The position numbers and the translations under genes are program-made. Shown piece by piece: positions 1-64,000 of a stretch of 64,000 nucleotides of DNA. The stretch is from Klebsiella phage fENko-Kae01. The notes below the pieces were generated by a model. The model had not been told where the DNA came from, did not search any database, and worked only from the letters and a program-made list of their open reading frames with translations. The DNA is taken from the sequence record OR228459.1; one strand, written 5' to 3'. Position 1 is the first letter of the stretch, and every line of letters starts with the position of its first letter.

Positions 1-15
1 GAAAAAAGATAAGAA

Positions 16-417
16 ATGAAACCATACACATTCTACACGATAAACACGATTGTAGATATTGGTGATGGTAGTACTCCCGCAATTATTGATGGAAAGTTTA
101 CTGGTGCGATGAATCTAACACGGATTGTACAATCTGTGATGGAATATGACTATCCAATGATGGTCAGCATAGTAAGGAATGAAGTTGATTTGTCCAAGGG
201 TAACAATTCTGATTTCTACGCATTACCTGCATCATGGGGTAAATGTATTGTTAGTACTTTAAAATTTGCATTACCTGTTGATGTGCATATACAATTGACT
301 GGAATACCATTAGTACTCCCCACTGTAGTTAATAAAACGAGAATCACAAGATTTAATCTAGCATCAAGTACTCGTAATACAAGCATAACTAAACAAACTT
401 TTTCTATGAGTAAATAA
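16..417 (+). CDS. hypothetical protein
   Basis: 133-aa ORF in the co-directional gene array; no recognisable motif. Confidence 0.4.
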   Translation: MKPYTFYTINTIVDIGDGSTPAIIDGKFTGAMNLTRIVQSVMEYDYPMMVSIVRNEVDLSKGNNSDFYALPASWGKCIVSTLKFALPVDVHIQLTGIPLVLPTVVNKTRITRFNLASSTRNTSITKQTFSMSK

Positions 418-444
418 CGGAAAGGTTTTCTTTTTGGAGATACA

Positions 445-1380
445 ATGGATATTCAACAAACTGCAACGGAATTGCAAAAGTTCGCAGATGCGAATGGTTT
501 GCAGATGGATGTATCTACAGTTTTAGATAGTATGGATGCAGGGGATTTTGTTGCCCTAAACCAAGCTATGGATAATTCTGATAATCATTCCATTCTTAAA
601 ATTTTACAAAAATATAAATCTCGTATATTCGAGAGTTATCAATATTTTAGTGGTATGTTACTAACTGAAGATGAAAGTATAAATTTAGTTAATGACATGA
701 CACCAGATGAATTGATTGAACATTACCGTACTATGGAAGGTATGATTCATGAAGTTGATCACTTAACTTTACAAGAAATTCGCACTTTAGTTTATGAAGA
801 TTTAACTACACAGTTACGTGCTAATCAGATTGTTGGTCGTAATACTACTACACAGCAACAGCAAGTAAATCCTCAAACACAAGCTAAAGTTAAACAAGCT
901 AATATTCAGCGTAATGCGAATAATAGTTCGTTTAAAGTTTCAGTACCGGGCAATCAACAAGGTACGCAGGAAATTGAGCCAGTGGTCGGTATTGATCCGG
1001 GGCCAACTCCACAACAAACATTGGTTGTAACCAAAGATCAAAATAAACCTAATGAACTAAGTGTTTATGGTTTAGATGATGTTGAAACTGTACAAAATCA
1101 AGGTACTACCACAATCAGTGAAGAATTATCGCCCCAAGAAGCCAATGATGAAGTAATGGGGCCACCATCTGGTAGAGATAATATTGGTGGAGGCCCAACA
1201 ACCTTTACTAATACTGCTGCTGGTATGGGAGCAATTCGACAAGCGATTGACGATGCTGTATCATCTGAAGTTGAAAATACTGATGGTGAACAAAGTCCAT
1301 TGGGTAATGATGCTACCGAAGCTGGTAATGATATGATTGACCAGATTATTGACTTCTGCACTAGAATGAGAGGTAGATAA
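445..1380 (+). CDS. hypothetical acidic protein with Q/T/N-rich low-complexity central region
   Basis: 311-aa ORF; RBS-like GGAGA upstream; stop overlaps next start (ATAATGA). Confidence 0.5.
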   Translation: MDIQQTATELQKFADANGLQMDVSTVLDSMDAGDFVALNQAMDNSDNHSILKILQKYKSRIFESYQYFSGMLLTEDESINLVNDMTPDELIEHYRTMEGMIHEVDHLTLQEIRTLVYEDLTTQLRANQIVGRNTTTQQQQVNPQTQAKVKQANIQRNANNSSFKVSVPGNQQGTQEIEPVVGIDPGPTPQQTLVVTKDQNKPNELSVYGLDDVETVQNQGTTTISEELSPQEANDEVMGPPSGRDNIGGGPTTFTNTAAGMGAIRQAIDDAVSSEVENTDGEQSPLGNDATEAGNDMIDQIIDFCTRMRGR

Positions 1381-1601
1381 TGAGAATAGCCAAAAGTGAA
1401 TTTGGCGTTTCGGTAATGGTATCTAATGAAGAATATCGTGTTATTCGTAAAATAAAATCATTGGGCCGTGTCAATCGTGACATGGTTCCTGATTACTATC
1501 AGGAAATTGCTGATAAATTAGTATCTCGTGGAGTTCTAAATAGAATAGAAATTGGCGAGAAAGAATACTATGAACCAGTGAGGATAAAGAAAAATGATTG
1601 A
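1380..1601 (+). CDS. hypothetical small protein
   Basis: 73-aa ORF translationally coupled to flanking genes. Confidence 0.4.
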   Translation: MRIAKSEFGVSVMVSNEEYRVIRKIKSLGRVNRDMVPDYYQEIADKLVSRGVLNRIEIGEKEYYEPVRIKKND

Positions 1602-2334
1602 TAGAAACGAAGTTAACAACATTATGGATATGCTTGGTTCTCTAGATGAAATCGAAGCAGGAACTAATGCACCCGTAGCGTCACAAGAATCTTTTAATGC
1701 AACTCGTGATCTTCTAAGTGGACTAAATGATATTGGTCTAGCGTATGGTAACTTATTAACACCAGAAAATGCAGTACCAGATCAAATAAGTGAATCTCAA
1801 TTATATGAGAACTATGACGATTTCGAAGCACAAGAAAGATTAAACCACATTTATGGACAAGACCCTAATGGCGTTATTAATTACGAACAGGGTAAACCAC
1901 AAACTAAATCAGTACAACAAACTTTTAAACCAAGTATTGGTTCACCTAAAACTGCATGGTCATTGGTGGAAGAAGTTGCTCCCGGAACAAAGAGTACTAA
2001 AGTCTATAGTATTCAATCCAACCATAGTGGACAAAAGATTATGGATGGTATCATGATGTACGAAGCAGCCTTGACTCTAACTAATCTTCTAAATGAAGGT
2101 CGTAAGATTAATGATACTAAGATGCTAGGCATTATTAGTTCAGGATTGCAGTACACTAATGTTGTAAACGAAGGCATTAAAGCCGCTCGCGAACGACAAA
2201 AAGTACTTAAAGAATCTCGTTATGATGATGCGAAAGACCTTGATATTATTATTGCAGAAAAGAAAGCGGAAGCGTACAAGTTAAAAGAACGAGTACTTAC
2301 CTTTTTGCAAAAAGAAGGTTACATTAGTAAATAA
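1594..2334 (+). CDS. hypothetical protein
   Basis: 246-aa ORF, start overlaps upstream stop. Confidence 0.5.
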   Translation: MIDRNEVNNIMDMLGSLDEIEAGTNAPVASQESFNATRDLLSGLNDIGLAYGNLLTPENAVPDQISESQLYENYDDFEAQERLNHIYGQDPNGVINYEQGKPQTKSVQQTFKPSIGSPKTAWSLVEEVAPGTKSTKVYSIQSNHSGQKIMDGIMMYEAALTLTNLLNEGRKINDTKMLGIISSGLQYTNVVNEGIKAARERQKVLKESRYDDAKDLDIIIAEKKAEAYKLKERVLTFLQKEGYISK

Positions 2335-2365
2335 ATTAGAATTTAATCTTATAAGGAAATAAGGA

Positions 2366-2986
2366 ATGTCTAAACAATTCAAAAAAATGATGGAAGCCGA
2401 GTCGAAAGCAGAAGCTCTAACTCTTGTTAAACTAACCGAATCTAACATTGAGAAAGCAGAAATTGTACTCGCAGTTAAAGGTGAAATCGTGGATAAACTT
2501 CAACGCCAAGCTGAAGTAATTAACAACATGGGTGTTGACGTACTAGGCCCACTACTTGATCGTATTAAAGCAGAACATGGTATTGAGAGTGCTGATGCAT
2601 TTCGCAATAATATCAGTGGACTACTTGAACAAGCCGTTAAAACTCTAATGGATGTTAAAGACAAGATCAGTACTGAAACTCTAAAACTAACTGGTGATAT
2701 TACTAATGCACCAGACGTTTCTGATATTGGCGGTGAAGATGTATCTCTAGATATTGATACCCCTGATTTTGATTTCGAAGGTGATGCTGAATTCAGCGAT
2801 GATCTAGTAGAACCAGTTCCAGCAGAACGTGAAATGCGTGAAAGTGTTAAACCACGTATTGGGTTAAAACTTGAAAGCAACAAAGGCACTATCGGTACTA
2901 AATTCTTCGAATCTAAGACTGAAGCTAAAAAGTGGCTAACTGAAAACCAAAATAAAGTAAAACGTGTAATTGGTTTCACCAAATAA
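2366..2986 (+). CDS. hypothetical acidic protein
   Basis: 206-aa ORF, AGGAA RBS; the long antisense ORF 2500-2982 is judged spurious. Confidence 0.5.
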   Translation: MSKQFKKMMEAESKAEALTLVKLTESNIEKAEIVLAVKGEIVDKLQRQAEVINNMGVDVLGPLLDRIKAEHGIESADAFRNNISGLLEQAVKTLMDVKDKISTETLKLTGDITNAPDVSDIGGEDVSLDIDTPDFDFEGDAEFSDDLVEPVPAEREMRESVKPRIGLKLESNKGTIGTKFFESKTEAKKWLTENQNKVKRVIGFTK

Positions 2987-2998
2987 GAGAGGTGCTAA

Positions 2999-3328
2999 AT
3001 GAGATTCAGTGATTTAACTGAAGAAGCACCCGCAAAAGATATTCGCAACATGATTACCAGTGTTGCGTTATCTCTAGTAGCTAGTGGGCGTGAAAATGTT
3101 AGTGTGCAATCTCTAATTGCAGAAATTAAAAAACGTACTAACATTGATGTTCCTTATAATGTTATGATGGATATCTTAAACTCTTTGCCATTTGTACAGG
3201 ATGCCAATTCTGATATGGTACAATTTGCTGGTGCTGATGAAAGCAGTAGTGAAGAGGGTGAAAGCTCAGAAGACATTGTAAGCGATATGGCTACAAAAGC
3301 TGCAACCAGCAGCATGAACCAAAAATAA
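2999..3328 (+). CDS. hypothetical acidic protein
   Basis: 109-aa ORF with GAGAGG RBS. Confidence 0.45.
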   Translation: MRFSDLTEEAPAKDIRNMITSVALSLVASGRENVSVQSLIAEIKKRTNIDVPYNVMMDILNSLPFVQDANSDMVQFAGADESSSEEGESSEDIVSDMATKAATSSMNQK

Positions 3329-3372
3329 TTGAGACAAAACAGAATAAATGTGCTATAATAGGAGTACAACGG

Positions 3373-4080
3373 ATGTACACACCACCTATGATTGAACGGT
3401 ACACTTATCTCGGTTATGATCGTATCGAAGGCGGCCCAGAAGGTCGCCTTTATGCTACCCCTACCGGGAATCTACCGTCAGTTACTACCATCTTGAGTGC
3501 TACCTCAGATGATGAAGGACTAAAACAGTGGCGAGCATTCGTCGGTGAACAAAAAGCAAATGAAATAACATTGGAAGCAACAACTATCGGTACGTTCATG
3601 CATGAGAATTTAGAACGCCGTTTGATTGGAGAAGAAGATCATTTGGGCGGTATGCCAATTCGAGTGTTAGCTCGTAACATGGCAGACGTTATTCAGCGTG
3701 AAGCATGGCCTAAAATCAATGAAGTATGGGGGCAAGAAGTTCCTTTATTTTATGAAGGTCTTTGGGCTGGAACTACTGACTTAGTAGGAATGCACGATGG
3801 TATACCAACGATAATGGATTACAAAAACTCTCGTAAACCTAAGAAATGGGATAAGATTGAGAACTACAGATTACAGACCGCAGCATATGCATTAGCACAT
3901 AATCAAATGTTCGGTACTGATATACAACGTGGAGTAATCTTTATCTGTGTTCGAGAAGACCCAAACAATCTTCAGTACCAAGAATTCGTAATTGAAGGAC
4001 AGGACTTTGAAGATGCGAAAAAAGGTTGGATTGAAAGAGTAGAGCAATACTATATTATGAGAGGCGATATTACAAAATGA
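3373..4080 (+). CDS. putative PD-(D/E)XK-family nuclease
   Basis: TDLVGM...IMDYKNSRK gives a D...(D/E)XK arrangement typical of the RecB/Cas4/lambda-exo fold; motif-level only. Confidence 0.45.
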   Translation: MYTPPMIERYTYLGYDRIEGGPEGRLYATPTGNLPSVTTILSATSDDEGLKQWRAFVGEQKANEITLEATTIGTFMHENLERRLIGEEDHLGGMPIRVLARNMADVIQREAWPKINEVWGQEVPLFYEGLWAGTTDLVGMHDGIPTIMDYKNSRKPKKWDKIENYRLQTAAYALAHNQMFGTDIQRGVIFICVREDPNNLQYQEFVIEGQDFEDAKKGWIERVEQYYIMRGDITK

Positions 4081-4634
4081 ACAGAGCTATGAAAGAAGAT
4101 ATTTTTACAATTAAAGCAATCGAAAGTAAAGGTTATAAAATGGAAGAACTAATTGTTCTATCCGATGAAGAACTTGATGAATTACCAATTTCTCAACGTC
4201 TAATCGATGGCATTAAAACTGTTAAAGCACGTGGAGGAAAAACGGCTGATCAAATCGCAGAAGAGATTGCCGATTTAATGACGAAAGACGTCACTAGTAC
4301 TGAAGAAGTTGATGTTCCTGAAGTCGTTGAAGTTTACGAAACTCTATCTCCAGAACACATTGCTATTCAAGAAGAAATCATTGAAGAAGCTCTTGAAGAA
4401 GAAATTGCTGAAGATGAAGTTCAAATTGTTCGTGTTGAATCTGCACCAGAAGATATTAAAACTGTAGAAGAAGTTCTAGAGACTAAATCTTATAAATCAT
4501 TCCAACCATACATCAAACTACTACAATCTGAAGTTCCTAAAGTTATTTTGGATGCAGTTGATAGTACGCTAATTTCAGAACTAATTGAAAAGCGTATCAC
4601 TGCTGTTAAACAAGCAGCGAAAAAAACTAAATAA
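4077..4634 (+). CDS. hypothetical highly acidic protein
   Basis: 185-aa ORF, E-rich, ATGA overlap with upstream gene. Confidence 0.5.
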   Translation: MNRAMKEDIFTIKAIESKGYKMEELIVLSDEELDELPISQRLIDGIKTVKARGGKTADQIAEEIADLMTKDVTSTEEVDVPEVVEVYETLSPEHIAIQEEIIEEALEEEIAEDEVQIVRVESAPEDIKTVEEVLETKSYKSFQPYIKLLQSEVPKVILDAVDSTLISELIEKRITAVKQAAKKTK

Positions 4635-4662
4635 TCCTATACTATATTAGGAGAATTTAGGT

Positions 4663-5235
4663 ATGGCACAAAAACAAATTGCCTTACAACAAGTACGTTC
4701 GGGTAAACAGCGTGATTTACCCGATGCTCTTGCGAAAGGCCAGATTGGATTCAGTACTGACGTGGGTCGTTTATTCATTGGACTACCGAGTAGTTCAGAA
4801 CCAGCATCATTAGTTGCTGGTCGTAACTGGACTAATGCACCAAACAGCGGGAAAGAAAACGTAGAAATCATTACTGAATTTACACCTTGGGAAATTATTA
4901 ACAGTGTGGTTAATAAACCTAATGTATTAACACTTCCAGCTAACCAAAAAACTACTACAACTATTCGTACATCGTCTCGCGTATTCCTTGAGTATGTTGC
5001 ATACGATAATGATAAATTGTTAGAAACTGGTTCAGTTCAATTGGTAGCAGTTGATACAACGAATGTATTAATCTCTCAACAAAACAACACTAACAAATCT
5101 GATGGTATCGTTGCGATAGATTTTGAACAACCATCATATGACGTAGGTACTAAACGTTTAACTATTACTATTAACAATCGAAGTAGTACCGCAATAACAC
5201 TTGAATTTATTATAAGAGGGTGGGATAAGCAATAA
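4663..5235 (+). CDS. hypothetical protein
   Basis: 190-aa ORF with GGAG RBS, followed by an intrinsic terminator. Confidence 0.5.
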   Translation: MAQKQIALQQVRSGKQRDLPDALAKGQIGFSTDVGRLFIGLPSSSEPASLVAGRNWTNAPNSGKENVEIITEFTPWEIINSVVNKPNVLTLPANQKTTTTIRTSSRVFLEYVAYDNDKLLETGSVQLVAVDTTNVLISQQNNTNKSDGIVAIDFEQPSYDVGTKRLTITINNRSSTAITLEFIIRGWDKQ

Positions 5236-5258
5236 AGGCGAATCCCGCCTTTTATTTC
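5236..5258 (+). terminator. intrinsic terminator
   Basis: AGGCG-AATCC-CGCCT hairpin followed by TTTATTT. Confidence 0.6.
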
Positions 5259-5303
5259 CCCTTATAAATATAAAACTGAAAATAATTAACACAAGGAAGT
5301 CAA

Positions 5304-7649
5304 ATGATCAACGTTACGAAACGTAATGGTGCTAAGGAAGCACTTAATCTTGAAAAAATTCACCAAATTCTATTTTTCGCTTGCGAAGGACTAACTGGAG
5401 TGTCCGTATCAGAAATTGAGGTTCGAGCACAGTTACAGTTCTATGAAGGTATCGAAACTAATGCAATTCATGATATTCTAATTAAAGCTGCTTCTGAACT
5501 AATTACAGTTGATACCCCTAACTATCAATATGTAGCAGGTCGTCTAATTAACTATTCACTACGTAAGAAAGTGTATGGTAATTATGAACCACCAAAATTC
5601 GCTGCACATGTTCAAGATCTAATCGATCGTGATGTATATGACAAAGAAATTCTTGAAAAATATACGCTAACTGAAATCGAAGAACTAGGTAAGTACATCA
5701 AACATAAACGTGATGATAGATTCACTTTCGTTGCAATGAAGCAATGGGAAGGGAAATATCTTTGTAAGCACCGTGTTACTAAGCAAATTTACGAAACCCC
5801 ACAAATGGCTTACATGATGATTGCAGCAATCGTCTTTATGGAGTACAATCGTGATGTTCGTATGAGCTATGTAAAACGTTTTTATGATGCAATCAGTAAT
5901 TTTGATATTAGTCTTCCAACACCAATCATGGCTGGTCTTCGTACTAATACACGTCAGTTTAGTTCATGTGTGGTTCTAAACGTGGGTGATAGCCTCGATA
6001 GTATCGGTGCTTCCAACCATGCTATTTTACGTTATATCTCACGTAAAGCTGGTCTAGGAATTAACTACGGTCGTGTTCGTGCAATCGATTCAGAAATACG
6101 TGGTGGTGATGCGGTACATACAGGTTTAATTCCTTTCATTACTGCAAGTACTAAAACTGTTAAATCATGCTCTCAAGGCGGTGTACGTGGTGGTGCAGCA
6201 ACTATTCACTTCCCACTTTGGCATCTAGAATTTGAAAATCTTGTAGTACTTAAGAACAACAAAGGAACCGAGTTTAACCGTGTTCGTCAAAGTGACTACT
6301 GCTTCCAAATCAACAAAACTTTATACGAGCGTCTAACCAAAAAAGGTGATATTACTTTCTTCTCACCTAGTGACGTACCCGGTCTATATGATGCATTCTG
6401 CTCAGACCAAAAAGAATTCGCACGTTTGTATAAGAAGTATGAAGCAGACCCTACTATTCGTAAGAAAGTACTACCAGCGATTGACGTATTCACTGTTCTA
6501 ATGCAACAACGTGCAGAGACAGGACGTATCTACGTTCAGAACATTGATTTGACTAACGAACACTCACCATTCGATCCTAAAGTGGCACCAGTTGAGCAAA
6601 GTAATCTTTGCCAAGAAATTGCATTACCTTCAGTTCCATTTGATGATGTAAACAGTGGTGAAGATGGTCTAATCAGCCTTTGCACACTAAGTGCAATTAA
6701 TTGGGGCAACTTTGACAAACCTGAAGATATGGAAAATGCTTGCGATCTAGCTGTTCGTGCGTTAGACTCTCTACTTGATTATCAGGACTACCCTGTAATC
6801 CACGCAGAACGAGCTACACGAGCTTATCGACCACTAGGTGTAGGTATCATCAACTTGGCATATTTCCTTGCTAAACGTGGCCTACGTTACGATGATGGTG
6901 CATTGGAAACAGTAAACACATGGGCTGAAGCATGGTCTTATTACCTACTTAAATCTTCCGTTCAACTAGCGAAAGAAAAAGGTAAATGTGAATGGTTTGA
7001 TAATCTAAAATATGCACAAGGTATTCTACCAATTGACACTTATAAAAAGTCCGTCGATGATCTAGTAGGTACTGAACTAAAAATGGATTGGGATTCCCTA
7101 CGTGCTGATATTGCACAATACGGTATTCGTAATGCTACTACTATGGCTCTAATGCCAGCAGAAACCAGTGCTCAAATTAGTAACAGTACTAATGGTATTG
7201 AACCACCACGTAGTCTAGTATCCGTTAAAGCATCTAAAGATGGTATTCTAAAACAAGTTGTTCCTGAAATTGGTAAATTGAAGAACAAATACACCCTACT
7301 ATGGGATCAAAAGAACAACGAAGGTTATATTAAAATTTGTGGTGTACTACAAAAATATATTGACCAAAGTATCAGTGCAAATACCAGTTATAACCCAGAA
7401 CACTTCCCAGATAAGAAACTATCAATGAAAGTACTTCTAGGTGAACTACTAATGTGCTATAAGTATGGGCTTAAAAACCTATACTATATGAACACCAACG
7501 ATGGTAGTGGTGAAATTGATATTGAACTACTAGAGAAGTCTCAGTCAGAACAAAAGGCTGAAGCGGAAGAACTAGTACCAACAGGTGGATTCATTCTACC
7601 AAACCTATCAATGCTACCAGATGATGATTGCGATAGTTGCAAAATCTAA
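5304..7649 (+). CDS. nrdA: class Ia ribonucleotide reductase large subunit
   Basis: 781 aa; N-terminal ATP-cone (VTKRNGAKEALNLEKI); catalytic SNLCQEI motif; C-terminal Cys pair (CDSCKI). Confidence 0.9.
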   Translation: MINVTKRNGAKEALNLEKIHQILFFACEGLTGVSVSEIEVRAQLQFYEGIETNAIHDILIKAASELITVDTPNYQYVAGRLINYSLRKKVYGNYEPPKFAAHVQDLIDRDVYDKEILEKYTLTEIEELGKYIKHKRDDRFTFVAMKQWEGKYLCKHRVTKQIYETPQMAYMMIAAIVFMEYNRDVRMSYVKRFYDAISNFDISLPTPIMAGLRTNTRQFSSCVVLNVGDSLDSIGASNHAILRYISRKAGLGINYGRVRAIDSEIRGGDAVHTGLIPFITASTKTVKSCSQGGVRGGAATIHFPLWHLEFENLVVLKNNKGTEFNRVRQSDYCFQINKTLYERLTKKGDITFFSPSDVPGLYDAFCSDQKEFARLYKKYEADPTIRKKVLPAIDVFTVLMQQRAETGRIYVQNIDLTNEHSPFDPKVAPVEQSNLCQEIALPSVPFDDVNSGEDGLISLCTLSAINWGNFDKPEDMENACDLAVRALDSLLDYQDYPVIHAERATRAYRPLGVGIINLAYFLAKRGLRYDDGALETVNTWAEAWSYYLLKSSVQLAKEKGKCEWFDNLKYAQGILPIDTYKKSVDDLVGTELKMDWDSLRADIAQYGIRNATTMALMPAETSAQISNSTNGIEPPRSLVSVKASKDGILKQVVPEIGKLKNKYTLLWDQKNNEGYIKICGVLQKYIDQSISANTSYNPEHFPDKKLSMKVLLGELLMCYKYGLKNLYYMNTNDGSGEIDIELLEKSQSEQKAEAEELVPTGGFILPNLSMLPDDDCDSCKI

Positions 7650-7657
7650 TTAAAAAG

Positions 7658-7686
7658 AGTCCCACATGAAGTGGGACTTTTCTTTC
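7658..7686 (+). terminator. intrinsic terminator
   Basis: AGTCCCAC-ATGAA-GTGGGACT hairpin then TTTCTTTC. Confidence 0.65.
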
Positions 7687-7712
7687 ACAGAAATAAACAA
7701 AAGGAATTGTAA

Positions 7713-8837
7713 ATGTCAGTATTTAAAATTAACGAGAAATCACACTTAGAAAAGCATATGTTTTTTGATGAGTCTGTTGATATTCAACGTTTTGAATCCG
7801 TAAAGTATCCAGCATTGGAAAAATTAACAGAACAGCAAAAGAGTTTCTTCTGGACACCAGAAGAAGTAGATGTGACTCGTGATAAAATTGACTTCTCCGG
7901 TTTGAGTGATAATGAGAAACATATCTTCACATCGAACCTTAAACGTCAAATCCTTCTAGATTCAGTACAAGGACGTGGCCCAAACTTAATGCTACTACCT
8001 TATGCATCCCTACCTGAACTAGAAAACTTTATTGAAACTTGGGCTTTCTTTGAAGGTGCTATCCATAGTCGTTCATATACGCATATTATTCGTAACGTAT
8101 ATCCAAACCCATCCGAAGTGTTTGATACTATGCTCGACATTCCTGAGATTACTTCTTGTGCTGCTGATATTGCAAAGTACTATGATGATCTTGATGTAGC
8201 TGGCACTTACTATAAGATGCTAGGACTCGGTACTCATATTATCAATGGTGAAACTGTTGAAGTTAGCGAGTATGAACTCAAGAAGAAACTATGGCTATGC
8301 TTGAACAGCATTAACGTACTAGAAGGTATTCGCTTCTATGTATCCTTTGCATGTTCATGGGCTTTTGCAGAAAACAAACTAATGGAAGGGAATGCTAAAA
8401 TCATCCGTCTAATTTGTCGTGATGAGAACCTTCATTTAGCAGCTACCCAAATGATTCTTCGCCTACTCAAGAAAGAAGATCCAGACTTCGCTAAAATTGC
8501 AGAAGAATGCCATGAAGAAGTACAAACAATGTTCATGGATGCAATTCGTCAAGAAGAAGAATGGGCTGACTATCTATTCAAAGATGGTTCTATTATTGGA
8601 TTGAACGCTCAAATTCTAAAAGATTATATTCGTTGGATTGGTTCTAAACGTATGATTGCAATTGGCGTTAAATGTCCATTCAGTGTATCCAAAAACAATC
8701 CACTACCTTGGACTGTAGAATGGATCAGTAGTGCTGATGTACAAGTGGCACCACAAGAAACTGAAATAAGTTCTTATATTATTGGTGGTATCACTAATGA
8801 TATTGAAGAAAATGATTTTTCAGATTACGATTTATAA
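7713..8837 (+). CDS. nrdB: ribonucleotide reductase small subunit (diiron/tyrosyl radical)
   Basis: 374 aa; ferritin-like iron-ligand motifs (FYVSFACSWAFAE, RDENLHL); uninterrupted ORF, so no intron. Confidence 0.85.
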   Translation: MSVFKINEKSHLEKHMFFDESVDIQRFESVKYPALEKLTEQQKSFFWTPEEVDVTRDKIDFSGLSDNEKHIFTSNLKRQILLDSVQGRGPNLMLLPYASLPELENFIETWAFFEGAIHSRSYTHIIRNVYPNPSEVFDTMLDIPEITSCAADIAKYYDDLDVAGTYYKMLGLGTHIINGETVEVSEYELKKKLWLCLNSINVLEGIRFYVSFACSWAFAENKLMEGNAKIIRLICRDENLHLAATQMILRLLKKEDPDFAKIAEECHEEVQTMFMDAIRQEEEWADYLFKDGSIIGLNAQILKDYIRWIGSKRMIAIGVKCPFSVSKNNPLPWTVEWISSADVQVAPQETEISSYIIGGITNDIEENDFSDYDL

Positions 8838-8843
8838 TACTTA

Positions 8844-8866
8844 GGGACACAATGTGTCCCTTTTTC
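8844..8866 (+). terminator. intrinsic terminator
   Basis: GGGACAC-AA-TGTGTCCC hairpin then TTTTT. Confidence 0.6.
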
Positions 8867-8867
8867 A

Positions 8868-9062
8868 TTGGAGTTATATATGAGCGACGTTTTTTCTTTT
8901 ATGAGAGATGTTGAGTACGTAATAGTACTAGAAGGTTCTATTCAATTAACAGGTATGGTTGAAGAAACTTATGATAACGGTATTCAGTTACATGATGGAA
9001 CCTGCATCCCACAGGATAAAATTTTATTTTTCAAAGCAAATCTTGGGACAAATCCCGAATAA
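8868..9062 (+). CDS. hypothetical small protein
   Basis: 64-aa ORF; its 3' end carries the conserved promoter box. Confidence 0.35.
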   Translation: MELYMSDVFSFMRDVEYVIVLEGSIQLTGMVEETYDNGIQLHDGTCIPQDKILFFKANLGTNPE

Positions 9063-9073
9063 TGTGATATAAT
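9042..9073 (+). promoter_or_regulatory. conserved phage promoter class CTTGGGACAAA-N10-TGTGATATAAT
   Basis: extended -10 (TGn+TATAAT) with -35-region box TTGGGACAAA; one of at least 11 near-identical copies. Confidence 0.6.
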
Positions 9074-9101
9074 AAACACATCAATAACACAGGAGAAAAA
9101 A

Positions 9102-9335
9102 ATGGATAAGAACGCACTAAACGAAATGGTAGAAGAAAGCATTGAAACCGCTGGTAAAGAAGTTGGATACACTCTAAGCGAAGAAGAACTAGAATATTCT
9201 AAAAAAATCATTGCTCAACTATCTGGCTATTACGCTCGTAAAGATGCTAAGAAAGTAGAATATCGCAAAATCAAACAGCGTCGTCGTGCTGCAAACAAAA
9301 CTGCAAAAGCATCTCGTCGTAAGAACCGCAAATAA
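9102..9335 (+). CDS. hypothetical protein with strongly basic C-terminal tail
   Basis: 77-aa ORF; AGGAGA RBS; tail KIKQRRRAANKTAKASRRKNRK suggests nucleic-acid binding. Confidence 0.45.
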   Translation: MDKNALNEMVEESIETAGKEVGYTLSEEELEYSKKIIAQLSGYYARKDAKKVEYRKIKQRRRAANKTAKASRRKNRK

Positions 9336-9341
9336 GAGGTA

Positions 9342-9737
9342 TTGATGAATTTCACTTTTGAACAAATTCAAGAGACTTTTCCTAAACACGCCAACCGCAC
9401 TAAGCGGTTGCGTAAGAAGTTACATGTAGATGACTTCGCGGAAATTATGTTTTCGTTTACATTAAAAATTCCAGTATTTGATTTATCACCCAAACTACAG
9501 GATGCTTGTTTGGATATCATGTGTGAACATGATGCTGGATGTTTTATCTTTTCTGATAGTTCATCTGCATCATTCAGTGTATTGTCTGGATTATTAAAGA
9601 AAAGTGTAAAAAATCAAGAAGAAATTATTTCGTACATTACGAATTTGATTTCAAAACTTTCAGAAGTAGAAAAAGAATTTAGGAATATTGACGCAGTACA
9701 TGTAACATATGGTGATGCGTATTATGGAGAATGGTAA
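9342..9737 (+). CDS. hypothetical protein
   Basis: 131-aa ORF, GAGG RBS. Confidence 0.45.
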   Translation: MMNFTFEQIQETFPKHANRTKRLRKKLHVDDFAEIMFSFTLKIPVFDLSPKLQDACLDIMCEHDAGCFIFSDSSSASFSVLSGLLKKSVKNQEEIISYITNLISKLSEVEKEFRNIDAVHVTYGDAYYGEW

Positions 9738-10429
9738 TGAATGTACAAACCCAAATTGCACAAGTAGCTAATTTTATGAAAGCTGCTGGTCAAGAAATCA
9801 ATATTACACCAACAGCAGTAAGTCTAGGTGTTGCAAATCTACGTTATAATCTAATCATTGAAGAGATCGCAGGTAGGAATGAATTTCAATACTGTTCCGA
9901 ACGTGACGACATTGTTGGTATGCTAGATGGTCTATGTGATATTCTTTATGTTGTATATGGTGCAGCACTAACTTTTGGTGTTAAAATTAAAAGTACTGAA
10001 GTAGCTCATGGCATCGCGGCTGGTAAATTAGCTCCTGCACATATTTCAATTGACGCAGCTAAGAATATGATTTTCGATAGTGATCAATTTGTAGTAGGAT
10101 ACAAAACAGGAAATCTACATCTAGTAGAACAATCATTAACGAACATTGTTAATGTTGTTTATGAGTATGCTCGTGTGATTAATGTTGATTTATCTGGTGC
10201 ATTCAATGAAGTTCATCAATCTAACATGAGCAAGTTCAGCCCTACTAAAGAACACGCAGAAGAAAGTGCAGCGACTCGTCTAATTAAAGGTGATGAGAAA
10301 TATCGCAATATTTATGTTGACAGTGTAACTATTGATGGTGAAACATTGTGGATGATCAAACGCACTGAAGATAACAAGATTCTAAAAAGTCTTAATTTCT
10401 TTGAGCCTGATCTAAAAAAATATGTATAA
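9731..10429 (+). CDS. putative MazG-like (all-alpha) nucleoside triphosphate pyrophosphohydrolase
   Basis: EEIAG...E...D...LDGLCDIL resembles the MazG/dCTPase E-x2-E-x12-D-x3-E/D metal-binding arrangement; weak motif-level call. Confidence 0.35.
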   Translation: MVMNVQTQIAQVANFMKAAGQEINITPTAVSLGVANLRYNLIIEEIAGRNEFQYCSERDDIVGMLDGLCDILYVVYGAALTFGVKIKSTEVAHGIAAGKLAPAHISIDAAKNMIFDSDQFVVGYKTGNLHLVEQSLTNIVNVVYEYARVINVDLSGAFNEVHQSNMSKFSPTKEHAEESAATRLIKGDEKYRNIYVDSVTIDGETLWMIKRTEDNKILKSLNFFEPDLKKYV

Positions 10430-10430
10430 A

Positions 10431-10460
10431 GAAAAAGGAGGCTTTTGCCTCCTTTAATTA
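10431..10460. terminator. bidirectional intrinsic terminator between convergent genes
   Basis: AAAAAGGAGGC-TTTT-GCCTCCTTT palindromic hairpin flanked by A/T tracts on both sides. Confidence 0.6.
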
Positions 10461-10462
10461 TG

Positions 10463-11866
<1,404 letters not shown>

Positions 11867-11912
11867 TTATTTTGTTTTTGTTATGTAACTATTTAGCAAC
11901 AAAATATGATTT

Positions 11913-11944
11913 TTTGGGACAAATCGGAAATGATGTGATATAAT
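11913..11944 (+). promoter_or_regulatory. conserved promoter class (TTGGGACAAA-N10-TGTGATATAAT)
   Basis: exact match to the repeated promoter architecture. Confidence 0.6.
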
Positions 11945-11974
11945 ATAAAAACATACAACTAACGAGGAACATAT

Positions 11975-12388
11975 ATGTTGGATATTGTTGTAAATCTTAT
12001 AGGTATAATATTCTTTACAATATTAGCGGCTTCTGGCTTTACACTAACTGCACAAATATTTTTGTGGGTGAGTGTCTTTGTTTTTTCTGTTCTAACATTC
12101 ATCGCATGGATTACGGTAGAACATAACAAAAATCTTTATAAAAGTGGAAAAAGATTATCAAAAGATTTTATTCAAATGATACCACTTTTAGCAAATACAG
12201 ATTTTGATACAAAATGTGCACACATTTTCTGTGCAAGTATTATTATTGCAATCATTGCATTTTACTTACTACATGTTGTATTTCTATCAATTGCAGTTAT
12301 AGCAGTAATGATTTTACGCATTGTAGTACTACAGAATATAAAGGAGTTTATTCGTAATGTCGAAAATGATCCTAGCCACGAACAGTAA
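11975..12388 (+). CDS. hypothetical polytopic membrane protein
   Basis: 137 aa, about 4 predicted TM helices; GAGGAA RBS. Confidence 0.45.
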   Translation: MLDIVVNLIGIIFFTILAASGFTLTAQIFLWVSVFVFSVLTFIAWITVEHNKNLYKSGKRLSKDFIQMIPLLANTDFDTKCAHIFCASIIIAIIAFYLLHVVFLSIAVIAVMILRIVVLQNIKEFIRNVENDPSHEQ

Positions 12389-12860
12389 TGGTGGAATTGG
12401 TATAAACAATACGATTCCTTGGCATAGTTCAGCAGATTTTAAACACTTCAAAGAAGAGACTATGGATAAAATCGTTATTATGGGTTTTAACACTTGGAAG
12501 TCTCTACCTAAACGCCCACTACCCGGACGATTAAACATCGTCCTTCTTTCTCGCGAGTACAGTAAAGAGAACCGTGATGATGTTGACAAAGACACTTCGG
12601 TACTCTTTCTTGATATCGAAAATTTAGAAAGTATTATTGCTAATAACCCCGATTGTGTTGTCATCGGTGGAGCTAAAATTTATGAAGAAGCAATAAAGTA
12701 TGTTGATACAATTGTACTAAGTATAATTGAGGGGGAGCATGAGTGTGATACCTTTTTTAATATTCACACCCATGCAAGGGAAGAGAATGTTCATTTAGAA
12801 TTGGGTTTGGTTAAAATGTTAGATGATGGAACTATGGTAGAATATTGGAATACTATATAA
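12357..12860 (+). CDS. frd: dihydrofolate reductase
   Basis: GIGINNTIPWHSSADFKHFKEETMDKIVIMGFNTWKSLP..PLPGRLNIVLS matches the DHFR fold; AAGGAG RBS. Confidence 0.85.
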   Translation: MSKMILATNSNGGIGINNTIPWHSSADFKHFKEETMDKIVIMGFNTWKSLPKRPLPGRLNIVLLSREYSKENRDDVDKDTSVLFLDIENLESIIANNPDCVVIGGAKIYEEAIKYVDTIVLSIIEGEHECDTFFNIHTHAREENVHLELGLVKMLDDGTMVEYWNTI

Positions 12861-12874
12861 TTGGGGTATAAAGG

Positions 12875-13309
12875 ATGTATACGATTTACACTGATGGATC
12901 ATGTTTAGGCAATCCGGGGCCGGGTGGTGTTGGGATTGTAGTACTTAAAGATGGAGAGGAAATTGGTCGCTTCTCTTTTGGTGAGAAGCACACCACTAAC
13001 AACCGAATGGAACTACTTGCAGCCATGAGTGGAATTGCATACGTTAAAGAAACTTTTGGTTATGATAGTAAGATAAAGGTAATAACTGATTCTCAATATG
13101 TCGTGAACGGAATGACACAATGGAGACATGGTTGGAAGAAAACAAATTGGAAAGGTTGTAAAAAGAATCTAGATTTGTGGAAAGAGATTGATGTTTTGGG
13201 GGATGATTGTGAATTTGGATGGGTTCGCGGTCATAACAAAGACCATTACAATGAAATAGCTGATGACTTAGCACAAGCAGCAGCACATGAGGCGAAGGAG
13301 ACGCAATGA
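12875..13309 (+). CDS. rnhA: ribonuclease HI (bacterial RnhA type)
   Basis: IYTDGSCLGNPGPGG...TTNNRMEL...ITDSQYV...GWKK..W near-collinear with E. coli RNase HI. Confidence 0.88.
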   Translation: MYTIYTDGSCLGNPGPGGVGIVVLKDGEEIGRFSFGEKHTTNNRMELLAAMSGIAYVKETFGYDSKIKVITDSQYVVNGMTQWRHGWKKTNWKGCKKNLDLWKEIDVLGDDCEFGWVRGHNKDHYNEIADDLAQAAAHEAKETQ

Positions 13310-14652
13310 GTAATATCACGCTTACGGACAAGCAACAAGAAGTATATGATGATTTCATAGACCGAGTACACAACTTTCCGGGTCGTTCCGAATGTGTTCT
13401 AGTTGGTTATGCTGGTACTGGTAAAACAACACTAGTAGCTGAAATTGTCGAAAGTTTATATAGAGGCTATAATATAGCTGTAACATCACCAACACATAAA
13501 GCAAACTCGGTCATCCGAAAAATGCTTACACAAAATGTTGGCCTAAGTGCACAAGATGCACAAGTAAGTACTATCCATTCTTTTTTAGGATTGAAACTAG
13601 TTTATGAAAAAAATCGTCAAGTACTAAAGCATGATCCACAATCGAAAAATAGTACATCTATGGTTGATGTTCTTATCGTCGATGAATGTTCTATGATTTC
13701 TGAAGAATTGTATCAGCATATCGTTGACCAGATGTATCGTGTTCGACGTGCTATTTTGTTCGTGGGAGATTCCTGTCAGTTACCACCCGTTGAAGCGGAA
13801 GGTACTATTGGTGAATCTAAACTAAGTCCGACCTTTAATGTACCAGTAAAATATGAACTTACTGAAGTACTTCGTCAAGCGTTGGATAATCCAATTATTA
13901 GTATCGCAACTGCGATTCGTGAGTGTATTGGAACTAATGGTGATCCATTGTCAATCCTTGATACAACTTACGGACTTGATACCATCATCCCAATAGATGA
14001 TGAACAAGTATTCTTGGATGTATATAAAGAAATGATTCTTGAGCATAAGGGTTCGTCTAAGAAAATCTTTGATTTTGTTCAAGAAAATAAGATTATTGCG
14101 TACACAAACTATCGTGTTAGCCTTTCTAATATTTATATCCGAAGCGAATTATTTGATAAACATCAAGACGTTGAATTCGTAAAAGGTGAACCAATTGTCT
14201 TTGATACTGTTACTGAGAACTGCCCCTATGCGAATCAGGAAATTATTCAATGTCCTGAAGTACGCAAAGAGAGTTTCTTGGGGATTGATTGTTGGCAATT
14301 CAAACTACCTAATGGTAACTATATTCTAGGTGTTGGGCCAGAGTCAAAACAAGGTCTCGACGACTACTTAGATGATTTGGTGAAGAAGATTGAAAAGAAA
14401 GATATGAATCCTCTAACCAAACGTGCATATCAATGGCAAGACTATTACATTATCAAAAACAAAATCAACATCATTAACTATCCATATGCTACGACAGCAC
14501 ATAAATCACAAGGTAGTACTTTTGATAATATTTGGTTTGATACTGATTTCATCGAACGCATTCGTAATAATGATACCAAATGTCGTATCATTTATACTGC
14601 GATGACTCGCCCACGATACAATGTTATGTTCCGTAAAAATGGAATGTTCTAA
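13306..14652 (+). CDS. dda: SF1B DNA helicase, Dda-like
   Basis: Walker A GYAGTGKTT, Walker B LIVDECSM, C-terminal SF1 motifs (TAHKSQGSTFD). Confidence 0.8.
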   Translation: MSNITLTDKQQEVYDDFIDRVHNFPGRSECVLVGYAGTGKTTLVAEIVESLYRGYNIAVTSPTHKANSVIRKMLTQNVGLSAQDAQVSTIHSFLGLKLVYEKNRQVLKHDPQSKNSTSMVDVLIVDECSMISEELYQHIVDQMYRVRRAILFVGDSCQLPPVEAEGTIGESKLSPTFNVPVKYELTEVLRQALDNPIISIATAIRECIGTNGDPLSILDTTYGLDTIIPIDDEQVFLDVYKEMILEHKGSSKKIFDFVQENKIIAYTNYRVSLSNIYIRSELFDKHQDVEFVKGEPIVFDTVTENCPYANQEIIQCPEVRKESFLGIDCWQFKLPNGNYILGVGPESKQGLDDYLDDLVKKIEKKDMNPLTKRAYQWQDYYIIKNKINIINYPYATTAHKSQGSTFDNIWFDTDFIERIRNNDTKCRIIYTAMTRPRYNVMFRKNGMF

Positions 14653-14855
14653 TGAAAGATAAAGAAGAATATGAATATCAAGCTCATAAATTCGTGTTCA
14701 GTAAAACCGTTGGTAAACAGTACTGCGTATATTGTGGTTTAGTGAATACCAATAATGATTTCACGAAATGGGCGGTAGGAAAAGGGTGTTTGAATGCTTT
14801 ACACCCTTCATATAAAAGTGTTAAACGGAAATACACTAATCGTTTTGATTTTTAA
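14652..14855 (+). CDS. hypothetical small Cys-containing protein
   Basis: 67 aa, CVYCG...C pattern. Confidence 0.4.
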   Translation: MKDKEEYEYQAHKFVFSKTVGKQYCVYCGLVNTNNDFTKWAVGKGCLNALHPSYKSVKRKYTNRFDF

Positions 14856-14893
14856 AAATAAATAAGAAAAAGTGTTCTTTATGGAGAAATAAG

Positions 14894-15433
14894 ATGAACA
14901 ATTTATTCAAAGCATTTACAATCAAGGTTCCCGGTCAAGATCTAGATGATAAGCGTTTCTTCGAGTATGAAGATTTCGATTCATCCGATATGACCACACC
15001 AACTGACGAACAAGTGCTAGCGAAAGCTATCGCTTATACTCGTATGCAACAAATCAAGCGTAAGCTATCAGAACTAACTGTACCAATTTATTGCACTGTT
15101 GAATTTGCAACAGAAGGTACAGCAAGTACTGTTCCATCAGATGCTACTATTACTGTTGGTTACATTAGCTACGAGCCATTTGTTAGTACTGCTGACCCGA
15201 TTCCAGATGAAGAATCTGCACAAATTACTGCTGCTGAAGAGGCAATCAAGAAAATCATTGATGATGCAATGGGTAGTGAACTAGTTCAAGAAATGGCTGC
15301 TGTACAGAAAATCACATCACGTACTATTACGCCTCTACTAACTAAGGAAGAAAGTTATCGTGATGTATATATGGATTACATTGATGTACCTTCCGTCACC
15401 GTATCCAGTACTGTAGCATTCGTTAAACTATAA
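14894..15433 (+). CDS. hypothetical protein
   Basis: 179 aa, AGAAATAAG then ATG. Confidence 0.5.
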   Translation: MNNLFKAFTIKVPGQDLDDKRFFEYEDFDSSDMTTPTDEQVLAKAIAYTRMQQIKRKLSELTVPIYCTVEFATEGTASTVPSDATITVGYISYEPFVSTADPIPDEESAQITAAEEAIKKIIDDAMGSELVQEMAAVQKITSRTITPLLTKEESYRDVYMDYIDVPSVTVSSTVAFVKL

Positions 15434-15443
15434 TATTTTTAGC

Positions 15444-15656
15444 ATGGAGTCTATTGACATGGAACAGAAAGCCTTTTATAATCGTATGTATGAAAACCGT
15501 GAAGCATTTGAAAAAGTGATTTACGAGTTGGAACAAATGATTGACCAAGCACCTAATGCTCGCACACGCACCCAAGCTGAGTTGGCTAAGAACCAACTTA
15601 TTCAGGTACAAATGATTGCTGATGCATTTCGTGAATATAGTAACAAAAAGGGTTGA
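15444..15656 (+). CDS. hypothetical small protein
   Basis: 70 aa ORF. Confidence 0.4.
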   Translation: MESIDMEQKAFYNRMYENREAFEKVIYELEQMIDQAPNARTRTQAELAKNQLIQVQMIADAFREYSNKKG

Positions 15657-15668
15657 CAGCCCTTTTTA
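15645..15668 (+). terminator. hairpin plus T-tract with a TTGACA -35 in its loop (terminator-promoter fusion)
   Basis: AAAAAGGG-TTGACAG-CCCTTTTT. Confidence 0.4.
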
Positions 15669-15681
15669 AATGACATATAAT
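15653..15681 (+). promoter_or_regulatory. sigma70-type promoter
   Basis: TTGACA-17 bp-TATAAT upstream of the IF3-like gene. Confidence 0.6.
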
Positions 15682-15715
15682 ATACATAACTTAATACGAC
15701 TGGAGTCTATAATAC

Positions 15716-16222
15716 ATGAAAGAAATTATTGCCAATAAAGAAATCAAAGCTAAAACTGTTCGTCTAGTCACTGGCAGTGGTAGTGATGTAGTGGCAATTT
15801 CAGAAGCACTTAACCGTGCTGACGCATTGGGTCTTGACCTCATTCAAGTGAATGATGGTGATGTGCCTGTGGTTAAAATTGTGGATTTGAACAAACACAA
15901 GTTCGAACTCAAACAAGCAGAAAAAGAAGCACAACGTAAGCAGCGTCAGAACGTAACGCAAGTTAAAGAAGTTCAGTTCTCTTTCAAAACACAAGAGAAT
16001 GATCTTAAAGTAAAAGCGAAATCTGCTTCCAAATTCCTTTCAGAAGGAAAACATGTTCGTGTCGTAATGGCAGTTGAAGGGCGTATCGCTGGTAACCAAG
16101 CACTACTAGAACAGAATACATCCTTCTTGAAACAATTCGTAAATCGTCTCGGTGATGTAGAATTTGTTCAAAATGTTGAAGTACAGGGCAAAAAAGCCAC
16201 GTGTGTAATCAAGAACAAATAA
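15716..16222 (+). CDS. infC: translation initiation factor IF-3 homolog
   Basis: 168 aa, collinear with bacterial IF3 N- and C-domains (EIKAKTVRL...DLIQV..P.VKI.D..K; Q..VTQVKEVQF; L.EGKHVRVV). Confidence 0.8.
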   Translation: MKEIIANKEIKAKTVRLVTGSGSDVVAISEALNRADALGLDLIQVNDGDVPVVKIVDLNKHKFELKQAEKEAQRKQRQNVTQVKEVQFSFKTQENDLKVKAKSASKFLSEGKHVRVVMAVEGRIAGNQALLEQNTSFLKQFVNRLGDVEFVQNVEVQGKKATCVIKNK

Positions 16223-16234
16223 CGAGGTATTAAT

Positions 16235-16786
16235 ATGAAACAACTTGAAGTACAGGAAGTATTCTCCCTAGATTCATATAGTGTTATCAAAGCATCTTAT
16301 GGGGAATCTAATTATTACATCGCTGGTAAACATGACATTACTGACTACGTTAATGCTGTAGCACGTGGTTCACAAGAGCGTAATGTCAATAAGAATGTAC
16401 TTGAAGAAGGTTTACGTTTATTCTTCAGGCATAATCCCGAAAAAGATGTACTTAATGTACCCACATTCGACCTAGTACTGTATGATGACCCAAACACTTC
16501 TGCTGAATATGTTATGGAAATGTGTATGGATCTATTTCATTACAATGAGGAACAGGCAGAAGCAGTTGTTAAAGCTCTAAACGGTAAAGAACATTGCTAT
16601 GCAGTTGGCTCTTTCACTGAAGAAATGTGTATTACTTATGCATCAATGTTCATGAATGGAAATCAGCAGCTAAATCAAAATCTTGGGGTTGACTATATCC
16701 CCAATCCAATTAAGCCTCAAAGCTATGAAGCAGCGATGGCAACGTTAGAAAACTTAATCCGTCGCGATTACCCTAACGATATCTAA
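16235..16786 (+). CDS. clpS: ClpS-like ClpAP adaptor domain protein with ~70-aa N-terminal extension
   Basis: C-terminal half (PTFDLVLYDDPNTSAEYVMEMCMDLFHY..EQAEAVV...G...VGSFTEEMC) matches the ClpS core. Confidence 0.72.
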   Translation: MKQLEVQEVFSLDSYSVIKASYGESNYYIAGKHDITDYVNAVARGSQERNVNKNVLEEGLRLFFRHNPEKDVLNVPTFDLVLYDDPNTSAEYVMEMCMDLFHYNEEQAEAVVKALNGKEHCYAVGSFTEEMCITYASMFMNGNQQLNQNLGVDYIPNPIKPQSYEAAMATLENLIRRDYPNDI

Positions 16787-16793
16787 TCAAATA

Positions 16794-18948
<2,155 letters not shown>

Positions 18949-21585
18949 ATGCCTAGTAAATCAAAAGCACAAGCAAGATTCTTCGCGGCAGCAGCACACA
19001 ACCCTGACTTTGCTAAAAAAGCAGGGATTTCATCTAGTGCAGCCAAAGAATGGAATCAGGCAGATAAAAAAGCAGGAACTCTCAAGAAAGGTTCCAAAAA
19101 ACCAGAACGTGTTAAAGAAGAAATCCTCGACGAAGAAATTCTAGATGAAGCGAGTGGTGTTGGTAATTTTCCAGTACCACCATCTTCAATGAAGTTAATT
19201 AGAAAATATGCTTCATCTATTCTTTTAACATATGCATATAAATCCTATCAGAAATATGCTAACAGTACTGACGATGATGAATTGGATAAGCTAGCAGCTA
19301 AGAAGATTTTACCATTCTTACAACGTTTCCAGAAGAAATTCGATGCTTCAGTACTAAATGATGCAAGTATGAAGCGTTATGTTAACCAAAGTATTAGTGT
19401 ACCATTAGATCACGAAGCTGTGTTTAATGAGTTGCCTAAATCTTTGCAAACAGAAAAAGTTCATGCTATTATTAATAAAATGCGTCTATTCATTACATTC
19501 GATGCACGATATGGCAGTAGGGCTGGTGGTCATGCTAGACAGATCAATGCAAACACAACAGAAATTGTATTGGCACTACATCCAAGTTATTATGAATTTA
19601 GCGTTGCTGGTGGTACTGATAGTCTAGAAAATACTATGCACCAATTACAATATTTCATGAGCGGAATTGACCATGAAGTACAACATGCTTTTCAACAGAT
19701 TGTAACTGCTCAAGTAAGTTCTGAAAATGATAAGAATAGAGAACAGAAACAAGGTTATGGTAGTATGGACGATGCATATTTTGCAAGTGGTGTTGAATTT
19801 GGCCCACAAACACAAGATATGATTAACATTGCCAATCACTGGCTTGAAATTCAAAATGATGAAGGGAAACTATCCGGTAAGCCAAATGTGGATATTTCAA
19901 ACGCGATTAAGTACGTTATGAATCGCATGAAAACAACACAGGGTCGTATCTATAAAGCATTAATGAATTATAAAGAAGATGGTAGAGCCAAAAAACACTT
20001 AGCATTAATTTATAAAGGTATTGCTAAAGAGTACGAAAATATTTTAAATCAAGAAGAACACGGTGATTTAGATTTAGAACCAAAAGAAGTTGATGGTGGT
20101 GATGCAGAAAATCGCGTATACCATTCAAATACAAATGGCCCAGATGATGAAGCTGATCCAAATAATCCGATGGTTAAGATTTATCGCAAGTTAGAACGCT
20201 ACGGCATGTTGCCATATAGTATAGAAGAGAAACGTGAACATGGTAAAAGAGTTGATATAACTCAAAACCCATATAACGACCCATCTAATATGGTTTATGC
20301 AACAACTGATGGCGGTATTGTGCGTTTCTGGCATCGCAATAACGTAATTGAAATTCAAGCGTGGTCTGATGGTAAAAACCCTTCAGATGGAAATATGGTT
20401 TCAGTTAATATTCCTGAAGATAAAGTATCTATTGTCATTGATAATTCAAATATGTTTGATAATTTTAAATCCATTGAGAACTTCACAAAAACTGCGGAAC
20501 AAGATATGAATGCAGTTACTATGTCTATCGATGAAATAGCAGATCAATTCCAATCATGGTACGATAATGCGGCTTTCTGGTATGATGATACTGAAGGTAA
20601 AGGTTTAAACTTTGAATTAGATGAAGGAACAGTGTTCTTTAATTTAAAAGGAACACGTTATTCAATGTATATTCAAGAAGCATTAAAAGATGCAGCAGTA
20701 CTTTACAATACTACAACAGAAGAAGAAATTGGATACATTAAGTACTCAGATCTTGAAGAGGTAATGACTTCTATTTTCTCTTTATATTTCCAAGGAACAG
20801 AACGTCAATTCAACAGGCTAATTAAAAATCTAGGAACAAGCTCAGGATATATTGATATGAAATCTTTAGATGAAACATGGAAATATGTTGTTGATAGTTC
20901 CAAGAAGCCAGTAGAAGAATCGTCTATGCGTGGTTTCATGGATTTAGTACAAGATGCGGAAATTGCAGATAGTATTGATCAAGCTGATAAAATGACACTT
21001 TCAAATCTAGAGCGTCGTAAAGCTAAAAAAAGTAATGATAATATCAATCAATTAGGAGAAGAAGAACAATTAGATGAAATGCCACAGCGTTTTGATTCAT
21101 TCCAAGATCAAAATCCTGATGAATTTGTTGATAAAACCGCTGAACTAACTGGTAAGAGTAATTTAGTTCCTTTTTCCGAGCATCCAAACTTTACCGTAAT
21201 GCGTAATAAGAACTATACTGGTTTTATTGCATTTGATAAAGAAGGTAAGCAAATTGCTGTAGTTAGTGGTTATCTATCACAAGATGCTGTACTAGGTGTT
21301 AAGAATGTATTTGAAGTAGCTGCGACCGCATCTAAGACTTCAGTTAAAGGTGTTATGTATCAAATCTTCATGGATATGATTAACGCTGGTATTTCAGTAC
21401 TAAGCGACACTTTACATTCTGATAGTGCTATTAAATTCTGGACTCGCTTAATCAGTTCACATAATGTATATGTTGTGGGTGATGGTGAAGTTCTAGCAAA
21501 AGCAACACCAGAAAAAGTACACAAGTACTGGAGTGATGATGAGAACAGCCCAAGTGCTGAACTTCAACTTCTCTTAACGAAGTGA
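18949..21585 (+). CDS. large protein with DUF3008-like N-terminus and HExxH motif (paralog 2)
   Basis: 878 aa; N-terminal SKAQARFFAAAAHN; HEVQH plus DDAYFASGVEFGPQTQDMINIA aligns with the upstream paralog. Confidence 0.5.
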   Translation: MPSKSKAQARFFAAAAHNPDFAKKAGISSSAAKEWNQADKKAGTLKKGSKKPERVKEEILDEEILDEASGVGNFPVPPSSMKLIRKYASSILLTYAYKSYQKYANSTDDDELDKLAAKKILPFLQRFQKKFDASVLNDASMKRYVNQSISVPLDHEAVFNELPKSLQTEKVHAIINKMRLFITFDARYGSRAGGHARQINANTTEIVLALHPSYYEFSVAGGTDSLENTMHQLQYFMSGIDHEVQHAFQQIVTAQVSSENDKNREQKQGYGSMDDAYFASGVEFGPQTQDMINIANHWLEIQNDEGKLSGKPNVDISNAIKYVMNRMKTTQGRIYKALMNYKEDGRAKKHLALIYKGIAKEYENILNQEEHGDLDLEPKEVDGGDAENRVYHSNTNGPDDEADPNNPMVKIYRKLERYGMLPYSIEEKREHGKRVDITQNPYNDPSNMVYATTDGGIVRFWHRNNVIEIQAWSDGKNPSDGNMVSVNIPEDKVSIVIDNSNMFDNFKSIENFTKTAEQDMNAVTMSIDEIADQFQSWYDNAAFWYDDTEGKGLNFELDEGTVFFNLKGTRYSMYIQEALKDAAVLYNTTTEEEIGYIKYSDLEEVMTSIFSLYFQGTERQFNRLIKNLGTSSGYIDMKSLDETWKYVVDSSKKPVEESSMRGFMDLVQDAEIADSIDQADKMTLSNLERRKAKKSNDNINQLGEEEQLDEMPQRFDSFQDQNPDEFVDKTAELTGKSNLVPFSEHPNFTVMRNKNYTGFIAFDKEGKQIAVVSGYLSQDAVLGVKNVFEVAATASKTSVKGVMYQIFMDMINAGISVLSDTLHSDSAIKFWTRLISSHNVYVVGDGEVLAKATPEKVHKYWSDDENSPSAELQLLLTK

Positions 21586-21607
21586 AAATCTGAAAGATAA
21601 ATAAAAT

Positions 21608-21641
21608 CGGAAGCATCCTGTGATGTTTCCGATATTTTTTT
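21608..21641 (+). terminator. intrinsic terminator
   Basis: CGGAAGCATC-CTGT-GATGTTTCCG then ATATTTTTTT. Confidence 0.6.
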
Positions 21642-21670
21642 GAGACAAAGAAGCAAAAATGTGATATAAT
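21642..21670 (+). promoter_or_regulatory. conserved promoter class, variant box GAGACAAA
   Basis: GAGACAAAG-N10-TGTGATATAAT with the same spacing as the CTTGGGACAAA class. Confidence 0.5.
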
Positions 21671-21707
21671 ATTAGAGCTAAGAAACAAAGAGACAAGGAC
21701 AGCAAAA

Positions 21708-23681
21708 ATGGCAAAAGAAAAGAAATCCTCATCCGTGCTTTCTGAACATGACGTTCAGCGACTTAACGATTATCAACATGCTCGCATTCGTACTGAAATG
21801 TACTTAGGTTCACGTTCTGTTCACGAACACCAAGTGGTGCTTTTCAGCGAAGAAGGCTATAACGTCCAGAACCTAGAATGGGTTCCAGCACTTGTTACAG
21901 CATTTCGTGAGATTATTGATAACTCTTTAGATGAGTTCAAAAAGGCTGGTACAAAAGATCCAGTACTTAAAATTCAATACAATGAAGAAGACCTATCATT
22001 TGAAATCAGTGATAATGGTCGTGGGATTCCAATTGACTATGTACCAGAGTTTGATGTACATCTATGTACAATGGTACTAACCGAGACTAAAACAGGTCGT
22101 AACTTCGATGACTCAAAACGCGAAGGTACTATCGGTCAAAACGGTCTAGGGGGTTCAATTACGATGTGTGTGAGTTCTAAAGCAGAAATCGAAATCCATC
22201 GTAAAGGTCGCCCATACAAAACTGTTTCATCCAATGACGGTTATGATGGCGTATATAAGTTCACCCAGAAGTTCAAAGAAGGTACTCTACTATTCCCTGA
22301 ACTAGATATTCAAGAACCTACTATTCGCAAAGTACAAGCAGATAAAACAGGTACTTCTATTAGCTTTACGCTAAGTCCTGAAGTATTCAAGAATCGTAAA
22401 CTTCCTATGGAACTTGTTTACAGTATTCTAAAAGAAATTGCTTCTGCTAACCCATCATATAAAATCATTCTTAATGGTAAGAAGATTGCCACTAAGACTA
22501 GCCCAGAGAAAACACTCTTTGGTGTAAACAAAATGATGAATCTACATGTCGTAGATGAAAGCATTGGCTTTGACAGTACTTTCTACATTGTTCCAAATGC
22601 TGTTACTGGTATGAATACAAACTTCCATATGCAAGGTATTGTAAATAATGCTCCAGCATTTGATGGTGGTACTCACCTCGAAACGTTCAAGAAACATTTT
22701 GCACTAGGTGTAAGTACTGCACTAGAAAAAGAATCTAAAAAGCGTAAGATGAATCCTAACCGGGCAGATATCGAAGAAGGTTTGATGATTTATAATGTGA
22801 CAACAATGAATGCTCCTTCATTCAACTCACAAATTAAATCCAAACTAACGAACGAAAACGTAGTACGTCCAGTACAGAAAGCGATGACACCAGAGTTCTT
22901 TGAAGAACTAGTTAAGAAGAATCGTGATTGGGTGGAAGAGATTTTCGAACGTACCGCTGCTCGTACAAACAAAAAAGACGCAGAAGAAGATCGTCGTTTA
23001 GCCAAGAAACTACTAAAGGCTAAAGTTGCAAAACTTCTCGATGCTACTGGTACTGATCGCAGTTCCTGTATCCTTCTAATTGCAGAAGGTGATTCCGCAG
23101 TAAGTAACATGTCTGCTGCTCGTGATTCAAAAGTACATGGCATTCTACCGTTACGTGGTAAAATTAAAAACGTAAACGGTACTGAGAAAACTAAAGACCT
23201 AATGGACAGTGATGCACTAAAAGATATTATGGCTTCACTAAACCTTGTACCCGGACAGAAAGCAATACGTTCAGAATTGAACTACGGTAAACTTTATATC
23301 TGTGCCGACGAAGATGAGGATGGTAAAAACATTGGTGCATTAGTTTGTAACTTCCTATTTAAATTCTGGCCTGAACTATTCGAAGATCCAGAAAATCCAT
23401 TTGTTTATATCTTTAAAACTCCATTTATTATTTTGGAGAAAGGTAAAGAAAGTCGTTATTACTATGGTCACAACGTAGATGAATACGTACCAGAAGAATG
23501 GAAAGGATGGAAAGCAACACGTGCTAAAGGTTTGGGTACTCTAGAAAAGAGTAACTTCCGTGATGCTTTAACTAACGGCGTAGCAATCGCGATTATTGAC
23601 GATGGCAATCTAGGTACAACCCTAGACCTAATCTTTAACAAAGAACGTGCTGATGACCGTAAAGAATGGATGAAAGACTAA
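21708..23681 (+). CDS. 39: type II DNA topoisomerase large subunit (GyrB-like ATPase + Toprim), T4 gp39-like
   Basis: GHKL ATPase motif EIIDNSLDE, G-rich ATP lid (GQNGLGGS), Toprim LLIAEGDSA and DEDGKNIG. Confidence 0.88.
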   Translation: MAKEKKSSSVLSEHDVQRLNDYQHARIRTEMYLGSRSVHEHQVVLFSEEGYNVQNLEWVPALVTAFREIIDNSLDEFKKAGTKDPVLKIQYNEEDLSFEISDNGRGIPIDYVPEFDVHLCTMVLTETKTGRNFDDSKREGTIGQNGLGGSITMCVSSKAEIEIHRKGRPYKTVSSNDGYDGVYKFTQKFKEGTLLFPELDIQEPTIRKVQADKTGTSISFTLSPEVFKNRKLPMELVYSILKEIASANPSYKIILNGKKIATKTSPEKTLFGVNKMMNLHVVDESIGFDSTFYIVPNAVTGMNTNFHMQGIVNNAPAFDGGTHLETFKKHFALGVSTALEKESKKRKMNPNRADIEEGLMIYNVTTMNAPSFNSQIKSKLTNENVVRPVQKAMTPEFFEELVKKNRDWVEEIFERTAARTNKKDAEEDRRLAKKLLKAKVAKLLDATGTDRSSCILLIAEGDSAVSNMSAARDSKVHGILPLRGKIKNVNGTEKTKDLMDSDALKDIMASLNLVPGQKAIRSELNYGKLYICADEDEDGKNIGALVCNFLFKFWPELFEDPENPFVYIFKTPFIILEKGKESRYYYGHNVDEYVPEEWKGWKATRAKGLGTLEKSNFRDALTNGVAIAIIDDGNLGTTLDLIFNKERADDRKEWMKD

Positions 23682-23733
23682 GATAAGAAAAGGGGTACTT
23701 GGATGTACCCCGAAATAACAAAGAGGCAAAGGA

Positions 23734-25152
23734 ATGGCTAAATCTACAAAGAAACAATCGTCTAATGCAATTGAAAATGCAACACTAACACTACTAAAAT
23801 ATAATAGTTCTGACTACATCAACCAATCGTCATTGGAATATGCTGTCAGTACTCTTGATCGGGGTATTCCCGGAATTGATGGCTTGAAAAGCTCTCAACG
23901 TAAAGCGATTTTTACGCTCAGTAAAATCTCAGGTGAGATTAAAACCGTATCAGCAGCAGGTCGCATGATTAGTGACGGTATCTACCTTCACGGTGATGCA
24001 TCAGCATCCGGTACGCTACAAAACCTCGCAAGTCCCGTAGCAAACAACTATCCACTAATCGGCAAACGTGGTGGTTTCGGTACACAAGTCAATACCACTC
24101 CAGCTAGTGCTCGTTACACTTACGTTAAACGTACCGCAGTAACTGAAGCGTTGGTTTTACGTGATATGGATATTGTACCAATGCAGGAAAACTACGATGG
24201 TACAACAATGGAACCAACTCACTTCCTACCAATTATACCATTATCTTTATTCGGAAACGATAGTATGTCGGTTGGTTATAAGAGTTTGATTCTACCTTAC
24301 AAGATTGAAGAAATTATTGATAACTGCATTCGTGTTATCAATAAGAAAGAACTAAAAGAAATGACTCCATGCTTTACCTACCTAGGTGCAAGCGACGTAG
24401 TTGGAAAACTCGATGAGAATAAGTATGAGTTTTATGGACGTGCAGAAGTAATTGATGCAAGTACTGTAAAAATTCTAGGTCTACCACCTCGTGTAAAAAT
24501 CGAAGCATTCATTGAAAAACTCATCGCAATGCAAGACAGTGGTGAGATTCGTGACTACGATAATGACAGTACTGATACTATCGACATTACAATTAAACTA
24601 CCACGTGGTACATGTGCCAAGTGGACGGAAAAGGATGTTATAAAGTACTTTGGACTTTCTAGTAAGCTAACACAATCTCTAGTTGTGTTAGGAGAAAACG
24701 GTTTAGTTAAAGTGTATAGTAGTACATCTGACTTAATTCGTGATTTCGTAAACTTCCGTTTCAAATATTACGTGAAGCGTTATGAGAATCTATTAGCGAA
24801 AGCAGAAGCAGAAGTACGTTATAAAGCACTAGTAGCTAAATGTTTTGAGAACGAAATGGTTACGAAGATTAAAGATTTTCAAAACCGCCAAGAACTAGTT
24901 GAGTTTGTTACATCATTAAATGATGACATTGGTGCAACCGATGAGAATATTCAAAACATCGTAAACTACGCATCATATCGTTGGACACAAGAGAACTATG
25001 ATAAGACACTAGAAGAAATTCAAGCAGCTTTAGCCTTGATGAGTCAATATCAAGAACTACTTGATGACAAAGAACAAATTTGGCAAATTTATGCATCCGA
25101 ACTTCGTGAACTACGTAAGATGGATTGCACACCAAAAGCTGAAAAAGACTAA
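23734..25152 (+). CDS. 52: type II DNA topoisomerase medium subunit (GyrA-like breakage-reunion), T4 gp52-like
   Basis: active-site region PASARYTYVKR (AxRYTE-like catalytic Tyr), placed next to the gp39-like gene. Confidence 0.8.
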   Translation: MAKSTKKQSSNAIENATLTLLKYNSSDYINQSSLEYAVSTLDRGIPGIDGLKSSQRKAIFTLSKISGEIKTVSAAGRMISDGIYLHGDASASGTLQNLASPVANNYPLIGKRGGFGTQVNTTPASARYTYVKRTAVTEALVLRDMDIVPMQENYDGTTMEPTHFLPIIPLSLFGNDSMSVGYKSLILPYKIEEIIDNCIRVINKKELKEMTPCFTYLGASDVVGKLDENKYEFYGRAEVIDASTVKILGLPPRVKIEAFIEKLIAMQDSGEIRDYDNDSTDTIDITIKLPRGTCAKWTEKDVIKYFGLSSKLTQSLVVLGENGLVKVYSSTSDLIRDFVNFRFKYYVKRYENLLAKAEAEVRYKALVAKCFENEMVTKIKDFQNRQELVEFVTSLNDDIGATDENIQNIVNYASYRWTQENYDKTLEEIQAALALMSQYQELLDDKEQIWQIYASELRELRKMDCTPKAEKD

Positions 25153-25157
25153 TTATT

Positions 25158-25185
25158 AAAGGATGCCTAGTGCATCCTTTACTAT
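25158..25185 (+). terminator. probable intrinsic terminator
   Basis: AAAGGATGC-CTAGT-GCATCCTTT hairpin, interrupted T-tract. Confidence 0.45.
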
Positions 25186-25225
25186 TATAAATACGTTAGC
25201 TTTTAAATATTTTGGAGAATTAAAT

Positions 25226-27610
25226 ATGGCAAATTTTCAGCCTCGCTGGGACTTGAAAGCTGATACAACTGTGATTTCGGAAGGTGAGCAAACTTATGTT
25301 CGCATTCAATTAAGAAAAAATGATGACGGTACTAGCCTTGAGTATAAATTAAAAGATGAACAGTACTTAGAATTAACCTATACTATTTCTGGAAGCGGAG
25401 AAACATTAGACGAACGTGATTTTGAACTTTATGTTGGTGAAGATATAAGTAAGCTAGTTAATATTAAAGATGGTACAACGGGCATTAGAACAATCTTTGG
25501 TCAGCATGTAGTTAAATTGTCTAAAAAACAATTCAATCTTGCTAGTAATACTCAAATAATTGATGTATACTATATGAAGTTAGTTTGTGTTGATGACGGT
25601 ATTTGGGATGGCCCTGAAAAACTTCAATTCACATTAAACACAATGGATGAGGTAACATTAACAGATGACCAAATTTCAAACCAAGAATCAGCAGGTACTA
25701 TTGGTAATAATCGAGTTGAAATAAATTATAATGACAGTAATGAAATATGGGTTACACCAAGTGTGATTGCACGTGGAGAAAAGTACACGATTGGTGCGTT
25801 AGGATATGGTTCAGATAGTCGTTTATTCGTTGATTCATTTGGACGTACTCGTATTTTTGATGATGAAATTGATATCAATGAATATCCCAATGATAGCTCG
25901 AATCGAGTATTTTATCCTACATATAAAATTGAAAGAATTTCAATGAATAGTATACCTACTGAACATATAACAGGTAGCGGTACTATTTTAGTTCCACAAA
26001 CTTCAGATTTAATTGAAGAAACTGACATTGTTATTATGGATACATTGGGTAATTTTGTGAGTACTGGATTGAAGTTTAATGCAAATGGTCAAATATTACA
26101 AACTATGATATATGAATCAGACCCAATTGATGCTTATTTCAGGGCGACGATTGTACCATTAACTTCCTACTATAAATCACCATCTGATGCATTTTATGTT
26201 GGTAAAAGATTCAAAGCATATCAAATGTGGGTTTGTCCAGATGATCACACATACATTAAGGGTAATGTACAACCGGGACATTTGTACCAATTAAAAGATA
26301 ACGTTATCTATCCGTATGTTATTAAATCAGAATATATCAATGGTGTAGAATATGCATTATTCGAAGAAGAAATGTGGAATGATTTAGGTGTATATTCGGT
26401 TAAACTTGGTGGTGATATTATTAATCAAACACGCCTATTCCGTATATTAGTAAATGCTAGTACAGGTGGTGGTATCGATTTTGAAACTGATGCCAACTTA
26501 GGTAGAATTCATGTTGGTGAGTACTTTGGTCATACAGTTTATCCTGTCATCAAAGCAAGTGGTACTTTTGTTACCTACCGAGTAGACTATGATTCATCGC
26601 CTGATGACATTAGAAAGTACGGTATTGATTTAACGGCTGATGGATTTATGGTCGGTACTGCATATGCTAGAAGTAATGATTTCTCAGCTAACGATGATAT
26701 TAAACTTGAATTTGATGTTATAGCAAACGAAAAGAGTGGTACAACTGTTACTAAACGATTCAACATTACAATTATTCGTGGTTTTGGACAGAACTTTCTA
26801 ACTGCACACATTGCACCAAGTAAGACTTTCGAACGTGCATGGTTTGCTAGCATTGCAACATCAAACTATTATTTAAACAAAACTTACTACCGGGAAAGTG
26901 ATGATAGATATGGAATACAAAAGATTCCACGTCTGCTATTGAAAGAAAACTTTGTCTCCCAGAACTTTAATTTTGTTTCCATTAAAGAAACTAAAAAGTT
27001 GTTATCAAAGACTATTGTTGACCCAGATTTTGGTGCTCCAGTACCGAATGGTGTCTTCTCATTAGTAATGGGTAATTATAAGATAACATCTGCACTTGAC
27101 AATCTCGGAAATGTGGTGTATGATTTACTCTACCGTGAACTTCATCCATCAGGTACACGTGTTGATGTGAGCATGAATCCTCATGTTTATACGACAACGA
27201 ACAATGATGTGTTTGCTGAAATATTTGGTTTGCGTCAGAATGTATTCAAGGCGGTTGGGGAAGATGTAACAAACCTATACACTGACCCTGATGACTTCCG
27301 TGATCGTGCATTGGTAGTTCCTCCAATAGCTGGATTATCAGATGAAATGACTGATACAGTCCCACGTTTCATGAATCACCCGTATGAAGAATATGGTTTA
27401 AAACCACAATTCATGCCTATACTACCTGTTGCGTATTTCAAACCCGGTCAAGCAGAAGCATTCTTTACTAAACTTGTGCAAAGTAATGAGCACAGTACTT
27501 TAGTAAATACCGAGTTCGAAGTACATGGTGTGGAATTTACTTTCCACACTTCTGAATATGAATTATATGTGAAAGATAAATTTATTATTCCATTAGTAGG
27601 TAAGCAATAA
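25226..27610 (+). CDS. large hypothetical protein (795 aa from the preferred start)
   Basis: ORF-track start 25163 lies inside the terminator; ATG 25226 has TTGGAGAA RBS; no recognisable motif. Confidence 0.5.
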   Translation: MANFQPRWDLKADTTVISEGEQTYVRIQLRKNDDGTSLEYKLKDEQYLELTYTISGSGETLDERDFELYVGEDISKLVNIKDGTTGIRTIFGQHVVKLSKKQFNLASNTQIIDVYYMKLVCVDDGIWDGPEKLQFTLNTMDEVTLTDDQISNQESAGTIGNNRVEINYNDSNEIWVTPSVIARGEKYTIGALGYGSDSRLFVDSFGRTRIFDDEIDINEYPNDSSNRVFYPTYKIERISMNSIPTEHITGSGTILVPQTSDLIEETDIVIMDTLGNFVSTGLKFNANGQILQTMIYESDPIDAYFRATIVPLTSYYKSPSDAFYVGKRFKAYQMWVCPDDHTYIKGNVQPGHLYQLKDNVIYPYVIKSEYINGVEYALFEEEMWNDLGVYSVKLGGDIINQTRLFRILVNASTGGGIDFETDANLGRIHVGEYFGHTVYPVIKASGTFVTYRVDYDSSPDDIRKYGIDLTADGFMVGTAYARSNDFSANDDIKLEFDVIANEKSGTTVTKRFNITIIRGFGQNFLTAHIAPSKTFERAWFASIATSNYYLNKTYYRESDDRYGIQKIPRLLLKENFVSQNFNFVSIKETKKLLSKTIVDPDFGAPVPNGVFSLVMGNYKITSALDNLGNVVYDLLYRELHPSGTRVDVSMNPHVYTTTNNDVFAEIFGLRQNVFKAVGEDVTNLYTDPDDFRDRALVVPPIAGLSDEMTDTVPRFMNHPYEEYGLKPQFMPILPVAYFKPGQAEAFFTKLVQSNEHSTLVNTEFEVHGVEFTFHTSEYELYVKDKFIIPLVGKQ

Positions 27611-27619
27611 GGAGATTGT

Positions 27620-27928
27620 ATGTTTGATCCATTTTTTGACCCATCGGGTATGACTGATAAGGAATTACAACAAAAAATCTTTGATATGAGTAATCGTATA
27701 ACACAAGCACGTAATGCTGGAATGCCATCAGACATGATAGTACGTATGTACCTTGTTATTGATGCATGTGATGAAGAAATGTTATTTCGTGCATCTAGAA
27801 AGGAATACGAACAACTCGAAGATGAAGATACATGTGTATTCGATACCGAGTCTTACTTGAATAAAGAAGAGGATAAGAATAAAAAACATGAAAGTCCAAG
27901 GAAACAGATATATAAATCAGGATGGTGA
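27620..27928 (+). CDS. hypothetical protein
   Basis: 102 aa; GGAG RBS. Confidence 0.4.
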   Translation: MFDPFFDPSGMTDKELQQKIFDMSNRITQARNAGMPSDMIVRMYLVIDACDEEMLFRASRKEYEQLEDEDTCVFDTESYLNKEEDKNKKHESPRKQIYKSGW

Positions 27929-28406
27929 GGTATACTGCAATTTAAATGCAGTAGTCTACGCTATGAATTGTGGTTCAGATTTGCAATATCTCAAATTAAT
28001 GGAGATGGATGAATTTGAACGTGAAAAATTCAATGATAACTGTAAGAAGTTTGGATTAGAATATCGTATGCTCGATTACACAATCGAGCACGATAAGAAT
28101 CATGAGCTATGGCGATATGACCCAGCTTATGATAATATAAATTTAGAAGAGTACTTTCTAAACTTGTGTGAAACTGATGCACAAAAGCAGAGAGTACTGG
28201 AAGAACTTAGCTTATATGAACAATACAACATGACTAAGCTACTACGCTGCATGATGTGGTTAGTTGATTACCTTGAAGAACATAATATCTTTTGGGGTTT
28301 AGGTCGTGGTAGTTCAGTGAGTAGTTATTGCTTATTTTTACTAGGATTGCATTTGGTTGACAGTCTTAAATATGAGCTTGATGTAAATGAGTTCTTGAAA
28401 TGGTAA
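27888..28406 (+). CDS. hypothetical protein with DnaE-palm-like GRGS motif
   Basis: 172 aa; WGLGRGSSVSSYCLFLLGLHLVD resembles the G(P)GRGSAAGSLVAYALGIT segment of Pol III alpha/PolC; isolated short match. Confidence 0.35.
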   Translation: MKVQGNRYINQDGEVYCNLNAVVYAMNCGSDLQYLKLMEMDEFEREKFNDNCKKFGLEYRMLDYTIEHDKNHELWRYDPAYDNINLEEYFLNLCETDAQKQRVLEELSLYEQYNMTKLLRCMMWLVDYLEEHNIFWGLGRGSSVSSYCLFLLGLHLVDSLKYELDVNEFLKW

Positions 28407-28436
28407 ACTAACTGTGCTAATATAAGGATATATTTT

Positions 28437-28829
28437 ATGGCAAAACACACCTCTTATCGTGGTCAGACCATTGATATGGATATGATGAAATATCAAAATC
28501 AGACTGCGACTGCTCTTGGCAATGCAAACATGAATGCACGTGGTGATAAAATCGGTCAAGGTGGCACTGTCATCAAGACTCGTGAAGAACTACTTGCTGA
28601 ACGTGAACGTCAAATGCAACTACCAGATTTCATTCCAGAACATACTAGCCACTCAGTAGCAGTACAAACTGCTGATGAAGGATTTGATGATTCTATGTTC
28701 GAACTACCAGAACAAGAACCGGTAGCTGCACCTGTACAGCCTGTACAGGAAGCTAAAGAAGAACCAGCTAAAGAAGCAGTGGAGAAAGTTTCCCCACGCA
28801 GAGTACGTACTAAGAAAGACGGAGAGTAA
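28437..28829 (+). CDS. hypothetical protein
   Basis: 130 aa. Confidence 0.45.
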   Translation: MAKHTSYRGQTIDMDMMKYQNQTATALGNANMNARGDKIGQGGTVIKTREELLAERERQMQLPDFIPEHTSHSVAVQTADEGFDDSMFELPEQEPVAAPVQPVQEAKEEPAKEAVEKVSPRRVRTKKDGE

Positions 28830-28834
28830 TAATC

Positions 28835-29158
28835 ATGGAGTCAAAAGTTATTACAGCTTTTAAAGGTAAAGTTTTAGTTACCAATTTAGACAGTGGTGAA
28901 CAAAAAACTGCTGGTGGTATTATTCTATCAGATGATGATGGTAAACTACGTGGTATCCATAGCCGTTGGGCTAAAGTATATAGCGTTGGTGAAGATATCA
29001 CTGATATTAAAGAAGGTGAATGGATTCTAGTTGAACATGGTCGTTGGTCACGTACCATTACAGTAGATGGTATTCAAATGAACCTAGTAGATTATCCAAA
29101 AGGTGTACTATGTTCATCCCCAGAACGTCCAGAAGGTTATGTTGGACTAGGAAAATAA
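28835..29158 (+). CDS. 31: GroES-like co-chaperonin (T4 gp31 analogue)
   Basis: 107 aa; KGKVLV...TAGGIILSDD...GEDI...GEWILV follows the Cpn10 pattern. Confidence 0.6.
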   Translation: MESKVITAFKGKVLVTNLDSGEQKTAGGIILSDDDGKLRGIHSRWAKVYSVGEDITDIKEGEWILVEHGRWSRTITVDGIQMNLVDYPKGVLCSSPERPEGYVGLGK

Positions 29159-29165
29159 TTCAAAT

Positions 29166-29192
29166 GCCCGAAGTTTTTCGGGCTTTATTTTT
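29166..29192 (+). terminator. intrinsic terminator
   Basis: GCCCGAA-GTTT-TTCGGGC then TTTATTTTT. Confidence 0.65.
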
Positions 29193-29203
29193 GAAGGTAC
29201 TTT

Positions 29204-29479
29204 ATGATCACAGAAGACGGTAAAGTAGATTTTAATTTTGTTAAGTTAGAATCGAAAAACGGTAAGTTCTATTTTGAACATCCAAAAAATAAAAAATTAG
29301 TTTATGAAGTTAATCACGATCAATTCCGAACGTTATTCGTGAAAATGGCACAAGATAATGCTCGTGGTATTGAGTTACCAAATCGTTCTAATTCTTTTGA
29401 GTACTTAATGAGTCAATTAGAAATGAACGAAGATCTATTTCAAGCAATGTTATACCCAAATGAAGATTGGACAATTTAG
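29204..29479 (+). CDS. hypothetical protein
   Basis: 91 aa. Confidence 0.4.
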   Translation: MITEDGKVDFNFVKLESKNGKFYFEHPKNKKLVYEVNHDQFRTLFVKMAQDNARGIELPNRSNSFEYLMSQLEMNEDLFQAMLYPNEDWTI

Positions 29480-29488
29480 GAGTTAATT

Positions 29489-30445
29489 ATGAGTAATGCA
29501 CTATGGACAGAAAAGTATCGCCCACAAGATATGGAAAACTACGTATTCAAAAACCCAGCTTTTAAAGAAAAGATGGATGAATGGATTCGTACTGGTGATA
29601 TTCCACACATTGGCTTTTTTGGGCCAGCAGGTACAGGTAAAACATCTGCAATCGGTGTTCTAATTAACGGCCTAGAAAAGAATGGTCACATTGATCGTTT
29701 TGACGTTATGGTACTTAACATGTCCGATGAAGGTATCGACGCAGTTCGTGAAAAGATTGACCAAGCAGCACGTCTAGCACCTAATGGTAAGTACCGCATC
29801 TTTGTACTAGAAGAAATGGAACAGATGCACCAAAAAGCACAAGGTTCCCTAAAACGTACAATGGAAGACTATGCCGAAAATGCTCGTTTCATTCTAACAT
29901 CAAACGAACCTCACAAGATTCTAAAACCAATCCTATCGCGTGTTCAAACTATCATGATTGAGAAGCACGACCGCGAGGCGTATATGACTCGTGTAATCAA
30001 TATTCTACTAGCTGAAAACGTAGACTTGAGTACTGATGAATCTATCGAACTTGTTGAAAAATACATCAATGCAACCTATCCTGATTTCCGTAAAACACTA
30101 AACACGTTGCAAAGCAGTATCGTTGATGGTAAACTACTAAAACTTGAGGATAGCATTGATAGCACAGCGAACTACCGTTCACTCATCATTGATGCACTAA
30201 AGAACAACAACATTCGTGAGATGCGTGAACTCATTGTTCAAAACATTCCAGAAGATGAAATGGATGGGTTCTTTACATATCTTTCACAGAATGTTAAAAT
30301 GTTCTCAGATGACGAAATCACTCGTATGAAGATTATCGTTAAAATTCGTGATGCAATGGTGAAACAAGCGTCTGTATCAGACCGTGAACTCAACCTAAGT
30401 GCATTGCTATGTGAAATCGACCTAATCTGCACAGGAAACTGGTAA
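29489..30445 (+). CDS. 44: sliding-clamp loader large subunit (AAA+, T4 gp44/RFC-like)
   Basis: EKYRP N-terminal box, Walker A GPAGTGKTS, DEAD-like LEEMEQ, SRC motif (LSRVQTI). Confidence 0.82.
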   Translation: MSNALWTEKYRPQDMENYVFKNPAFKEKMDEWIRTGDIPHIGFFGPAGTGKTSAIGVLINGLEKNGHIDRFDVMVLNMSDEGIDAVREKIDQAARLAPNGKYRIFVLEEMEQMHQKAQGSLKRTMEDYAENARFILTSNEPHKILKPILSRVQTIMIEKHDREAYMTRVINILLAENVDLSTDESIELVEKYINATYPDFRKTLNTLQSSIVDGKLLKLEDSIDSTANYRSLIIDALKNNNIREMRELIVQNIPEDEMDGFFTYLSQNVKMFSDDEITRMKIIVKIRDAMVKQASVSDRELNLSALLCEIDLICTGNW

Positions 30446-31065
30446 TGACTAAACAAAAAGTTGTCGTATTTGATTGTGATGAAATTTTACTAGACCACTT
30501 AGGTGGTCTTCGTGAATATGTTAAAGACCACTTTGATATTGTCACAAAAACGGAATACCCTACTGAATATTGCCTAGAAGAATGGCTAGGACTTGACGCC
30601 GTACAAGTACAAGAAGTAATCAAACAATTCAATCAGACAGCTTATGAGTTTGGATTGCTAAAACCTCTAGAGGGTGCACAATCCCTTCTTTGTGCATTGC
30701 GTCATACATACCCAGATGTAGTATTCGCAGTACTAACAAAGTCTGGTACATTCGGTCATGGTGAAGTACTTCGCCATGTTAATATTCATAATGTATACCC
30801 TAATATCTTCGATGAGATTCACATTGTAGAAATGTATGAATCAAAACGTGGTGTTCTATCTAAACTCAAACAACAATATGATGTTGTATGTTTAGTAGAC
30901 GATTACATTATGAATATCGAAACAGCATTGGCATTGGAAATTCCCGGTATCATGTTGAAACGCCCACACAATGAAAAGTACAAAGTTCGTACAGATTTCA
31001 CTTTTGTTGAAAATTGGGCTGGAATTATACATAGTGTAATTACTTTGATGAATAAAGGGGAGTAA
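30445..31065 (+). CDS. putative HAD-superfamily 5'(3')-deoxyribonucleotidase-like hydrolase
   Basis: N-terminal VVVFDCDEILLDH resembles HAD motif I (DxDxT/V). Confidence 0.35.
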   Translation: MTKQKVVVFDCDEILLDHLGGLREYVKDHFDIVTKTEYPTEYCLEEWLGLDAVQVQEVIKQFNQTAYEFGLLKPLEGAQSLLCALRHTYPDVVFAVLTKSGTFGHGEVLRHVNIHNVYPNIFDEIHIVEMYESKRGVLSKLKQQYDVVCLVDDYIMNIETALALEIPGIMLKRPHNEKYKVRTDFTFVENWAGIIHSVITLMNKGE

Positions 31066-31084
31066 TCCCCTTTTGTTGTTTTCA
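31055..31084 (+). terminator. intrinsic terminator
   Basis: GGGG-AGTAAT-CCCC then TTTTGTTGTTTT. Confidence 0.55.
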
Positions 31085-31131
31085 TATTCAGTAAATAAGA
31101 ATATAATTATGTAACATAAAGGAACATAAAC

Positions 31132-31704
31132 ATGGAAGAAAATTCAGCTATTCAAAACTTGTATGATCAAGATGGTCTTCTAGATATCCTTATTGGTGTT
31201 GAGAAGTACTTTGACGATATGGACTTGTTTGCTTATAAGAACTGGATTTACGGTGAACTAGTAGAGGGGCCATTCGTTAGTAAGTATTGGGTTGAAGTAA
31301 CTTTCAAATACGACCACGACACATTCCCAGACCCAATGGGTACTAAGGTTCTAGAGCAGCAAGGTACTAAAATTTCTATTAAGCGTGATTTTGAAAATAC
31401 TCCTATTGCTTTCCCACGTAACCGTAATGATATGGAAGTTGTAGGTACACAAAGCGGTTCGGTCTCTTTACCAAAAGATGAACGAATTCCAATTATACTT
31501 TATAAATTTCAAATTCCTCGTCGCATTGTCAATCCAGAAAGTTTTGATGAGTACAAACTACTTGCGAGTACTTTTAATAAAAATGCAGAAATGGATGAAG
31601 GTGAAGAACAACCAGCACCAGATATGAGCATGGAAGATGATCAAGAAGTCCAGCAGATGGATGATCAATTCGGCTTAGACGATGAAAACCAAGGAGGTAT
31701 GTAA
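31132..31704 (+). CDS. hypothetical protein with acidic C-terminus
   Basis: 190 aa; sits where T4 carries clamp-loader small subunit/clamp genes, but no detectable similarity. Confidence 0.45.
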   Translation: MEENSAIQNLYDQDGLLDILIGVEKYFDDMDLFAYKNWIYGELVEGPFVSKYWVEVTFKYDHDTFPDPMGTKVLEQQGTKISIKRDFENTPIAFPRNRNDMEVVGTQSGSVSLPKDERIPIILYKFQIPRRIVNPESFDEYKLLASTFNKNAEMDEGEEQPAPDMSMEDDQEVQQMDDQFGLDDENQGGM

Positions 31705-32384
31705 TGAAGCAACTTAATGAGAGAGCATTACGCCCCGACATTTTAAAAGATTTAATTCACCCAATCGTTAGTGTGGATGAATACACTTCTAAGATTGGAG
31801 AGAACAATGTAGTAGTAGCTTTTCAAGTACTAGATAATTTTGATGCAGCTTATGACCTAAGCTCCTTTATCGAAAAATCACCTATTGGAGTAATAGATAC
31901 TGAAGCAAGTGAAACTCCAAACGTTGATGGTCGATATGTAGTTTTTTCTGAATTCGAACGTAACGGTGAGTTTCCAGAGAAGCTACTAAAGCTATTAAAA
32001 ACCATTGAAAACATTTGTCCTAATCCGGGATGGAAAATTCAACTATACGGAATCAACGATCCAATTGATGTAGATTTTGATATTATTACTCAAAAAATGG
32101 AATTAGTTGAACCTGAAAAGGTACTAGAATTCTTCGACCCAGCAGGAGTTAGCGTCGATGTACTACCTGAAACCATTCGTCTAAACACCATTTATGGTGC
32201 ATTACACTTCCAGCGTGGTAGTGGTATGGTTTCCGAAAGTTATGTAAAATCTTTACTTGGTGACAAGCCACAGCTTGACAATACTCGTTTGAGTGCTATA
32301 CTAGGTGAAGACTATGATGTGCTAAGATCTGGTCAACAGTATATCGTAGGAAATCGTACAGGTCAATATATTGTACTTCGCTAA
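31704..32384 (+). CDS. hypothetical protein
   Basis: 226 aa, ATGA-coupled. Confidence 0.45.
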   Translation: MKQLNERALRPDILKDLIHPIVSVDEYTSKIGENNVVVAFQVLDNFDAAYDLSSFIEKSPIGVIDTEASETPNVDGRYVVFSEFERNGEFPEKLLKLLKTIENICPNPGWKIQLYGINDPIDVDFDIITQKMELVEPEKVLEFFDPAGVSVDVLPETIRLNTIYGALHFQRGSGMVSESYVKSLLGDKPQLDNTRLSAILGEDYDVLRSGQQYIVGNRTGQYIVLR

Positions 32385-33181
32385 TGAGAGTACTAAACAC
32401 TTTATTAGCACTACATGAAACAACAAAATGCAGTAATCAAAAATCTGGTAGAGTTGGACTTAGTAAACGTTTATACGTTCGAACCTATGAAATAAATCGT
32501 ATAGGTAAAGGATATGATAATATTAAACGTTTAGATGTTGGCACTGAATTAATTCTCAAAGCCTATCTTGCACGTAAAGTCTATATAAATGAAAAAAACC
32601 TACGAAATGGATTCTTCTTCGAGATTGAGGATTATCATAACGAAGTAGAGTTCACAAAAGGTCTTTGGAAGATCTTTTGTATTGAAGTGTTTGGAACATA
32701 CATGCCAGAATTACCCGTTCCTGAAACCTATTCAGAGTTAGAGAAAATCTTTCGTAATGATGAATTGTACTTTTCATTTTCATTGTACAAAACGGTGAAG
32801 GAAGCAGTAATACACAACCAGATAAAGAACTCAAAACATTTCCAGACTATTAAGGACTTTGATTTGTTTTGTTCATTACCGGGTATTCCCGGATGGACTG
32901 CACAGCAACATGGTGCTATGTTGGCTGATGGTAGAGTAGAGGCACCACAAAGACTAATGCAGGTTGCATTAGGTATGTTCAAACTTGAACACTTAGGATG
33001 CCCAGAACCGTACCAGTACTTTTGGAAAGAACGTGCAAACGCAGCAATGAATAAAGCGATTGCAGTACTACAAAAGTCATATATAGTAAAATTTAGAAAT
33101 GCCACAATGTATGATAAATCAGTCTTACCAGAAAGATTTGAACCAATCGAGACATTTGTATGGAACAAGAAAAGAGCGTAA
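32384..33181 (+). CDS. hypothetical protein
   Basis: 265 aa, ATGA-coupled. Confidence 0.45.
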   Translation: MRVLNTLLALHETTKCSNQKSGRVGLSKRLYVRTYEINRIGKGYDNIKRLDVGTELILKAYLARKVYINEKNLRNGFFFEIEDYHNEVEFTKGLWKIFCIEVFGTYMPELPVPETYSELEKIFRNDELYFSFSLYKTVKEAVIHNQIKNSKHFQTIKDFDLFCSLPGIPGWTAQQHGAMLADGRVEAPQRLMQVALGMFKLEHLGCPEPYQYFWKERANAAMNKAIAVLQKSYIVKFRNATMYDKSVLPERFEPIETFVWNKKRA

Positions 33182-33206
33182 AAAATTACGCTCTTTTTGT
33201 TTTTAG
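33175..33206 (+). terminator. intrinsic terminator
   Basis: GAGCGTAA-AAA-TTACGCTC then TTTTTGTTTTT. Confidence 0.65.
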
Positions 33207-33209
33207 GGG

Positions 33210-33238
33210 TTGACAAGCCAACCAGATATAGATATAAT
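33210..33238 (+). promoter_or_regulatory. sigma70-type promoter
   Basis: TTGACA-17-TATAAT. Confidence 0.6.
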
Positions 33239-33300
33239 TATCTCACTTTATTGAAGTACACACTTTTACTATCGAATAATCAAAAAGAGGGAAATCTCAC

Positions 33301-33735
33301 ATGACAGCTAAAATCGAATTCTTCTATACCCACGGTCACCACTACACTGCATCTGGCGTTATTGATGACAGCATTGTAACTGATGGTGATATTCTATCAT
33401 ATTCTTCTACTATTGAAAAAGAAAACCTTGACATTCGTACTATCGGTGTTACTGAAGTTAAAATGAAAGATCTTAAATTTGCCATTGTAACTTATAGTGC
33501 TGGTTCAATGTATGAAGGTTGTACTCAAATCATTCACGGTCTAGTTGAGAAGTTCGATATTATGGCAACTTTCACTGAAGCGGAAAAGATTCGTAAGCTA
33601 GAAGAATCCGAGCGTGAAGCTGAAGAACGTGCACAGTACCGCCGCCAGCGTGAAGCAGAGAAGTACGTAGAACGCCGCAAAAAACGTGCTGCTGAACGTA
33701 AAGCAGAACGTACTAAAAATGGTGCATCTAACTAA
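33301..33735 (+). CDS. hypothetical protein with basic/coiled C-terminal tail
   Basis: 144 aa; GAGGG RBS. Confidence 0.5.
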   Translation: MTAKIEFFYTHGHHYTASGVIDDSIVTDGDILSYSSTIEKENLDIRTIGVTEVKMKDLKFAIVTYSAGSMYEGCTQIIHGLVEKFDIMATFTEAEKIRKLEESEREAEERAQYRRQREAEKYVERRKKRAAERKAERTKNGASN

Positions 33736-33741
33736 AAAGTA

Positions 33742-33770
33742 TTGACACCGTTTTAGTACTGACATATAAT
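33742..33770 (+). promoter_or_regulatory. sigma70-type promoter with inverted repeat TGACA/TGTCA flanking the -10
   Basis: TTGACA-17-TATAAT; ACTGACATATAATACTGTCAT palindrome suggests an operator; GC hairpin in the leader (33781-33803). Confidence 0.55.
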
Positions 33771-33823
33771 ACTGTCATCAAGGGGAGCATCGTGCTCCCT
33801 TATTAATCAACAAAGGAATCGAA

Positions 33824-34957
33824 ATGAAAGGCAAATACTTTTTTATTGAAAACAGAAAAGAAATTGAAATTGCAGAATTTGATTACAAATATGTGCGGAA
33901 CGCCTTTCTAAAAGAATATGATCGTTCTGCAAACCGCAAATACTGCTACACAGTTATTGTAAGTCGTACATACGATCCAACTGGTGAACCAATTTTTGAT
34001 GTTCGGGTTCTAGACCTCAATGACATTTACTTTGACAATACTCGCTTACGTATGTTGGAAGTGATGATTGACGAAATTGGTTTTGCTAATAAACCTGAAG
34101 ATCGTCGTATTCAAAATCTTCCTATGCCTCCACTCCAGAAAGAATATCAGGAGTACTTGGAAGGTAAAAAGCGTAAAGCTGTAGTAACTGAAGTTTCTAA
34201 TCAGCTTATCGAGGTTCCACCTCCACCAGAACTTAAACGTGTTCCAGTGGCAGAAGATGATTCTCGCATCATGGCAGTGGAAGCTATGTTTTCTGATAAT
34301 GATGTAGAAGTTAAACCATTAGTAGTGCTAGATTGGGTTGATAACTTCCCTATTGCTAATCATGAAGTTACGGTTAAAATGCGTAACATGACTGAAAAGC
34401 AAATCAAAATGGCATCATCTATTAGTGCACATAGCGAGTACTTACATGGCGTTATGAATAATATCGGTTCAGTACTTGAAGAGATTTTTCCTGTTAATCC
34501 GGGGTTCTTCAAGAAAGTGTTCGGGAATACTGATTTTAAAATCGAAAAAAAGAATGTTGATTCTGTCATTGAACGTTTGACTAATGCTGTTAAAATCGAC
34601 TCTCGTCGTTTTGCTGGTTTACAGACGAATTTTGATGAAATCAAAGAAATGGCATCTGAAATCAAAGAAAACCTTGAGCAAGGTGTTATGGGCTGTAAGT
34701 TTGCCGTGGCAAGCATTGAAGATGCATACGAATTTGACATTCGTGAAGAACGTCTCATGAAAATGGGTATCGTGGCAAACCAGACACGTGCATCAATGAT
34801 GGAAGCTGAAATGAAGTTCAACATGGATATGGAACGTTTTAACGAAATCCAAACTGTGTTGCTTCCAATCCTAGTGATTCGCATTCAGTCCAGTGCAAAT
34901 TCCAAGTTGGATGATGATACGGTTAAGATTATTCGTAACATTGCAAAAAAAGATTAA
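33824..34957 (+). CDS. hypothetical protein
   Basis: 377 aa; AAGGAA RBS. Confidence 0.5.
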   Translation: MKGKYFFIENRKEIEIAEFDYKYVRNAFLKEYDRSANRKYCYTVIVSRTYDPTGEPIFDVRVLDLNDIYFDNTRLRMLEVMIDEIGFANKPEDRRIQNLPMPPLQKEYQEYLEGKKRKAVVTEVSNQLIEVPPPPELKRVPVAEDDSRIMAVEAMFSDNDVEVKPLVVLDWVDNFPIANHEVTVKMRNMTEKQIKMASSISAHSEYLHGVMNNIGSVLEEIFPVNPGFFKKVFGNTDFKIEKKNVDSVIERLTNAVKIDSRRFAGLQTNFDEIKEMASEIKENLEQGVMGCKFAVASIEDAYEFDIREERLMKMGIVANQTRASMMEAEMKFNMDMERFNEIQTVLLPILVIRIQSSANSKLDDDTVKIIRNIAKKD

Positions 34958-34965
34958 AATTGTAG

Positions 34966-34993
34966 TTGACACCATTTTGTAGTGCTGTATAAT
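34966..34993 (+). promoter_or_regulatory. sigma70-type promoter
   Basis: TTGACA-16-TATAAT. Confidence 0.55.
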
Positions 34994-35046
34994 GTTTACA
35001 TCAAGACAAGCAGCACTACTTATTAACTAAACATGAGGAATACATA

Positions 35047-36189
35047 ATGTCCGAAAAAGATATCACTCCAGCAACTAAACCTGTTCGCAAATCTGCTACT
35101 CGTAAAACTACTACCAAAGCGAAAGCGAAAGATAAAGTAGTTGTTCAGAGTGATGTTATCGAACAATCTGAAAAGCAGCTTCCAGCACTCGTCACTTCCA
35201 AAGGTGAGAAAATGGAACTAACTATCTCTAATATTCATCAGTTTGGTATGGATGCAGGTGCAAGCATTTCTACCCTAAACGACCAAATCCTTAACCGTGT
35301 TAAAGTTGCGGATAGTGGTGAATTTGGCGAGAGCGTGAATAACATTCTTGCATTGACTCGTAGTGTTGATATCGAATCACTTGGTACACCACGTAAAGGT
35401 ATTGTTGGAAAATTCCTTGGTTTTTTCCGTGATGCAAAACGTCAAGTTACTGATCAGCTTAACACCAGCTACGATCAAATTCAGGAAATTGTTAAAACCC
35501 TTGATGGTGGCGTAGCTCGTATGGAAGATGAATCACGTTGGCTTGAGCGTGTATACAATGCAAACATCGAAAACCTTCATGAATTGAAAGCATCGCTTGC
35601 TAGCATTGAAGACGTAAAAGGCCCACAAGAAGAACTGCTCAATCAAATGCGTTTGAATGATGATATTGAAGTTGAGAAGTTTGAAGAACAAAAACTAATC
35701 GTTGAAGCACTAGATAAACAAGCTGATAAGGTACGTCGCTTGATTACTCTATCTCAACTCATGGCACCACAGATTATGTCCATGCGTAAAGTTAACACCA
35801 ACACGCATGAGAAGTACCAGACTCTAATCACCACGACTATTCCAGCGTGGAAAACACAGATGAGCCTTGGTCTAATCAGTGATGCACAACGTAAAGATAA
35901 CGAGCTTTCTGATAAGATTGACAACCAGACTAACCTACTACTATCTACCAACGCAGATACTGTAGCTAAGAACATGGTTGATTCTGCGAAAGCTAACCAA
36001 CGTGGGGTGGTTGATTTGGATACACTACGTAAAGTACAGAACACTATGCTCAAAGGTATTACCGATACCATTGCAGTTGAACAAAGTGGTGCTGCTGAAC
36101 GTGAAAAAGCAAAACTCGAAATGGAAGCAATGGATCGTGATTTGAAAAATGCTCTATTAGAGATTGCTGAAAAAACTCACAAGAAATAA
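35047..36189 (+). CDS. TelA/KlaB-like (toxic anion resistance family) protein
   Basis: 380 aa, coiled-coil; ADSGEFGESVNNILALTRSVD...KGIVGKFLGFFRDAKRQ resembles the TelA N-terminal consensus. Confidence 0.45.
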   Translation: MSEKDITPATKPVRKSATRKTTTKAKAKDKVVVQSDVIEQSEKQLPALVTSKGEKMELTISNIHQFGMDAGASISTLNDQILNRVKVADSGEFGESVNNILALTRSVDIESLGTPRKGIVGKFLGFFRDAKRQVTDQLNTSYDQIQEIVKTLDGGVARMEDESRWLERVYNANIENLHELKASLASIEDVKGPQEELLNQMRLNDDIEVEKFEEQKLIVEALDKQADKVRRLITLSQLMAPQIMSMRKVNTNTHEKYQTLITTTIPAWKTQMSLGLISDAQRKDNELSDKIDNQTNLLLSTNADTVAKNMVDSAKANQRGVVDLDTLRKVQNTMLKGITDTIAVEQSGAAEREKAKLEMEAMDRDLKNALLEIAEKTHKK

Positions 36190-36196
36190 TAAAATA

Positions 36197-36220
36197 AAGG
36201 AGGCGAAAGCCTCCTTTTTC
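36197..36220 (+). terminator. intrinsic terminator
   Basis: AAAGGAGGC-GAAA-GCCTCCTTT then TTC. Confidence 0.6.
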
Positions 36221-36233
36221 GTAGGAGAAAAAA

Positions 36234-36932
36234 ATGGAAAGACGTGATGTAACAATTGATATTGAAACATGGGGTACTCCAGAGAATAGTGGATATAACA
36301 TTATTATCCCAAACTATGCATTAGTTGTAGTACCTGAAGAACCAAGAACATATGATCTAGAATGGATGTATGTTCAAATGCCAATTCAACCACAAATCAA
36401 TAAAGGTTTATCCCTAGATGCAGATGCACTTTCTTTCTGGCACGATATGTGTGCAAAAGAATATTCACGTGCCTATGAGGAAATGAAAAAATCTCTTACA
36501 TTGAATACGTGTGAGATTCGTACACGCAACTATGCACCAACTGCTAGTAAAGGTGATAGTCCGATGAAAGTGAATGACCCTACTACTATGGTAGAGTTCT
36601 TTATTTCCAACTACAGTAGAAATACTGGCAAACTATGGGGTAATGGTTGTAACTTCGATTGCAGCATTCTTCAAGAGAATCACCGTGTAATGTACAATAA
36701 CGGTAAAATGTGGCGATATGACGCACCACAGAACGCTAGGAGCCTTAAAGACCTTCTAAGTGATGAAGAACGTGCTGAAATGGATAGCATCGTACAGGAC
36801 TATCTAGGACGTTTTGAGACCACTGTTCGTGTGGAATGTGGCTTGACAAATCTTCAATTACACCATCCCCTTTATGATGCAGCACGGGAAGCCCTTCAAG
36901 TTTCATATTGTCGTATGAAGAAAAAAGGTTGA
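36234..36932 (+). CDS. dexA: DEDDh 3'-5' exonuclease (DnaQ-like; T4 DexA analogue)
   Basis: Exo I VTIDIETWG, Exo II NGCNFDCSIL, Exo III HHPLYDAAR. Confidence 0.7.
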   Translation: MERRDVTIDIETWGTPENSGYNIIIPNYALVVVPEEPRTYDLEWMYVQMPIQPQINKGLSLDADALSFWHDMCAKEYSRAYEEMKKSLTLNTCEIRTRNYAPTASKGDSPMKVNDPTTMVEFFISNYSRNTGKLWGNGCNFDCSILQENHRVMYNNGKMWRYDAPQNARSLKDLLSDEERAEMDSIVQDYLGRFETTVRVECGLTNLQLHHPLYDAAREALQVSYCRMKKKG

Positions 36933-36957
36933 CAGTACTAGCAGGGTGGGCTATAAT
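36929..36957 (+). promoter_or_regulatory. sigma70-type promoter
   Basis: TTGACA-17-TATAAT overlapping the dexA-like gene's 3' end. Confidence 0.55.
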
Positions 36958-36987
36958 CTTAGCTCACCCAAATTAAGAGGATAAATC

Positions 36988-38085
36988 ATGCTTGATTTCG
37001 CCATTCTCTTCATACCAGCATTTCTTGTTATGGTTGGTATGAAGATGCTGTACGATCATAAGATTACACCAAAAGAATTAGGTATTCATTTAGCTGCAAT
37101 CATTGTTGGTGCTGCTGTTATATTAGGAATCAACTACTACTTTCTGTATAGTGATTTACAAGATATTGAAGTACTGAACGGTGAAGTAACAGGTAAGTAC
37201 AAACATACTGAAATTTGTTCTGAATATAGTTCTTGTAAGAATTATCATTACAAAGAAAAATGCAGAACTACCTACGACAGCAAAGGACGTTCGCATCGTA
37301 GTTGTGTATCATATAAAGTTTTTGACTACCCAACTGAATACGATTGGTACGTTACTACTTCAATAGGTGAAATTGAAATAAAGCGTGTTAACCGCCGGGG
37401 TGATGTAATGCCGGATCGCTATCGTATCGCAATGATTGGTGAACCTGCATCAGTACCACATCAATACACAAACTATCTTTGGGCTGATAAACATTCTTTG
37501 TTTGCACCTGAAGACTTTGAAACAAAGTATCCAGATGATTACAAGAAAGGAATTCCAAGTTATCCATTAGTTTATGATTATTATAGGACTAATCACGTTG
37601 TTAACTTGACCAATATTCCATCATTAGGGTATAATGAATATATATCTGAAGTACTTAAAAAAGCCGGAAAAGACAAACAATTGAATATGACTATTGTTAT
37701 GTACGATAGTTCTGACCATGAGTTTGTTGATGCCACGATGACCAAATGGCGTGGCGGTAAGAAGAATGATGTACTTATGTTCTTTGGTGTTGATAAAGAA
37801 GGTAATGTAAACAAATTCTTCAGCACATCTTTCGCTGGTGGTATGAAAAACGAAATGCTTCACGCAACTATGCGTATTGATGCATTGAGCGAGAAAATGT
37901 CGCTTGACTTATTGAAGAAACAGGTATATACTGTACTTCAGAAATACGAAAGATTACCTAACGAGGAATTCAAGTACATGAAATATAAACTTGAACCTAA
38001 GAAGGAAATCATCGTGGCATGTAGCGTAGTGCTACTACTTATCTCACTGTTTATTGGTTTTTATATGAGGGACAATGATCTATGA
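36988..38085 (+). CDS. Cys-rich membrane protein, hypothetical
   Basis: 365 aa; N- and C-terminal TM helices; several Cys in the extracytoplasmic part. Confidence 0.5.
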   Translation: MLDFAILFIPAFLVMVGMKMLYDHKITPKELGIHLAAIIVGAAVILGINYYFLYSDLQDIEVLNGEVTGKYKHTEICSEYSSCKNYHYKEKCRTTYDSKGRSHRSCVSYKVFDYPTEYDWYVTTSIGEIEIKRVNRRGDVMPDRYRIAMIGEPASVPHQYTNYLWADKHSLFAPEDFETKYPDDYKKGIPSYPLVYDYYRTNHVVNLTNIPSLGYNEYISEVLKKAGKDKQLNMTIVMYDSSDHEFVDATMTKWRGGKKNDVLMFFGVDKEGNVNKFFSTSFAGGMKNEMLHATMRIDALSEKMSLDLLKKQVYTVLQKYERLPNEEFKYMKYKLEPKKEIIVACSVVLLLISLFIGFYMRDNDL

Positions 38086-38642
38086 AAAACGCACTTATCG
38101 CCGTTATCGCACTATTCGTCGTGATTGTACTTGGCGTAGCAGGTGTAGTTGGTATGTACAGCAGCAAGCATGATCAGGCTGTTAGTTTCGAAAGTAACAT
38201 TAAACGCTATTACGATGCTTCCGAAAATGATTTGAGTACTTACACACTAACCATCAAAGAGAAAACACAAATTTCCGATATGTATGTTAGTGACCTACGT
38301 TCAGTAATTGGTGAGTACTTTAACGGTAAGCAAGGTGTTACTGAAAAACAAGTAATGTCCTTTATCCAACAACACATTCCAAACTTGGATAGCAAGATTT
38401 ATCAAGAACTAATGGCAACAATTGAAGCGGGACGTAAACAGTTCAGCAATACACAAAAGATGAAAATTGATCAGTGTGCGTCATATGATAAATTCCTAAA
38501 AGGTTTCTGGAACAGTAAGATCGTTGACCGTACACAGTTCCCGTCTGCAAACATTTCTAAGTACTGTGTAGTAGTTTCAGATAAGCAGACTCGTACTGCA
38601 ATGGAAACTGGTATTCAAGAACCAATTAGTTTGAAAAAGTAA
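38082..38642 (+). CDS. LemA-like membrane-anchored protein
   Basis: 186 aa; N-terminal TM then a LemA-like helical region; weak. Confidence 0.35.
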   Translation: MKNALIAVIALFVVIVLGVAGVVGMYSSKHDQAVSFESNIKRYYDASENDLSTYTLTIKEKTQISDMYVSDLRSVIGEYFNGKQGVTEKQVMSFIQQHIPNLDSKIYQELMATIEAGRKQFSNTQKMKIDQCASYDKFLKGFWNSKIVDRTQFPSANISKYCVVVSDKQTRTAMETGIQEPISLKK

Positions 38643-38650
38643 TTTAATAT

Positions 38651-38680
38651 GCGAGTGCTTAGAGGCACTCGTTTTTTTTA
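38651..38680 (+). terminator. intrinsic terminator
   Basis: GCGAGTGC-TTAGAG-GCACTCG then TTTTTTTT. Confidence 0.65.
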
Positions 38681-38692
38681 TATAGGTGAAAT

Positions 38693-39289
38693 ATGAAAAT
38701 AAATTTTGATACATGGATGGATTGTACTTATAAAGCTATTCAACTAGTTCAGGATATAGGTCGTAATGTTTTCTATCATAATCCATTTTACAAATCTCCA
38801 CACGTATCGTTTGAAAGAATAGATGGTCGATACCACATTACTATTTCTAGAGAACTTACACGCGAAGAACAATTAGAAAGTGAAAAAGATTCACTTTCAT
38901 CTAATTCAGTTGGATGGGCAATCGGTACTATTACCTCTACTACAATATCAAGTAATACAATCACTTTACCACCTATCATTACAATTAAACTTGTCATCGA
39001 TGGTTGCTGGAGAATACAATCCATTCAATGGATTAAAAAAACTGGTCGTGGGTTGGCGATTATCAACACCTATTCGAGTGAATATGATTCATGGAAACTT
39101 GCAGATGGTGGCGGTGAAATTGTAAACTCTATTCTTTTTATTGAAAAAGGAATTGTTGTAGACGGAAAAGTATATACTGACGAAAACCCAGATGCGTTTA
39201 TGAATGATATTAGTACTGATGAAGTACGATGCTTAGATTTACTTCATATGCGTGAAAAATATAAAGAATCATTGTTTGGAACAGACTAA
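38693..39289 (+). CDS. hypothetical protein
   Basis: 198 aa. Confidence 0.45.
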   Translation: MKINFDTWMDCTYKAIQLVQDIGRNVFYHNPFYKSPHVSFERIDGRYHITISRELTREEQLESEKDSLSSNSVGWAIGTITSTTISSNTITLPPIITIKLVIDGCWRIQSIQWIKKTGRGLAIINTYSSEYDSWKLADGGGEIVNSILFIEKGIVVDGKVYTDENPDAFMNDISTDEVRCLDLLHMREKYKESLFGTD

Positions 39290-39290
39290 T

Positions 39291-39845
39291 ATGAATTTTT
39301 TACCAACTCTTAATAGTATTATGAGAAAATCTCTATATAATAAACTAGAGGCAACTTTAGCAATTATCGAAGCATTTGATTTTAGTGTTTTTGAAAATCT
39401 TGATGAAGAACAATTATCTATTCATGATATTAATATAACAATATCAAAAGAAAATAGATTTATATTTAGTAAGACTTATCGTATTGAAATTGTTTCTGAT
39501 GCTAGTGATCATTATTATCGATATGAAAACCCACATAATCTTTACATAAATGGTAGATATGAACCAATGTTTGTTGATGTGACATTTAAAGCCCTAATCA
39601 ATGATTGTAAATTAAAACGCATTGAAATGCGAATACAAGGCCAGTCATACAACAATGACCGATTGTTGAATATTTTGGTTGGGAAAGAAAAAATCTTGAT
39701 TAACAGCGAATGGTTTGATATAATGGGTCTCGAAGAGAAGATTTTTCAAATGAGTACTGTTAAGTCACCTGAACCATTTGACTTACCATCCATTGGGGAA
39801 ATGTTCAGAAAACTCCACTTATTCAACGACAGAGGCGAAAAATGA
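39291..39845 (+). CDS. hypothetical protein
   Basis: ORF track gives a GTG start at 39252 with no RBS; ATG 39291 preferred. Confidence 0.4.
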   Translation: MNFLPTLNSIMRKSLYNKLEATLAIIEAFDFSVFENLDEEQLSIHDINITISKENRFIFSKTYRIEIVSDASDHYYRYENPHNLYINGRYEPMFVDVTFKALINDCKLKRIEMRIQGQSYNNDRLLNILVGKEKILINSEWFDIMGLEEKIFQMSTVKSPEPFDLPSIGEMFRKLHLFNDRGEK

Positions 39846-40219
39846 TTTGGATTGCATTGATAGTTGTAGTATCTCTATATTTTCTATATTTTGTACTACG
39901 CAGTTGTGCAGTACTACAAGGTCTTTATTTCAAAACTGACACTAAATCAGTTGCAGGTTTAATTGGTGACTATCCAAAAATCTGTATTGGTGTCGTAATA
40001 TTCTTTGTACTAATCAACATCTATGATTACAAGAAACACGTAGTCAGTATGTATGATTGTTCAGTACAGAAGACTATTCACAAAGCAGCAAATAGTGAAT
40101 ACTCATGGTATAATGGAGAGTGCAACTTCCAAGATAAGAATGGTGTATTCATTAACATGAAGCGTGTACGTGGTCTACCCGAAGGTACTGCTGACCACGC
40201 AGATGATGATTTACAATAA
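39842..40219 (+). CDS. hypothetical membrane protein
   Basis: 125 aa; N-terminal TM helices. Confidence 0.45.
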   Translation: MIWIALIVVVSLYFLYFVLRSCAVLQGLYFKTDTKSVAGLIGDYPKICIGVVIFFVLINIYDYKKHVVSMYDCSVQKTIHKAANSEYSWYNGECNFQDKNGVFINMKRVRGLPEGTADHADDDLQ

Positions 40220-40228
40220 GGTAAAAAT

Positions 40229-40723
40229 ATGTTTGAATGGGATCAAGAGAAGTACTTTGATCCTACCGAGGACGGTTTAACTCACATCAATACATATAGT
40301 AAAGGAAGAACCGTATTGGGGAGGATGCTATCAAATTTTGCATACTCCCCTTTTGTGTATGAACCATACGGGAAATTTGATTCAGTTGAGGGATTCTGGT
40401 ACTGGTACTTAACTGGACAGAAGCATGAAGACTTGAGAACAGTAAGTGGTTCATATGCTAAAGTACTTGGTAGGAAATATGAAAGTGATAGGGTAGAACA
40501 TTCTCTCACTGAAGAAACAATTGAAGTAATGCAAGGTGCAATGATTAGTAAGATTGCACAGAATAAAGAACTACAGGAAATGTTAATTAGTAGTACTTTG
40601 CCTCTATGTCATTACTATTTCATGTATGGACGTGTCATAAATCCCTTTGATGGTCATGATTGGTTCTCCGAGACATTGGAGGATATTCGGACGGTATTGA
40701 AACTTGGGACAAATGATGTTTAA
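40229..40723 (+). CDS. NADAR-domain (YbiA-like) protein, putative ADP-ribose processing/N-glycosidase
   Basis: HINTYS...SNFAYSPF; SVEGFWYWY; ISKIAQNKELQEMLISST parallel YbiA blocks INFYS..FSNFA, TSEHYFQAQK, KFEQHAELRALLLAT. Confidence 0.55.
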   Translation: MFEWDQEKYFDPTEDGLTHINTYSKGRTVLGRMLSNFAYSPFVYEPYGKFDSVEGFWYWYLTGQKHEDLRTVSGSYAKVLGRKYESDRVEHSLTEETIEVMQGAMISKIAQNKELQEMLISSTLPLCHYYFMYGRVINPFDGHDWFSETLEDIRTVLKLGTNDV

Positions 40724-40734
40724 TGTGATATAAT
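40703..40734 (+). promoter_or_regulatory. conserved promoter class (CTTGGGACAAA-N10-TGTGATATAAT) driving a non-coding transcript
   Basis: exact match; no ORF follows for about 600 nt. Confidence 0.6.
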
Positions 40735-40741
40735 ATGTGTA

Positions 40742-41190
40742 GATATAACAATTGTGGCTGCTTTATGCAGACGTACTAAAACCGAAACCCTTGAAAACGT
40801 AAAGGGACGATGAGCATGACCACACATGCGAAGTGCAGATGAAACCCGCTCGGCGGCAATGCGGCACTATAAAAGGACACGTAAGGCACGTTAAGTCCTC
40901 TTGATAGACATATGAGGTCACTCACCAAAATGCTAAGGGAGACGTTTATACGTCGCATATAGAGCTTGATCGAATAGGCTTTGTATGATGTGGACTAAGA
41001 CCCCGACCGTTGCATATGACTGTGATAGAGAGAAACAGAGCAACCCGCTTTCGTTCTTTGACCAGTTTTAGTACGCTATAGTTGTATCTAAAATTCAGAG
41101 AAATTCACAATTCGATAATTCCGAGGCTACCAGCGTCAGAATCAATAATCAATAATCAGTACTTTAATTAGTACTTTTTTATTGTCTTCA
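40742..41190 (+). ncRNA. candidate structured non-coding RNA (~450 nt) with its own promoter and terminator
   Basis: ORF-free in all frames; relatively GC-rich for this genome; many local hairpins; bounded by promoter 40703-40734 and terminator 41158-41184. Confidence 0.45.
41158..41184 (+). terminator. intrinsic terminator
   Basis: AGTAC-TTTAATTA-GTACT then TTTTTTATT. Confidence 0.55.
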
Positions 41191-41345
41191 TTCCCCAATG
41201 GGGGGATGAAATTGCCTCTACAAACCTCGTCAGGAATAAAAGTACAATATGAATTGAGTTACGATAATACGAACGTAGTGAGTATTAAGAGTAACGAAAA
41301 TTCTTAGACAATCGTAGATTGGCTAATTAGACAATAGGAACAATA

Positions 41346-42311
41346 ATGAATAAATTAAACAGATCACAAGGTTGTTTAATGGGACTAGCTGTAGGTGATG
41401 CAGTAGGAACTACCTTAGAATTTAAACAAAGAGATTCAGAGAATATCACTGATATGGTAGGTGGTGGCCCATTCCAATTAGAAGTAGGTCAATGGACTGA
41501 TGATACCAGTATGGCATTATGTTTAGGCTATGCATTGCTAGAAGATCATAAAGTAGAAACTTCTGATTGGTCTAGATTGCAATTAGTTAATTACGTTGAT
41601 TGGTACAAAAATGGTTATTGTAGTTCTAATGGATACTGCTTTGATATTGGCGGTACTACTAGTAATGCATTACTAAATTTCATCCGTAATGGTACACTTG
41701 TTAACAACGATCATTTTCTTGATTCTGGTAATGGTAGTTTAATGCGTTTAGCTCCAATCCCAATCTATTATAATACTGGTGCTGATGTTGATAAGTTCAC
41801 CTATTTGTGTTATGCAGCCGATATGAGCAGTTCAACTACACATGCAAGTACTTTATGTCGTCAGTCATGTGTTGCGTTTGCTGTACTACTTAATCGTGCT
41901 TTAAATGGCCCGATTGAATTAGAAAATGTTGAACATGATGTATTACAATCAAAGCGTTCATTACTTTCTTTCCCAGAAAAAGTTTGGGAAGGTCTTGTGA
42001 GTGAACCTTTAGTACTAGAAATCATGAATGGTTCTTATAAGAATAAGTCACGTGATGAAATTAGTTCTAGTGGGTATGTTATTGATAGCTTAGAAGCCGC
42101 TCTATGGTGCTTCTGGAACACCGAAAACTTCCGTGACGCAATCCTATTAGCTGCTAACTTAGGTGACGATGCAGACACCGTAGCGGCAATTACAGGGCAG
42201 ATTGCAGGTGCTTTCTATGGTCTTGATGGTATACCAGATGAATGGGTACAGAAGATTGCCAAGAAAGATGAAATTTTACAATTAGCAGAGGACTTGACAG
42301 ATGGGAATTAA
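41346..42311 (+). CDS. ADP-ribosylglycohydrolase family protein (ARH/DraG-like)
   Basis: N-terminal GCLMGLAVGDAVGTTLEF and C-terminal GDDADTVAAITGQIAGAFYG are the characteristic ARH metal-binding motifs. Confidence 0.8.
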   Translation: MNKLNRSQGCLMGLAVGDAVGTTLEFKQRDSENITDMVGGGPFQLEVGQWTDDTSMALCLGYALLEDHKVETSDWSRLQLVNYVDWYKNGYCSSNGYCFDIGGTTSNALLNFIRNGTLVNNDHFLDSGNGSLMRLAPIPIYYNTGADVDKFTYLCYAADMSSSTTHASTLCRQSCVAFAVLLNRALNGPIELENVEHDVLQSKRSLLSFPEKVWEGLVSEPLVLEIMNGSYKNKSRDEISSSGYVIDSLEAALWCFWNTENFRDAILLAANLGDDADTVAAITGQIAGAFYGLDGIPDEWVQKIAKKDEILQLAEDLTDGN

Positions 42312-42522
42312 TATGTCATATTGCATGTTCGAGAATACATCGGCTGCAATGCAAGAAATTATTGACAAAATGTATGAAGATGACTTTGATCCAAACGAAC
42401 TATCTTCATACGAAAAACGTGCTTTCGATGCTCTATACGATCAAGTACAAACAATTAAAGACCGCCTAGATGAGCTAGAAGAACGTGAATGGTTAGATGA
42501 GGATGAAGACAGTGAAGAATGA
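42301..42522 (+). CDS. hypothetical small acidic protein
   Basis: 73 aa, ATGA-coupled. Confidence 0.4.
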   Translation: MGINMSYCMFENTSAAMQEIIDKMYEDDFDPNELSSYEKRAFDALYDQVQTIKDRLDELEEREWLDEDEDSEE

Positions 42523-42715
42523 TGAACTACCATATATTGTAACAGAACGAACTGTTATTGATTTAGCATATAACCCAAACTATGGAGATAATCGTCTTTG
42601 TACGTGCGGTCATTCATATCATCGCCATTTCGATTCATATGAAGATATGGAACCAGTAGGTTGCAAATATTGTGGTTGCTTTGAATTCGTAGAAAAACTT
42701 GACAACGACAAATAA
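42497..42715 (+). CDS. hypothetical Cys/His-rich small protein (putative zinc-binding)
   Basis: CTCGHSYHRH...CKYCGC. Confidence 0.4.
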   Translation: MRMKTVKNDELPYIVTERTVIDLAYNPNYGDNRLCTCGHSYHRHFDSYEDMEPVGCKYCGCFEFVEKLDNDK

Positions 42716-42727
42716 AGAGGATATAAT

Positions 42728-42919
42728 ATGCATCCAATATTAAAAATTATTTTTGTTATAGTTATTTTTAATACTATTATGGGTGCTATTAATGTATTTT
42801 TCATTGATAACATCGAAATCAAAACAACGTTGAACGTTATCATGTTTGTACTCATAGGTATTGAACTCATCCTATGTAGTATTTGTTGGCATTCACCACT
42901 CGGAGAGAAAATAAAATGA
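42728..42919 (+). CDS. hypothetical small membrane protein
   Basis: 63 aa, two hydrophobic segments. Confidence 0.4.
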   Translation: MHPILKIIFVIVIFNTIMGAINVFFIDNIEIKTTLNVIMFVLIGIELILCSICWHSPLGEKIK

Positions 42920-43410
42920 AATATTACATGGTAAATGAAACGGATGCTAGTGGTGCTGGACGCACGAACTTCACATACTATAAACTTTCAGATTCCAGCA
43001 CTTTAGAAGATGCTAAAGAAATTTACACTGATGAAAATCCTTGGGTTAAGTATCAAGAATGTTCTCGTATGAAAGCCTTTGAAATTGATGAAAGTACTTA
43101 CAACGCTGGTTTAGCTTTCAATCGTTACAATGAAGTATGTAACGAATCATACAATCGTGAGTGGAAAGAAGGAACTAAGCAATACCACAATGGTTATCTA
43201 GCAGAACATTATAACTTCTTTGCTACTCGCAAATGGGCCGAAATGTTTGCTAATCCAAATAAGATTGTGCGTATTGGTTATCCTAAATTACACAATGTTT
43301 ATAAAATGGATGAAAACCGTAATTTACATTTCGTCTATCATTACTGTAATGATATAGATTTTCGTGATGATACACGTGGTCGTGAAGTAATAAGCTGGTA
43401 TAAAAAATGA
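42883..43410 (+). CDS. hypothetical protein
   Basis: 175 aa. Confidence 0.45.
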   Translation: MLAFTTRRENKMKYYMVNETDASGAGRTNFTYYKLSDSSTLEDAKEIYTDENPWVKYQECSRMKAFEIDESTYNAGLAFNRYNEVCNESYNREWKEGTKQYHNGYLAEHYNFFATRKWAEMFANPNKIVRIGYPKLHNVYKMDENRNLHFVYHYCNDIDFRDDTRGREVISWYKK

Positions 43411-43607
43411 AAAAAGAACCTGTTTACGAACAGAAACTTTATTGTCCTCAATGTAAGAATGTGTACCAGTACAGAACGAATGAATGTGAAGTCTGTGGCT
43501 TCGCTATTCACAATCATTTTTGGGTCGATGAACGGTTTAAGGAATTACGCTCTTTCCGTGCTATCCGCTCAATGGAAAAATACATGGAAAATATGAGGAA
43601 CGAATGA
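43407..43607 (+). CDS. hypothetical zinc-ribbon small protein
   Basis: CPQC...CEVCG. Confidence 0.4.
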   Translation: MKKEPVYEQKLYCPQCKNVYQYRTNECEVCGFAIHNHFWVDERFKELRSFRAIRSMEKYMENMRNE

Positions 43608-43984
43608 ATATTACAGAACAAATGAAAACCATCCCATTTTTAAGTACTCGTATCTTCATTGAGGATGGTTATGAAAAAACTGTGAGTATTATCGCTTACC
43701 GTGATAGTGAAGATTCACCATATAGTAATATTATTGCATGTCCACAATGCAATGGTATTGGTGCAATGGTAACTCTATTCACGAATGGTTGCATGGTCAA
43801 GTTAGATATGAATAAACTAATAATCACTGTTAACATTCCCGGTGATGAACCGTCTATTGCAACCTTTCCTCTTAATGTTGATGAGGGTGGCTTTTTCCAA
43901 GAAACAGTACTTCATGATTTCAAGGATATTACGTTCGAGCACCTAAAGGCTGTTCGTGATGTAGTGGAACTATATAATGACTAA
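43604..43984 (+). CDS. hypothetical protein
   Basis: 126 aa, CPQCNG motif. Confidence 0.4.
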   Translation: MNITEQMKTIPFLSTRIFIEDGYEKTVSIIAYRDSEDSPYSNIIACPQCNGIGAMVTLFTNGCMVKLDMNKLIITVNIPGDEPSIATFPLNVDEGGFFQETVLHDFKDITFEHLKAVRDVVELYND

Positions 43985-44411
43985 TTCTGAAAAGTTAAAC
44001 AAGATGTTGTATACATTCTTTTTAGCTGATGATGGGATTTACAATGAAGAACGTATCTTTTCTTACATGTCTTGTAATGCAACGAGATCAAAAGAATCAT
44101 TTGACACATTCTATTATATGGATGCAAGATGTTCATTGAATTTTGATTGTATTGAGGGTGTATTCAATAAGTTAATACTTTATCCTGATAGTTATAATTC
44201 AGACGTACCATTTTTGAGTATTGATAGGGATGGTATGATTATTGGTGGTTGTGCAGGTAATGATAAAGATCTTTTCTTTTATAAAGATTGCATTCCTACC
44301 AGTACTGAATTAAAGAAAATTGGTATGAATTGCGAAACATTGGATTTACTTAATTTCATATTGATTAAATTCAAACCAATCATGGATAGGATACAGAAGA
44401 AATTTAAATAA
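43977..44411 (+). CDS. hypothetical protein
   Basis: 144 aa. Confidence 0.4.
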   Translation: MTNSEKLNKMLYTFFLADDGIYNEERIFSYMSCNATRSKESFDTFYYMDARCSLNFDCIEGVFNKLILYPDSYNSDVPFLSIDRDGMIIGGCAGNDKDLFFYKDCIPTSTELKKIGMNCETLDLLNFILIKFKPIMDRIQKKFK

Positions 44412-44413
44412 AT

Positions 44414-44445
44414 CTTGGGACAAACTAGGATTTATGTGATATAAT
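44414..44445 (+). promoter_or_regulatory. conserved promoter class upstream of tRNA
   Basis: CTTGGGACAAA-N10-TGTGATATAATATAATTA. Confidence 0.6.
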
Positions 44446-44453
44446 ATAATTAC

Positions 44454-44544
<91 letters not shown>

Positions 44545-44562
44545 TTTTAAAACGAGGTTTAT

Positions 44563-45834
44563 ATGGGTAGCTTTAATGCATCATGTGCAGTAAGTAAGTG
44601 TAGTATTAACCCCGGAGATCGTGTAAAATTGATCCCAATTGTAAGTACCACATCATTGAATACCGAATATAGCTCCCAAATGCATTTAGGTTTTGGATGC
44701 TATTGTTATGATTATTTCAAATTCTTAGGTTTACCTATGGATGCGACATATGAAGATTATGGTAATTTTGATGTATTACCGGGATTTGCATCGAACTACA
44801 ATTTGAGTATTATTAAACAAAATTATACTCAAACGCCATTACCAACAGATGCAGAAGAACGTAGATATCTCGATCGTGAACCATATGAAACCACGGCTGA
44901 TGATTTAGATTGGGAAACTATTGGTAAGATGATCCATTACGGAACTATCTTCCTTGATAGCAATCAAGATTTTTCCCGTCGCAAACATCTAGGGTTTTTT
45001 CCTATTCTAGAATGCGTATACAACGTTATGATGGAACGCACACACGAGATGTACTTTGACAACCATTATTCTCGCGTAACACTAGATCAGTACTACGAAA
45101 GTCAAGTACAAGAACTTTCTGGATTCTCAAAAGAACTTGAAGCTAAGATTTCTGAATATATGGAACTTTTTGGTGATAGTATTGGTGAGATTGGTAAATC
45201 TGGTAAGGTAATCACTGCCGAAGAGATTTATGAAAAAGCTGTACGCATGGCAGAGTTTAGTATTGGTAGTCATACCAATCGTGATGAGTACTCATATAAG
45301 AATACGTCAAGTATGACAACTATCCGTGAATCATATCAAGATTTGTACTCAAAACCATTGACTGATAATGAAGAACTTGCTATCATTAGACTTAAGGTTG
45401 AATTGCTTTTTGTGGTATGTGCACTAAATGCATTCCAGATTCCAATTCTACCTCCTATGACAGCAGGACAGCAGTACGATAAAACTGAACATGCATCTTT
45501 CTTGATTCGTATTGGTCAAGAGATTATGAACATGCAAAATAAAGACAATGATGAATCCGAGTTCAACGAATGGGAATTCAACACCACTGTTTCAGCGGTA
45601 GTTCAGGTTTCTTTGCAGAAATTGAGAGCACGTGCTGATAATGATTATCAGAATGAACGTGGTAAAAAAGCACTTGAACTAATTGATGATTTCGTGTTAG
45701 AATACCCTAATGGTATGGAAATGAATACTTCTGAACTTATGAACAGTAAGTATGCATTATTCACTGAGTACTTTGAAAGTAACCTACTTAACTTCAAATT
45801 CATTGTTGACTTAACTGATGAAGATGGGGTATAA
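44563..45834 (+). CDS. hypothetical protein
   Basis: 423 aa; GAGG RBS. Confidence 0.5.
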   Translation: MGSFNASCAVSKCSINPGDRVKLIPIVSTTSLNTEYSSQMHLGFGCYCYDYFKFLGLPMDATYEDYGNFDVLPGFASNYNLSIIKQNYTQTPLPTDAEERRYLDREPYETTADDLDWETIGKMIHYGTIFLDSNQDFSRRKHLGFFPILECVYNVMMERTHEMYFDNHYSRVTLDQYYESQVQELSGFSKELEAKISEYMELFGDSIGEIGKSGKVITAEEIYEKAVRMAEFSIGSHTNRDEYSYKNTSSMTTIRESYQDLYSKPLTDNEELAIIRLKVELLFVVCALNAFQIPILPPMTAGQQYDKTEHASFLIRIGQEIMNMQNKDNDESEFNEWEFNTTVSAVVQVSLQKLRARADNDYQNERGKKALELIDDFVLEYPNGMEMNTSELMNSKYALFTEYFESNLLNFKFIVDLTDEDGV

Positions 45835-45839
45835 TAAAT

Positions 45840-46193
45840 ATGAAAGTCGGTGAACTTTTAGAGATTTTGAAACAATTACCACCACAAGCTGAGGTTGTAA
45901 TTCCAGTAAAATCCACATTAGATACTATTGGGCCAACCCCAAGCACTAAAATACATGCTGTATATAATGGTTTTGATTGGGATTCTGGGACTGTTCAAAT
46001 TTGGACTGATGACGTTTTAGTACGTTTCACACCAGAGCAGCTTGAAGCATTCAAAGTAATGCAAAATGAAGCTCGTATGGTACGCCGTTCTGCATGGGCT
46101 GAGGCTCGTAATAAAGGTACAGACTATAATGCGGCAATGCATGACACAGAAAAAGATGTACACCCGTTGTTCAGGGTAACAAAGGATAAGTAA
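45840..46193 (+). CDS. hypothetical protein
   Basis: 117 aa. Confidence 0.45.
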   Translation: MKVGELLEILKQLPPQAEVVIPVKSTLDTIGPTPSTKIHAVYNGFDWDSGTVQIWTDDVLVRFTPEQLEAFKVMQNEARMVRRSAWAEARNKGTDYNAAMHDTEKDVHPLFRVTKDK

Positions 46194-46735
46194 TGGTAAA
46201 AGATATTCAACAACTAATTTCTCAGATTGAAGAATTCCTTAGTGATAAAGAAGGATTCAGTACTGAAGTAACAAATAATAAATGTGTAATTAAGATTACC
46301 AATCCCGGTGATCGTGAAGTTCAATATGATGGTTATGAACTACTACTTTACACACTAGGTACACGTAAACTTGGAAGTGATATTGAACTAAATATTCATG
46401 ACACTGAAGATGGTAAGGTATTTGCAATTAATACTGAAGCTAAACTTGACCTACGTCAATATATGGCTGATGTGAATGCTGAACTATGCACAATTGATGA
46501 TGAAGACGTACAAAGTATTGTTGTATGTGATCAAACTGCGGAAGTTCCCCATCCTTATTGTGTACTAACGATTTTCAAAAACGGGAATTGGCTACGTCAA
46601 GACTTGACTATGGCAGAACTACTTTATGCAGCAACGCATGAACTTGTCGTTGAGAAAGTTGATGGTGCGTATGTTTATCCTAAACTACGTGAGCTAGCAA
46701 ATCGTGTGATTTCCGAAGTCCAAGAAAATAAATAA
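46193..46735 (+). CDS. hypothetical protein
   Basis: 180 aa. Confidence 0.45.
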   Translation: MVKDIQQLISQIEEFLSDKEGFSTEVTNNKCVIKITNPGDREVQYDGYELLLYTLGTRKLGSDIELNIHDTEDGKVFAINTEAKLDLRQYMADVNAELCTIDDEDVQSIVVCDQTAEVPHPYCVLTIFKNGNWLRQDLTMAELLYAATHELVVEKVDGAYVYPKLRELANRVISEVQENK

Positions 46736-46742
46736 AAAAAAC

Positions 46743-46773
46743 TTGGGACAAATCACTGAAAATGTGATATAAT
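46743..46773 (+). promoter_or_regulatory. conserved promoter class upstream of tRNA-Thr
   Basis: CTTGGGACAAA-N10-TGTGATATAATATAATTA. Confidence 0.6.
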
Positions 46774-46780
46774 ATAATTA

Positions 46781-46820
46781 TGATAAGGAACGTGTTTGTG
46801 TTATTATCCTTATCATTTTC
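46781..46820 (+). other. leader hairpin plus U-tract between promoter and tRNA (attenuator/processing-site candidate)
   Basis: TGATAAGGA-17 nt loop-TCCTTATCA followed by TTTTC, immediately before the tRNA 5' end. Confidence 0.4.
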
Positions 46821-46821
46821 T

Positions 46822-46897
46822 GCTGCAATAGCTCAGTAGGTAGAGCAACTCACTTGTAATGAGAAGGTCGCGGGTTCGATTCCTGCTTGCAGCACCA
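46822..46897 (+). tRNA. tRNA-Thr (anticodon UGU)
   Basis: acceptor GCTGCAA/TTGCAGC, D-arm AGCTCAGTAGGTAGAGC, anticodon loop CTTGTAA, T-arm GGTTCGATTCC, encoded CCA. Confidence 0.8.
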
Positions 46898-46905
46898 ATA
46901 TCCAG

Positions 46906-46942
46906 CGTTGTTTAGTTTTTTCTCCTTTTTAGGCTAAACAAC
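46906..46942 (+). other. long hairpin downstream of tRNA-Thr (processing/terminator-like)
   Basis: GTTGTTTAG-18 nt loop-CTAAACAAC; no clean U-tract. Confidence 0.3.
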
Positions 46943-46961
46943 ATTCCCTTTAATTTTGTTA

Positions 46962-46990
46962 TTGACTTTTGCCCGAACATGTGTTACAAT
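46962..46990 (+). promoter_or_regulatory. sigma70-type promoter
   Basis: TTGACT-17-TACAAT. Confidence 0.5.
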
Positions 46991-47017
46991 ATGAACGGGC
47001 TTTCTTTTGGAGAAAAA

Positions 47018-47203
47018 ATGTCAAATATGATGAAGAAGTGGCTTGTAGGATTCTGTATTGTTCTTTACGTCCTACTCGTAATGTTTAACGTAGTACCCGG
47101 AATGATATCGGCTCCCGATACTCTCCAAAACGTGCTCGGAAGTGCAATCTTTGTATTCAGTTTCCCAGCAATCTATGTAATTATCAAGAAGGTATTCAAA
47201 TAA
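47018..47203 (+). CDS. small membrane protein (possible partner of downstream SPFH protein)
   Basis: 61 aa from ATG 47018 (GGAGAAAAA RBS); two hydrophobic helices; ATGTTCAAG overlap with next gene. Confidence 0.45.
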   Translation: MSNMMKKWLVGFCIVLYVLLVMFNVVPGMISAPDTLQNVLGSAIFVFSFPAIYVIIKKVFK

Positions 47204-48042
47204 TGTTCAAGAAAATTCTACTAGCAGTTGGTCTTATGGTTGGTGCACTAACCCTATCAGGTTGTGACCGTGTTGAACCGGGTTTTGTTGGTATTAAAGT
47301 CAACAAACTAGGTGATGATAAAGGTGTTGGTGAAGTTGTTGGTGTGGGCCGTGTATGGACTGGTATTAATACTGACCTATACGTTTTCCCAATGTTCAAA
47401 CAAATGAAATCATATGATGATGTGTTTACTTTCCAAATGCGTGACGGTACTACAATCGGTTATCATATTGGCGTTTCCTATAAAGTTGACCCAACTAAAG
47501 TTAAAACTGTTTTCCAAACGTATCGTAAAGGTGTAGATGATATTACCGATACTGACCTACGTATGAAAATCAGTGATTCACTAACTAGCCTAGCTAGTAA
47601 AATGACTACTGACCAATTTATCGACGGTGGTAAAGCTGCACTACTAGACGATGCACTAAAAGCTCTACAAGCTGAAATGAATCCAATTGGTATTCAAATC
47701 ATGAGTCTATCTTGGATTGGTAAACCAGAGTATCCACCAAGTGTTATTGATTCTATCAATGCTAAAGTAACGGCTAACCAGAAAACGCTACAACGTCAGC
47801 AAGAAGTACAGCAACGTGAAGCGGAAGCTAACATGAAACGTGCTGAAGCAGCAGGTGAAGCAGATGCTAAACTACGTCTAGCACAAGCGGAAGCTAAGAG
47901 TATCGAGATTCTAGGTGAAGCACTACGCCGCAACCCAGATGTTAAAGAACTTAAAGCTATTGAGAAGTGGGATGGTAAGCTACCCGGTATGATGGGTTCC
48001 CAAGCTGTGCCATTTGTACAAATTCCAAATTCTGCTAATTAA
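47203..48042 (+). CDS. SPFH/band-7 (HflK/C-stomatin-like) lipoprotein
   Basis: lipobox LTLSGC after signal peptide; SPFH core (VGIKVNKLGDD...YHIGVSYKVDP); C-terminal coiled coil rich in A/E/Q/R. Confidence 0.6.
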   Translation: MFKKILLAVGLMVGALTLSGCDRVEPGFVGIKVNKLGDDKGVGEVVGVGRVWTGINTDLYVFPMFKQMKSYDDVFTFQMRDGTTIGYHIGVSYKVDPTKVKTVFQTYRKGVDDITDTDLRMKISDSLTSLASKMTTDQFIDGGKAALLDDALKALQAEMNPIGIQIMSLSWIGKPEYPPSVIDSINAKVTANQKTLQRQQEVQQREAEANMKRAEAAGEADAKLRLAQAEAKSIEILGEALRRNPDVKELKAIEKWDGKLPGMMGSQAVPFVQIPNSAN

Positions 48043-48060
48043 CAATTTGTGAATTCCTAA

Positions 48061-48090
48061 GCTCCTTCAGATGAAGGGGCTTTTATTTTA
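48061..48090 (+). terminator. intrinsic terminator
   Basis: GCTCCTTC-AGAT-GAAGGGGC then TTTTATTTT. Confidence 0.6.
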
Positions 48091-48108
48091 CCCATAGGAA
48101 ATAACCTT

Positions 48109-48501
48109 ATGTTTGATGTGGAAAATTTTATTAGTTCTCTTGAAGTTTTTGCTAGTCAAGAATCAATCAATTATACTATGATGAAAAAGAGTTTTGATTG
48201 TACTAAACATCTAGAAATTGATTCTTTCTCATCTAAAATGAAAATACGAATTAAAAAAAATGATCCAGAACTAGAGTATGAGTTGATCTATGACCCAGAT
48301 ATGGATTGGATTATATATGGATGTAGAAAAACACGATATATTTCCATTTATGGGGATTCAAGAAATATAGTATGTAGAAAATATTTTAAACAGATTAGTA
48401 CTAAACATTATGAATATGTTCCACCTGCGATCATAGAACTAATCAAACAACTTCATGAGCATATTATTATTTCAATTAAACTTAGGGAAAGAAATGGATA
48501 A
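48109..48501 (+). CDS. hypothetical protein
   Basis: 130 aa. Confidence 0.45.
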   Translation: MFDVENFISSLEVFASQESINYTMMKKSFDCTKHLEIDSFSSKMKIRIKKNDPELEYELIYDPDMDWIIYGCRKTRYISIYGDSRNIVCRKYFKQISTKHYEYVPPAIIELIKQLHEHIIISIKLRERNG

Positions 48502-48919
48502 ATTTAAACAATATACAATACAACTATATAATAACTGTACAGAATTAATAGCCGATGTTCATCGCGGTCGTCGTAAATTTAGAAATATTTACGAATCAAC
48601 ACAAAAAGTGATCTTTGAAGACTTAGCTATGCGTACAGTGCAATTATCATCTAACGAGTTAGTACTTAAGTTTGAAAATATCTCAATATATTTCAGGGAT
48701 AATATCATTCAGTTTTGTCTTAATCAGATTTCTTATGTTCATGATGTAATATACATACCGAACAACAAAGATTTTTCTTTTTATGAAATTTATAGCGAAT
48801 GTGATCTATTTCAGTTAAGTACAGTAGTGGATACTAAATTAATCCGTTTCGAAGATATTGATTTATTGAATCGCATCAAATCATATTTTGAATACCGCCA
48901 TTTAGAAAATAATATTTGA
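48494..48919 (+). CDS. hypothetical protein
   Basis: internal ATG with GGGAAAGAA RBS preferred over ORF-track start 48455. Confidence 0.4.
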   Translation: MDKFKQYTIQLYNNCTELIADVHRGRRKFRNIYESTQKVIFEDLAMRTVQLSSNELVLKFENISIYFRDNIIQFCLNQISYVHDVIYIPNNKDFSFYEIYSECDLFQLSTVVDTKLIRFEDIDLLNRIKSYFEYRHLENNI

Positions 48920-48965
48920 TTATACCCGGCACATATGCTATAGTGTATGAAAAAAGGAGATATGT

Positions 48966-49424
48966 ATGAATATGCAAGAATACATGAAGTTGTTTACTGA
49001 CGTTGATTTTTCAGCGTGGACAATATTGAGAAATCGCAATAATAATATTATTTGGCTAAATCAGAATATTGATGGTTTAAAAATTCATATCAACCTCGCT
49101 AATGAACCGAGTGTCCGTTTTTATCAATTTAAAAAAGATGAAAAGAATGTCAGTACTGAACGTATGACAATAACAAACAACTATATCAGATTTGAGGAAA
49201 TGGTTGTTCACTATAATGAAGAAACTAAAAAACACACTAGTGAAGAAAACATTATTGCATACGTACCTAAGTACAAAGAAATATTTTCAGAAGAACAATT
49301 CTTCCAAGAAAGTCTAGTTAATGATTATGGTGATTTGGGATATAACGACATTCTAGTATTATCAGATCTAAGAGACCGTGCGGTTGATATTGCTAAGAAG
49401 GAATTAGAAAATGTCGGAGCATGA
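48966..49424 (+). CDS. hypothetical protein
   Basis: 152 aa; AAGGAGA RBS. Confidence 0.5.
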   Translation: MNMQEYMKLFTDVDFSAWTILRNRNNNIIWLNQNIDGLKIHINLANEPSVRFYQFKKDEKNVSTERMTITNNYIRFEEMVVHYNEETKKHTSEENIIAYVPKYKEIFSEEQFFQESLVNDYGDLGYNDILVLSDLRDRAVDIAKKELENVGA

Positions 49425-49959
49425 TATTATCAAAATGATTCCTAGTACTGCTAAAACTCTTCTCCGTAATATTTCATTCAAGAAGATGAAACGTACTACC
49501 CGTCAAAAAGGCCGTTATTATTATCGTGGGAAACTATATGATTGTTTACGTGTAATTATTGATGTAAATGAACACACGATTAAGTTTGCTCGTGAGTTGA
49601 AAGTTGGTTATGGTATGCGTAATGAATCATTGACATATGATTATAAGAATGGTACAGTACTAAAATACTTTCATGAACCATCAGCCTATGATGCTGATTA
49701 TAATAAAGTACAATACCCTTTTATTGATGATGAAGCCATGCATTTTATGGAAAGCACAATGCAAGATAAGTACTTTCCAACGGTAGAAGACTTTGCTAAA
49801 ATAAAAGAACTTAAAGAACATTTTTATGAGGATGCAAAAGCATGGGAGAACGAACTTTACCAGAAAGAACAGGAACGACGAAAGAAGAGTTGGAACGAAT
49901 GGCAAGCCAAATTAAAAGTAACCCAGAAGAAATCATCGGGAAAGCATACATCCTTCTAA
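49411..49959 (+). CDS. hypothetical protein
   Basis: 182 aa; 3' end overlaps the Pth2-like ORF by >100 nt, so its true end or function is uncertain. Confidence 0.4.
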   Translation: MSEHDIIKMIPSTAKTLLRNISFKKMKRTTRQKGRYYYRGKLYDCLRVIIDVNEHTIKFARELKVGYGMRNESLTYDYKNGTVLKYFHEPSAYDADYNKVQYPFIDDEAMHFMESTMQDKYFPTVEDFAKIKELKEHFYEDAKAWENELYQKEQERRKKSWNEWQAKLKVTQKKSSGKHTSF

Positions 49960-50288
49960 GGAAAGATTTGGAAATGCCTGAAGGTAAACTTGCTGCTCAA
50001 GCTGGACACGCTATGGATCTGCTATGGGATTATATGCGTACTGACGCCAGTGATGAAGAAATTGAAGAGTTTGATAAATGGCATGATTCAGGTCGTCGTA
50101 AAATTATCTTGCGTTTAAAAGACGAAAGTGATATGATTAAGATTAATAATAAACTCATCGAAGAAGGGTTTAAACCGCATTTAATCTACGACTACGGAAT
50201 CAACTTCTTTGATGGTTTGACATTCACTGGTTTAGTACTACTCAGTACTAAAGAAGTTAAAACTTTAAAACGTGTGAGGGTTTACTAA
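49842..50288 (+). CDS. peptidyl-tRNA hydrolase, Pth2 (archaeal/eukaryotic-type) family
   Basis: KAYILLRKDLEMPEGKLAAQAGHAM mirrors Pth2 K.VLVVR.DL.MGKGK.AAQ..HA; alternative start ATG 49899. Confidence 0.6.
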   Translation: MGERTLPERTGTTKEELERMASQIKSNPEEIIGKAYILLRKDLEMPEGKLAAQAGHAMDLLWDYMRTDASDEEIEEFDKWHDSGRRKIILRLKDESDMIKINNKLIEEGFKPHLIYDYGINFFDGLTFTGLVLLSTKEVKTLKRVRVY

Positions 50289-50662
50289 TGAGACTTGAAC
50301 GTCATGGCGGTTTTTTTATTGGGTTTCTTTTAGCAATTTGGGTAGTTGGTAACTTGGCACATTATGCAATTGATGTATTAGCACCAAATGAGGAATTGGT
50401 TAAAAAAGCTGAACGTGAAAACAAACAGTTTGAAACATTACGTAATGATAGTGGTTTGTACGCTGAAGTACTAGAGCTAATCAAAACATGTAATGTTAAT
50501 GTTGAAGAAAAGACTGGTAATAAATTTTATATTTGTCCTAATGGTGAAAAAATTACCCAAATTAATTGGGAACGCGATCAAAAGACACGTGTCGGTGTAG
50601 TAACACGCTATTATGATAATAAAGGTAATTTACGTTTAATATACGGGCATCCAGACGATTAA
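50288..50662 (+). CDS. hypothetical membrane-anchored protein
   Basis: 124 aa, N-terminal TM helix. Confidence 0.45.
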   Translation: MRLERHGGFFIGFLLAIWVVGNLAHYAIDVLAPNEELVKKAERENKQFETLRNDSGLYAEVLELIKTCNVNVEEKTGNKFYICPNGEKITQINWERDQKTRVGVVTRYYDNKGNLRLIYGHPDD

Positions 50663-50671
50663 GGATAACAT

Positions 50672-50965
50672 ATGTTTAAAGAAATTAAACACAACACAAA
50701 AGAACACATTAGTGAAAATTTACTATATCATCCAGCAGAAGTTATGGTCAAAACTACATCTGGTTATAAAGTACTACCACTATATGTACGGGAAAGCAAT
50801 GGACATGTTTACGCAAAGAATGGTCAATTTTACATTGCACTTATGAAGCAAAGCATCACAAGCAACTCAAAAATTACATGGGTTGAGCTAGATGGGCTTG
50901 ACGAAGTGTATGAAAAATGTTATCTTGTATATAAATCTGACAAAGGCGAAGCAGTTAAGGAGTGA
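50672..50965 (+). CDS. hypothetical protein
   Basis: 97 aa. Confidence 0.45.
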   Translation: MFKEIKHNTKEHISENLLYHPAEVMVKTTSGYKVLPLYVRESNGHVYAKNGQFYIALMKQSITSNSKITWVELDGLDEVYEKCYLVYKSDKGEAVKE

Positions 50966-51156
50966 GTATGAAAAAGATTCAAAGTACTGAAAAGTACACG
51001 CTAAATTGCAATGAGCTTGATGAATTACTTCGTGAAAAACACTTTACAGACCTAGCACCAAATGCTAAAATAACCATCGAACCGGAATATGATTCGTATT
51101 ATGATGCTAATGTTTTCCGTGGCCTTAAAATCACAGTAGTAACCGAAGGAGAGTAA
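50962..51156 (+). CDS. hypothetical small protein
   Basis: 64 aa. Confidence 0.4.
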   Translation: MSMKKIQSTEKYTLNCNELDELLREKHFTDLAPNAKITIEPEYDSYYDANVFRGLKITVVTEGE

Positions 51157-51158
51157 TA

Positions 51159-51410
51159 GTGGCTAACGTTGTTCGTGCTCGTAAAATGATAAGTGGTGAT
51201 GATCTTCGTATTCTTAACAATTATCGTGCCATCTTCCAGAAACTTTGTGCTGGTGTTCATATGACAATTGTTACTGATACGGCACAAGAACCTGAAGCAG
51301 TGTTTGGTAACTATGCTAAAGTGTTCAATATGTATATCAAGCGTGGACAACTTGACCTTATTACAATTGCTGAAGCACCAGACGATTTAGAAAACTTTTT
51401 CTTCCTGTGA
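51159..51410 (+). CDS. hypothetical protein (GTG start)
   Basis: 83 aa; GGAG RBS 8 nt upstream of GTG. Confidence 0.4.
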   Translation: MANVVRARKMISGDDLRILNNYRAIFQKLCAGVHMTIVTDTAQEPEAVFGNYAKVFNMYIKRGQLDLITIAEAPDDLENFFFL

Positions 51411-51475
51411 GGATATTATGAAAGAACCGTTAGACCGTGATGACGATTTCCTTGATGAACGTTATGGAGAAGATG

Positions 51476-51964
51476 ATGAGTAAATTACTAACCTTACCGG
51501 AAGTTCTGAAAGAATTTAATAATTACTTAGATTCTAACCCATCATTTGAAAAACATTCAAATGGTAACATTTCTGCTTTTTTGAAAAATAGTTCCATTTT
51601 TAAAGGATATGATGATATAGTTGAAGTGTTTGGGTGTGACAGATATATGCGTATTAAATTACGTAATCCAGAAATTCTAGTAGAATATCAATTAGATATG
51701 ATGCCTTGGAGTAATGGATTTAATTTTAAATGTTGGCACGATGGTTCTGATAGTGAATGTCCGTGGACACCAAAAACCAATCCAAATCGTTCGTCCTTCT
51801 ATATTGAAACGGAAGAAGAATACTTTCAATTGAGTACCTTAAAAAATCTCAAAGATTTAACATTGGAAACTATTACTTCAGTTAAAAAGTTACAAGATCG
51901 GTTATTTGAATATTACAACATTGTACCTGATACCACAATTTATGGAGACAGTAATGGAAAATAA
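51476..51964 (+). CDS. hypothetical protein
   Basis: ATG 51476 with GGAGA RBS preferred over ORF-track start 51437. Confidence 0.45.
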   Translation: MSKLLTLPEVLKEFNNYLDSNPSFEKHSNGNISAFLKNSSIFKGYDDIVEVFGCDRYMRIKLRNPEILVEYQLDMMPWSNGFNFKCWHDGSDSECPWTPKTNPNRSSFYIETEEEYFQLSTLKNLKDLTLETITSVKKLQDRLFEYYNIVPDTTIYGDSNGK

Positions 51965-52337
51965 ACCGGAGTGGTTAAAAAAGGCACTGGAATATATTGA
52001 TAGTTTAAGTCCAGAAGAACTTTATGAAAGTGTATATGGATTTAAAAAAGATGACTTTGAACAGTACTGTACGGATAAAACCTATGAGTTTGAAGCACAG
52101 TATGTGATAGATGCCATGAATAAACTTGGTGTTAAAGAAATTAATATTTATAATGGTGATATTCAGCCACCAAGTAACATGTTTTTCCATTACCTACGTG
52201 AGTTTGCTGAAAGTGGAACTGATTTGGAGTTCTGGAATGGTTGGGGTGCTGATACGCTAGATGTTCCCGGCTTCAACCTACGTTACCTTTGGGTCAATGG
52301 ACAAGGTACAGAGCATTTCTTTCAGATAATTGAATAG
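51906..52337 (+). CDS. hypothetical protein
   Basis: 143 aa. Confidence 0.45.
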   Translation: MNITTLYLIPQFMETVMENKPEWLKKALEYIDSLSPEELYESVYGFKKDDFEQYCTDKTYEFEAQYVIDAMNKLGVKEINIYNGDIQPPSNMFFHYLREFAESGTDLEFWNGWGADTLDVPGFNLRYLWVNGQGTEHFFQIIE

Positions 52338-52345
52338 GGGTTGAT

Positions 52346-52705
52346 ATGGAACTACACGATGAACATGTTATCGCTTATAGTATTGAAAAATTAAAACAAA
52401 TGTTTGGTGGTAAAACCCCATATGAACACAAACAGGATTCACTCTTTCGTCAATCTAAAGCGGAGAAAGAATTTTGGGATACCGAACCGACTGTAGGTGA
52501 ACGTGTTCATTTCCGTAGTAAGAGTGTAGTGAATGATAGTGTATTTGAAGGGTATGGGGAAGTACTAAGTATTATTGTAAAAGACTATTTCACTCATTAT
52601 GCACTTTATAGAATTAAAGCAGATCATGGTATGAATTATGAAGCGTACTTAAATGATCCAAATGACGTAGAACCAAAGGAGTTTATTAAACATGCCGAAA
52701 AATAA
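52346..52705 (+). CDS. hypothetical protein
   Basis: 119 aa; GGGG RBS. Confidence 0.45.
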   Translation: MELHDEHVIAYSIEKLKQMFGGKTPYEHKQDSLFRQSKAEKEFWDTEPTVGERVHFRSKSVVNDSVFEGYGEVLSIIVKDYFTHYALYRIKADHGMNYEAYLNDPNDVEPKEFIKHAEK

Positions 52706-52901
52706 TGTATATTTTGTAGGGTACAACACTCTTAATAAAGAAGTGTTTAAAGAAACCATGAATACATATCGTGCAGATACCGAAGATGCCATGCAAAAAG
52801 AATTTGGTTCAGATTGGAAAGAAGTACGTCCGTATCTAATTATTACAAAATGCAAGGTGGTAGTTGATGAGCAAAGTGAAGATAAAGGGAACAGTAACTG
52901 A
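52692..52901 (+). CDS. hypothetical small protein
   Basis: 69 aa. Confidence 0.4.
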   Translation: MPKNNVYFVGYNTLNKEVFKETMNTYRADTEDAMQKEFGSDWKEVRPYLIITKCKVVVDEQSEDKGNSN

Positions 52902-53199
52902 AGTTAAACCAGTAGAAATTGATATTTATATTGGAGAATTAGTTAAATCTGCTATTCCTCATATGACAATTGAAGATGTAGAAAAAGTATTACGCATCTT
53001 AGTTGAACAAAAATTTCGTGAAAATGATCCTACGATCCCAAAAGATGCAGAAATGAATCTTTATTTTAAATTGTGGGAAAAATATAGCTTCACCGATTAT
53101 CATAAGAATGAAGATGTATATTCCACTGTTCGTAAATTTAACGAAGAAGAATTGCAGTACTTGATTGCTATTGAAGCTGTAATGTCTGTATTCAAATAA
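52867..53199 (+). CDS. hypothetical protein
   Basis: ATG 52867 (ORF-track start 52864 is TTG). Confidence 0.4.
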   Translation: MSKVKIKGTVTEVKPVEIDIYIGELVKSAIPHMTIEDVEKVLRILVEQKFRENDPTIPKDAEMNLYFKLWEKYSFTDYHKNEDVYSTVRKFNEEELQYLIAIEAVMSVFK

Positions 53200-53221
53200 T
53201 GCCGCTATGCGGCATTTTTCT
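53199..53221 (+). terminator. intrinsic terminator
   Basis: ATGCCGC-TAT-GCGGCAT then TTTTC. Confidence 0.6.
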
Positions 53222-53251
53222 TGGGACAAAATCAGGTTCATGTGATATAAT
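53221..53251 (+). promoter_or_regulatory. conserved promoter class
   Basis: TTGGGACAAA-N10-TGTGATATAATATAATTA. Confidence 0.6.
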
Positions 53252-53260
53252 ATAATTATC

Positions 53261-53345
53261 GGGGCGTATCTCAACGAGCTTCTAACTCGTCTTTAATCGA
53301 GTAACTGGAGTATGCGGGTTCGAGTCCTGCCGCCATCGCCCAGCC
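53261..53345 (+). other. tRNA-like element (degenerate or atypical tRNA) with UCU-type anticodon-arm hairpin and canonical T-arm
   Basis: T-arm GCGGG-TTCGAGT-CCTGC; hairpin ACGAG-CTTCTAA-CTCGT (Arg-UCU-like) competes with ACTCG-TCTTTAAT-CGAGT; no 7-bp acceptor stem could be built. Confidence 0.3.
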
Positions 53346-53362
53346 AAACCGGTACTGAAGCC

Positions 53363-53605
53363 ATGCAAATAAAACGTGAACAAACGAATTTTGATGATGA
53401 TAAGTTTAAGCTCGTGAAAATATCATTATCTCATGATAATGATGTACTTGACAGGCGTGGTATGTGTGCTACAATGTACCCACTTTACGAGAAGTGTATT
53501 ACATTAAAACTAAACTCAGCAGGTCTAGGATTTACACTTAATGTTGATGAAGCCAATGACTTATTGACATTATTAACTACTGCCCTTAACGAATTCAAGG
53601 AGTAA
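53363..53605 (+). CDS. hypothetical protein
   Basis: ORF-track start 53312 overlaps the tRNA-like element; internal ATG 53363 preferred; weak RBS. Confidence 0.35.
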   Translation: MQIKREQTNFDDDKFKLVKISLSHDNDVLDRRGMCATMYPLYEKCITLKLNSAGLGFTLNVDEANDLLTLLTTALNEFKE

Positions 53606-53608
53606 CCT

Positions 53609-53770
53609 ATGTTTAAACGTGTCCTAAAATCTTTTATCACCCCATTCGAAGAAGCACTGAAAGCATGGGATGTTCGTACTGAACAGTCCATCAAAGCTGG
53701 TGGTACTACTCCGGTATATGATCGTTATGACCCTGCTCACGGTCTTCATTCGGAGTCTAACCGTGACTAA
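53609..53770 (+). CDS. hypothetical small protein (53 aa)
   Basis: strong AAGGAG RBS; overlaps the 53670-53960 ORF in another frame. Confidence 0.4.
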   Translation: MFKRVLKSFITPFEEALKAWDVRTEQSIKAGGTTPVYDRYDPAHGLHSESNRD

Positions 53771-53960
53771 GGCTGAACTTATTGCACAACTAGAAGACTA
53801 TCCCGATGATGCAATAATGGAAGTGGTTCAATGTGGGGAACACTATGACATTACGTGCGTTGTACCATATGATGATCATGGTGTTCCAATTCTTGAATTG
53901 GGTATCTATAAACCCAAAACAGTACCGGAATCAACAAAGAGGACAAATAATGTCAATTAA
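53670..53960 (+). CDS. hypothetical protein, possibly the 3' part of a frameshifted gene
   Basis: 96-aa ORF in the +1 frame relative to 53609-53770; acidic C-terminal domain. Confidence 0.3.
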   Translation: MFVLNSPSKLVVLLRYMIVMTLLTVFIRSLTVTKAELIAQLEDYPDDAIMEVVQCGEHYDITCVVPYDDHGVPILELGIYKPKTVPESTKRTNNVN

Positions 53961-54090
53961 GATTGATCCAGAAACTGATAAAGCAGTAGACCCGCAAAGC
54001 ATTGGGAAGGATATGTCTAAACGTGCTATTCTTGCAGTAATTGCGGTATGTGTTTTTGTGGCTGTTTGGAAATTTATGAAATATATGTAA
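53950..54090 (+). CDS. hypothetical small membrane protein (46 aa)
   Basis: AAGAGGA RBS; C-terminal TM helix. Confidence 0.35.
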   Translation: MSIKIDPETDKAVDPQSIGKDMSKRAILAVIAVCVFVAVWKFMKYM

Positions 54091-54096
54091 TTATGC

Positions 54097-54125
54097 TTGA
54101 CAAGCATCCCTATTTCTAGTATTAT
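54097..54125 (+). promoter_or_regulatory. sigma70-type promoter
   Basis: TTGACA-17-TATTAT within palindrome GCTTGACAAGC. Confidence 0.55.
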
Positions 54126-54154
54126 ACTCACATACACAAAAATGAGGTAATCAT

Positions 54155-54367
54155 ATGAAAGCTCAGATTCTATTTTCCATCGATGATGTTACTGGACAAA
54201 ACAATAACGTTAATAAAAATATAATCAATCATTTTTACAAAAATGCTGCTGGTATCGAAATGCGTACAAAAGTTGTAGTAAAGGACAATGTTATTAAACG
54301 TCTTCGTCCACGTGGAAAAGCATATTTCAATATGTGGATTACTCAGGTTGACAAACACGGTCTTTAA
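54155..54367 (+). CDS. hypothetical small protein
   Basis: 70 aa; GAGG RBS. Confidence 0.4.
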   Translation: MKAQILFSIDDVTGQNNNVNKNIINHFYKNAAGIEMRTKVVVKDNVIKRLRPRGKAYFNMWITQVDKHGL

Positions 54368-54402
54368 TGGTATTATACTCTCATCTTGTGATGAGAGTTT
54401 TT
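54347..54402 (+). promoter_or_regulatory. sigma70-type promoter followed by leader hairpin plus U-tract
   Basis: TTGACA-17-TATTAT (same TATTATACTC -10 as 54097); CTCTCATC-TTGT-GATGAGAG then TTTTT at the predicted transcript 5' end. Confidence 0.5.
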
Positions 54403-54415
54403 AAGAGGAAATATA

Positions 54416-54598
54416 ATGAAACGTTACACTCCATTCTTGGAACTTTGTGATTATACTGGTGAACCTGATGCTAGTATGAAAGTACATCCTTTTGGGGATT
54501 GGGTGCGTTATGAGGGTCATCAACAGACAGTACTAGATCTTCAAAAAGCACAAGAACGTATCAAAGAATTGGAAGCTAAATTACAGGAGCATAAATAA
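54416..54598 (+). CDS. hypothetical small protein
   Basis: 60 aa; GAGGAAA RBS. Confidence 0.4.
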   Translation: MKRYTPFLELCDYTGEPDASMKVHPFGDWVRYEGHQQTVLDLQKAQERIKELEAKLQEHK

Positions 54599-54753
54599 TG
54601 GGTCTGGTATATTTCAGAGTACAATATTCGGTTGACGGCGAAATGCGTGATGAACGTATTGCTGGTATGAATAAATATGATGTAGCTGCAAATCTAGGTT
54701 CTAAGTACTACAAAGGTAACGAACTGGTAATTTTCAATATCCAGCTAGCATAA
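54598..54753 (+). CDS. hypothetical small protein (51 aa)
   Basis: ATAATGG overlap with upstream gene. Confidence 0.3.
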   Translation: MGLVYFRVQYSVDGEMRDERIAGMNKYDVAANLGSKYYKGNELVIFNIQLA

Positions 54754-54763
54754 ATAACAAATA

Positions 54764-54839
54764 GGGCCAGTAGCTCACGTGCGGTTAGAGCAGACCCCTC
54801 ATAAGGGTAAGGTACGGTGTTCGACTCACCGCTGGCTCA
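54764..54839 (+). tRNA. tRNA with CAU anticodon (Met, or Ile2 if lysidinylated)
   Basis: acceptor GGGCCAG/CTGGCTC, D-arm GCTC...GAGC, anticodon arm ACCC-CTCATAA-GGGT, T-arm CGGTG-TTCGACT-CACCG; CCA not encoded. Confidence 0.75.
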
Positions 54840-54874
54840 CTACATAACATTATATACAATTTGAAGAATCAATA

Positions 54875-54903
54875 AGGAAAGCAATTGCTTTCCTTTTCTT
54901 TTA
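54875..54903 (+). terminator. intrinsic terminator
   Basis: AGGAAAGC-AATT-GCTTTCCT then TTTCTTTT. Confidence 0.65.
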
Positions 54904-54919
54904 ACTATGGAAAACTACA

Positions 54920-55321
54920 ATGCGAAAGAATGCACTAATCAAAATGCTACAAGAGATTGAAGGTAATCCAGAGATCGTTATCTGGAATGGTTATGTAGAT
55001 GATTACATGAACATCGATAAAGAAACCTTCAAAATCACTTTAGTGAAAGAAACGGAAGAATTTATATTCAATGCTCTCAAGTATGAATGGTGTCAAATGA
55101 ATAATACATTTGATGTACCAGAAGAACAGTTAGCGAAGATTGCTGAACGTGCTAAAGAAGTACACAAAAAACGGGAGTATGATTTCGCCAATCCACATGT
55201 AACACCTGAAGAGTACGAACAATGGTACGGTAAAAAGACCTTGACAAAATATGTTATTTCCCCTAAACTACGTGGTAAAACATCATTAGGTGTATTCAAC
55301 GCCGCTGACTTAGAATACTAA
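54920..55321 (+). CDS. hypothetical protein
   Basis: 133 aa. Confidence 0.45.
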   Translation: MRKNALIKMLQEIEGNPEIVIWNGYVDDYMNIDKETFKITLVKETEEFIFNALKYEWCQMNNTFDVPEEQLAKIAERAKEVHKKREYDFANPHVTPEEYEQWYGKKTLTKYVISPKLRGKTSLGVFNAADLEY

Positions 55322-55330
55322 GAGGTTAGA

Positions 55331-55738
55331 ATGAACGAACTGATTGACAATTGGATGAAAAATGTTAAAACTTACCCGCCTTCTGAAATTTTCTATGCTA
55401 AGTATGGCAAAGAAGCAAAGGCTGAAACACGCATTCAGAACATCTGTGAAGACCTTTATCGTTTTTGCTATCCAGAGGGTGAAGTTAACGTTTTATCTGA
55501 ACTAGGAGCTTCCTATCGCGAATTTGAGGTGCTATGCATCATGGGTTTGTCTGAGATTAAGCCTGAACGTGTATTAGAAGTAAGTACTAAATTCTTGAAT
55601 TGTGCAAAAGTTGCCTGTACTGCATTAGAAAAAATGCACAAGAAAGATCAACTACTAAACGAGTACTACAAGTCTTGGAAGGTTAAGTATCAAGATATTA
55701 GTACTGAAGTTTATAAACTAACTAAGGAGTTCCGCTAA
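55331..55738 (+). CDS. hypothetical protein
   Basis: 135 aa; GAGG RBS. Confidence 0.45.
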   Translation: MNELIDNWMKNVKTYPPSEIFYAKYGKEAKAETRIQNICEDLYRFCYPEGEVNVLSELGASYREFEVLCIMGLSEIKPERVLEVSTKFLNCAKVACTALEKMHKKDQLLNEYYKSWKVKYQDISTEVYKLTKEFR

Positions 55739-56283
55739 TGCCTGAACTATTCCGTCCGGGAGCACATATTCCAAAAGGTTATACTGTTTGTATTACATCA
55801 TGGGAAAATGATGGTGATGATTACGACAATAACTTTATTCGTGGTATTCAAACAAAAGAAGAAGTAAATCAATTGCTTCATATCATGACTTGGTTTAGTC
55901 ATCGTGAAGAAGATATGGGTAATGAAGATATTCAACATGAAGAAATCCTAGAACGCTTGCATCAAGGTCACATTGATGGTATCTTTACACCAGAATTTGT
56001 TAATAAACACTTTGATCTAGAACTTCCCGCAGTTGATTGTACTGATGAAGAATTCGATGATTGGTTAGATTCCGTTGTGTCGAATAACGGATACAATGAT
56101 GTTGAAGATTTTATTCATCAAACACTTGGTTATCCAGTACAATACGATTCTGACTTTGCACGTATGGTAGAACGTGTTCATGTTTATTTCTTTGAAGAAG
56201 ATTTGCATATTCCTGATGCACCAAAACCTATTACCACATTTGATGGTGCATATCGTGCTGATAAAGTAGACTGGAAAATGTAA
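55738..56283 (+). CDS. hypothetical acidic protein
   Basis: 181 aa, ATGCCTG overlap. Confidence 0.45.
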   Translation: MPELFRPGAHIPKGYTVCITSWENDGDDYDNNFIRGIQTKEEVNQLLHIMTWFSHREEDMGNEDIQHEEILERLHQGHIDGIFTPEFVNKHFDLELPAVDCTDEEFDDWLDSVVSNNGYNDVEDFIHQTLGYPVQYDSDFARMVERVHVYFFEEDLHIPDAPKPITTFDGAYRADKVDWKM

Positions 56284-56298
56284 TATAGGAGAGCACTC

Positions 56299-56994
56299 AT
56301 GATAAAATATATTAAAGAAAATTTGTATATTCCCGTGGGTGCTCTTTTAGTACTAATGTTATTAACTATAATAATTAATGGGATTTATGCTGGATATGTT
56401 CAGTATAGTGAAAATGAGGATACTACTATGTATGGCTTAATGTATGTTGGTTCTGATGGAGAACGACTATATGTAACTAATACCGGGCGTGGAACAACGT
56501 CTGAGGATATTAGCAACATTGCTGAATTAGCACAGCATAAAACGGCGGTAACTGCTGCTAAAGCATTACTAAAGAATGGTTGGCTTGATGACGATGATGG
56601 TGAACTTTATGTTGTTGAAATTGCTAAAGTGGCAGTGAATATTGAGAAGATGGATAAACCTAAAAAGAAAGAAGGTTTCTTTATTTGCTATGATGTTTAC
56701 GATAACAATGGGAAGTTAGTAACTGAATACTATCGTGGCCCACAAAACCGAGAATATTATTCTAGTAATGAGTTTACTGATTCAATTACCCCAAGTACTG
56801 CTTTCAAAACTGAAAAGAAAGCATTAGCTGCATGGGAACGTATTTTTAAATCCATGAGAGAATCAGAAGGTTATTACAACGATAATATGAAACGTTGGGG
56901 TCGTCCATACAGCAATAACTACAAAGATTACACCGAACGTAATGATCACATAGAAAGAACAGCTAGGATTTTAAACTATGCGTCGTGTAATTAA
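56299..56994 (+). CDS. hypothetical membrane-anchored protein
   Basis: 231 aa; N-terminal TM helix; AGGAGAG RBS. Confidence 0.5.
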   Translation: MIKYIKENLYIPVGALLVLMLLTIIINGIYAGYVQYSENEDTTMYGLMYVGSDGERLYVTNTGRGTTSEDISNIAELAQHKTAVTAAKALLKNGWLDDDDGELYVVEIAKVAVNIEKMDKPKKKEGFFICYDVYDNNGKLVTEYYRGPQNREYYSSNEFTDSITPSTAFKTEKKALAAWERIFKSMRESEGYYNDNMKRWGRPYSNNYKDYTERNDHIERTARILNYASCN

Positions 56995-57193
56995 TTTCTT
57001 GACATTCTGTACTGTATCAATTATAATGATTGCATTAACATTGATAGTTGGTTTTATTCCACTAGCACTATCTTCCTTCTTCGGGTATTCTGAAATAGAG
57101 ATGGTTGCTAGATTGCTGGGATGTGTTTTAGTAATCCCAATGCTCCGATTAACATTTAAAGCAATCGACTATACATTTGATAAAACTCATTAG
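56978..57193 (+). CDS. hypothetical small membrane protein
   Basis: 71 aa, two TM helices. Confidence 0.4.
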   Translation: MRRVINFLTFCTVSIIMIALTLIVGFIPLALSSFFGYSEIEMVARLLGCVLVIPMLRLTFKAIDYTFDKTH

Positions 57194-57201
57194 GAGAACG
57201 T

Positions 57202-57645
57202 ATGCAAAAGGGTGTGTCTATTTTTTACGAATTTCACGATCAAGGCTGTCCACATGTGATAGCTGGTATCTATTCCCCGTACATGAAAACAGAAGAAGAA
57301 ATGCGTACTCAATTGTTGAGTCTCATTGGTCATGACTCTTTTCATGAACGTGATGAACCAATCTTCGTTAATCATACTCATGTATATGCTAAATCTCTAT
57401 TGGGTGAAGAAATGGATAAGGAACTAACTAACTTATTCAATAAGTTCTTCCCACAAGCACTAAATCCTAACGAACTACCAGTATCCCCAATGAAATTCTA
57501 TCATACTGAAGTGGGTGCATATGAGTTCATTTGGAATAATCGTTACAGTACTGAACTACATGAGCACCGTGTTGAATTACAAAGAAAAGCAGCGGAAGAA
57601 TATCGCCGGAAACGGGCAGAACGTAAACGCCAAGAAGGTGAATAA
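57202..57645 (+). CDS. hypothetical protein
   Basis: 147 aa; AGGAGAA RBS. Confidence 0.5.
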   Translation: MQKGVSIFYEFHDQGCPHVIAGIYSPYMKTEEEMRTQLLSLIGHDSFHERDEPIFVNHTHVYAKSLLGEEMDKELTNLFNKFFPQALNPNELPVSPMKFYHTEVGAYEFIWNNRYSTELHEHRVELQRKAAEEYRRKRAERKRQEGE

Positions 57646-58463
57646 TGTTAGAAGAACATATTATCAAACGAATACAAATCAGTATCAATAATTCTGAACG
57701 TGAAGTACAACGCATGATTAATCATGCGTTGGAACGGTCTAAGTACATTTTAGTATTTCCGGTATCTTCGAATGAAGAGGAAGATGATCCGGTATACGAT
57801 AGTGTCTATGTGAGTTTCGATATTGATAATGAGAAAGTACCTAAATTTGTTCCTAAACATAGACCAAATGATATTTGGCATTATGAACTAAACGATAATT
57901 GTACTTTTGATATGGATTGGTGTGATATTGCTGTACACATGCAAGGTTCAGTATGGATTGAAAGTTCTCGTATTAAAAAACCAGAACTGGAACATGTTCC
58001 ATTCACAGTACTTGATGATATACCAGTACTCAAACGTGGAGATAATTCCCTATTTGCATCAACTATTATGACATACTTACGGATGTATGATAATGAATCT
58101 TATGAGATGGAAGAAACTATTTGTAATTATCTAGATTCACTACCTCCAGAAGATATGAGTATTGATAATGTGTACATTGATGTCACTGATGATGATATTC
58201 CATATGGTCGCATTAGCAGTGTAATTCGTGTAAATGGAGAAACAATAGGGTATATGTCTCAGAGAGGTCGTGAATTACTTGATGTAAGAATTTATGCTTA
58301 CGACAACAAAAAATGCGTAAAATTCATTGAAGATGTTATTGACAAACTCAAGTTACGTGATAAAATGATATTCGATTCAATCAATGATATTGATCCGAAT
58401 TCTGATGCTGATGAATTTTTACCAGTACCGGGATATACTACAAAAAGACATGAAGGTAATTGA
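57645..58463 (+). CDS. hypothetical protein
   Basis: 272 aa. Confidence 0.45.
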   Translation: MLEEHIIKRIQISINNSEREVQRMINHALERSKYILVFPVSSNEEEDDPVYDSVYVSFDIDNEKVPKFVPKHRPNDIWHYELNDNCTFDMDWCDIAVHMQGSVWIESSRIKKPELEHVPFTVLDDIPVLKRGDNSLFASTIMTYLRMYDNESYEMEETICNYLDSLPPEDMSIDNVYIDVTDDDIPYGRISSVIRVNGETIGYMSQRGRELLDVRIYAYDNKKCVKFIEDVIDKLKLRDKMIFDSINDIDPNSDADEFLPVPGYTTKRHEGN

Positions 58464-58464
58464 C

Positions 58465-58725
58465 ATGAGTAAAATTATTGTGTTACAATGTTTTTCAGAT
58501 AGCGGATTCAGTACTGATCATATTTTTGAGGGAAATGAATTTTCACGCGATCCAGCAGATATGATTCAGTTAATAAGTGAGCAATTTACTTGTACAGAAA
58601 GTAATGGACACCTCCATGTTCTTCATGATACAATAAATTGGTCACCAAAAGTATCTGAAGATGTTATTCATGTACTCCGTAAAAACGGGTATGTACTTCT
58701 TAATCCTAAGAGGGTCATAGTATGA
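58465..58725 (+). CDS. hypothetical protein
   Basis: ATG 58465 with GAAGG RBS preferred over ORF-track start 58384. Confidence 0.4.
   Translation: MSKIIVLQCFSDSGFSTDHIFEGNEFSRDPADMIQLISEQFTCTESNGHLHVLHDTINWSPKVSEDVIHVLRKNGYVLLNPKRVIV

Positions 58726-64000: not shown

Follow-up and report, generated by a model that had tools for sequence, protein, structure and literature searches.

A full-length IF3 homologue of Rak2-like jumbo phages with a derived loop at the R131 position

Introduction

In bacteria such as E. coli and Thermus thermophilus, translation initiation factor 3 (IF3) consists of two domains that are connected by a long basic linker helix. Functions have been assigned to several of its residues (E. 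coli numbering is used throughout): the interaction with the ribosome has been tied to D106 and K110, 30S binding as well as subunit dissociation to R112, and Y75 is described as critical (PMC3401457). The invariant R25 and the well-conserved R66 both touch the elbow of the initiator tRNA (PMC9723500). R131 is located in an exposed loop for which a contact with mRNA has been proposed; it is involved in start-codon discrimination, and even mitochondrial IF3 carries R or K at this position (PMC3401457). Expression of the factor is also subject to autoregulation, the target of which is the AUU or AUC start codon of the cellular infC gene (PMC5499595).

That IF3 is also encoded by Rak2-like phages is already known, since the gene has been annotated from the RaK2 genome onwards and has been discussed for more than ten years. 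The CBB paper of 2017 lists IF-3 in CBB, GAP32, 121Q, PBECO4 and Rak2 (PMC5259590), and a survey of jumbo phages mentions phage IF3 along with a KTSC protein (Munch AZU98290.1) and a phage ClpS (PMC7824862). In the huge-phage paper, IF1 and IF3 appear among the genes implicated in redirecting host translation (PMC7162821). A comparable case is presented by bS21 and further translation genes carried by huge phages, which constitute phage-borne components of 30S initiation and are thought to redirect host ribosomes (PMC6375957, PMC7162821), although bS21 is a different protein from IF3. A search of the accessible literature yielded genome descriptions and comparative surveys but no experimental study of any phage IF3, and the Sharanji paper of 2025 concludes that what IF3 does in phages 'cannot be definitively stated' (PMC11895373).

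The present work examines an IF3 gene in a stretch of 64,000 nucleotides from Klebsiella phage fENko-Kae01 (OR228459.1), termed the window in the following, to which all positions refer. What is added here to the existing knowledge is the clade-specific loss of a basic residue at R131 together with an insertion in the same loop, the predicted escape of the gene from AUU autoregulation, and a conserved IF3-(bS21)-ClpS-KTSC block, which is complemented by a ClpX-IF3 pairing in phages of the Atu_ph07 type.

Identity and predicted fold of the phage protein

The gene and the domains of its product are located as follows.

15716..16222, + strand: coding sequence of the IF3 homologue, 168 aa, with ATG start and TAA stop; coordinates the same as those of the CPT_Munch_344 CDS
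15734..15931, + strand: IF3 N-terminal domain, residues 7-72 (Pfam and model), the domain that binds the initiator-tRNA elbow
15887..15955, + strand: long basic linker helix, residues 58-80 (DSSP on the AlphaFold model), overlapping the end of the Pfam N-domain match
15956..16216, + strand: IF3 C-terminal domain, residues 81-167 (Pfam and model), the 30S-binding and anti-association domain

The initial annotation had described a phage IF3 homologue of 168 residues at this locus, and the listing of open reading frames returns exactly the coordinates it gave, on the + strand. An in-frame TAA two codons 5' of the ATG leaves the frame without an alternative start. Both Pfam domains of the family are recovered above their gathering cut-offs: IF3_N (PF05198) scores 62.0 bits against a cut-off of 26.9, residues 7-72 corresponding to profile positions 2-70 of 70, and IF3_C (PF00707) scores 54.5 bits against 34.8, residues 81-167 corresponding to positions 1-85 of 86. 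The NCBIfam equivalog TIGR00168 (infC) likewise aligns residues 5-165 with positions 6-165 of its 170-position model (111.2 bits, cut-off 60), and PHROG 9787, 'translation initiation factor', matches the protein from end to end (E = 2e-62). In BLASTP the identity with E. coli IF3 amounts to 31% over 165 columns. Among PDB sequences, phmmer retrieves IF3 chains only, the best of them (E of about 1e-19) being chains solved on the 30S subunit.

An AlphaFold2 model, computed from an alignment of 55 sequences and reaching a mean pLDDT of 75.5, predicts a beta-beta-alpha-beta-beta arrangement for the N-domain and a beta-alpha-beta-alpha-beta-beta arrangement for the C-domain. The best Foldseek match of this model is 5lmn_X, the IF3 of a T. 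thermophilus 30S pre-initiation complex (E 4.8e-13), and the individual domains attain TM-scores of 0.80 to 1tif (N-domain) and 0.81 to 1tig (C-domain). The model thus has the same predicted fold as bacterial IF3, including the two domains and the long basic linker helix. Judged by sequence and predicted fold, the reading frame encodes a genuine full-length, two-domain member of the IF3 family, and the proposal of a phage IF3 homologue with both domains is borne out by profiles, predicted structure and synteny.

Relatives and origin of the gene

Over bases 14500-18000, the window shares 99.5% identity with the Salmonella phages Munch, PHA46, 7t3 and SE_PL, which are jumbo myoviruses of about 337-350 kb related to Klebsiella phage RaK2. 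The annotation of Munch designates the gene CPT_Munch_344 'translation initiation factor 3' and its neighbour 'adaptor protein ClpS'. At the protein level, the window IF3 is 100% identical to the products of Munch, 7t3 and PHA46 over the 155 aligned residues and 52-62% identical to those of other Rak2-like phages; RaK2 ORF153, 121Q gp47, GAP32, CBB_318, PBECO4 and CPT_Munch_344 all represent the same gene (PHROG 9787). Synteny, promoter position and a derived R131 loop are common to these phage proteins and the window IF3.

In total, IF3 homologues were found by tblastn in 93 phage records, and the matches include RaK2, K64-1, 121Q, PBECO4, GAP32, CBB, jumbo phages of Yersinia, Erwinia and Serratia, XaC1 and Atu_ph07. 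The record 'Acinetobacter phage MD-2021a', which was considered as an independent instance of a phage IF3, turned out to be a bacterial thrS-infC-rpmI-rplT fragment and was discarded. In a library of 1.84 billion representatives, which carries no taxonomy, the nearest relatives with readable contigs were all situated in jumbo-phage contexts, the remaining contigs being too short.

The GC content of the IF3 gene (37-38%) equals that of the flanking phage genes. A recent capture from an enterobacterial host was considered and rejected in view of the low identity to E. coli IF3 given above, the phage-like GC content and the synteny with Vibrio and Xanthomonas phages. The gene is hence an old resident of this phage group and not a recent acquisition from the host. 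Comparison of the encoded proteins shows IF3 to be under purifying selection across a large and old clade of phages of about 350 kb.

Conserved residues and the derived loop at R131

Residue conservation was assessed in 55 Rak2-type sequences, namely the window protein, 51 database clusters, RaK2, 121Q and XaC1, with reference to an E. coli IF3 sequence that differs from PDB chain 8jsg_A at one position. In this alignment 11 columns are invariant and 38 are nearly invariant. The equivalents of individual E. coli residues, followed by the loop at R131, are listed below.

R25 equivalent: R in 55/55
R66 equivalent: K in 55/55, K being also the commonest residue among IF3 representatives
K72 equivalent: K in 55/55
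Y75 equivalent: Y in 40 and F in 15 of 55; F63 in the window protein
D106 equivalent: D in 55/55
K110 equivalent: K in 55/55
R112 equivalent: K in 53 and R in 2 of 55
R116 equivalent: K in 53/55
R131 equivalent: V in 15, Q in 13, E in 9, T in 5, I in 4, A in 3 and other non-basic residues in 6; R or K in 0/55
G132 equivalent: G in 51/55
R133 equivalent: R in 55/55
16076..16105, + strand: derived C-domain loop, in which E121 replaces E. coli R131 and three residues are inserted after the conserved G122-R123

The residues of the C-domain that serve 30S binding are present rather than absent, given that the equivalents of D106, K110 and R133 are invariant and those of R112 and R116 are K in 53/55 sequences. 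Together with R25, K72 and Y75 (as F), the former three also belong to the features that the window IF3 shares with bacterial IF3. Overall, the alignment shows that most residues which published work connects with the 30S subunit and the initiator-tRNA elbow are kept in the window protein.

On the other hand, the window protein differs from E. coli IF3 in lacking the basic N-terminal tail and in several arginines of the C-domain. The residue at the R131 position is E121, encoded by the codon GAA at 16076-16078, and three residues are inserted behind the subsequent G-R; moreover, R99 is changed to S, R129 to A and R147 to Q, although these three positions also vary among IF3 representatives. 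Within the Rak2-like clade, the subgroup of Munch carries A/E at R129/R131, where most other members have K and V/Q/T, and the position of E134 is variable among the 55 sequences.

The wider distribution of these changes was evaluated in a set consisting of the window protein and the best 150 representatives from a search of 1.84 billion sequences. Among the insertion-bearing members of this set, 17/20 are non-basic at position 131, while R or K is found in 110/128 of those devoid of the insertion; a basic residue is thus missing in 18/128 representatives (about 14%) that have no insertion. R131 relates to one function of the factor and does not define the IF3 family.

IF3 proteins of the Atu_ph07 type, which are encoded by Agrobacterium phage Atu_ph07, Sinorhizobium phage Phosso and the metagenomic contig L019, provide an instructive comparison. 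They are full-length and 35-41% identical to the window IF3, their genes are preceded by a promoter-like site about 63 nt 5', and they are located near topoisomerase II and beside a gene of the Clp system. They differ in starting with GTG or TTG and in having a ClpX ATPase as upstream neighbour instead of a ClpS-like adaptor downstream. Their loop is devoid of the insertion, and Atu_ph07 and Phosso retain the canonical R-F-K-G-R-E motif, which indicates that the change at R131 is specific to the Rak2-type lineage. Mitochondrial IF3 (human mtIF3, yeast Aim23p) represents another group of divergent family members that work on a small subunit of bacterial type, and Foldseek relates the model of the window IF3 to it with an E of 4e-10. 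The mitochondrial proteins are nevertheless only 16-17% identical, feature N- and C-terminal extensions and carry a lysine at R131, a residue missing in the Rak2-type clade (PMC3401457).

Since R131 is never basic, E134 is variable and the loop is three residues longer, the Rak2-type protein may depart from the behaviour of an ordinary IF3. This loop is the sole sequence-based hint that the function of Rak2-type IF3 might differ from that of the host factor. The initial annotation had put forward a reprogramming of initiation, a relaxed discrimination and a replacement of host IF3 as possible functions, all of which are hypotheses. Because the loop linked to start-codon discrimination is derived, a change in this activity is the one among them for which partial support is found in the sequence.

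Genomic neighbourhood

Two genes follow IF3 in the window and form a conserved block with it.

16235..16786, + strand: ClpS-like gene, 183 aa, 12 nt 3' of IF3; Pfam ClpS (PF02617) with 32.7 bits against a cut-off of 23
16845..17378, + strand: gene of a KTSC-domain protein, 177 aa; Pfam KTSC with 50 bits; third member of the conserved block

The position of IF3 directly upstream of a ClpS-like gene, as described in the initial annotation, is confirmed, the latter being the next open reading frame and probably co-transcribed with IF3. In its product, the ClpS core comprises residues 76-148 and is preceded by an N-terminal extension of 75 aa; the protein also matches PHROG 15940. A gene occupies this position in all 8/8 Rak2-type loci that reach past IF3, even though the 195-aa gene of contig L012 gives no Pfam hit. 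The best score of the 183-aa protein against the NCBIfam ClpS equivalog is 19.3 bits, far from the cut-off of 149. Where E. coli ClpS has N34, D36, M40 and H66, the phage protein carries D, P, A and N, respectively, and D35 alone is kept; these five residues belong to the N-degron pocket of the E. coli protein. By its sequence, the window protein is a divergent ClpS-fold protein, for which the reading of N-degrons is putative at most.

The KTSC gene position is conserved in contigs L010, L012, L014 and L015. In general, the gene order of the block is DHFR, (RNase H), Dda helicase, two small genes, IF3, ClpS-like, KTSC, (structural proteins) and topoisomerase II. This order is common to Munch, RaK2, 121Q and XaC1 and extends to the metagenomic contigs L010, L012 and L015, whose IF3 is only 34-48% identical, as well as to Vibrio phage 2.275.O (L014/L016). 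In the Vibrio phage, a gene for ribosomal protein bS21 is inserted between IF3 and ClpS, and the short contig L013 likewise has a bS21 gene immediately 3' of IF3; the IF3 block of the window is devoid of bS21. The window gene is thereby unlike cellular infC, as it starts with AUG and resides in a phage replication-gene block beside ClpS and KTSC.

In Atu_ph07, Phosso and contig L019, a ClpX gene (zf-C4_ClpX and AAA_2 domains) is located immediately 5' of IF3 and close to topoisomerase II, and Atu_ph07 additionally possesses a ClpS gene at a distance of 4 kb from IF3. IF3 is therefore linked to genes of the Clp system in two diverged jumbo-phage lineages. Since both IF3-Clp blocks adjoin topoisomerase II, inherited gene order is a sufficient explanation of this linkage. 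The recurrent adjacency also fits the idea of a removal of host IF3, which is taken up below, and inherited gene order explains it equally well.

Expression signals and start codons

The following signals precede the IF3 start codon.

15645..15667, + strand: hairpin AAAAAGGGUU-GAC-AGCCCUUUUU (RNA fold), extending over the stop codon of the preceding gene and overlapping the -35 hexamer
15653..15681, + strand: sigma70-type promoter TTGACA-17-TATAAT, 12/12 consensus positions, 35 nt 5' of the IF3 start codon
15702..15705, + strand: Shine-Dalgarno GGAG, 10 nt 5' of the ATG, annotated as ribosome-binding site in Munch

The sigma70 promoter that had been attributed to the gene is thus a perfect one, all 12/12 consensus positions being present at 15653-15681. 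The window contains 8 perfect sites of this kind, all of them on the + strand, against 0.02 expected from shuffled sequences; there is hardly any doubt that they are true promoters for the RNA polymerase of the host. Equivalent sites also precede IF3 in relatives, with 12/12 consensus positions in 121Q, 10/12 in RaK2, 10/12 in Phosso and a weaker 9/12 in Atu_ph07. Furthermore, GGAG lies 7-11 nt 5' of the start in 11/12 phage IF3 genes inspected, L019 having GGAAAG instead, and the start codons of 12/12 genes are ATG, GTG or TTG.

The hallmarks of a cellular infC locus, namely an AUU or AUC start and the thrS-infC-rpmI-rplT context, are both absent from the window gene. Because it starts with AUG instead of AUU or AUC, the phage gene should escape the autoregulation exerted by IF3.

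Upstream of the promoter, a clear intrinsic terminator between the preceding gene and IF3 was sought and rejected, as the terminator scan made no call and only the weak hairpin listed above was found. This hairpin may, with low confidence, terminate transcription weakly before the IF3 promoter; the fold of the whole 101-nt segment is not significant against shuffles (z = -0.7). The Rfam scan of the window yielded five tRNAs only, and no leader or riboswitch near IF3.

With respect to the start codons that a phage IF3 would have to serve, the suggestion that the phage depends on a relaxed start-codon choice finds no support, given that ATG is the codon at 32/32 of the annotated starts that are in register and were checked in the window, a count subject to the bias of gene callers, which would miss non-canonical starts. 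A phage-encoded initiator tRNA was also considered as a partner of the factor and rejected: in the tRNA-Met(CAU) at 54764-54840, G1 pairs with C72 and the anticodon stem is C29-31:G39-41, so that this tRNA is not an initiator.

Functional interpretation

The explanation considered best, and in our judgement a reasonably probable one, is that the product of the window gene is a functional IF3 with two domains, which a Rak2-like jumbo myovirus of the Munch/7t3 group produces early and which acts on the 30S subunits of the host. Under this explanation, host RNA polymerase would transcribe the gene early in infection, and its AUG start would free it from the AUU/AUC autoregulation that caps cellular IF3. 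As a consequence, the total IF3 activity in the infected cell would rise above the set-point of the host or would last beyond host shut-off. The C-domain is expected to bind the platform of the host 30S subunit and the N-domain the elbow of the initiator tRNA. By anti-association and recycling, the phage factor would keep 30S subunits free and return them to use; it would let 30S initiation complexes form faster on phage mRNAs in the course of the long jumbo-phage cycle, and kinetic proofreading of these complexes may be a further activity. Provided that discrimination is retained, excess phage IF3 would also repress the AUU-started infC of the host and thus lead to a gradual replacement of host IF3. 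In the wider context of the locus, IF3, sometimes bS21, the ClpS-like adaptor and the KTSC protein plausibly form a block for remodelling the small subunit of the host together with its factors. In this scheme, 30S binding, the timing of expression and the effect on the host IF3 level are what we infer.

Several alternatives have to be weighed against this explanation. That the gene is a non-functional passenger or a bacterial contaminant of the assembly is effectively refuted because conservation and synteny exclude it: artefacts of this type do exist, as the MD-2021a 'phage' record illustrates, but the present gene is part of a fully syntenic phage block that four nearly identical isolates share and that recurs in dozens of related genomes, and it combines a phage-like GC content and an intact reading frame with conserved functional residues, an own promoter and a ribosome-binding site. 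It is also very unlikely that the protein is a dominant-negative agent of host shut-off, which would occupy the IF3 site on the host 30S subunit, be defective in a later step and thereby block host translation. The loss of C-domain arginines (R99 to S, R129 to A, R131 to E and R147 to Q) and the location of the gene behind an early-type promoter could be reconciled with such a role; yet a blocker would stop phage translation as well, because phage mRNAs use ordinary initiation signals, that is GGAG and ATG starts. Moreover, the tRNA-elbow residues of the N-domain are invariant, which a plain blocker would not need, and some relatives link the IF3 gene to bS21, a positive component of initiation. 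A role in ribosome rescue or anti-hibernation, in which phage IF3 would mainly split or keep apart stalled, vacant or hibernating 70S and 100S ribosomes in concert with phage peptidyl-tRNA hydrolases, is regarded as improbable. It agrees with the annotation of Munch, which lists two peptidyl-tRNA hydrolases as well as several tRNAs for the part that matches the window, with an S30EA/HPF-type protein encoded by the 121Q-like phage Sharanji (PMC11895373), and with the conservation of the subunit-dissociation residues (equivalents of R112 and K110). No rescue-specific feature was found in the sequence of the phage IF3, however, and since such activity is part of normal IF3 function (PMC7824862), this role overlaps with the main explanation rather than competing with it.

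The main alternative, which bears directly on the derived loop, is an IF3 of altered specificity, which would bind the host 30S subunit but, owing to its changed R131 loop, inspect mRNAs or start codons differently and bias initiation towards phage or away from host mRNAs, instead of only raising IF3 activity. This alternative is held to be possible, if rather doubtful. It draws on the consistent lack of a basic R131 across all 55 Rak2-like sequences, on the variability of E134 and on the three-residue insertion after G-R, which in the wider set goes along with a non-basic position 131 (17/20, against 110/128 basic otherwise). The connection of this loop with mRNA contact and start-codon discrimination (PMC3401457) points in the same direction, as does the canonical loop of Atu_ph07-type IF3, by which the change is lineage-specific. 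On the contrary, all 32/32 starts checked are ATG and give no sign of a dependence on non-canonical initiation, with the reservation that gene callers would not call such starts; about 14% of the representatives without the insertion are also non-basic at 131, and the tRNA-Met of the window is not an initiator, so that no altered tRNA partner is apparent. A more far-reaching scheme, which we consider unlikely, combines the altered loop with the gene neighbourhood: phage IF3 would be a specialised factor of changed fidelity instead of a spare copy, and would belong to a block for take-over of the small subunit, in which the ClpS-like adaptor, or ClpX in Atu_ph07-type phages, would hand over a component of the host's initiation machinery, for instance host IF3, to Clp proteases, whereupon the phage factor would replace it.

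Conclusions

Phage-encoded initiation factors are among the clearest hints that large phages directly control the ribosomes of their hosts. The IF3-bearing phages of Salmonella, E. coli and Klebsiella are cultivable and their hosts are tractable, infC genetics, toeprinting and cryo-EM of 30S complexes being routine there, which makes them a good experimental entry point. For the Rak2-like phages in particular, the clade-wide loss of a basic residue at R131 leads to a concrete and testable prediction, namely that their IF3 may differ in the discrimination of start codons or mRNAs.

Gene neighbourhood of IF3 in Rak2-type and other jumbo phages

In the Rak2-type lineage, i.e. jumbo phages that share a gene block of IF3, a ClpS-like protein, a KTSC-domain protein and in part bS21, the KTSC gene constantly occupies the position 3' of ClpS, even where IF3 is only 34% identical. 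In the window, the two genes downstream of IF3 are:

16235-16786, + strand, ClpS-like gene
16845-17378, + strand, KTSC-domain protein (Pfam, 50 bits)

The KTSC copy of the closely related Salmonella phage Munch is cited in PMC7824862 as potentially acting in translation or rescue. The ClpS-like protein carries an N-terminal extension of 75 aa, and residues of the E. coli ClpS N-degron pocket are changed (N34 to D, D36 to P, M40 to A and H66 to N). Since the pocket is not conserved, the protein may, judging from its sequence, bind targets that are not classical N-degrons.

At several other loci, further genes directly adjoin IF3:

MG592671.1 (Vibrio phage 2.275.O) 32234-32479, bS21 gene directly 3' of IF3
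Contig L013 1107-1364, bS21 gene directly 3' of IF3
Atu_ph07 locus (L004) 2143-3402, ClpX gene immediately upstream of IF3
Phosso locus (L007) 2631-3890, ClpX gene immediately upstream of IF3
Metagenomic contig L019 3691-4941, ClpX gene immediately upstream of IF3

Through the adjacency of IF3 and bS21, a single phage gene block unites two parts of the machinery for 30S initiation. The ClpX proteins of Atu_ph07-type jumbo phages, whose genes precede IF3, are bona fide ClpX with both the zinc finger and the AAA_2 domain. Atu_ph07 additionally harbors a ClpS gene 4 kb off. A further locus of the phage collection (L008; CAKLQF020000017.1, labelled 'Acinetobacter phage MD-2021a') was rejected as a source of phage IF3 and is not to be counted, because the presence of thrS-infC-...-rpmI-rplT together with metabolic genes identifies it as a bacterial chromosomal fragment wrongly labelled as phage.

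Sigma70 promoters

The window comprises eight perfect (12/12) sigma70 consensus promoters, including two near IF3, all of which lie on the + strand, the expected number being 0.02. Apart from the IF3 promoter itself, these are:

15454-15482, + strand, TTGACA-17-TATAAT, 200 nt 5' of the IF3 promoter
33210, 33742, 36929, 42699, 56999 and 59154, + strand, other perfect sites

Taken together, they look like a dense cluster of early promoters for the host RNAP in this genome region. The promoter at 15454-15482 spans the annotated ATG (15459) of a 65-aa gene (15459..15656), so that transcription from it would start at about 15489, internal to this ORF. Hence, either the 65-aa gene depends entirely on transcripts that read through from further upstream, or IF3 is driven by this promoter as well.

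tRNAs and further translation-related genes

Strict collinearity with Munch is broken between about 46.9-54.7 kb of the window and 269-281 kb of Munch. The position of the tRNA-Thr differs by 21 nt, the tRNA-Met precedes the place expected from Munch by about 3.9 kb, ARAGORN detected no counterpart of the Munch tRNA-Arg in the window, and the first 5 kb display small frame offsets relative to Munch. Positions in the window are:

54764-54840, + strand, tRNA-Met(CAU)
about 47.3-50.4 kb, counterparts of CPT_Munch_385 and CPT_Munch_390 by homology

Initiator identity of this tRNA-Met was rejected, because it has a paired G1:C72 and its anticodon stem (C29-31:G39-41) lacks the three G:C pairs oriented as in an initiator. 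It could be a Met tRNA for elongation or a tRNA-Ile(CAU). In Munch, the annotation of the matching 64-kb stretch encompasses two peptidyl-tRNA hydrolase genes, an exoribonuclease and several tRNAs, and hence more translation-related cargo near the IF3 block.

Follow-up and report, generated by a model that had tools for sequence, protein, structure and literature searches.

The gap between two genes for enzymes of ADP-ribose-processing families in Klebsiella phage fENko-Kae01 is, on the evidence of comparative sequence analysis, a real, large and intricately folded RNA gene (Table 1; positions are those of the window, the whole 64,000-nt stretch of record OR228459.1 that was analysed). The RNA represents a previously undescribed family, and this family is of interest in place of the enzyme-RNA module that the earlier note had proposed. 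Five ancient paralogs of the unit are found per genome in Rak2/121Q-like jumbo phages, the one described here being copy R1. The reading we favour, at a probability of about one half, is that R1 is one of five ~0.6-0.7-kb paralogs of an ornate RNA, of the kind represented by GOLLD and ROOL, that is autonomous and acts in trans.

Table 1. Features of the R1 locus and its two flanking genes
Feature	Position	Strand	Remarks
NADAR/YbiA-fold protein, divergent, 164 aa	40229-40723	+	upstream neighbour, outside the RNA unit
RNA unit, copy R1	40706-41330	+	promoter, core, optional hairpin/U-tract, 3' domain
Promoter (predicted)	40706-40734	+	GGGACA at 40706-40711, 12-nt spacer, extended -10 TGTGATATAAT at 40724-40734
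Structured RNA core, ~440 nt	40741-41181	+	multi-helix, with long-range helix and pseudoknot
Nearly invariant unpaired core block	40854-40865	+	CGGCAATGCGGC
Nearly invariant unpaired core block	40903-40913	+	GATAGACATAT
Nearly invariant unpaired core block	40932-40941	+	GCTAAGGGAG
Pseudoknot arm 1	40969-40975	+	ATCGAAT, in the loop of a long hairpin; pairs with 41110-41116
Nearly invariant unpaired core block	41004-41053	+	CGACCGTTGCA...GAAACAGAGCAACCCGCTTTCG
Long-range helix, 5' strand	41022-41026	+	TGTGA; pairs with TCACA at 41105-41109
Pseudoknot arm 2	41110-41116	+	ATTCGAT; pairs with 40969-40975
Internal hairpin, then U-run	41158-41180	+	AGTACT/AGTACT; weak, AU-rich
3' domain (block B), ~145 nt	41186-41330	+	conserved in all paralogs and bacterial copies
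Strong hairpin of block B	41186-41210	+	CUUCAUUCCCC-AAUG-GGGGGGAUGAA
Conserved stretch of block B	41215-41233	+	CCUCUACAAACCUCGUCAG; AT-rich variable linker next
Nested hairpin of block B	41252-41303	+	conserved loop GAACGUAGUGA
Near-palindrome of block B	41304-41326	+	TTAGACAATCgtaGATTGGCTAA
ADP-ribosylglycohydrolase (ARH), Tri1/DraG-type, 321 aa	41346-42311	+	downstream neighbour, outside the RNA unit

The core has an MFE z-score of -3.75. RNAalifold identified 77 pairs, 30 of them compensatory, in 13 orthologs and 65 pairs, 43 compensatory, in 55 copies; G-U pairs are frequent in its consensus. When 64 pairs were counted over the 55 copies, 96.7% were canonical versus 39-45% with partners slid, and double (compensatory) changes occurred in 49 of the 64. 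The covariation score over the same copies was 0.68 versus ~0.10, a value reached by none of 500 shuffles. The pairs indicate a real and strand-specific RNA structure, and covariation supports at least 12 helices in the core, among them the long-range helix and the 7 bp of the pseudoknot. The pseudoknot (helix 7) is 99.7% paired with double changes at all seven positions, its variants being UCGAAU/AUUCGA, UUGUAU/AUACAA, UGAAUU/AAUUCA, UCAUGU/ACAUGA and CUGUAU/ACACAG-type. The long-range helix (helix 9; 5 bp, 99.6% paired, double changes at four positions) encloses an invariant hairpin, GAAAC..CAACCCGC.

No reading frame of the gap is conserved across the 13 orthologs, and 150 of the 166 indels among them are not multiples of three, so a protein-coding gap was rejected. 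A 41-aa ORF (41182-41307) was likewise rejected as a gene because it is frame-shifted in relatives. The DNA of the gap is more conserved than the flanking genes, its identity to phages from six other host genera being 72-77%. Compensatory substitutions above the controls, together with the lack of a coding signal, identify a structured non-coding RNA (ncRNA), as the earlier description of the gap as ORF-free and structured had suggested.

The predicted promoter of the unit is phage-specific and of sigma-70 type, with an extended -10 element; it shares sequence with the final codons of the NADAR-like gene and scores 10/12 matches plus the TG extension in a sigma-70-like scan. Its consensus, GGGACAA-N11-TGTGATATAAT, occurs 11 times in the window, always on the plus strand, versus 0.01 expected, and is common to all five paralogs; the claim that the RNA has a conserved promoter of its own is thus upheld. 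The claim that the unit is ~450 nt long and ends in an intrinsic terminator survives in part. A core of ~440 nt stands, but the unit measures ~590 nt, because conserved, covarying RNA runs on to about 41330, and the supposed terminator is weak and optional. The hairpin and its U6 run fold at -8.7 kcal/mol (z = -5.8) with only two G-C pairs in the stem, and a terminator scan did not call them. The hairpin occurs in R1, R2 and R3 and is missing in R4, R5, the 121Q copy L056 and the R1 copy of phage EJP2; in three of the five paralogs and in EJP2 it is missing or only minimal. Its stem sequence covaries between phage groups. It may be a leaky, optional internal terminator. Block B has a fold z-score of -4.3; 1-nt indels shift its reading frame, yet the downstream bases stay conserved.

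No known RNA family accounts for the unit. A sequence counted as a member of an Rfam 15 family (GOLLD, ROOL, OLE, RNase P, tmRNA, group I/II introns, T-box and 6S being among those covered) if a covariance model matched it at the gathering score or, failing that, with E < 1, and under these gathering and E-value thresholds the window unit, seven other phage copies and seven bacterial copies gave no match. ARAGORN found neither a tRNA nor a tmRNA in the unit. By-eye likenesses to the CR-II/CR-V regions of RNase P, the hammerhead core (CUGAUGA...GAAA), the T-box AG and F boxes and the U6 ACAGAGA motif were dropped, as motif order or key positions did not fit and no covariance model supported them. 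In phage PA5oct, a relative whose ncRNAs have been defined by RNA-seq, nhmmer --max detected no homology between these ncRNAs and the unit. Pfam searches of the ORFs flanking several copies were uninformative and identified no RT, TnpB/IscB or nuclease partner, and no description of the RNA was found in the literature on ncRNAs and structured RNAs of jumbo phages, RaK2, 121Q and GAP32.

The ORF downstream of the unit was correctly named as ARH/DraG-like: it matches Pfam PF03747 over the full profile (1-287 of 287; E 5e-67, 226.9 bits versus a cut-off of 26.2) and PHROG 6572, 'ADP-ribosylglycohydrolase'. Tri1 ADP-ribosylarginine hydrolase is its closest named subfamily, although it falls below the Tri1 equivalog cut-off and by this measure is not an equivalog (best NCBIfam model NF041672, 350.9 bits versus 490), and no partner transferase was found nearby. 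For the upstream ORF, the NADAR/YbiA-like fold holds; its Pfam assignment does not, as the protein scores only 17.3 bits against NADAR PF08719 (cut-off 35.1) and 21 bits against TIGR02464 (cut-off 73.7). A profile of 22 homologs has a single PDB match, NADAR 8bau (E 0.004), with the LSNF and S-x-E motifs aligned, and the three best PDB matches of the AF2 model (pLDDT 90) are YbiA 2b3w and the NADAR structures 8bau and 8bat (TM 0.51-0.62). The model confirms a NADAR-like fold in a protein that shares both motifs with the NADAR/YbiA family but is divergent, at 17-20% identity. ARH starts 15 nt after the end of block B, and a sigma-70-like scan found no credible promoter between 41181 and 41346; transcription from the RNA promoter therefore probably reads through into the ARH gene.

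The five paralogs, counted in SE_PL, BF, contig 3300012988 and GAP32, lie on a single strand, 52-84 kb apart, in a layout conserved across phage genera. The minimum gap between copies is ~15% of the genome, for which random placement gives a P of about 0.005 in a post-hoc test. The unit is read as part of the conserved core of the Rak2/121Q/GAP32-like jumbo phage genomes compared. The R2 copies are flanked by opposite-strand genes and have their own strong bidirectional terminator after block B, and they are therefore stand-alone RNA genes. A hetero-pentameric ring of the five paralogs was considered and set aside; the pseudoknot arms match within each paralog and not between paralogs. Outside phages, the RNA occurs once in each of a set of small integrase/CI/Ner islands on the chromosomes of Enterobacteriaceae. 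They hold the whole unit and no other phage gene, replication and packaging genes being missing, and in all of them the unit converges on a CI-like repressor gene. The islands are one lineage, so this shared arrangement counts as a single observation. None of 72,556 plasmids (PLSDB) contains a copy, and a plasmid origin was rejected for this reason.

The earlier note had joined RNA and enzymes into one module, in which the RNA would be a guide, decoy or substrate working with NADAR and ARH in the reversal of ADP-ribosylation. Both enzymes do belong to ADP-ribose-processing families, and the ARH gene follows the R1 copy, probably on a shared transcript, in the window/Munch, EJP2, Hallingskeid, BF and XbC2. 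The orthologous locus of GAP32, CBB and Yen9-04, however, keeps an intact RNA and lacks ARH downstream, and in GAP32, CBB, BF, XbC2 and Yen9-04 an extra ORF of 480-630 aa separates the NADAR-like gene from the RNA. The RNA is not dedicated to such a module either: the other four copies have unrelated neighbours (EndoVII/baseplate; ferritin-like; methylase/nucleotidyltransferase; hypothetical proteins), the bacterial copies have neither enzyme, and no ADP-ribosyltransferase is linked to the locus. These comparative results already amount, in spirit, to the refutation that the earlier note had set out. We regard the module as highly improbable, and the tempting link between the RNA and ADP-ribosylation reversal has been removed as unsupported. 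The NADAR-like and Tri1-like enzymes would be ordinary genes of a phage NAD/ADP-ribose toolkit, their adjacency to the RNA being positional rather than functional, and an anti-defence role of the two enzymes is a plausible candidate function.

Two cis-acting explanations rival the favoured reading. One, which we consider distinctly unlikely, is that the unit is a giant leader that modifies RNA polymerase for processive antitermination, in the manner of put or EAR, or senses a signal and controls read-through at the hairpin/U-tract; it would gate the long co-oriented arrays downstream and, in the islands, antisense transcription into the CI-like repressor gene. Each unit does head a long array of same-strand genes, and the 15-nt distance to an ARH gene with no promoter of its own, the terminator-like hairpin of R1, R2 and R3, and the convergence on the repressor gene would all fit. 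HK022 put RNA, EAR and lambda nut likewise are promoter-proximal structured RNAs followed by a terminator and long operons. Known antitermination RNAs, however, are 70-120 nt long, so the new unit is 5-8 times larger; its terminator is optional, being missing in R4, R5 and EJP2; and R2, a stand-alone gene, is terminated: a strong bidirectional terminator and two convergent genes come after it. The island arrangement counts only once, the islands being of one lineage. Another explanation, somewhat less unlikely but still tentative, is that the five units are replication origins with a structured primer or R-loop RNA, like ColE1 RNA II and T4 oriF/oriG. The folded transcript would promote a persistent RNA-DNA hybrid near the U-tract/CCCC-GGGGGG, which phage RNase H and polymerase would use as a primer, and the islands would copy the origin for replication and packaging by the phage, or as decoys.

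Several observations are as expected of origins: the five co-oriented copies hold conserved positions 52-84 kb apart, the annotation of the phage includes an RNase HI as well as genes for replication and recombination of the T4 type, and islands without replication or packaging genes retain exactly the RNA unit. ColE1 RNA II is ~550 nt long and requires a defined fold, T4 replicates and transduces plasmids that carry its origins, and in lactococci a cloned phage origin can serve as a resistance decoy (Per). The new unit shares with ColE1 RNA II and oriF/oriG a dedicated promoter and a ~0.5-kb RNA inside a cis-defined unit, as well as multiple dispersed copies in a T4-related replicon and a G-run after the U-tract. 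The GAP32/CBB-type unit, moreover, uses the 'TGAAACG -35' promoter class, which in CBB lies upstream of DNA-synthesis genes (PMC5259590). Against origins, the fold is far more elaborate and sequence-conserved than that of any known origin transcript, and block B, which lies 3' of the putative priming site, is itself under selection at the RNA level: its hairpin stems show covariation, and phage and bacterial copies have its loops in common. The unit differs from the known systems also in being only a putative origin, in lacking a counterpart of the antisense RNA I and in having no copy on the plasmids searched. A bidirectional-origin signature was rejected, as no GC-skew step occurs at R3 or R4, where the genes on either side run in the same direction; this test is a weak one. 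That the five units are origins of Rak2-like jumbo phages or some other position-dependent cis element acting through an elaborately folded ~0.6-kb RNA, with the islands as pirating satellites or decoys, is a combined claim that we hold to be rather improbable. If true, the islands would be without precedent as satellite-like elements that an RNA-dependent origin links to jumbo phages.

A trans-acting ornate RNA agrees best with the real, strand-specific and non-coding structure, the five copies, the stand-alone R2 genes, neighbours that differ between paralogs, the orthologous loci without ARH, and islands that retain the whole unit alone. Two transcripts would be expected, a core of ~440 nt and a full-length RNA of ~590-700 nt, and read-through in the R1 copy would continue into the ARH mRNA. 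The folded RNA would then work in trans as a stable particle of the sort proposed for GOLLD and ROOL, made of RNA alone or joined to a conserved partner from the phage or the host, and would have no action on the flanking genes. GOLLD, ROOL and OLE are large ncRNAs of bacteria and phages that assemble into homo-oligomers consisting of RNA only (PMC12286853). The new RNA resembles them in size (0.5-0.8 kb), in its ornateness, with many covarying helices and a pseudoknot, in its nearly invariant unpaired blocks, in having its own transcription unit and in being borne by phages and mobile elements. It differs in matching no Rfam model in sequence or structure and in residing in Gamma-proteobacterial jumbo phages as five diverged paralogs with fixed, even spacing. 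To our knowledge, the known ornate RNAs are single-copy, and a purely trans-acting RNA leaves the co-orientation and even spacing of the copies, and the conservation of their layout across phage genera, unexplained; the PA5oct ncRNAs, with no detectable homology, also count against this reading.

Few ncRNAs are both large and highly structured, and new biochemistry has come from almost every class found to date. Here, an RNA of ~0.6 kb with very strong covariation is present as five diverged paralogs in a fixed layout across a whole jumbo phage clade. The 0.6-0.8-kb 'gaps' in the annotations of 7t3, PHA46, Hallingskeid and 121Q, and the small hypothetical ORFs placed there, are RNA genes. That the islands have captured the RNA alone suggests that jumbo phages and mobile elements interact in a way not yet recognised, which may be piracy, a decoy or a shared host target. 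As the jumbo phages of E. coli, Salmonella, Klebsiella, Erwinia and Serratia are cultivable, the RNA is open to genetics, RNA-seq and cryo-EM.

The best conservation at this locus lies in intergenic DNA, which retains 72-77% identity over 430-530 nt in Erwinia, Serratia, Yersinia, Pectobacterium, Cronobacter, Xanthomonas and Klebsiella phages; in the same phages the flanking genes are mostly below detection. The earlier note had described this gap as ORF-free and as a structured RNA, and both descriptions hold. Of 166 indels among 13 orthologs of the gap, 150 have a length not divisible by three, and the longest stop-free stretch differs in frame or strand from phage to phage; thus, the gap is non-coding, with no conserved frame. 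Small ORFs of 36-60 aa lie within the RNA unit (window 40763-41043, minus strand; 41182-41307, plus strand), and those in the same gaps of 7t3, PHA46, Hallingskeid and 121Q (gp516) were deposited as hypothetical proteins. Their reading frames are not conserved, and they are probably mis-annotations.

RNAalifold predicted 77 pairs from the 13 orthologs, 30 with compensatory changes, and 65 pairs from 55 copies, 43 of them compensatory. In a structure of 64 pairs and 12 helices, pseudoknot included, 96.7% of pairings are canonical versus 39-45% with 3' partners slid 1-3 columns, double changes occur in 49 pairs, and the covariation score is 0.68 versus about 0.10, the observed value being reached by none of 500 shuffles. 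The pseudoknot (40969-40975 with 41110-41116) is 99.7% paired, with at least five compensated versions. Because G-U pairs are frequent, the structure is strand-specific and therefore acts as RNA, not as duplex DNA.

Features of the RNA unit, its paralogs in jumbo-phage and metagenomic genomes, and the bacterial islands
Feature	Position	Strand	Description
Promoter	40706-40734	+	GGGACAA-N11-TGTGATATAAT; phage-specific class
Promoter-class sites	3331, 9045, 11916, 21642, 40706, 44417, 46745, 53223, 60587, 62245, 62604	+	
Core	about 40741 to 41181	+	
'Terminator'	41158-41180		weak AU-rich hairpin + U6, -8.7 kcal/mol
3' domain, part 1			strong hairpin CUUCAUUCCCC/GGGGGGAUGAA
3' domain, part 2			invariant segment CCUC.ACAAA.CUCGUCA
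3' domain, part 3			nested hairpin, loop RAACNNNGUGA, kept even in bacterial copies
Units, SE_PL (complete genome)	23, 105, 185, 245, 318 kb		gaps incl. wrap-around 82, 81, 60, 73, 54 kb
Units, Serratia phage BF	30, 93, 174, 259, 335 kb		gaps incl. wrap-around 62, 81, 84, 77, 52 kb
Units, metagenomic genome 3300012988	41, 108, 188, 269, 332 kb		gaps incl. wrap-around 67, 80, 81, 63, 75 kb
Units, GAP32	35, 99, 177, 261, 341 kb		gaps incl. wrap-around 64, 79, 84, 79, 53 kb
Island order			Tyr integrase or large Ser recombinase; unit; convergent CI-like S24 repressor; Ner-like regulator; membrane protein (286 aa); LprI-like protein; resolvase

The unit has its own conserved promoter, as had been proposed, of a class with 11 window sites versus 0.01 expected, three of them just 5' of tRNA genes. 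The window holds five tRNA genes (44454, 46822, 54764, 62814, 62980); at 44454-44544, where Rfam confirms a tRNA, ARAGORN calls an unusual tRNA-Ser with anticodon ACT (A at position 34). The intrinsic terminator and the ~450-nt transcript stand only in part: the hairpin with its U-run is present but weak, was not called by a terminator scan and is absent from several copies. Since conserved RNA continues beyond it to about 41330, in a 3' domain of three parts, the unit is about 0.6-0.7 kb long, a ~0.44-kb short form being possible. A strong bidirectional terminator lies 3' of the unit in copies of R2, one of five paralogs (R1-R5; the window copy is R1). The start codon of the ADP-ribosylglycohydrolase (ARH) gene lies 15 nt past the window unit with no credible promoter between, so that ARH is probably transcribed by read-through from the unit.

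A near-perfect palindrome, TTAGACAATC-gta-GATTGGCTAA (41304-41326), closes the unit; its halves co-vary in other phages (TTTGACATTC-gaa-GAATGGCAAA in GAP32-type copies, for example L006 at about 2990-3015), and it may either fold as an RNA hairpin or serve as the operator of a dimeric DNA-binding protein. The element UAUAGUUGYRUCYAAAAUUYRAG follows the GCUUUCG hairpin in R1-/R3-type copies and GCUAAGGGAG in R2, R4, R5 and bacterial copies, and 121Q copy L003 has both placements. As judged from the alignment of unit copies (A4, columns ~420-470 versus ~600-625; for example, L020 and L083 versus the window), members of the family differ here by relocation or permutation of a domain.

The Salmonella phages Munch, PHA46, 7t3 and SE_PL, Rak2/121Q-like jumbo myoviruses of ~350 kb, share 98.7% identity with the window region. 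All SE_PL units lie on the same strand (nhmmer), and genomes with four units by pattern scan show a single ~165-kb gap where GAP32 has its fifth. Divergence among paralogs equals that of orthologs across host genera; thus, the copies arose by ancient duplication and all have been retained. Were five points placed at random on a circle, their smallest gap would reach about 15% of the genome with P about 0.005; this is a post-hoc test, on genomes that are non-independent through conserved synteny.

The enzyme assignments of the earlier note hold. ORF 41346-42311 matches Pfam PF03747 over its full length (E 5e-67) and PHROG 6572, which identifies it as an ARH; the closest NCBIfam model is Tri1 ADP-ribosylarginine hydrolase (351 bits versus a cut-off of 490). 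ORF 40229-40723 falls below the Pfam NADAR threshold (17 versus 35 bits), but a profile of 22 homologs matched a sole PDB entry, NADAR structure 8bau, with LSNF and S-x-E motifs aligned, and the best three PDB matches of its AF2 model (pLDDT 90) are YbiA 2b3w, NADAR 8bau and NADAR 8bat. Its product is thus a divergent NADAR-like protein. Far from this locus, the deposited SE_PL annotation (L058-L064) lists an NAD/ADP-ribose toolkit comprising macro-domain gp202, SIR2 gp283, NAMPT-like gp289, NMNAT gp291 and NUDIX gp169/gp206, along with RNase HI (gp088) and gp083, a homolog of translation initiation factor 3.

Comparison does not support the proposed three-part module of NADAR, RNA and ARH. 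The NADAR-like gene is syntenic at R1, with an extra 480-630-aa ORF between it and the RNA in GAP32, CBB, BF, XbC2 and Yen9-04. ARH lies 3' of R1 in Munch and the window, EJP2, Hallingskeid, BF and XbC2, and is missing there in GAP32, CBB and Yen9-04. The other four of the five copies have unrelated neighbours: in turn, EndoVII/baseplate genes (opposite strand), a ferritin-like gene region, methylase and nucleotidyltransferase genes, and hypothetical proteins. The RNA family is independent of ADP-ribose enzymes, and a role for it in reversing ADP-ribosylation is very improbable.

Within the phage collection, units are confined to Rak2-like jumbo phages. When 185,579 species genomes were scanned with a pattern for the core, seven full-length units turned up in Enterobacteriaceae, among them those on the Serratia fonticola chromosome, in Enterobacter chinensis and on Serratia and Buttiauxella contigs, with one further match on a 2.8-kb 'Clostridium' MAG contig; metagenomes hold additional copies. 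The bacterial units sit in small integrated islands that contain no other jumbo-phage gene. Bacterial and metagenomic island loci (L096-L102, L110, L113, L126, L132, L170) have one full unit each. Among 5,426 E. coli genomes, two have a partial copy, in an island adjoining ffs (for example, LR-29-1, L175).

None of the copies scanned matches an Rfam 15 family, and the literature searched yielded no description of this RNA. The ncRNAs of the related phage PA5oct (PMC7318152) lack detectable homology to it. The 3' end of PA5oct ncRNA004 (UUCCUUCCCAAACGGGGAGGAAAU; L177 1660-1740) is similar to the hairpin that opens the 3' domain, without significant homology by nhmmer; this RNA-seq-defined ncRNA is, like R2, antisense to structural genes. 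GAP32/CBB-type units use the 'TGAAACG -35' promoter class reported 5' of DNA-synthesis genes in CBB (PMC5259590).

The unit represents a family of autonomous RNA genes, promoter-driven and highly structured. Its ornate fold, invariant unpaired blocks, stand-alone R2 gene and retention as a whole unit in islands favour a folded RNA that would work in trans as a stable particle of the GOLLD/ROOL type (PMC12286853), a reading to which we give a probability of about 0.5. Such a particle leaves the even, co-oriented spacing of the units unexplained, and an RNA-dependent replication origin is therefore the main rival, albeit an unlikely one: it would account for the spacing and, through origin piracy or origin decoys, for the islands, but sits poorly with so complex a fold, with a 3' domain under selection as RNA, with the lack of a skew step and with the absence of copies from 72,556 plasmids. 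Less likely still is a cis-acting read-through or antitermination leader, which suits the gene arrays downstream and the way in which the unit converges on a CI-like repressor gene but accounts poorly for the terminated R2 unit and the optional hairpin.

These units constitute a previously undescribed large RNA family whose genomic layout is unusual, and the Enterobacteriaceae islands that carry them are possible satellites or decoys of Rak2-like phages.

Follow-up and report, generated by a model that had tools for sequence, protein, structure and literature searches.

Comparative evidence for a large structured non-coding RNA gene in Enterobacterales jumbo phages and prophages

The stretch of DNA analysed here, 64,000 nt from Klebsiella phage fENko-Kae01 (OR228459.1; hereafter the window), contains an ORF-poor gap of 622 nt (40724-41345), which lies between an ORF upstream (40229-40723) and an ADP-ribosylglycohydrolase (ARH) gene downstream (41346-42311). 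Coding density is high in the window, as the original prediction had it, its figure of about 95% comparing with roughly 90% measured under plus-strand ORFs of at least 60 aa; the sole larger plus-strand gap, at 10430-11974, is a block of minus-strand genes. The longest ORF inside the gap is exactly 60 aa (minus strand, 40776-40958), so that the claim of no ORF of 60 aa or more fails by a single residue, which is immaterial, and holds in essence. The G+C content is indeed above that of the surroundings (0.43-0.465 across 40700-41000 versus about 0.35 in the flanks), the single-sequence fold has a z-score of -3.19, and the GC skew shows no switch at the site. Across the region of the element the phage shares 98.5% identity with the Salmonella phages Munch and 7t3, and it is a RaK2/121Q-like jumbo phage rather than a classical T4-type phage.

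A sigma-70-type promoter faces the gap, in agreement with what had been proposed. It scores 10/12 against GGGACA-17-TATAAT with the extended -10 TG present, its extended -10, TGTGATATAAT, occupies 40724-40734, and the predicted start falls at about 40741-40742. The motif occurs nine times in the window, always on the plus strand and once at 2-3 nt before tRNA-Ser. Promoters of this type also precede the tRNA genes of the phage. A TGnTATAAT box stands at the head of all family members whose 5' flank was aligned, and the same promoter motif precedes the copy in an E. coli island.

All RaK2/121Q/GAP32-type jumbo phages examined carry homologous units of 480-730 nt in gaps left without annotation, full-length copies being recovered by nhmmer, and orthologous copies span the genera RaK2, 121Q, GAP32 and BF. 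This clade keeps three to four diverged paralogs per genome: Munch, for instance, has four, at about 40, 182, 263 (the copy studied here) and 316 kb, which score 102-119 bits with the CM, are dispersed over the 350-kb genome and each have their own promoter. The 64-kb window holds no second copy, the core CM giving 119 bits at the element and 13.5 bits at the next-best match. Other copies, found in Serratia, Silvania and E. coli, lie at the edge of enterobacterial prophages or islands, where they are single and adjoin an integrase (serine or tyrosine) and/or a CI repressor. Only two of 5426 complete E. coli genomes carry one, and zero copies were found in the plasmids searched; matches in IMG/VR to the 16-mer GAGCAACCCGCTTTCG, located in contigs of about 55 kb, were set aside, as they gave no match to the long model. 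In every context examined the element sits between complete genes, and these differ. The flanking genes of the A copy vary between genera, the genes downstream differ among copies and among genera, and convergent genes lie opposite copy B of Munch and the copies in prophages, with convergent or unrelated neighbours being seen in Silvania, an Enterobacteriaceae MAG, S. fonticola and Munch copy B. Clustering of the ORFs within 3.5 kb of every copy returned no conserved partner protein, the clusters reflecting local synteny only. One protein of 257-286 aa is common to three temperate loci and is without a homolog in the jumbo phages.

The whole gap was aligned in growing sets of 11, then 28, 32 and 44 sequences, and covariation was assessed in the 44 distinct sequences of the last. 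At 82 proposed pairs, 93.7% of cells are canonical, versus 38.8-44.1% with slid partners; compensatory changes are found at 55 of these pairs, and the covariation score of 0.481 (0.06-0.08 with slid partners) was reached by none of 500 shuffles. Conservation and covariation are abundant among the relatives, and many conserved G.U pairs assign the RNA to the plus strand. The proposed fold (Table 1) has at least 16 helices, including a three-way junction, P10/P11/P12, which is extended by a 7-bp pseudoknot (PK1) formed by the P7 hairpin loop and a strand 135 nt downstream. Four hairpins named in the original prediction all exist with the support of covariation, and correspond to P1, P2, P4 and P6. 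Mean column identity is only 52%, and yet 85 columns are invariant in the 44 sequences, being concentrated in unpaired junctions and loops beside the covarying helices and the pseudoknot; the invariant or nearly invariant unpaired blocks are GAUGAG, GCUAAGGGAG, GACCGUUGC, AAACAGAGCAACCCG and CUCGUCA. Two further pairings were considered. A closing helix GAUGAG/CUCGUC shows no covariation, and it was left out of the structure because it has no second pair type and mismatches arise where one side varies. A possible GUUGC/GCAAC pseudoknot joining 41009-13 to the P11 loop was set aside, both of its strands being invariant.

Table 1. Predicted features of the RNA locus (positions in the window; paired strands separated by a slash).
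Feature	Position	Strand	Remarks
Promoter	40704-40734	+	TTGGGACAA-N11-ATGTGATATAAT; -35-like element TTGGGACA
5' leader with variable hairpin P0 (40758-61/40767-70)	40742-40787	+	hairpin of varying sequence and length in all lineages; in MFE fold; pairs not formally counted
P1 CCCUU/AAGGG, conserved loop GAAAAnGUA	40788-40806 (40788-92/40802-06)	+	87.9% of cells paired; 3/5 pairs compensatory
Junction domain with conserved GAUGAG box, P2, P3, P3a	40809-40868	+	UGAG invariant; P2, P3, P3a 99-100% paired
P2	40814-18/40825-29	+	tandem G.A pairs possible between G-A dinucleotides on either side (read from sequence)
P3	40832-36/40864-68	+	4/5 pairs compensatory
P3a	40846-49/40853-56	+	20-60-nt insertions here in other members
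P4, conserved UA(A/G)GCA loop element	40874-40899 (40874-79/40894-99)	+	6/6 pairs compensatory; up to 6 pair types each
P5 (small hairpin), GCUAAGGGAG strand and P6 together	40914-40954	+	
P5	40914-16/40921-23	+	GAG/CUC vs AAG/CUU
Nearly invariant single strand GCUAAGGGAG	40932-41	+	AAGGGA invariant in 44 sequences
P6, variable hairpin	40941-44/40951-54	+	3/3 counted pairs compensatory; long lineage-specific insertions
P7, long hairpin	40956-40987 (40956-61/40982-87, 40963-67/40976-80)	+	10/11 pairs compensatory
P7 loop AUCGAAU, PK1 5' strand	40969-75	+	pairs with 41110-16
P8 and GACCGUUGC together	40991-41013	+	
P8	40991-93/41003-05	+	97.7% paired; 2/3 pairs compensatory
GACCGUUGC, directly after P8	41005-13	+	invariant; GACCGTTGC invariant
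Core three-way junction P10/P11/P12 with PK1 3' strand	41021-41116	+	CM of region gives 119 bits here
P10	41021-25/41105-09	+	99.5% paired
P11, nearly invariant 15-nt loop AAACAGAGCAACCCG	41028-32/41048-52	+	100% paired; GCAACCCG invariant
P12, encloses variable arm	41054-58/41098-102	+	
PK1 3' strand AUUCGAU	41110-16	+	PK1 99.7% paired; 6/7 pairs compensatory, e.g. AUCGAAU/AUUCGAU vs AUUGUAU/AUACAAU
P16 GAxGC-UAyCA-GCGUC, holds first CGUCA box	41123-41138	+	82% paired, mostly invariant or one-side changes; weaker support
P13, terminator-like AGUACU/AGUACU + U6, optional	41158-41180	+	4/6 pairs compensatory where present; absent in 14/44
Universal 3' core block: pyrimidine tract, P14, GGGGGGAUGAAA, second box CUCGUCA (41226-32)	41185-41232	+	in 44/44, P13-less members included
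P14 CCCC/GGGG	41193-96/41201-04	+	99.4% paired, nearly invariant
Tail hairpin UAAUAC/GUAUUA, conserved 11-nt loop GAACGnAGUGA	41265-41287	+	loop motif in ~20/44
P15 CAAUC-GUA-GAUUG in conserved GAAAAUUCUUnGACA...GGCnAAU block	41309-41321	+	97.8% paired; 3/5 pairs compensatory; absent in ~17 members

The 3' part differs from what had been predicted, namely a clean terminator closing an RNA that ends at 41190. A hairpin followed by a U-tract does exist (P13, with the loop UUAAUU), but it is a weak one with only two G-C pairs, which the terminator scan did not call and which almost a third of the members lack. The conserved core runs on for 50-150 nt past this hairpin, with the CCCC/GGGGGGAUGAAA block, the second CUCGUCA box and two further covarying hairpins, and conservation and covariation reach about 41330; the unit is therefore placed at about 40742-41330 instead of 40742-41190. 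The universal core comprises about 490 nt, out of some 590 nt for the conserved unit as a whole. Within this part, the G-run of P14 has an alternative pairing with a CCUC downstream, P15 occurs as CAAUC/GAUUG, CAUUC/GAAUG, CUAAC/GUUAG and CAUAC/GUAUG, and the loop of the tail hairpin, which was detected by regular expression and not by an alignment count, is closed by differing stems (TAGTAC, ATAAC, GTACA, TGGAAT and GAATTACAAT). The transcript ends are predicted ones for all members. P13 and its U-tract would probably end only some transcripts, so that a form of about 440 nt would exist beside one produced by read-through; they could alternatively be an efficient terminator in this phage, in which case the conserved 3' part would need a separate explanation.

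It might be argued that small protein-coding genes, or a decayed one, occupy the gap and that its conservation is at the protein level. Deposited records (7t3, PHA46, Hallingskeid and 121Q, the last as gene 516) annotate 'hypothetical proteins' of 40-60 aa at the RNA loci, and the window offers both the 60-aa minus-strand ORF and a small ORF at 41206, in which an SD-like GGGGGG precedes the AUG. However, stops are found in all six reading frames over the 360-nt core in 44/44 members, only 17% of the indel runs are divisible by three, and frame-shifting indels fall within conserved blocks. One of these, a 1-nt indel after AUGAAAUUG, places the block downstream in differing frames among members and, because the ORF at 41206 is the only candidate there, the conserved 3' block is non-coding. 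Compensatory substitutions, in addition, link helix strands up to 140 nt apart. As far as sequence analysis reaches, the small-protein reading is already refuted, and we assign it a negligible probability. Compensatory changes well above the controls and no coding signal are together the generic marks of a structured non-coding RNA; the comparative evidence thus strongly supports the original prediction of a large, ORF-free structured RNA with its own promoter, and on this evidence 40742 to about 41330 is shown to be a plus-strand gene whose product is a large non-coding RNA with a high degree of structure.

Rfam 15, whose 4227 models include ROOL, GOLLD, OLE, group I and II introns, RNase P, 6S, tmRNA, ribozymes and riboswitches, gave no family match to the element at any threshold. 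At gathering thresholds only five tRNAs were found in the window, all outside the element, and a search of 40650-41400 at E<=10 returned only four chance-level matches of 14-19 bits; eight paralog loci gave zero matches inside the element at E<=1, and four bacterial loci only a TPP riboswitch outside it. With regard to tRNA or tmRNA, ARAGORN reported five tRNAs in 38000-64000, none of them within 40700-41350. A group I intron is rejected, as the element interrupts no gene in any context. The same applies to a ToxI-like RNA of a type III toxin-antitoxin system, since its tandem repeats amount to no more than a 7-nt unit repeated 2.7 times and two trivial overlaps and there is no conserved downstream toxin, and to a mobile-element guide RNA (omega RNA, bridge RNA or seekRNA), since the Pfam-scanned flanks contain no TnpB, IscB or IS110 gene, the neighbours being large serine/tyrosine phage integrases, CI repressors and ordinary phage genes. 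Keyword and sequence-string searches of the searchable literature found no description of this RNA, which represents an RNA family without an Rfam model and apparently undescribed.

The RNA is likely to act on its own in trans rather than as a leader, given that convergent genes lie opposite several copies and that the flanking genes vary from copy to copy. More tentatively, it may serve as a scaffold or decoy for a host or phage protein in phage-host or phage-phage conflict; as no conserved partner protein is encoded within 3.5 kb, this suggestion draws on the genomic setting and on the invariant unpaired blocks and their pattern. Under such a mechanism, the host RNA polymerase would make the RNA early and abundantly, its invariant single-stranded blocks and junctions would bind and hold the protein, and this capture would tilt the conflict, a role that would be useful to a lytic jumbo phage and a resident prophage alike. 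For the explanation as a whole we estimate a probability of about 0.6, the scaffold or decoy role being held at low confidence.

The invariant unpaired blocks would fit equally well if the junction nucleotides formed an active site or a pocket, either for RNA processing or other catalysis or for small-molecule sensing, and the coexistence of 85 invariant columns with covarying helices and a pseudoknot is a pattern characteristic of ribozymes and riboswitches. As read from sequence, the GAUGAG-P2-CGAA junction could even form tandem G.A pairs extending the helix, much like a hammerhead core. The hammerhead signature itself is nevertheless missing, as in CAGAUGAG-P2-CGAAG-P3 the motif CAGAUGA stands in place of CUGAnGA (U4 being A) and GAAG in place of GAAA (the fourth A missing), there is no helix I, and no Rfam hammerhead model matches. 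Even at E<=10 the ribozyme and riboswitch models gave no match, a consistent downstream gene to regulate is lacking, and a ribozyme or ligand-binding RNA is considered unlikely. We hold self-assembly to be less probable again. ROOL, GOLLD and OLE are RNA-only multimers (PMC12286853), and by analogy PK1 or other loop contacts between molecules might build homo-oligomeric particles, with the PK1 differences among paralogs keeping the assemblies separate. ROOL (RF03087) and GOLLD (RF01998) are likewise several hundred nt long, complex, with many covarying helices and invariant junctions, phage- or prophage-borne, often near tRNA genes (the region here is tRNA-rich) and without an obligatory partner gene; PK1 covaries as a unit and differs among the paralog types A, B, C and D, and covariation does not separate intra- from intermolecular pairing. 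In contrast, there is no sequence or CM similarity to either family at E<=10, their hosts are Lactobacillales, rumen or lake bacteria instead of Enterobacterales jumbo phages, they do not share the three to four diverged paralogs per genome, and the direct stacking of PK1 on P10 is what an ordinary pseudoknot within one molecule would show.

A role at replication origins appears very unlikely. ColE1 RNA II and the T4 oriF/oriG transcripts prime DNA synthesis via a persistent RNA-DNA hybrid, T4 having several origins, and the four dispersed copies per 350-kb genome, each with its own promoter, might by analogy mark four origins. Similar to those transcripts, the RNA is about 550 nt long, promoter-driven and folded, with a G-run near its 3' part. 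This G-run is conserved and precedes a stretch rich in A+T that lies beyond the folded part, and the sequence conserved past the terminator-like hairpin could act at the DNA level. However, there is no GC-skew switch at the site and no replication gene as a consistent neighbour, the prophage copies lie at the integrase/CI edge outside replication modules, and the invariant unpaired sequence and pseudoknot exceed what a primer RNA needs, the constraint on unpaired nucleotides being much stronger than such RNAs require. Least probable among these four is a cis-acting leader. Through attenuation or put/EAR-like processive antitermination, it would set how far transcripts pass its own terminator and, in this way, how strongly the downstream ARH operon is expressed. 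The order of promoter, folded RNA, hairpin with U-tract and same-strand genes in the window and in A-type copies recalls HK022 put and other processive antitermination RNAs, in which a folded RNA lies just after an early phage promoter and before a terminator; ARH is downstream in 15 loci, and the G-run has alternative partners on both sides. Yet put is about 70 nt long and acts in cis on downstream genes, whereas here convergent genes follow copy B and the copies in prophages and no consistent same-strand gene lies downstream (Munch copy B, Silvania, the Enterobacteriaceae MAG and S. fonticola), downstream genes varying by copy and genus; the terminator hairpin is missing in 14/44, and conserved structure extends well past it. 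A broader interpretation, doubtful at present, would have the RNA as an undescribed class of large complex-folded RNA ranking with OLE, GOLLD, ROOL and raiA, whose invariant core would stand for a new biochemical function (catalysis or RNA-only self-assembly) and whose four paralogs would be kept distinct by pseudoknot 'address' sequences.

T4-type phages also make stable RNAs. Those from the tRNA cluster of T4, species 1 (RNA C) and species 2 (RNA D), are phage-encoded and of unknown function; they are about 120-140 nt long and processed from the tRNA precursor transcript, whereas the RNA described here is four times larger, multi-copy and under its own promoter. In PA5oct, a jumbo phage of a related clade, the RNA-seq-defined 'lncRNAs' ncRNA001-004 are transcribed regions of 236-619 nt without ORFs, and two rank among the most abundant phage transcripts (PMC7318152). 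The sizes of its 451- and 619-nt lncRNAs resemble the two predicted forms here; however, no structure has been described for them, the core CM found no homology, and nhmmer gave only a match of 47 nt (E=0.09), located at the 3' end of ncRNA004.

Few large RNAs combine many conserved helices with invariant junctions, and those known have historically turned out to be ribozymes, ribonucleoprotein cores and, recently, self-assembling RNA cages. The comparative support for the present family is very strong. The whole jumbo-phage clade keeps the RNA, and it has spread into prophages too; current jumbo-phage annotations leave its loci blank or place spurious small ORFs there. The hosts of the elements bearing it are E. 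coli, Salmonella, Klebsiella, Serratia and Erwinia, which makes genetic and biochemical experiments straightforward. If true, the finding would add a new class of large RNA, residing in phages of E. coli, Salmonella and Klebsiella, which lend themselves to laboratory culture and engineering.

A large folded RNA, here termed the RNA element, with helices designated P0 to P16, is encoded in the gap between two genes at 40724-41345 (622 nt), where its gene has its own promoter. The main interpretation of the original prediction, a large structured RNA gene with its own promoter, was right, as covariation, non-coding character and a recurrent promoter indicate; its boundary and the role given to a "terminator" need correction. 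The gap is gene-free and richer in G+C than its surroundings, as had been predicted: the longest ORF inside it has 60 aa and lies on the minus strand, and G+C reaches 0.43-0.465 at 40700-41000 versus ~0.35 on either side. Plus-strand ORFs of at least 60 aa cover ~90% of the window, in which the single larger plus-strand gap is occupied by minus-strand genes. Of the two neighbours named beforehand, the ADP-ribosylglycohydrolase (ARH) downstream is a solid assignment (41346-42311, E=5e-67), whereas the match of the 164-aa ORF upstream (40229-40723) to Pfam NADAR is weak (E=0.006; 17 bits, below the cut-off of 35), so that this name is not secure.

Coding potential was assessed by counting stop codons in the 360-nt core of 44 family members at <96% identity. 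All 44 carry stops in all six frames (minimum 1-3 and median 5-8 per frame), and just 17% of the indel runs between pairs of members have a length divisible by three. By these measures the element is non-coding. The sole plausible small ORF opens at position 41206 with an AUG preceded by a G-run; it was rejected because a 1-nt indel shifts the frame of the conserved downstream sequence between members.

The fold was derived from covariation, one of the checks proposed at the outset. RNAalifold predicted 67 pairs from 28 sequences, of which 39 show compensatory double changes, and our own covariation scans added PK1, a 7-bp long-range pseudoknot between the P7 loop (40969-75, AUCGAAU) and 41110-16 (AUUCGAU), whose strands in other paralogs include AUUGUAU/AUACAAU and UUCAUGU/ACAUGAA. 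A structure assembled by hand, comprising 16 helices and 82 pairs, was evaluated on the 44-sequence alignment: standard pairs occupy 93.7% of cells, compared with 74.7% upon within-column shuffling and 38.8-44.1% once the 3' partners are slid by 1-3 columns. Both sides have changed in 55 of the 82 pairs (22-30 when slid), with 658 double-change cells (70-111 slid) and a covariation score of 0.481 (0.06-0.08 slid); none of 500 shuffles reached any observed measure. P2, P3, P10, P11 and PK1 are 99.5-100% paired, the four short hairpins noticed originally (P1, P2, P4 and P6) are all among the supported helices, and the single-sequence fold has z = -3.19. Taken together, the covariation indicates that the element is a folded RNA, and the plus strand is the RNA strand, since the opposite one would turn many conserved G.U pairs into A.C. 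About 85 columns, mostly unpaired, are invariant in sequences otherwise 52% identical.

Features of the RNA element, and the tRNA genes and promoter motif copies of the window
Feature	Position	Remarks
5' leader		variable hairpin P0
P1	40788-92/40802-06	conserved loop GAAAAnGUA
GAUGAG box		conserved; precedes P2
P2	40814-18/40825-29	
P3	40832-36/40864-68	encloses P3a and insertion site
P4	40874-79/40894-99	
P5		small hairpin between P4 and GCUAAGGGAG
GCUAAGGGAG	40932-41	nearly invariant
P6		variable hairpin after GCUAAGGGAG
P7	40956-87	long hairpin
P8		followed by GACCGUUGC
GACCGUUGC	41005-13	invariant
P10	41021-25/41105-09	
P11	41028-32/41048-52	nearly invariant loop AAACAGAGCAACCCG
P12	41054-58/41098-102	bears variable arm, absent from some paralogs
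PK1 3' strand	41110-16	directly abuts P10
P16	41123-38	contains first CGUCA box
P13 and U-tract	41158-80	optional hairpin
Pyrimidine tract, P14 CCCC/GGGG, GGGGGGAUGAAA	41193-204 (P14)	
Second box CUCGUCA	41226-32	
Tail hairpin	41265-87	conserved loop GAACGnAGUGA, freely covarying stems
P15	41309-21	
tRNA-Ser-ACT	44454-44544	
tRNA-Thr	46822-46897	
tRNA-Met	54764-54840	
tRNA-Ser-TGA	62814-62905	
tRNA-Tyr	62980-63063	
Promoter motif copies	9043, 11914, 40704, 44415, 46743, 53221, 60585, 62243, 62602	plus strand

P10, P11 and P12 build a three-way junction, and, as read from the sequence, tandem G.A pairs could arise from the G-A dinucleotides on either side of P2. An intrinsic terminator had been proposed to close the element, a boundary now in doubt: hairpin P13 (AGUACU-UUAAUU-AGUACU, then U6, 41158-41180) is weak, with two G-C pairs, was not called by a terminator scan and is wholly absent from 14 of the 44 members, such as EJP2 copy A, 121Q copy C, the D-type copies, Serratia fonticola and Serratia sp. 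2723. In these, CGUCAA leads through a short pyrimidine-rich linker directly to the CCCC/GGGGGGAUGAAA block. Because this block and the second CUCGUCA box occur in 44 of 44 members, the universal core comprises ~40785-41232; it runs across the proposed terminator, and conservation of the unit extends to ~41330. P13 and U6 may terminate a fraction of transcripts in fENko-Kae01, with predicted forms of ~440 nt and ~490-590 nt. Ahead of P13, the linker holds a 7-nt tandem repeat (AATCAAT x2.7, 41140-41158), of which Salmonella phage Munch lacks one unit, the sole length difference between the two copies. Further downstream, the G-run at 41200-05 has alternative partners in the upstream CCCC (41193-96) and the downstream CCUC (41215-18), the latter option being in many members a 5-9-bp stem, GGGGGG-AUGAAAAUG-UCCUCC; these pairings across 41193-41218 may constitute a structural switch. 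The two CGUCA boxes lie at 41134-41138, in hairpin P16, and at 41228-41232, downstream of the G-run. Both read CGACA in the Serratia sp. 2723 copy (L078), which hints at one common partner reading both.

The promoter predicted to fire into the element is present: TTGGGACAA-N11-ATGTGATATAAT (40704-40734) scores 10/12 with an extended -10, and belongs to a 31-nt motif, TTGGGACAA-N11-(A/T)TGTGATATAAT, present in nine copies in the window, all on the plus strand. For the copy at 44415 the start falls 2-3 nt before tRNA-Ser, and the motif therefore serves stable-RNA genes too; another copy precedes tRNA-Thr. Five tRNA genes (ARAGORN) follow downstream of the RNA gene, placing this A copy of the element at the edge of the phage tRNA region. 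The anticodon ACT on a tRNA-Ser is unusual.

The region 40700-41350 is 98.5% identical to the Salmonella jumbo phages Munch, 7t3, SE_PL and PHA46, members of the RaK2/121Q/GAP32/BF group. The gap carries no annotation in the Munch record, and short "hypothetical proteins" in those of 7t3, PHA46, Hallingskeid and 121Q. The entire gap aligns, from the -10 box to ~15 nt short of the next gene, to unannotated 570-910-nt gaps of other phages infecting Escherichia, Salmonella, Erwinia, Cronobacter, Pectobacterium, Serratia, Yersinia and Klebsiella. Between long invariant blocks lie hairpins variable in sequence and length, some with lineage-specific insertions of 20-60 nt, and the flanking genes on both sides vary by lineage. 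The element is a conserved, autonomous unit. A profile built from the first alignment revealed additional full-length copies in the same genomes, diverged paralogs of types A to D: Munch has four, at 40.5, 182.0, 262.9 (corresponding to the window's A copy) and 316.4 kb, all on the plus strand, each within an unannotated 560-690-nt gap and scoring 102-119 bits with a covariance model of the family core (core CM). The window holds no second copy, the next-best core CM match being 13.5 bits. As paralogs within a genome are only ~65-70% identical and orthologs keep their positions across genera, the duplications are old and maintained. The C-type paralog (Munch 40.5 kb; also L055, L060) lies immediately downstream of a RaK2_00244-like gene, annotated as "putative RNA polymerase sigma factor" and without a Pfam match in this analysis, and is followed by a Dam-type methyltransferase and a nucleotidyltransferase.

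In bacteria, scanning one genome per species with a sequence pattern identified homologs of full length at four loci (on the Serratia fonticola chromosome and in Serratia sp. 2723, Silvania hatchlandensis and an Enterobacteriaceae MAG); among complete E. coli genomes, 2 of 5426 carry a copy, in an island adjoining ffs, without PGAP annotation. Plasmids searched had none, and a metagenome scan yielded more members. Bacterial copies always lie at the edge of an integrated element, adjoining an integrase (a large serine or a tyrosine enzyme) and/or a CI-type repressor; the far side is occupied by host genes (thiM with its TPP riboswitch, rof/tilS, or dapE/arsC). Lytic jumbo phages maintain the gene as 3-4 diverged copies, temperate elements as a single copy each. 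The copy in the island of E. coli LR-29-1 (L080, NZ_AP027515.1 3473118-3485555) is headed by the same promoter motif (L080:5933-5963). This island also contains an IS3-disrupted tyrosine integrase, a small recombinase and a convergent trio encoding DUF4326, DUF488 and a dual-OB-domain protein, and may be a defence or DNA-modification island. The invariant 16-mer GAGCAACCCGCTTTCG of the family is also present, always at 673-688, in unrelated smaller IMG/VR viral contigs of ~4-60 kb (L014, L035, L036, L056), which do not match the long profile.

The proposed comparison with Rfam 15 gave no match for the window region (E<=10), eight paralog loci (E<=1) or the bacterial copies, and ARAGORN found neither tRNA nor tmRNA inside the element. 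The GAUGAG...CGAA junction superficially resembles a hammerhead core and lacks the U-turn, the fourth A and helix I. An intron is ruled out by the complete genes on both sides, the element is not a ToxI-like repeat array, and no TnpB, IscB or IS110 gene adjoins it as would befit a mobile-element guide RNA. The related jumbo phage PA5oct has four lncRNAs defined by RNA-seq (PMC7318152), analogous in size and abundance to the RNA predicted here; they show no homology to it, and the core CM finds nothing in them. The 3' end of ncRNA004 (L064:1673-1719) shows a weak 47-nt resemblance (nhmmer E=0.09), its UUUCCUUCCCAAACGGGGAGGAAAUCUUCUCC recalling the family block of pyrimidine tract, CCCC-loop-GGGG and GGAUGAAA...CCUC; its remainder shows no similarity.

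Convergent genes face Munch copy B and the prophage copies, and neighbours differ between copies, which argues with moderate confidence for a stand-alone, trans-acting RNA; no conserved neighbouring protein emerged around the copies. Our best guess, a tentative one (probability about 0.3), is a scaffold or decoy role in which the RNA would bind a protein of host or phage while the two are in conflict. It builds on the ~85 mostly unpaired invariant columns and on the accessory locations, which in the phage adjoin enzymes that remove ADP-ribose and in prophages lie within the lysogeny module. A cis-acting controller of read-through, proposed for the A copy only, would fit these columns and locations too, as would a primer RNA for replication origins, in line with four dispersed promoter-driven units and a G-run followed by A+T-rich DNA. 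They are equally compatible with a ribozyme or ligand-binding RNA, or with a self-assembling RNA resembling ROOL/GOLLD, in which PK1 could form between molecules and separate assemblies through its paralog-specific sequence. The family that the element founds, one of large structured RNAs, lacks an Rfam model and occurs in experimentally tractable phages; searching the literature by keyword and by sequence string turned up no description of it.
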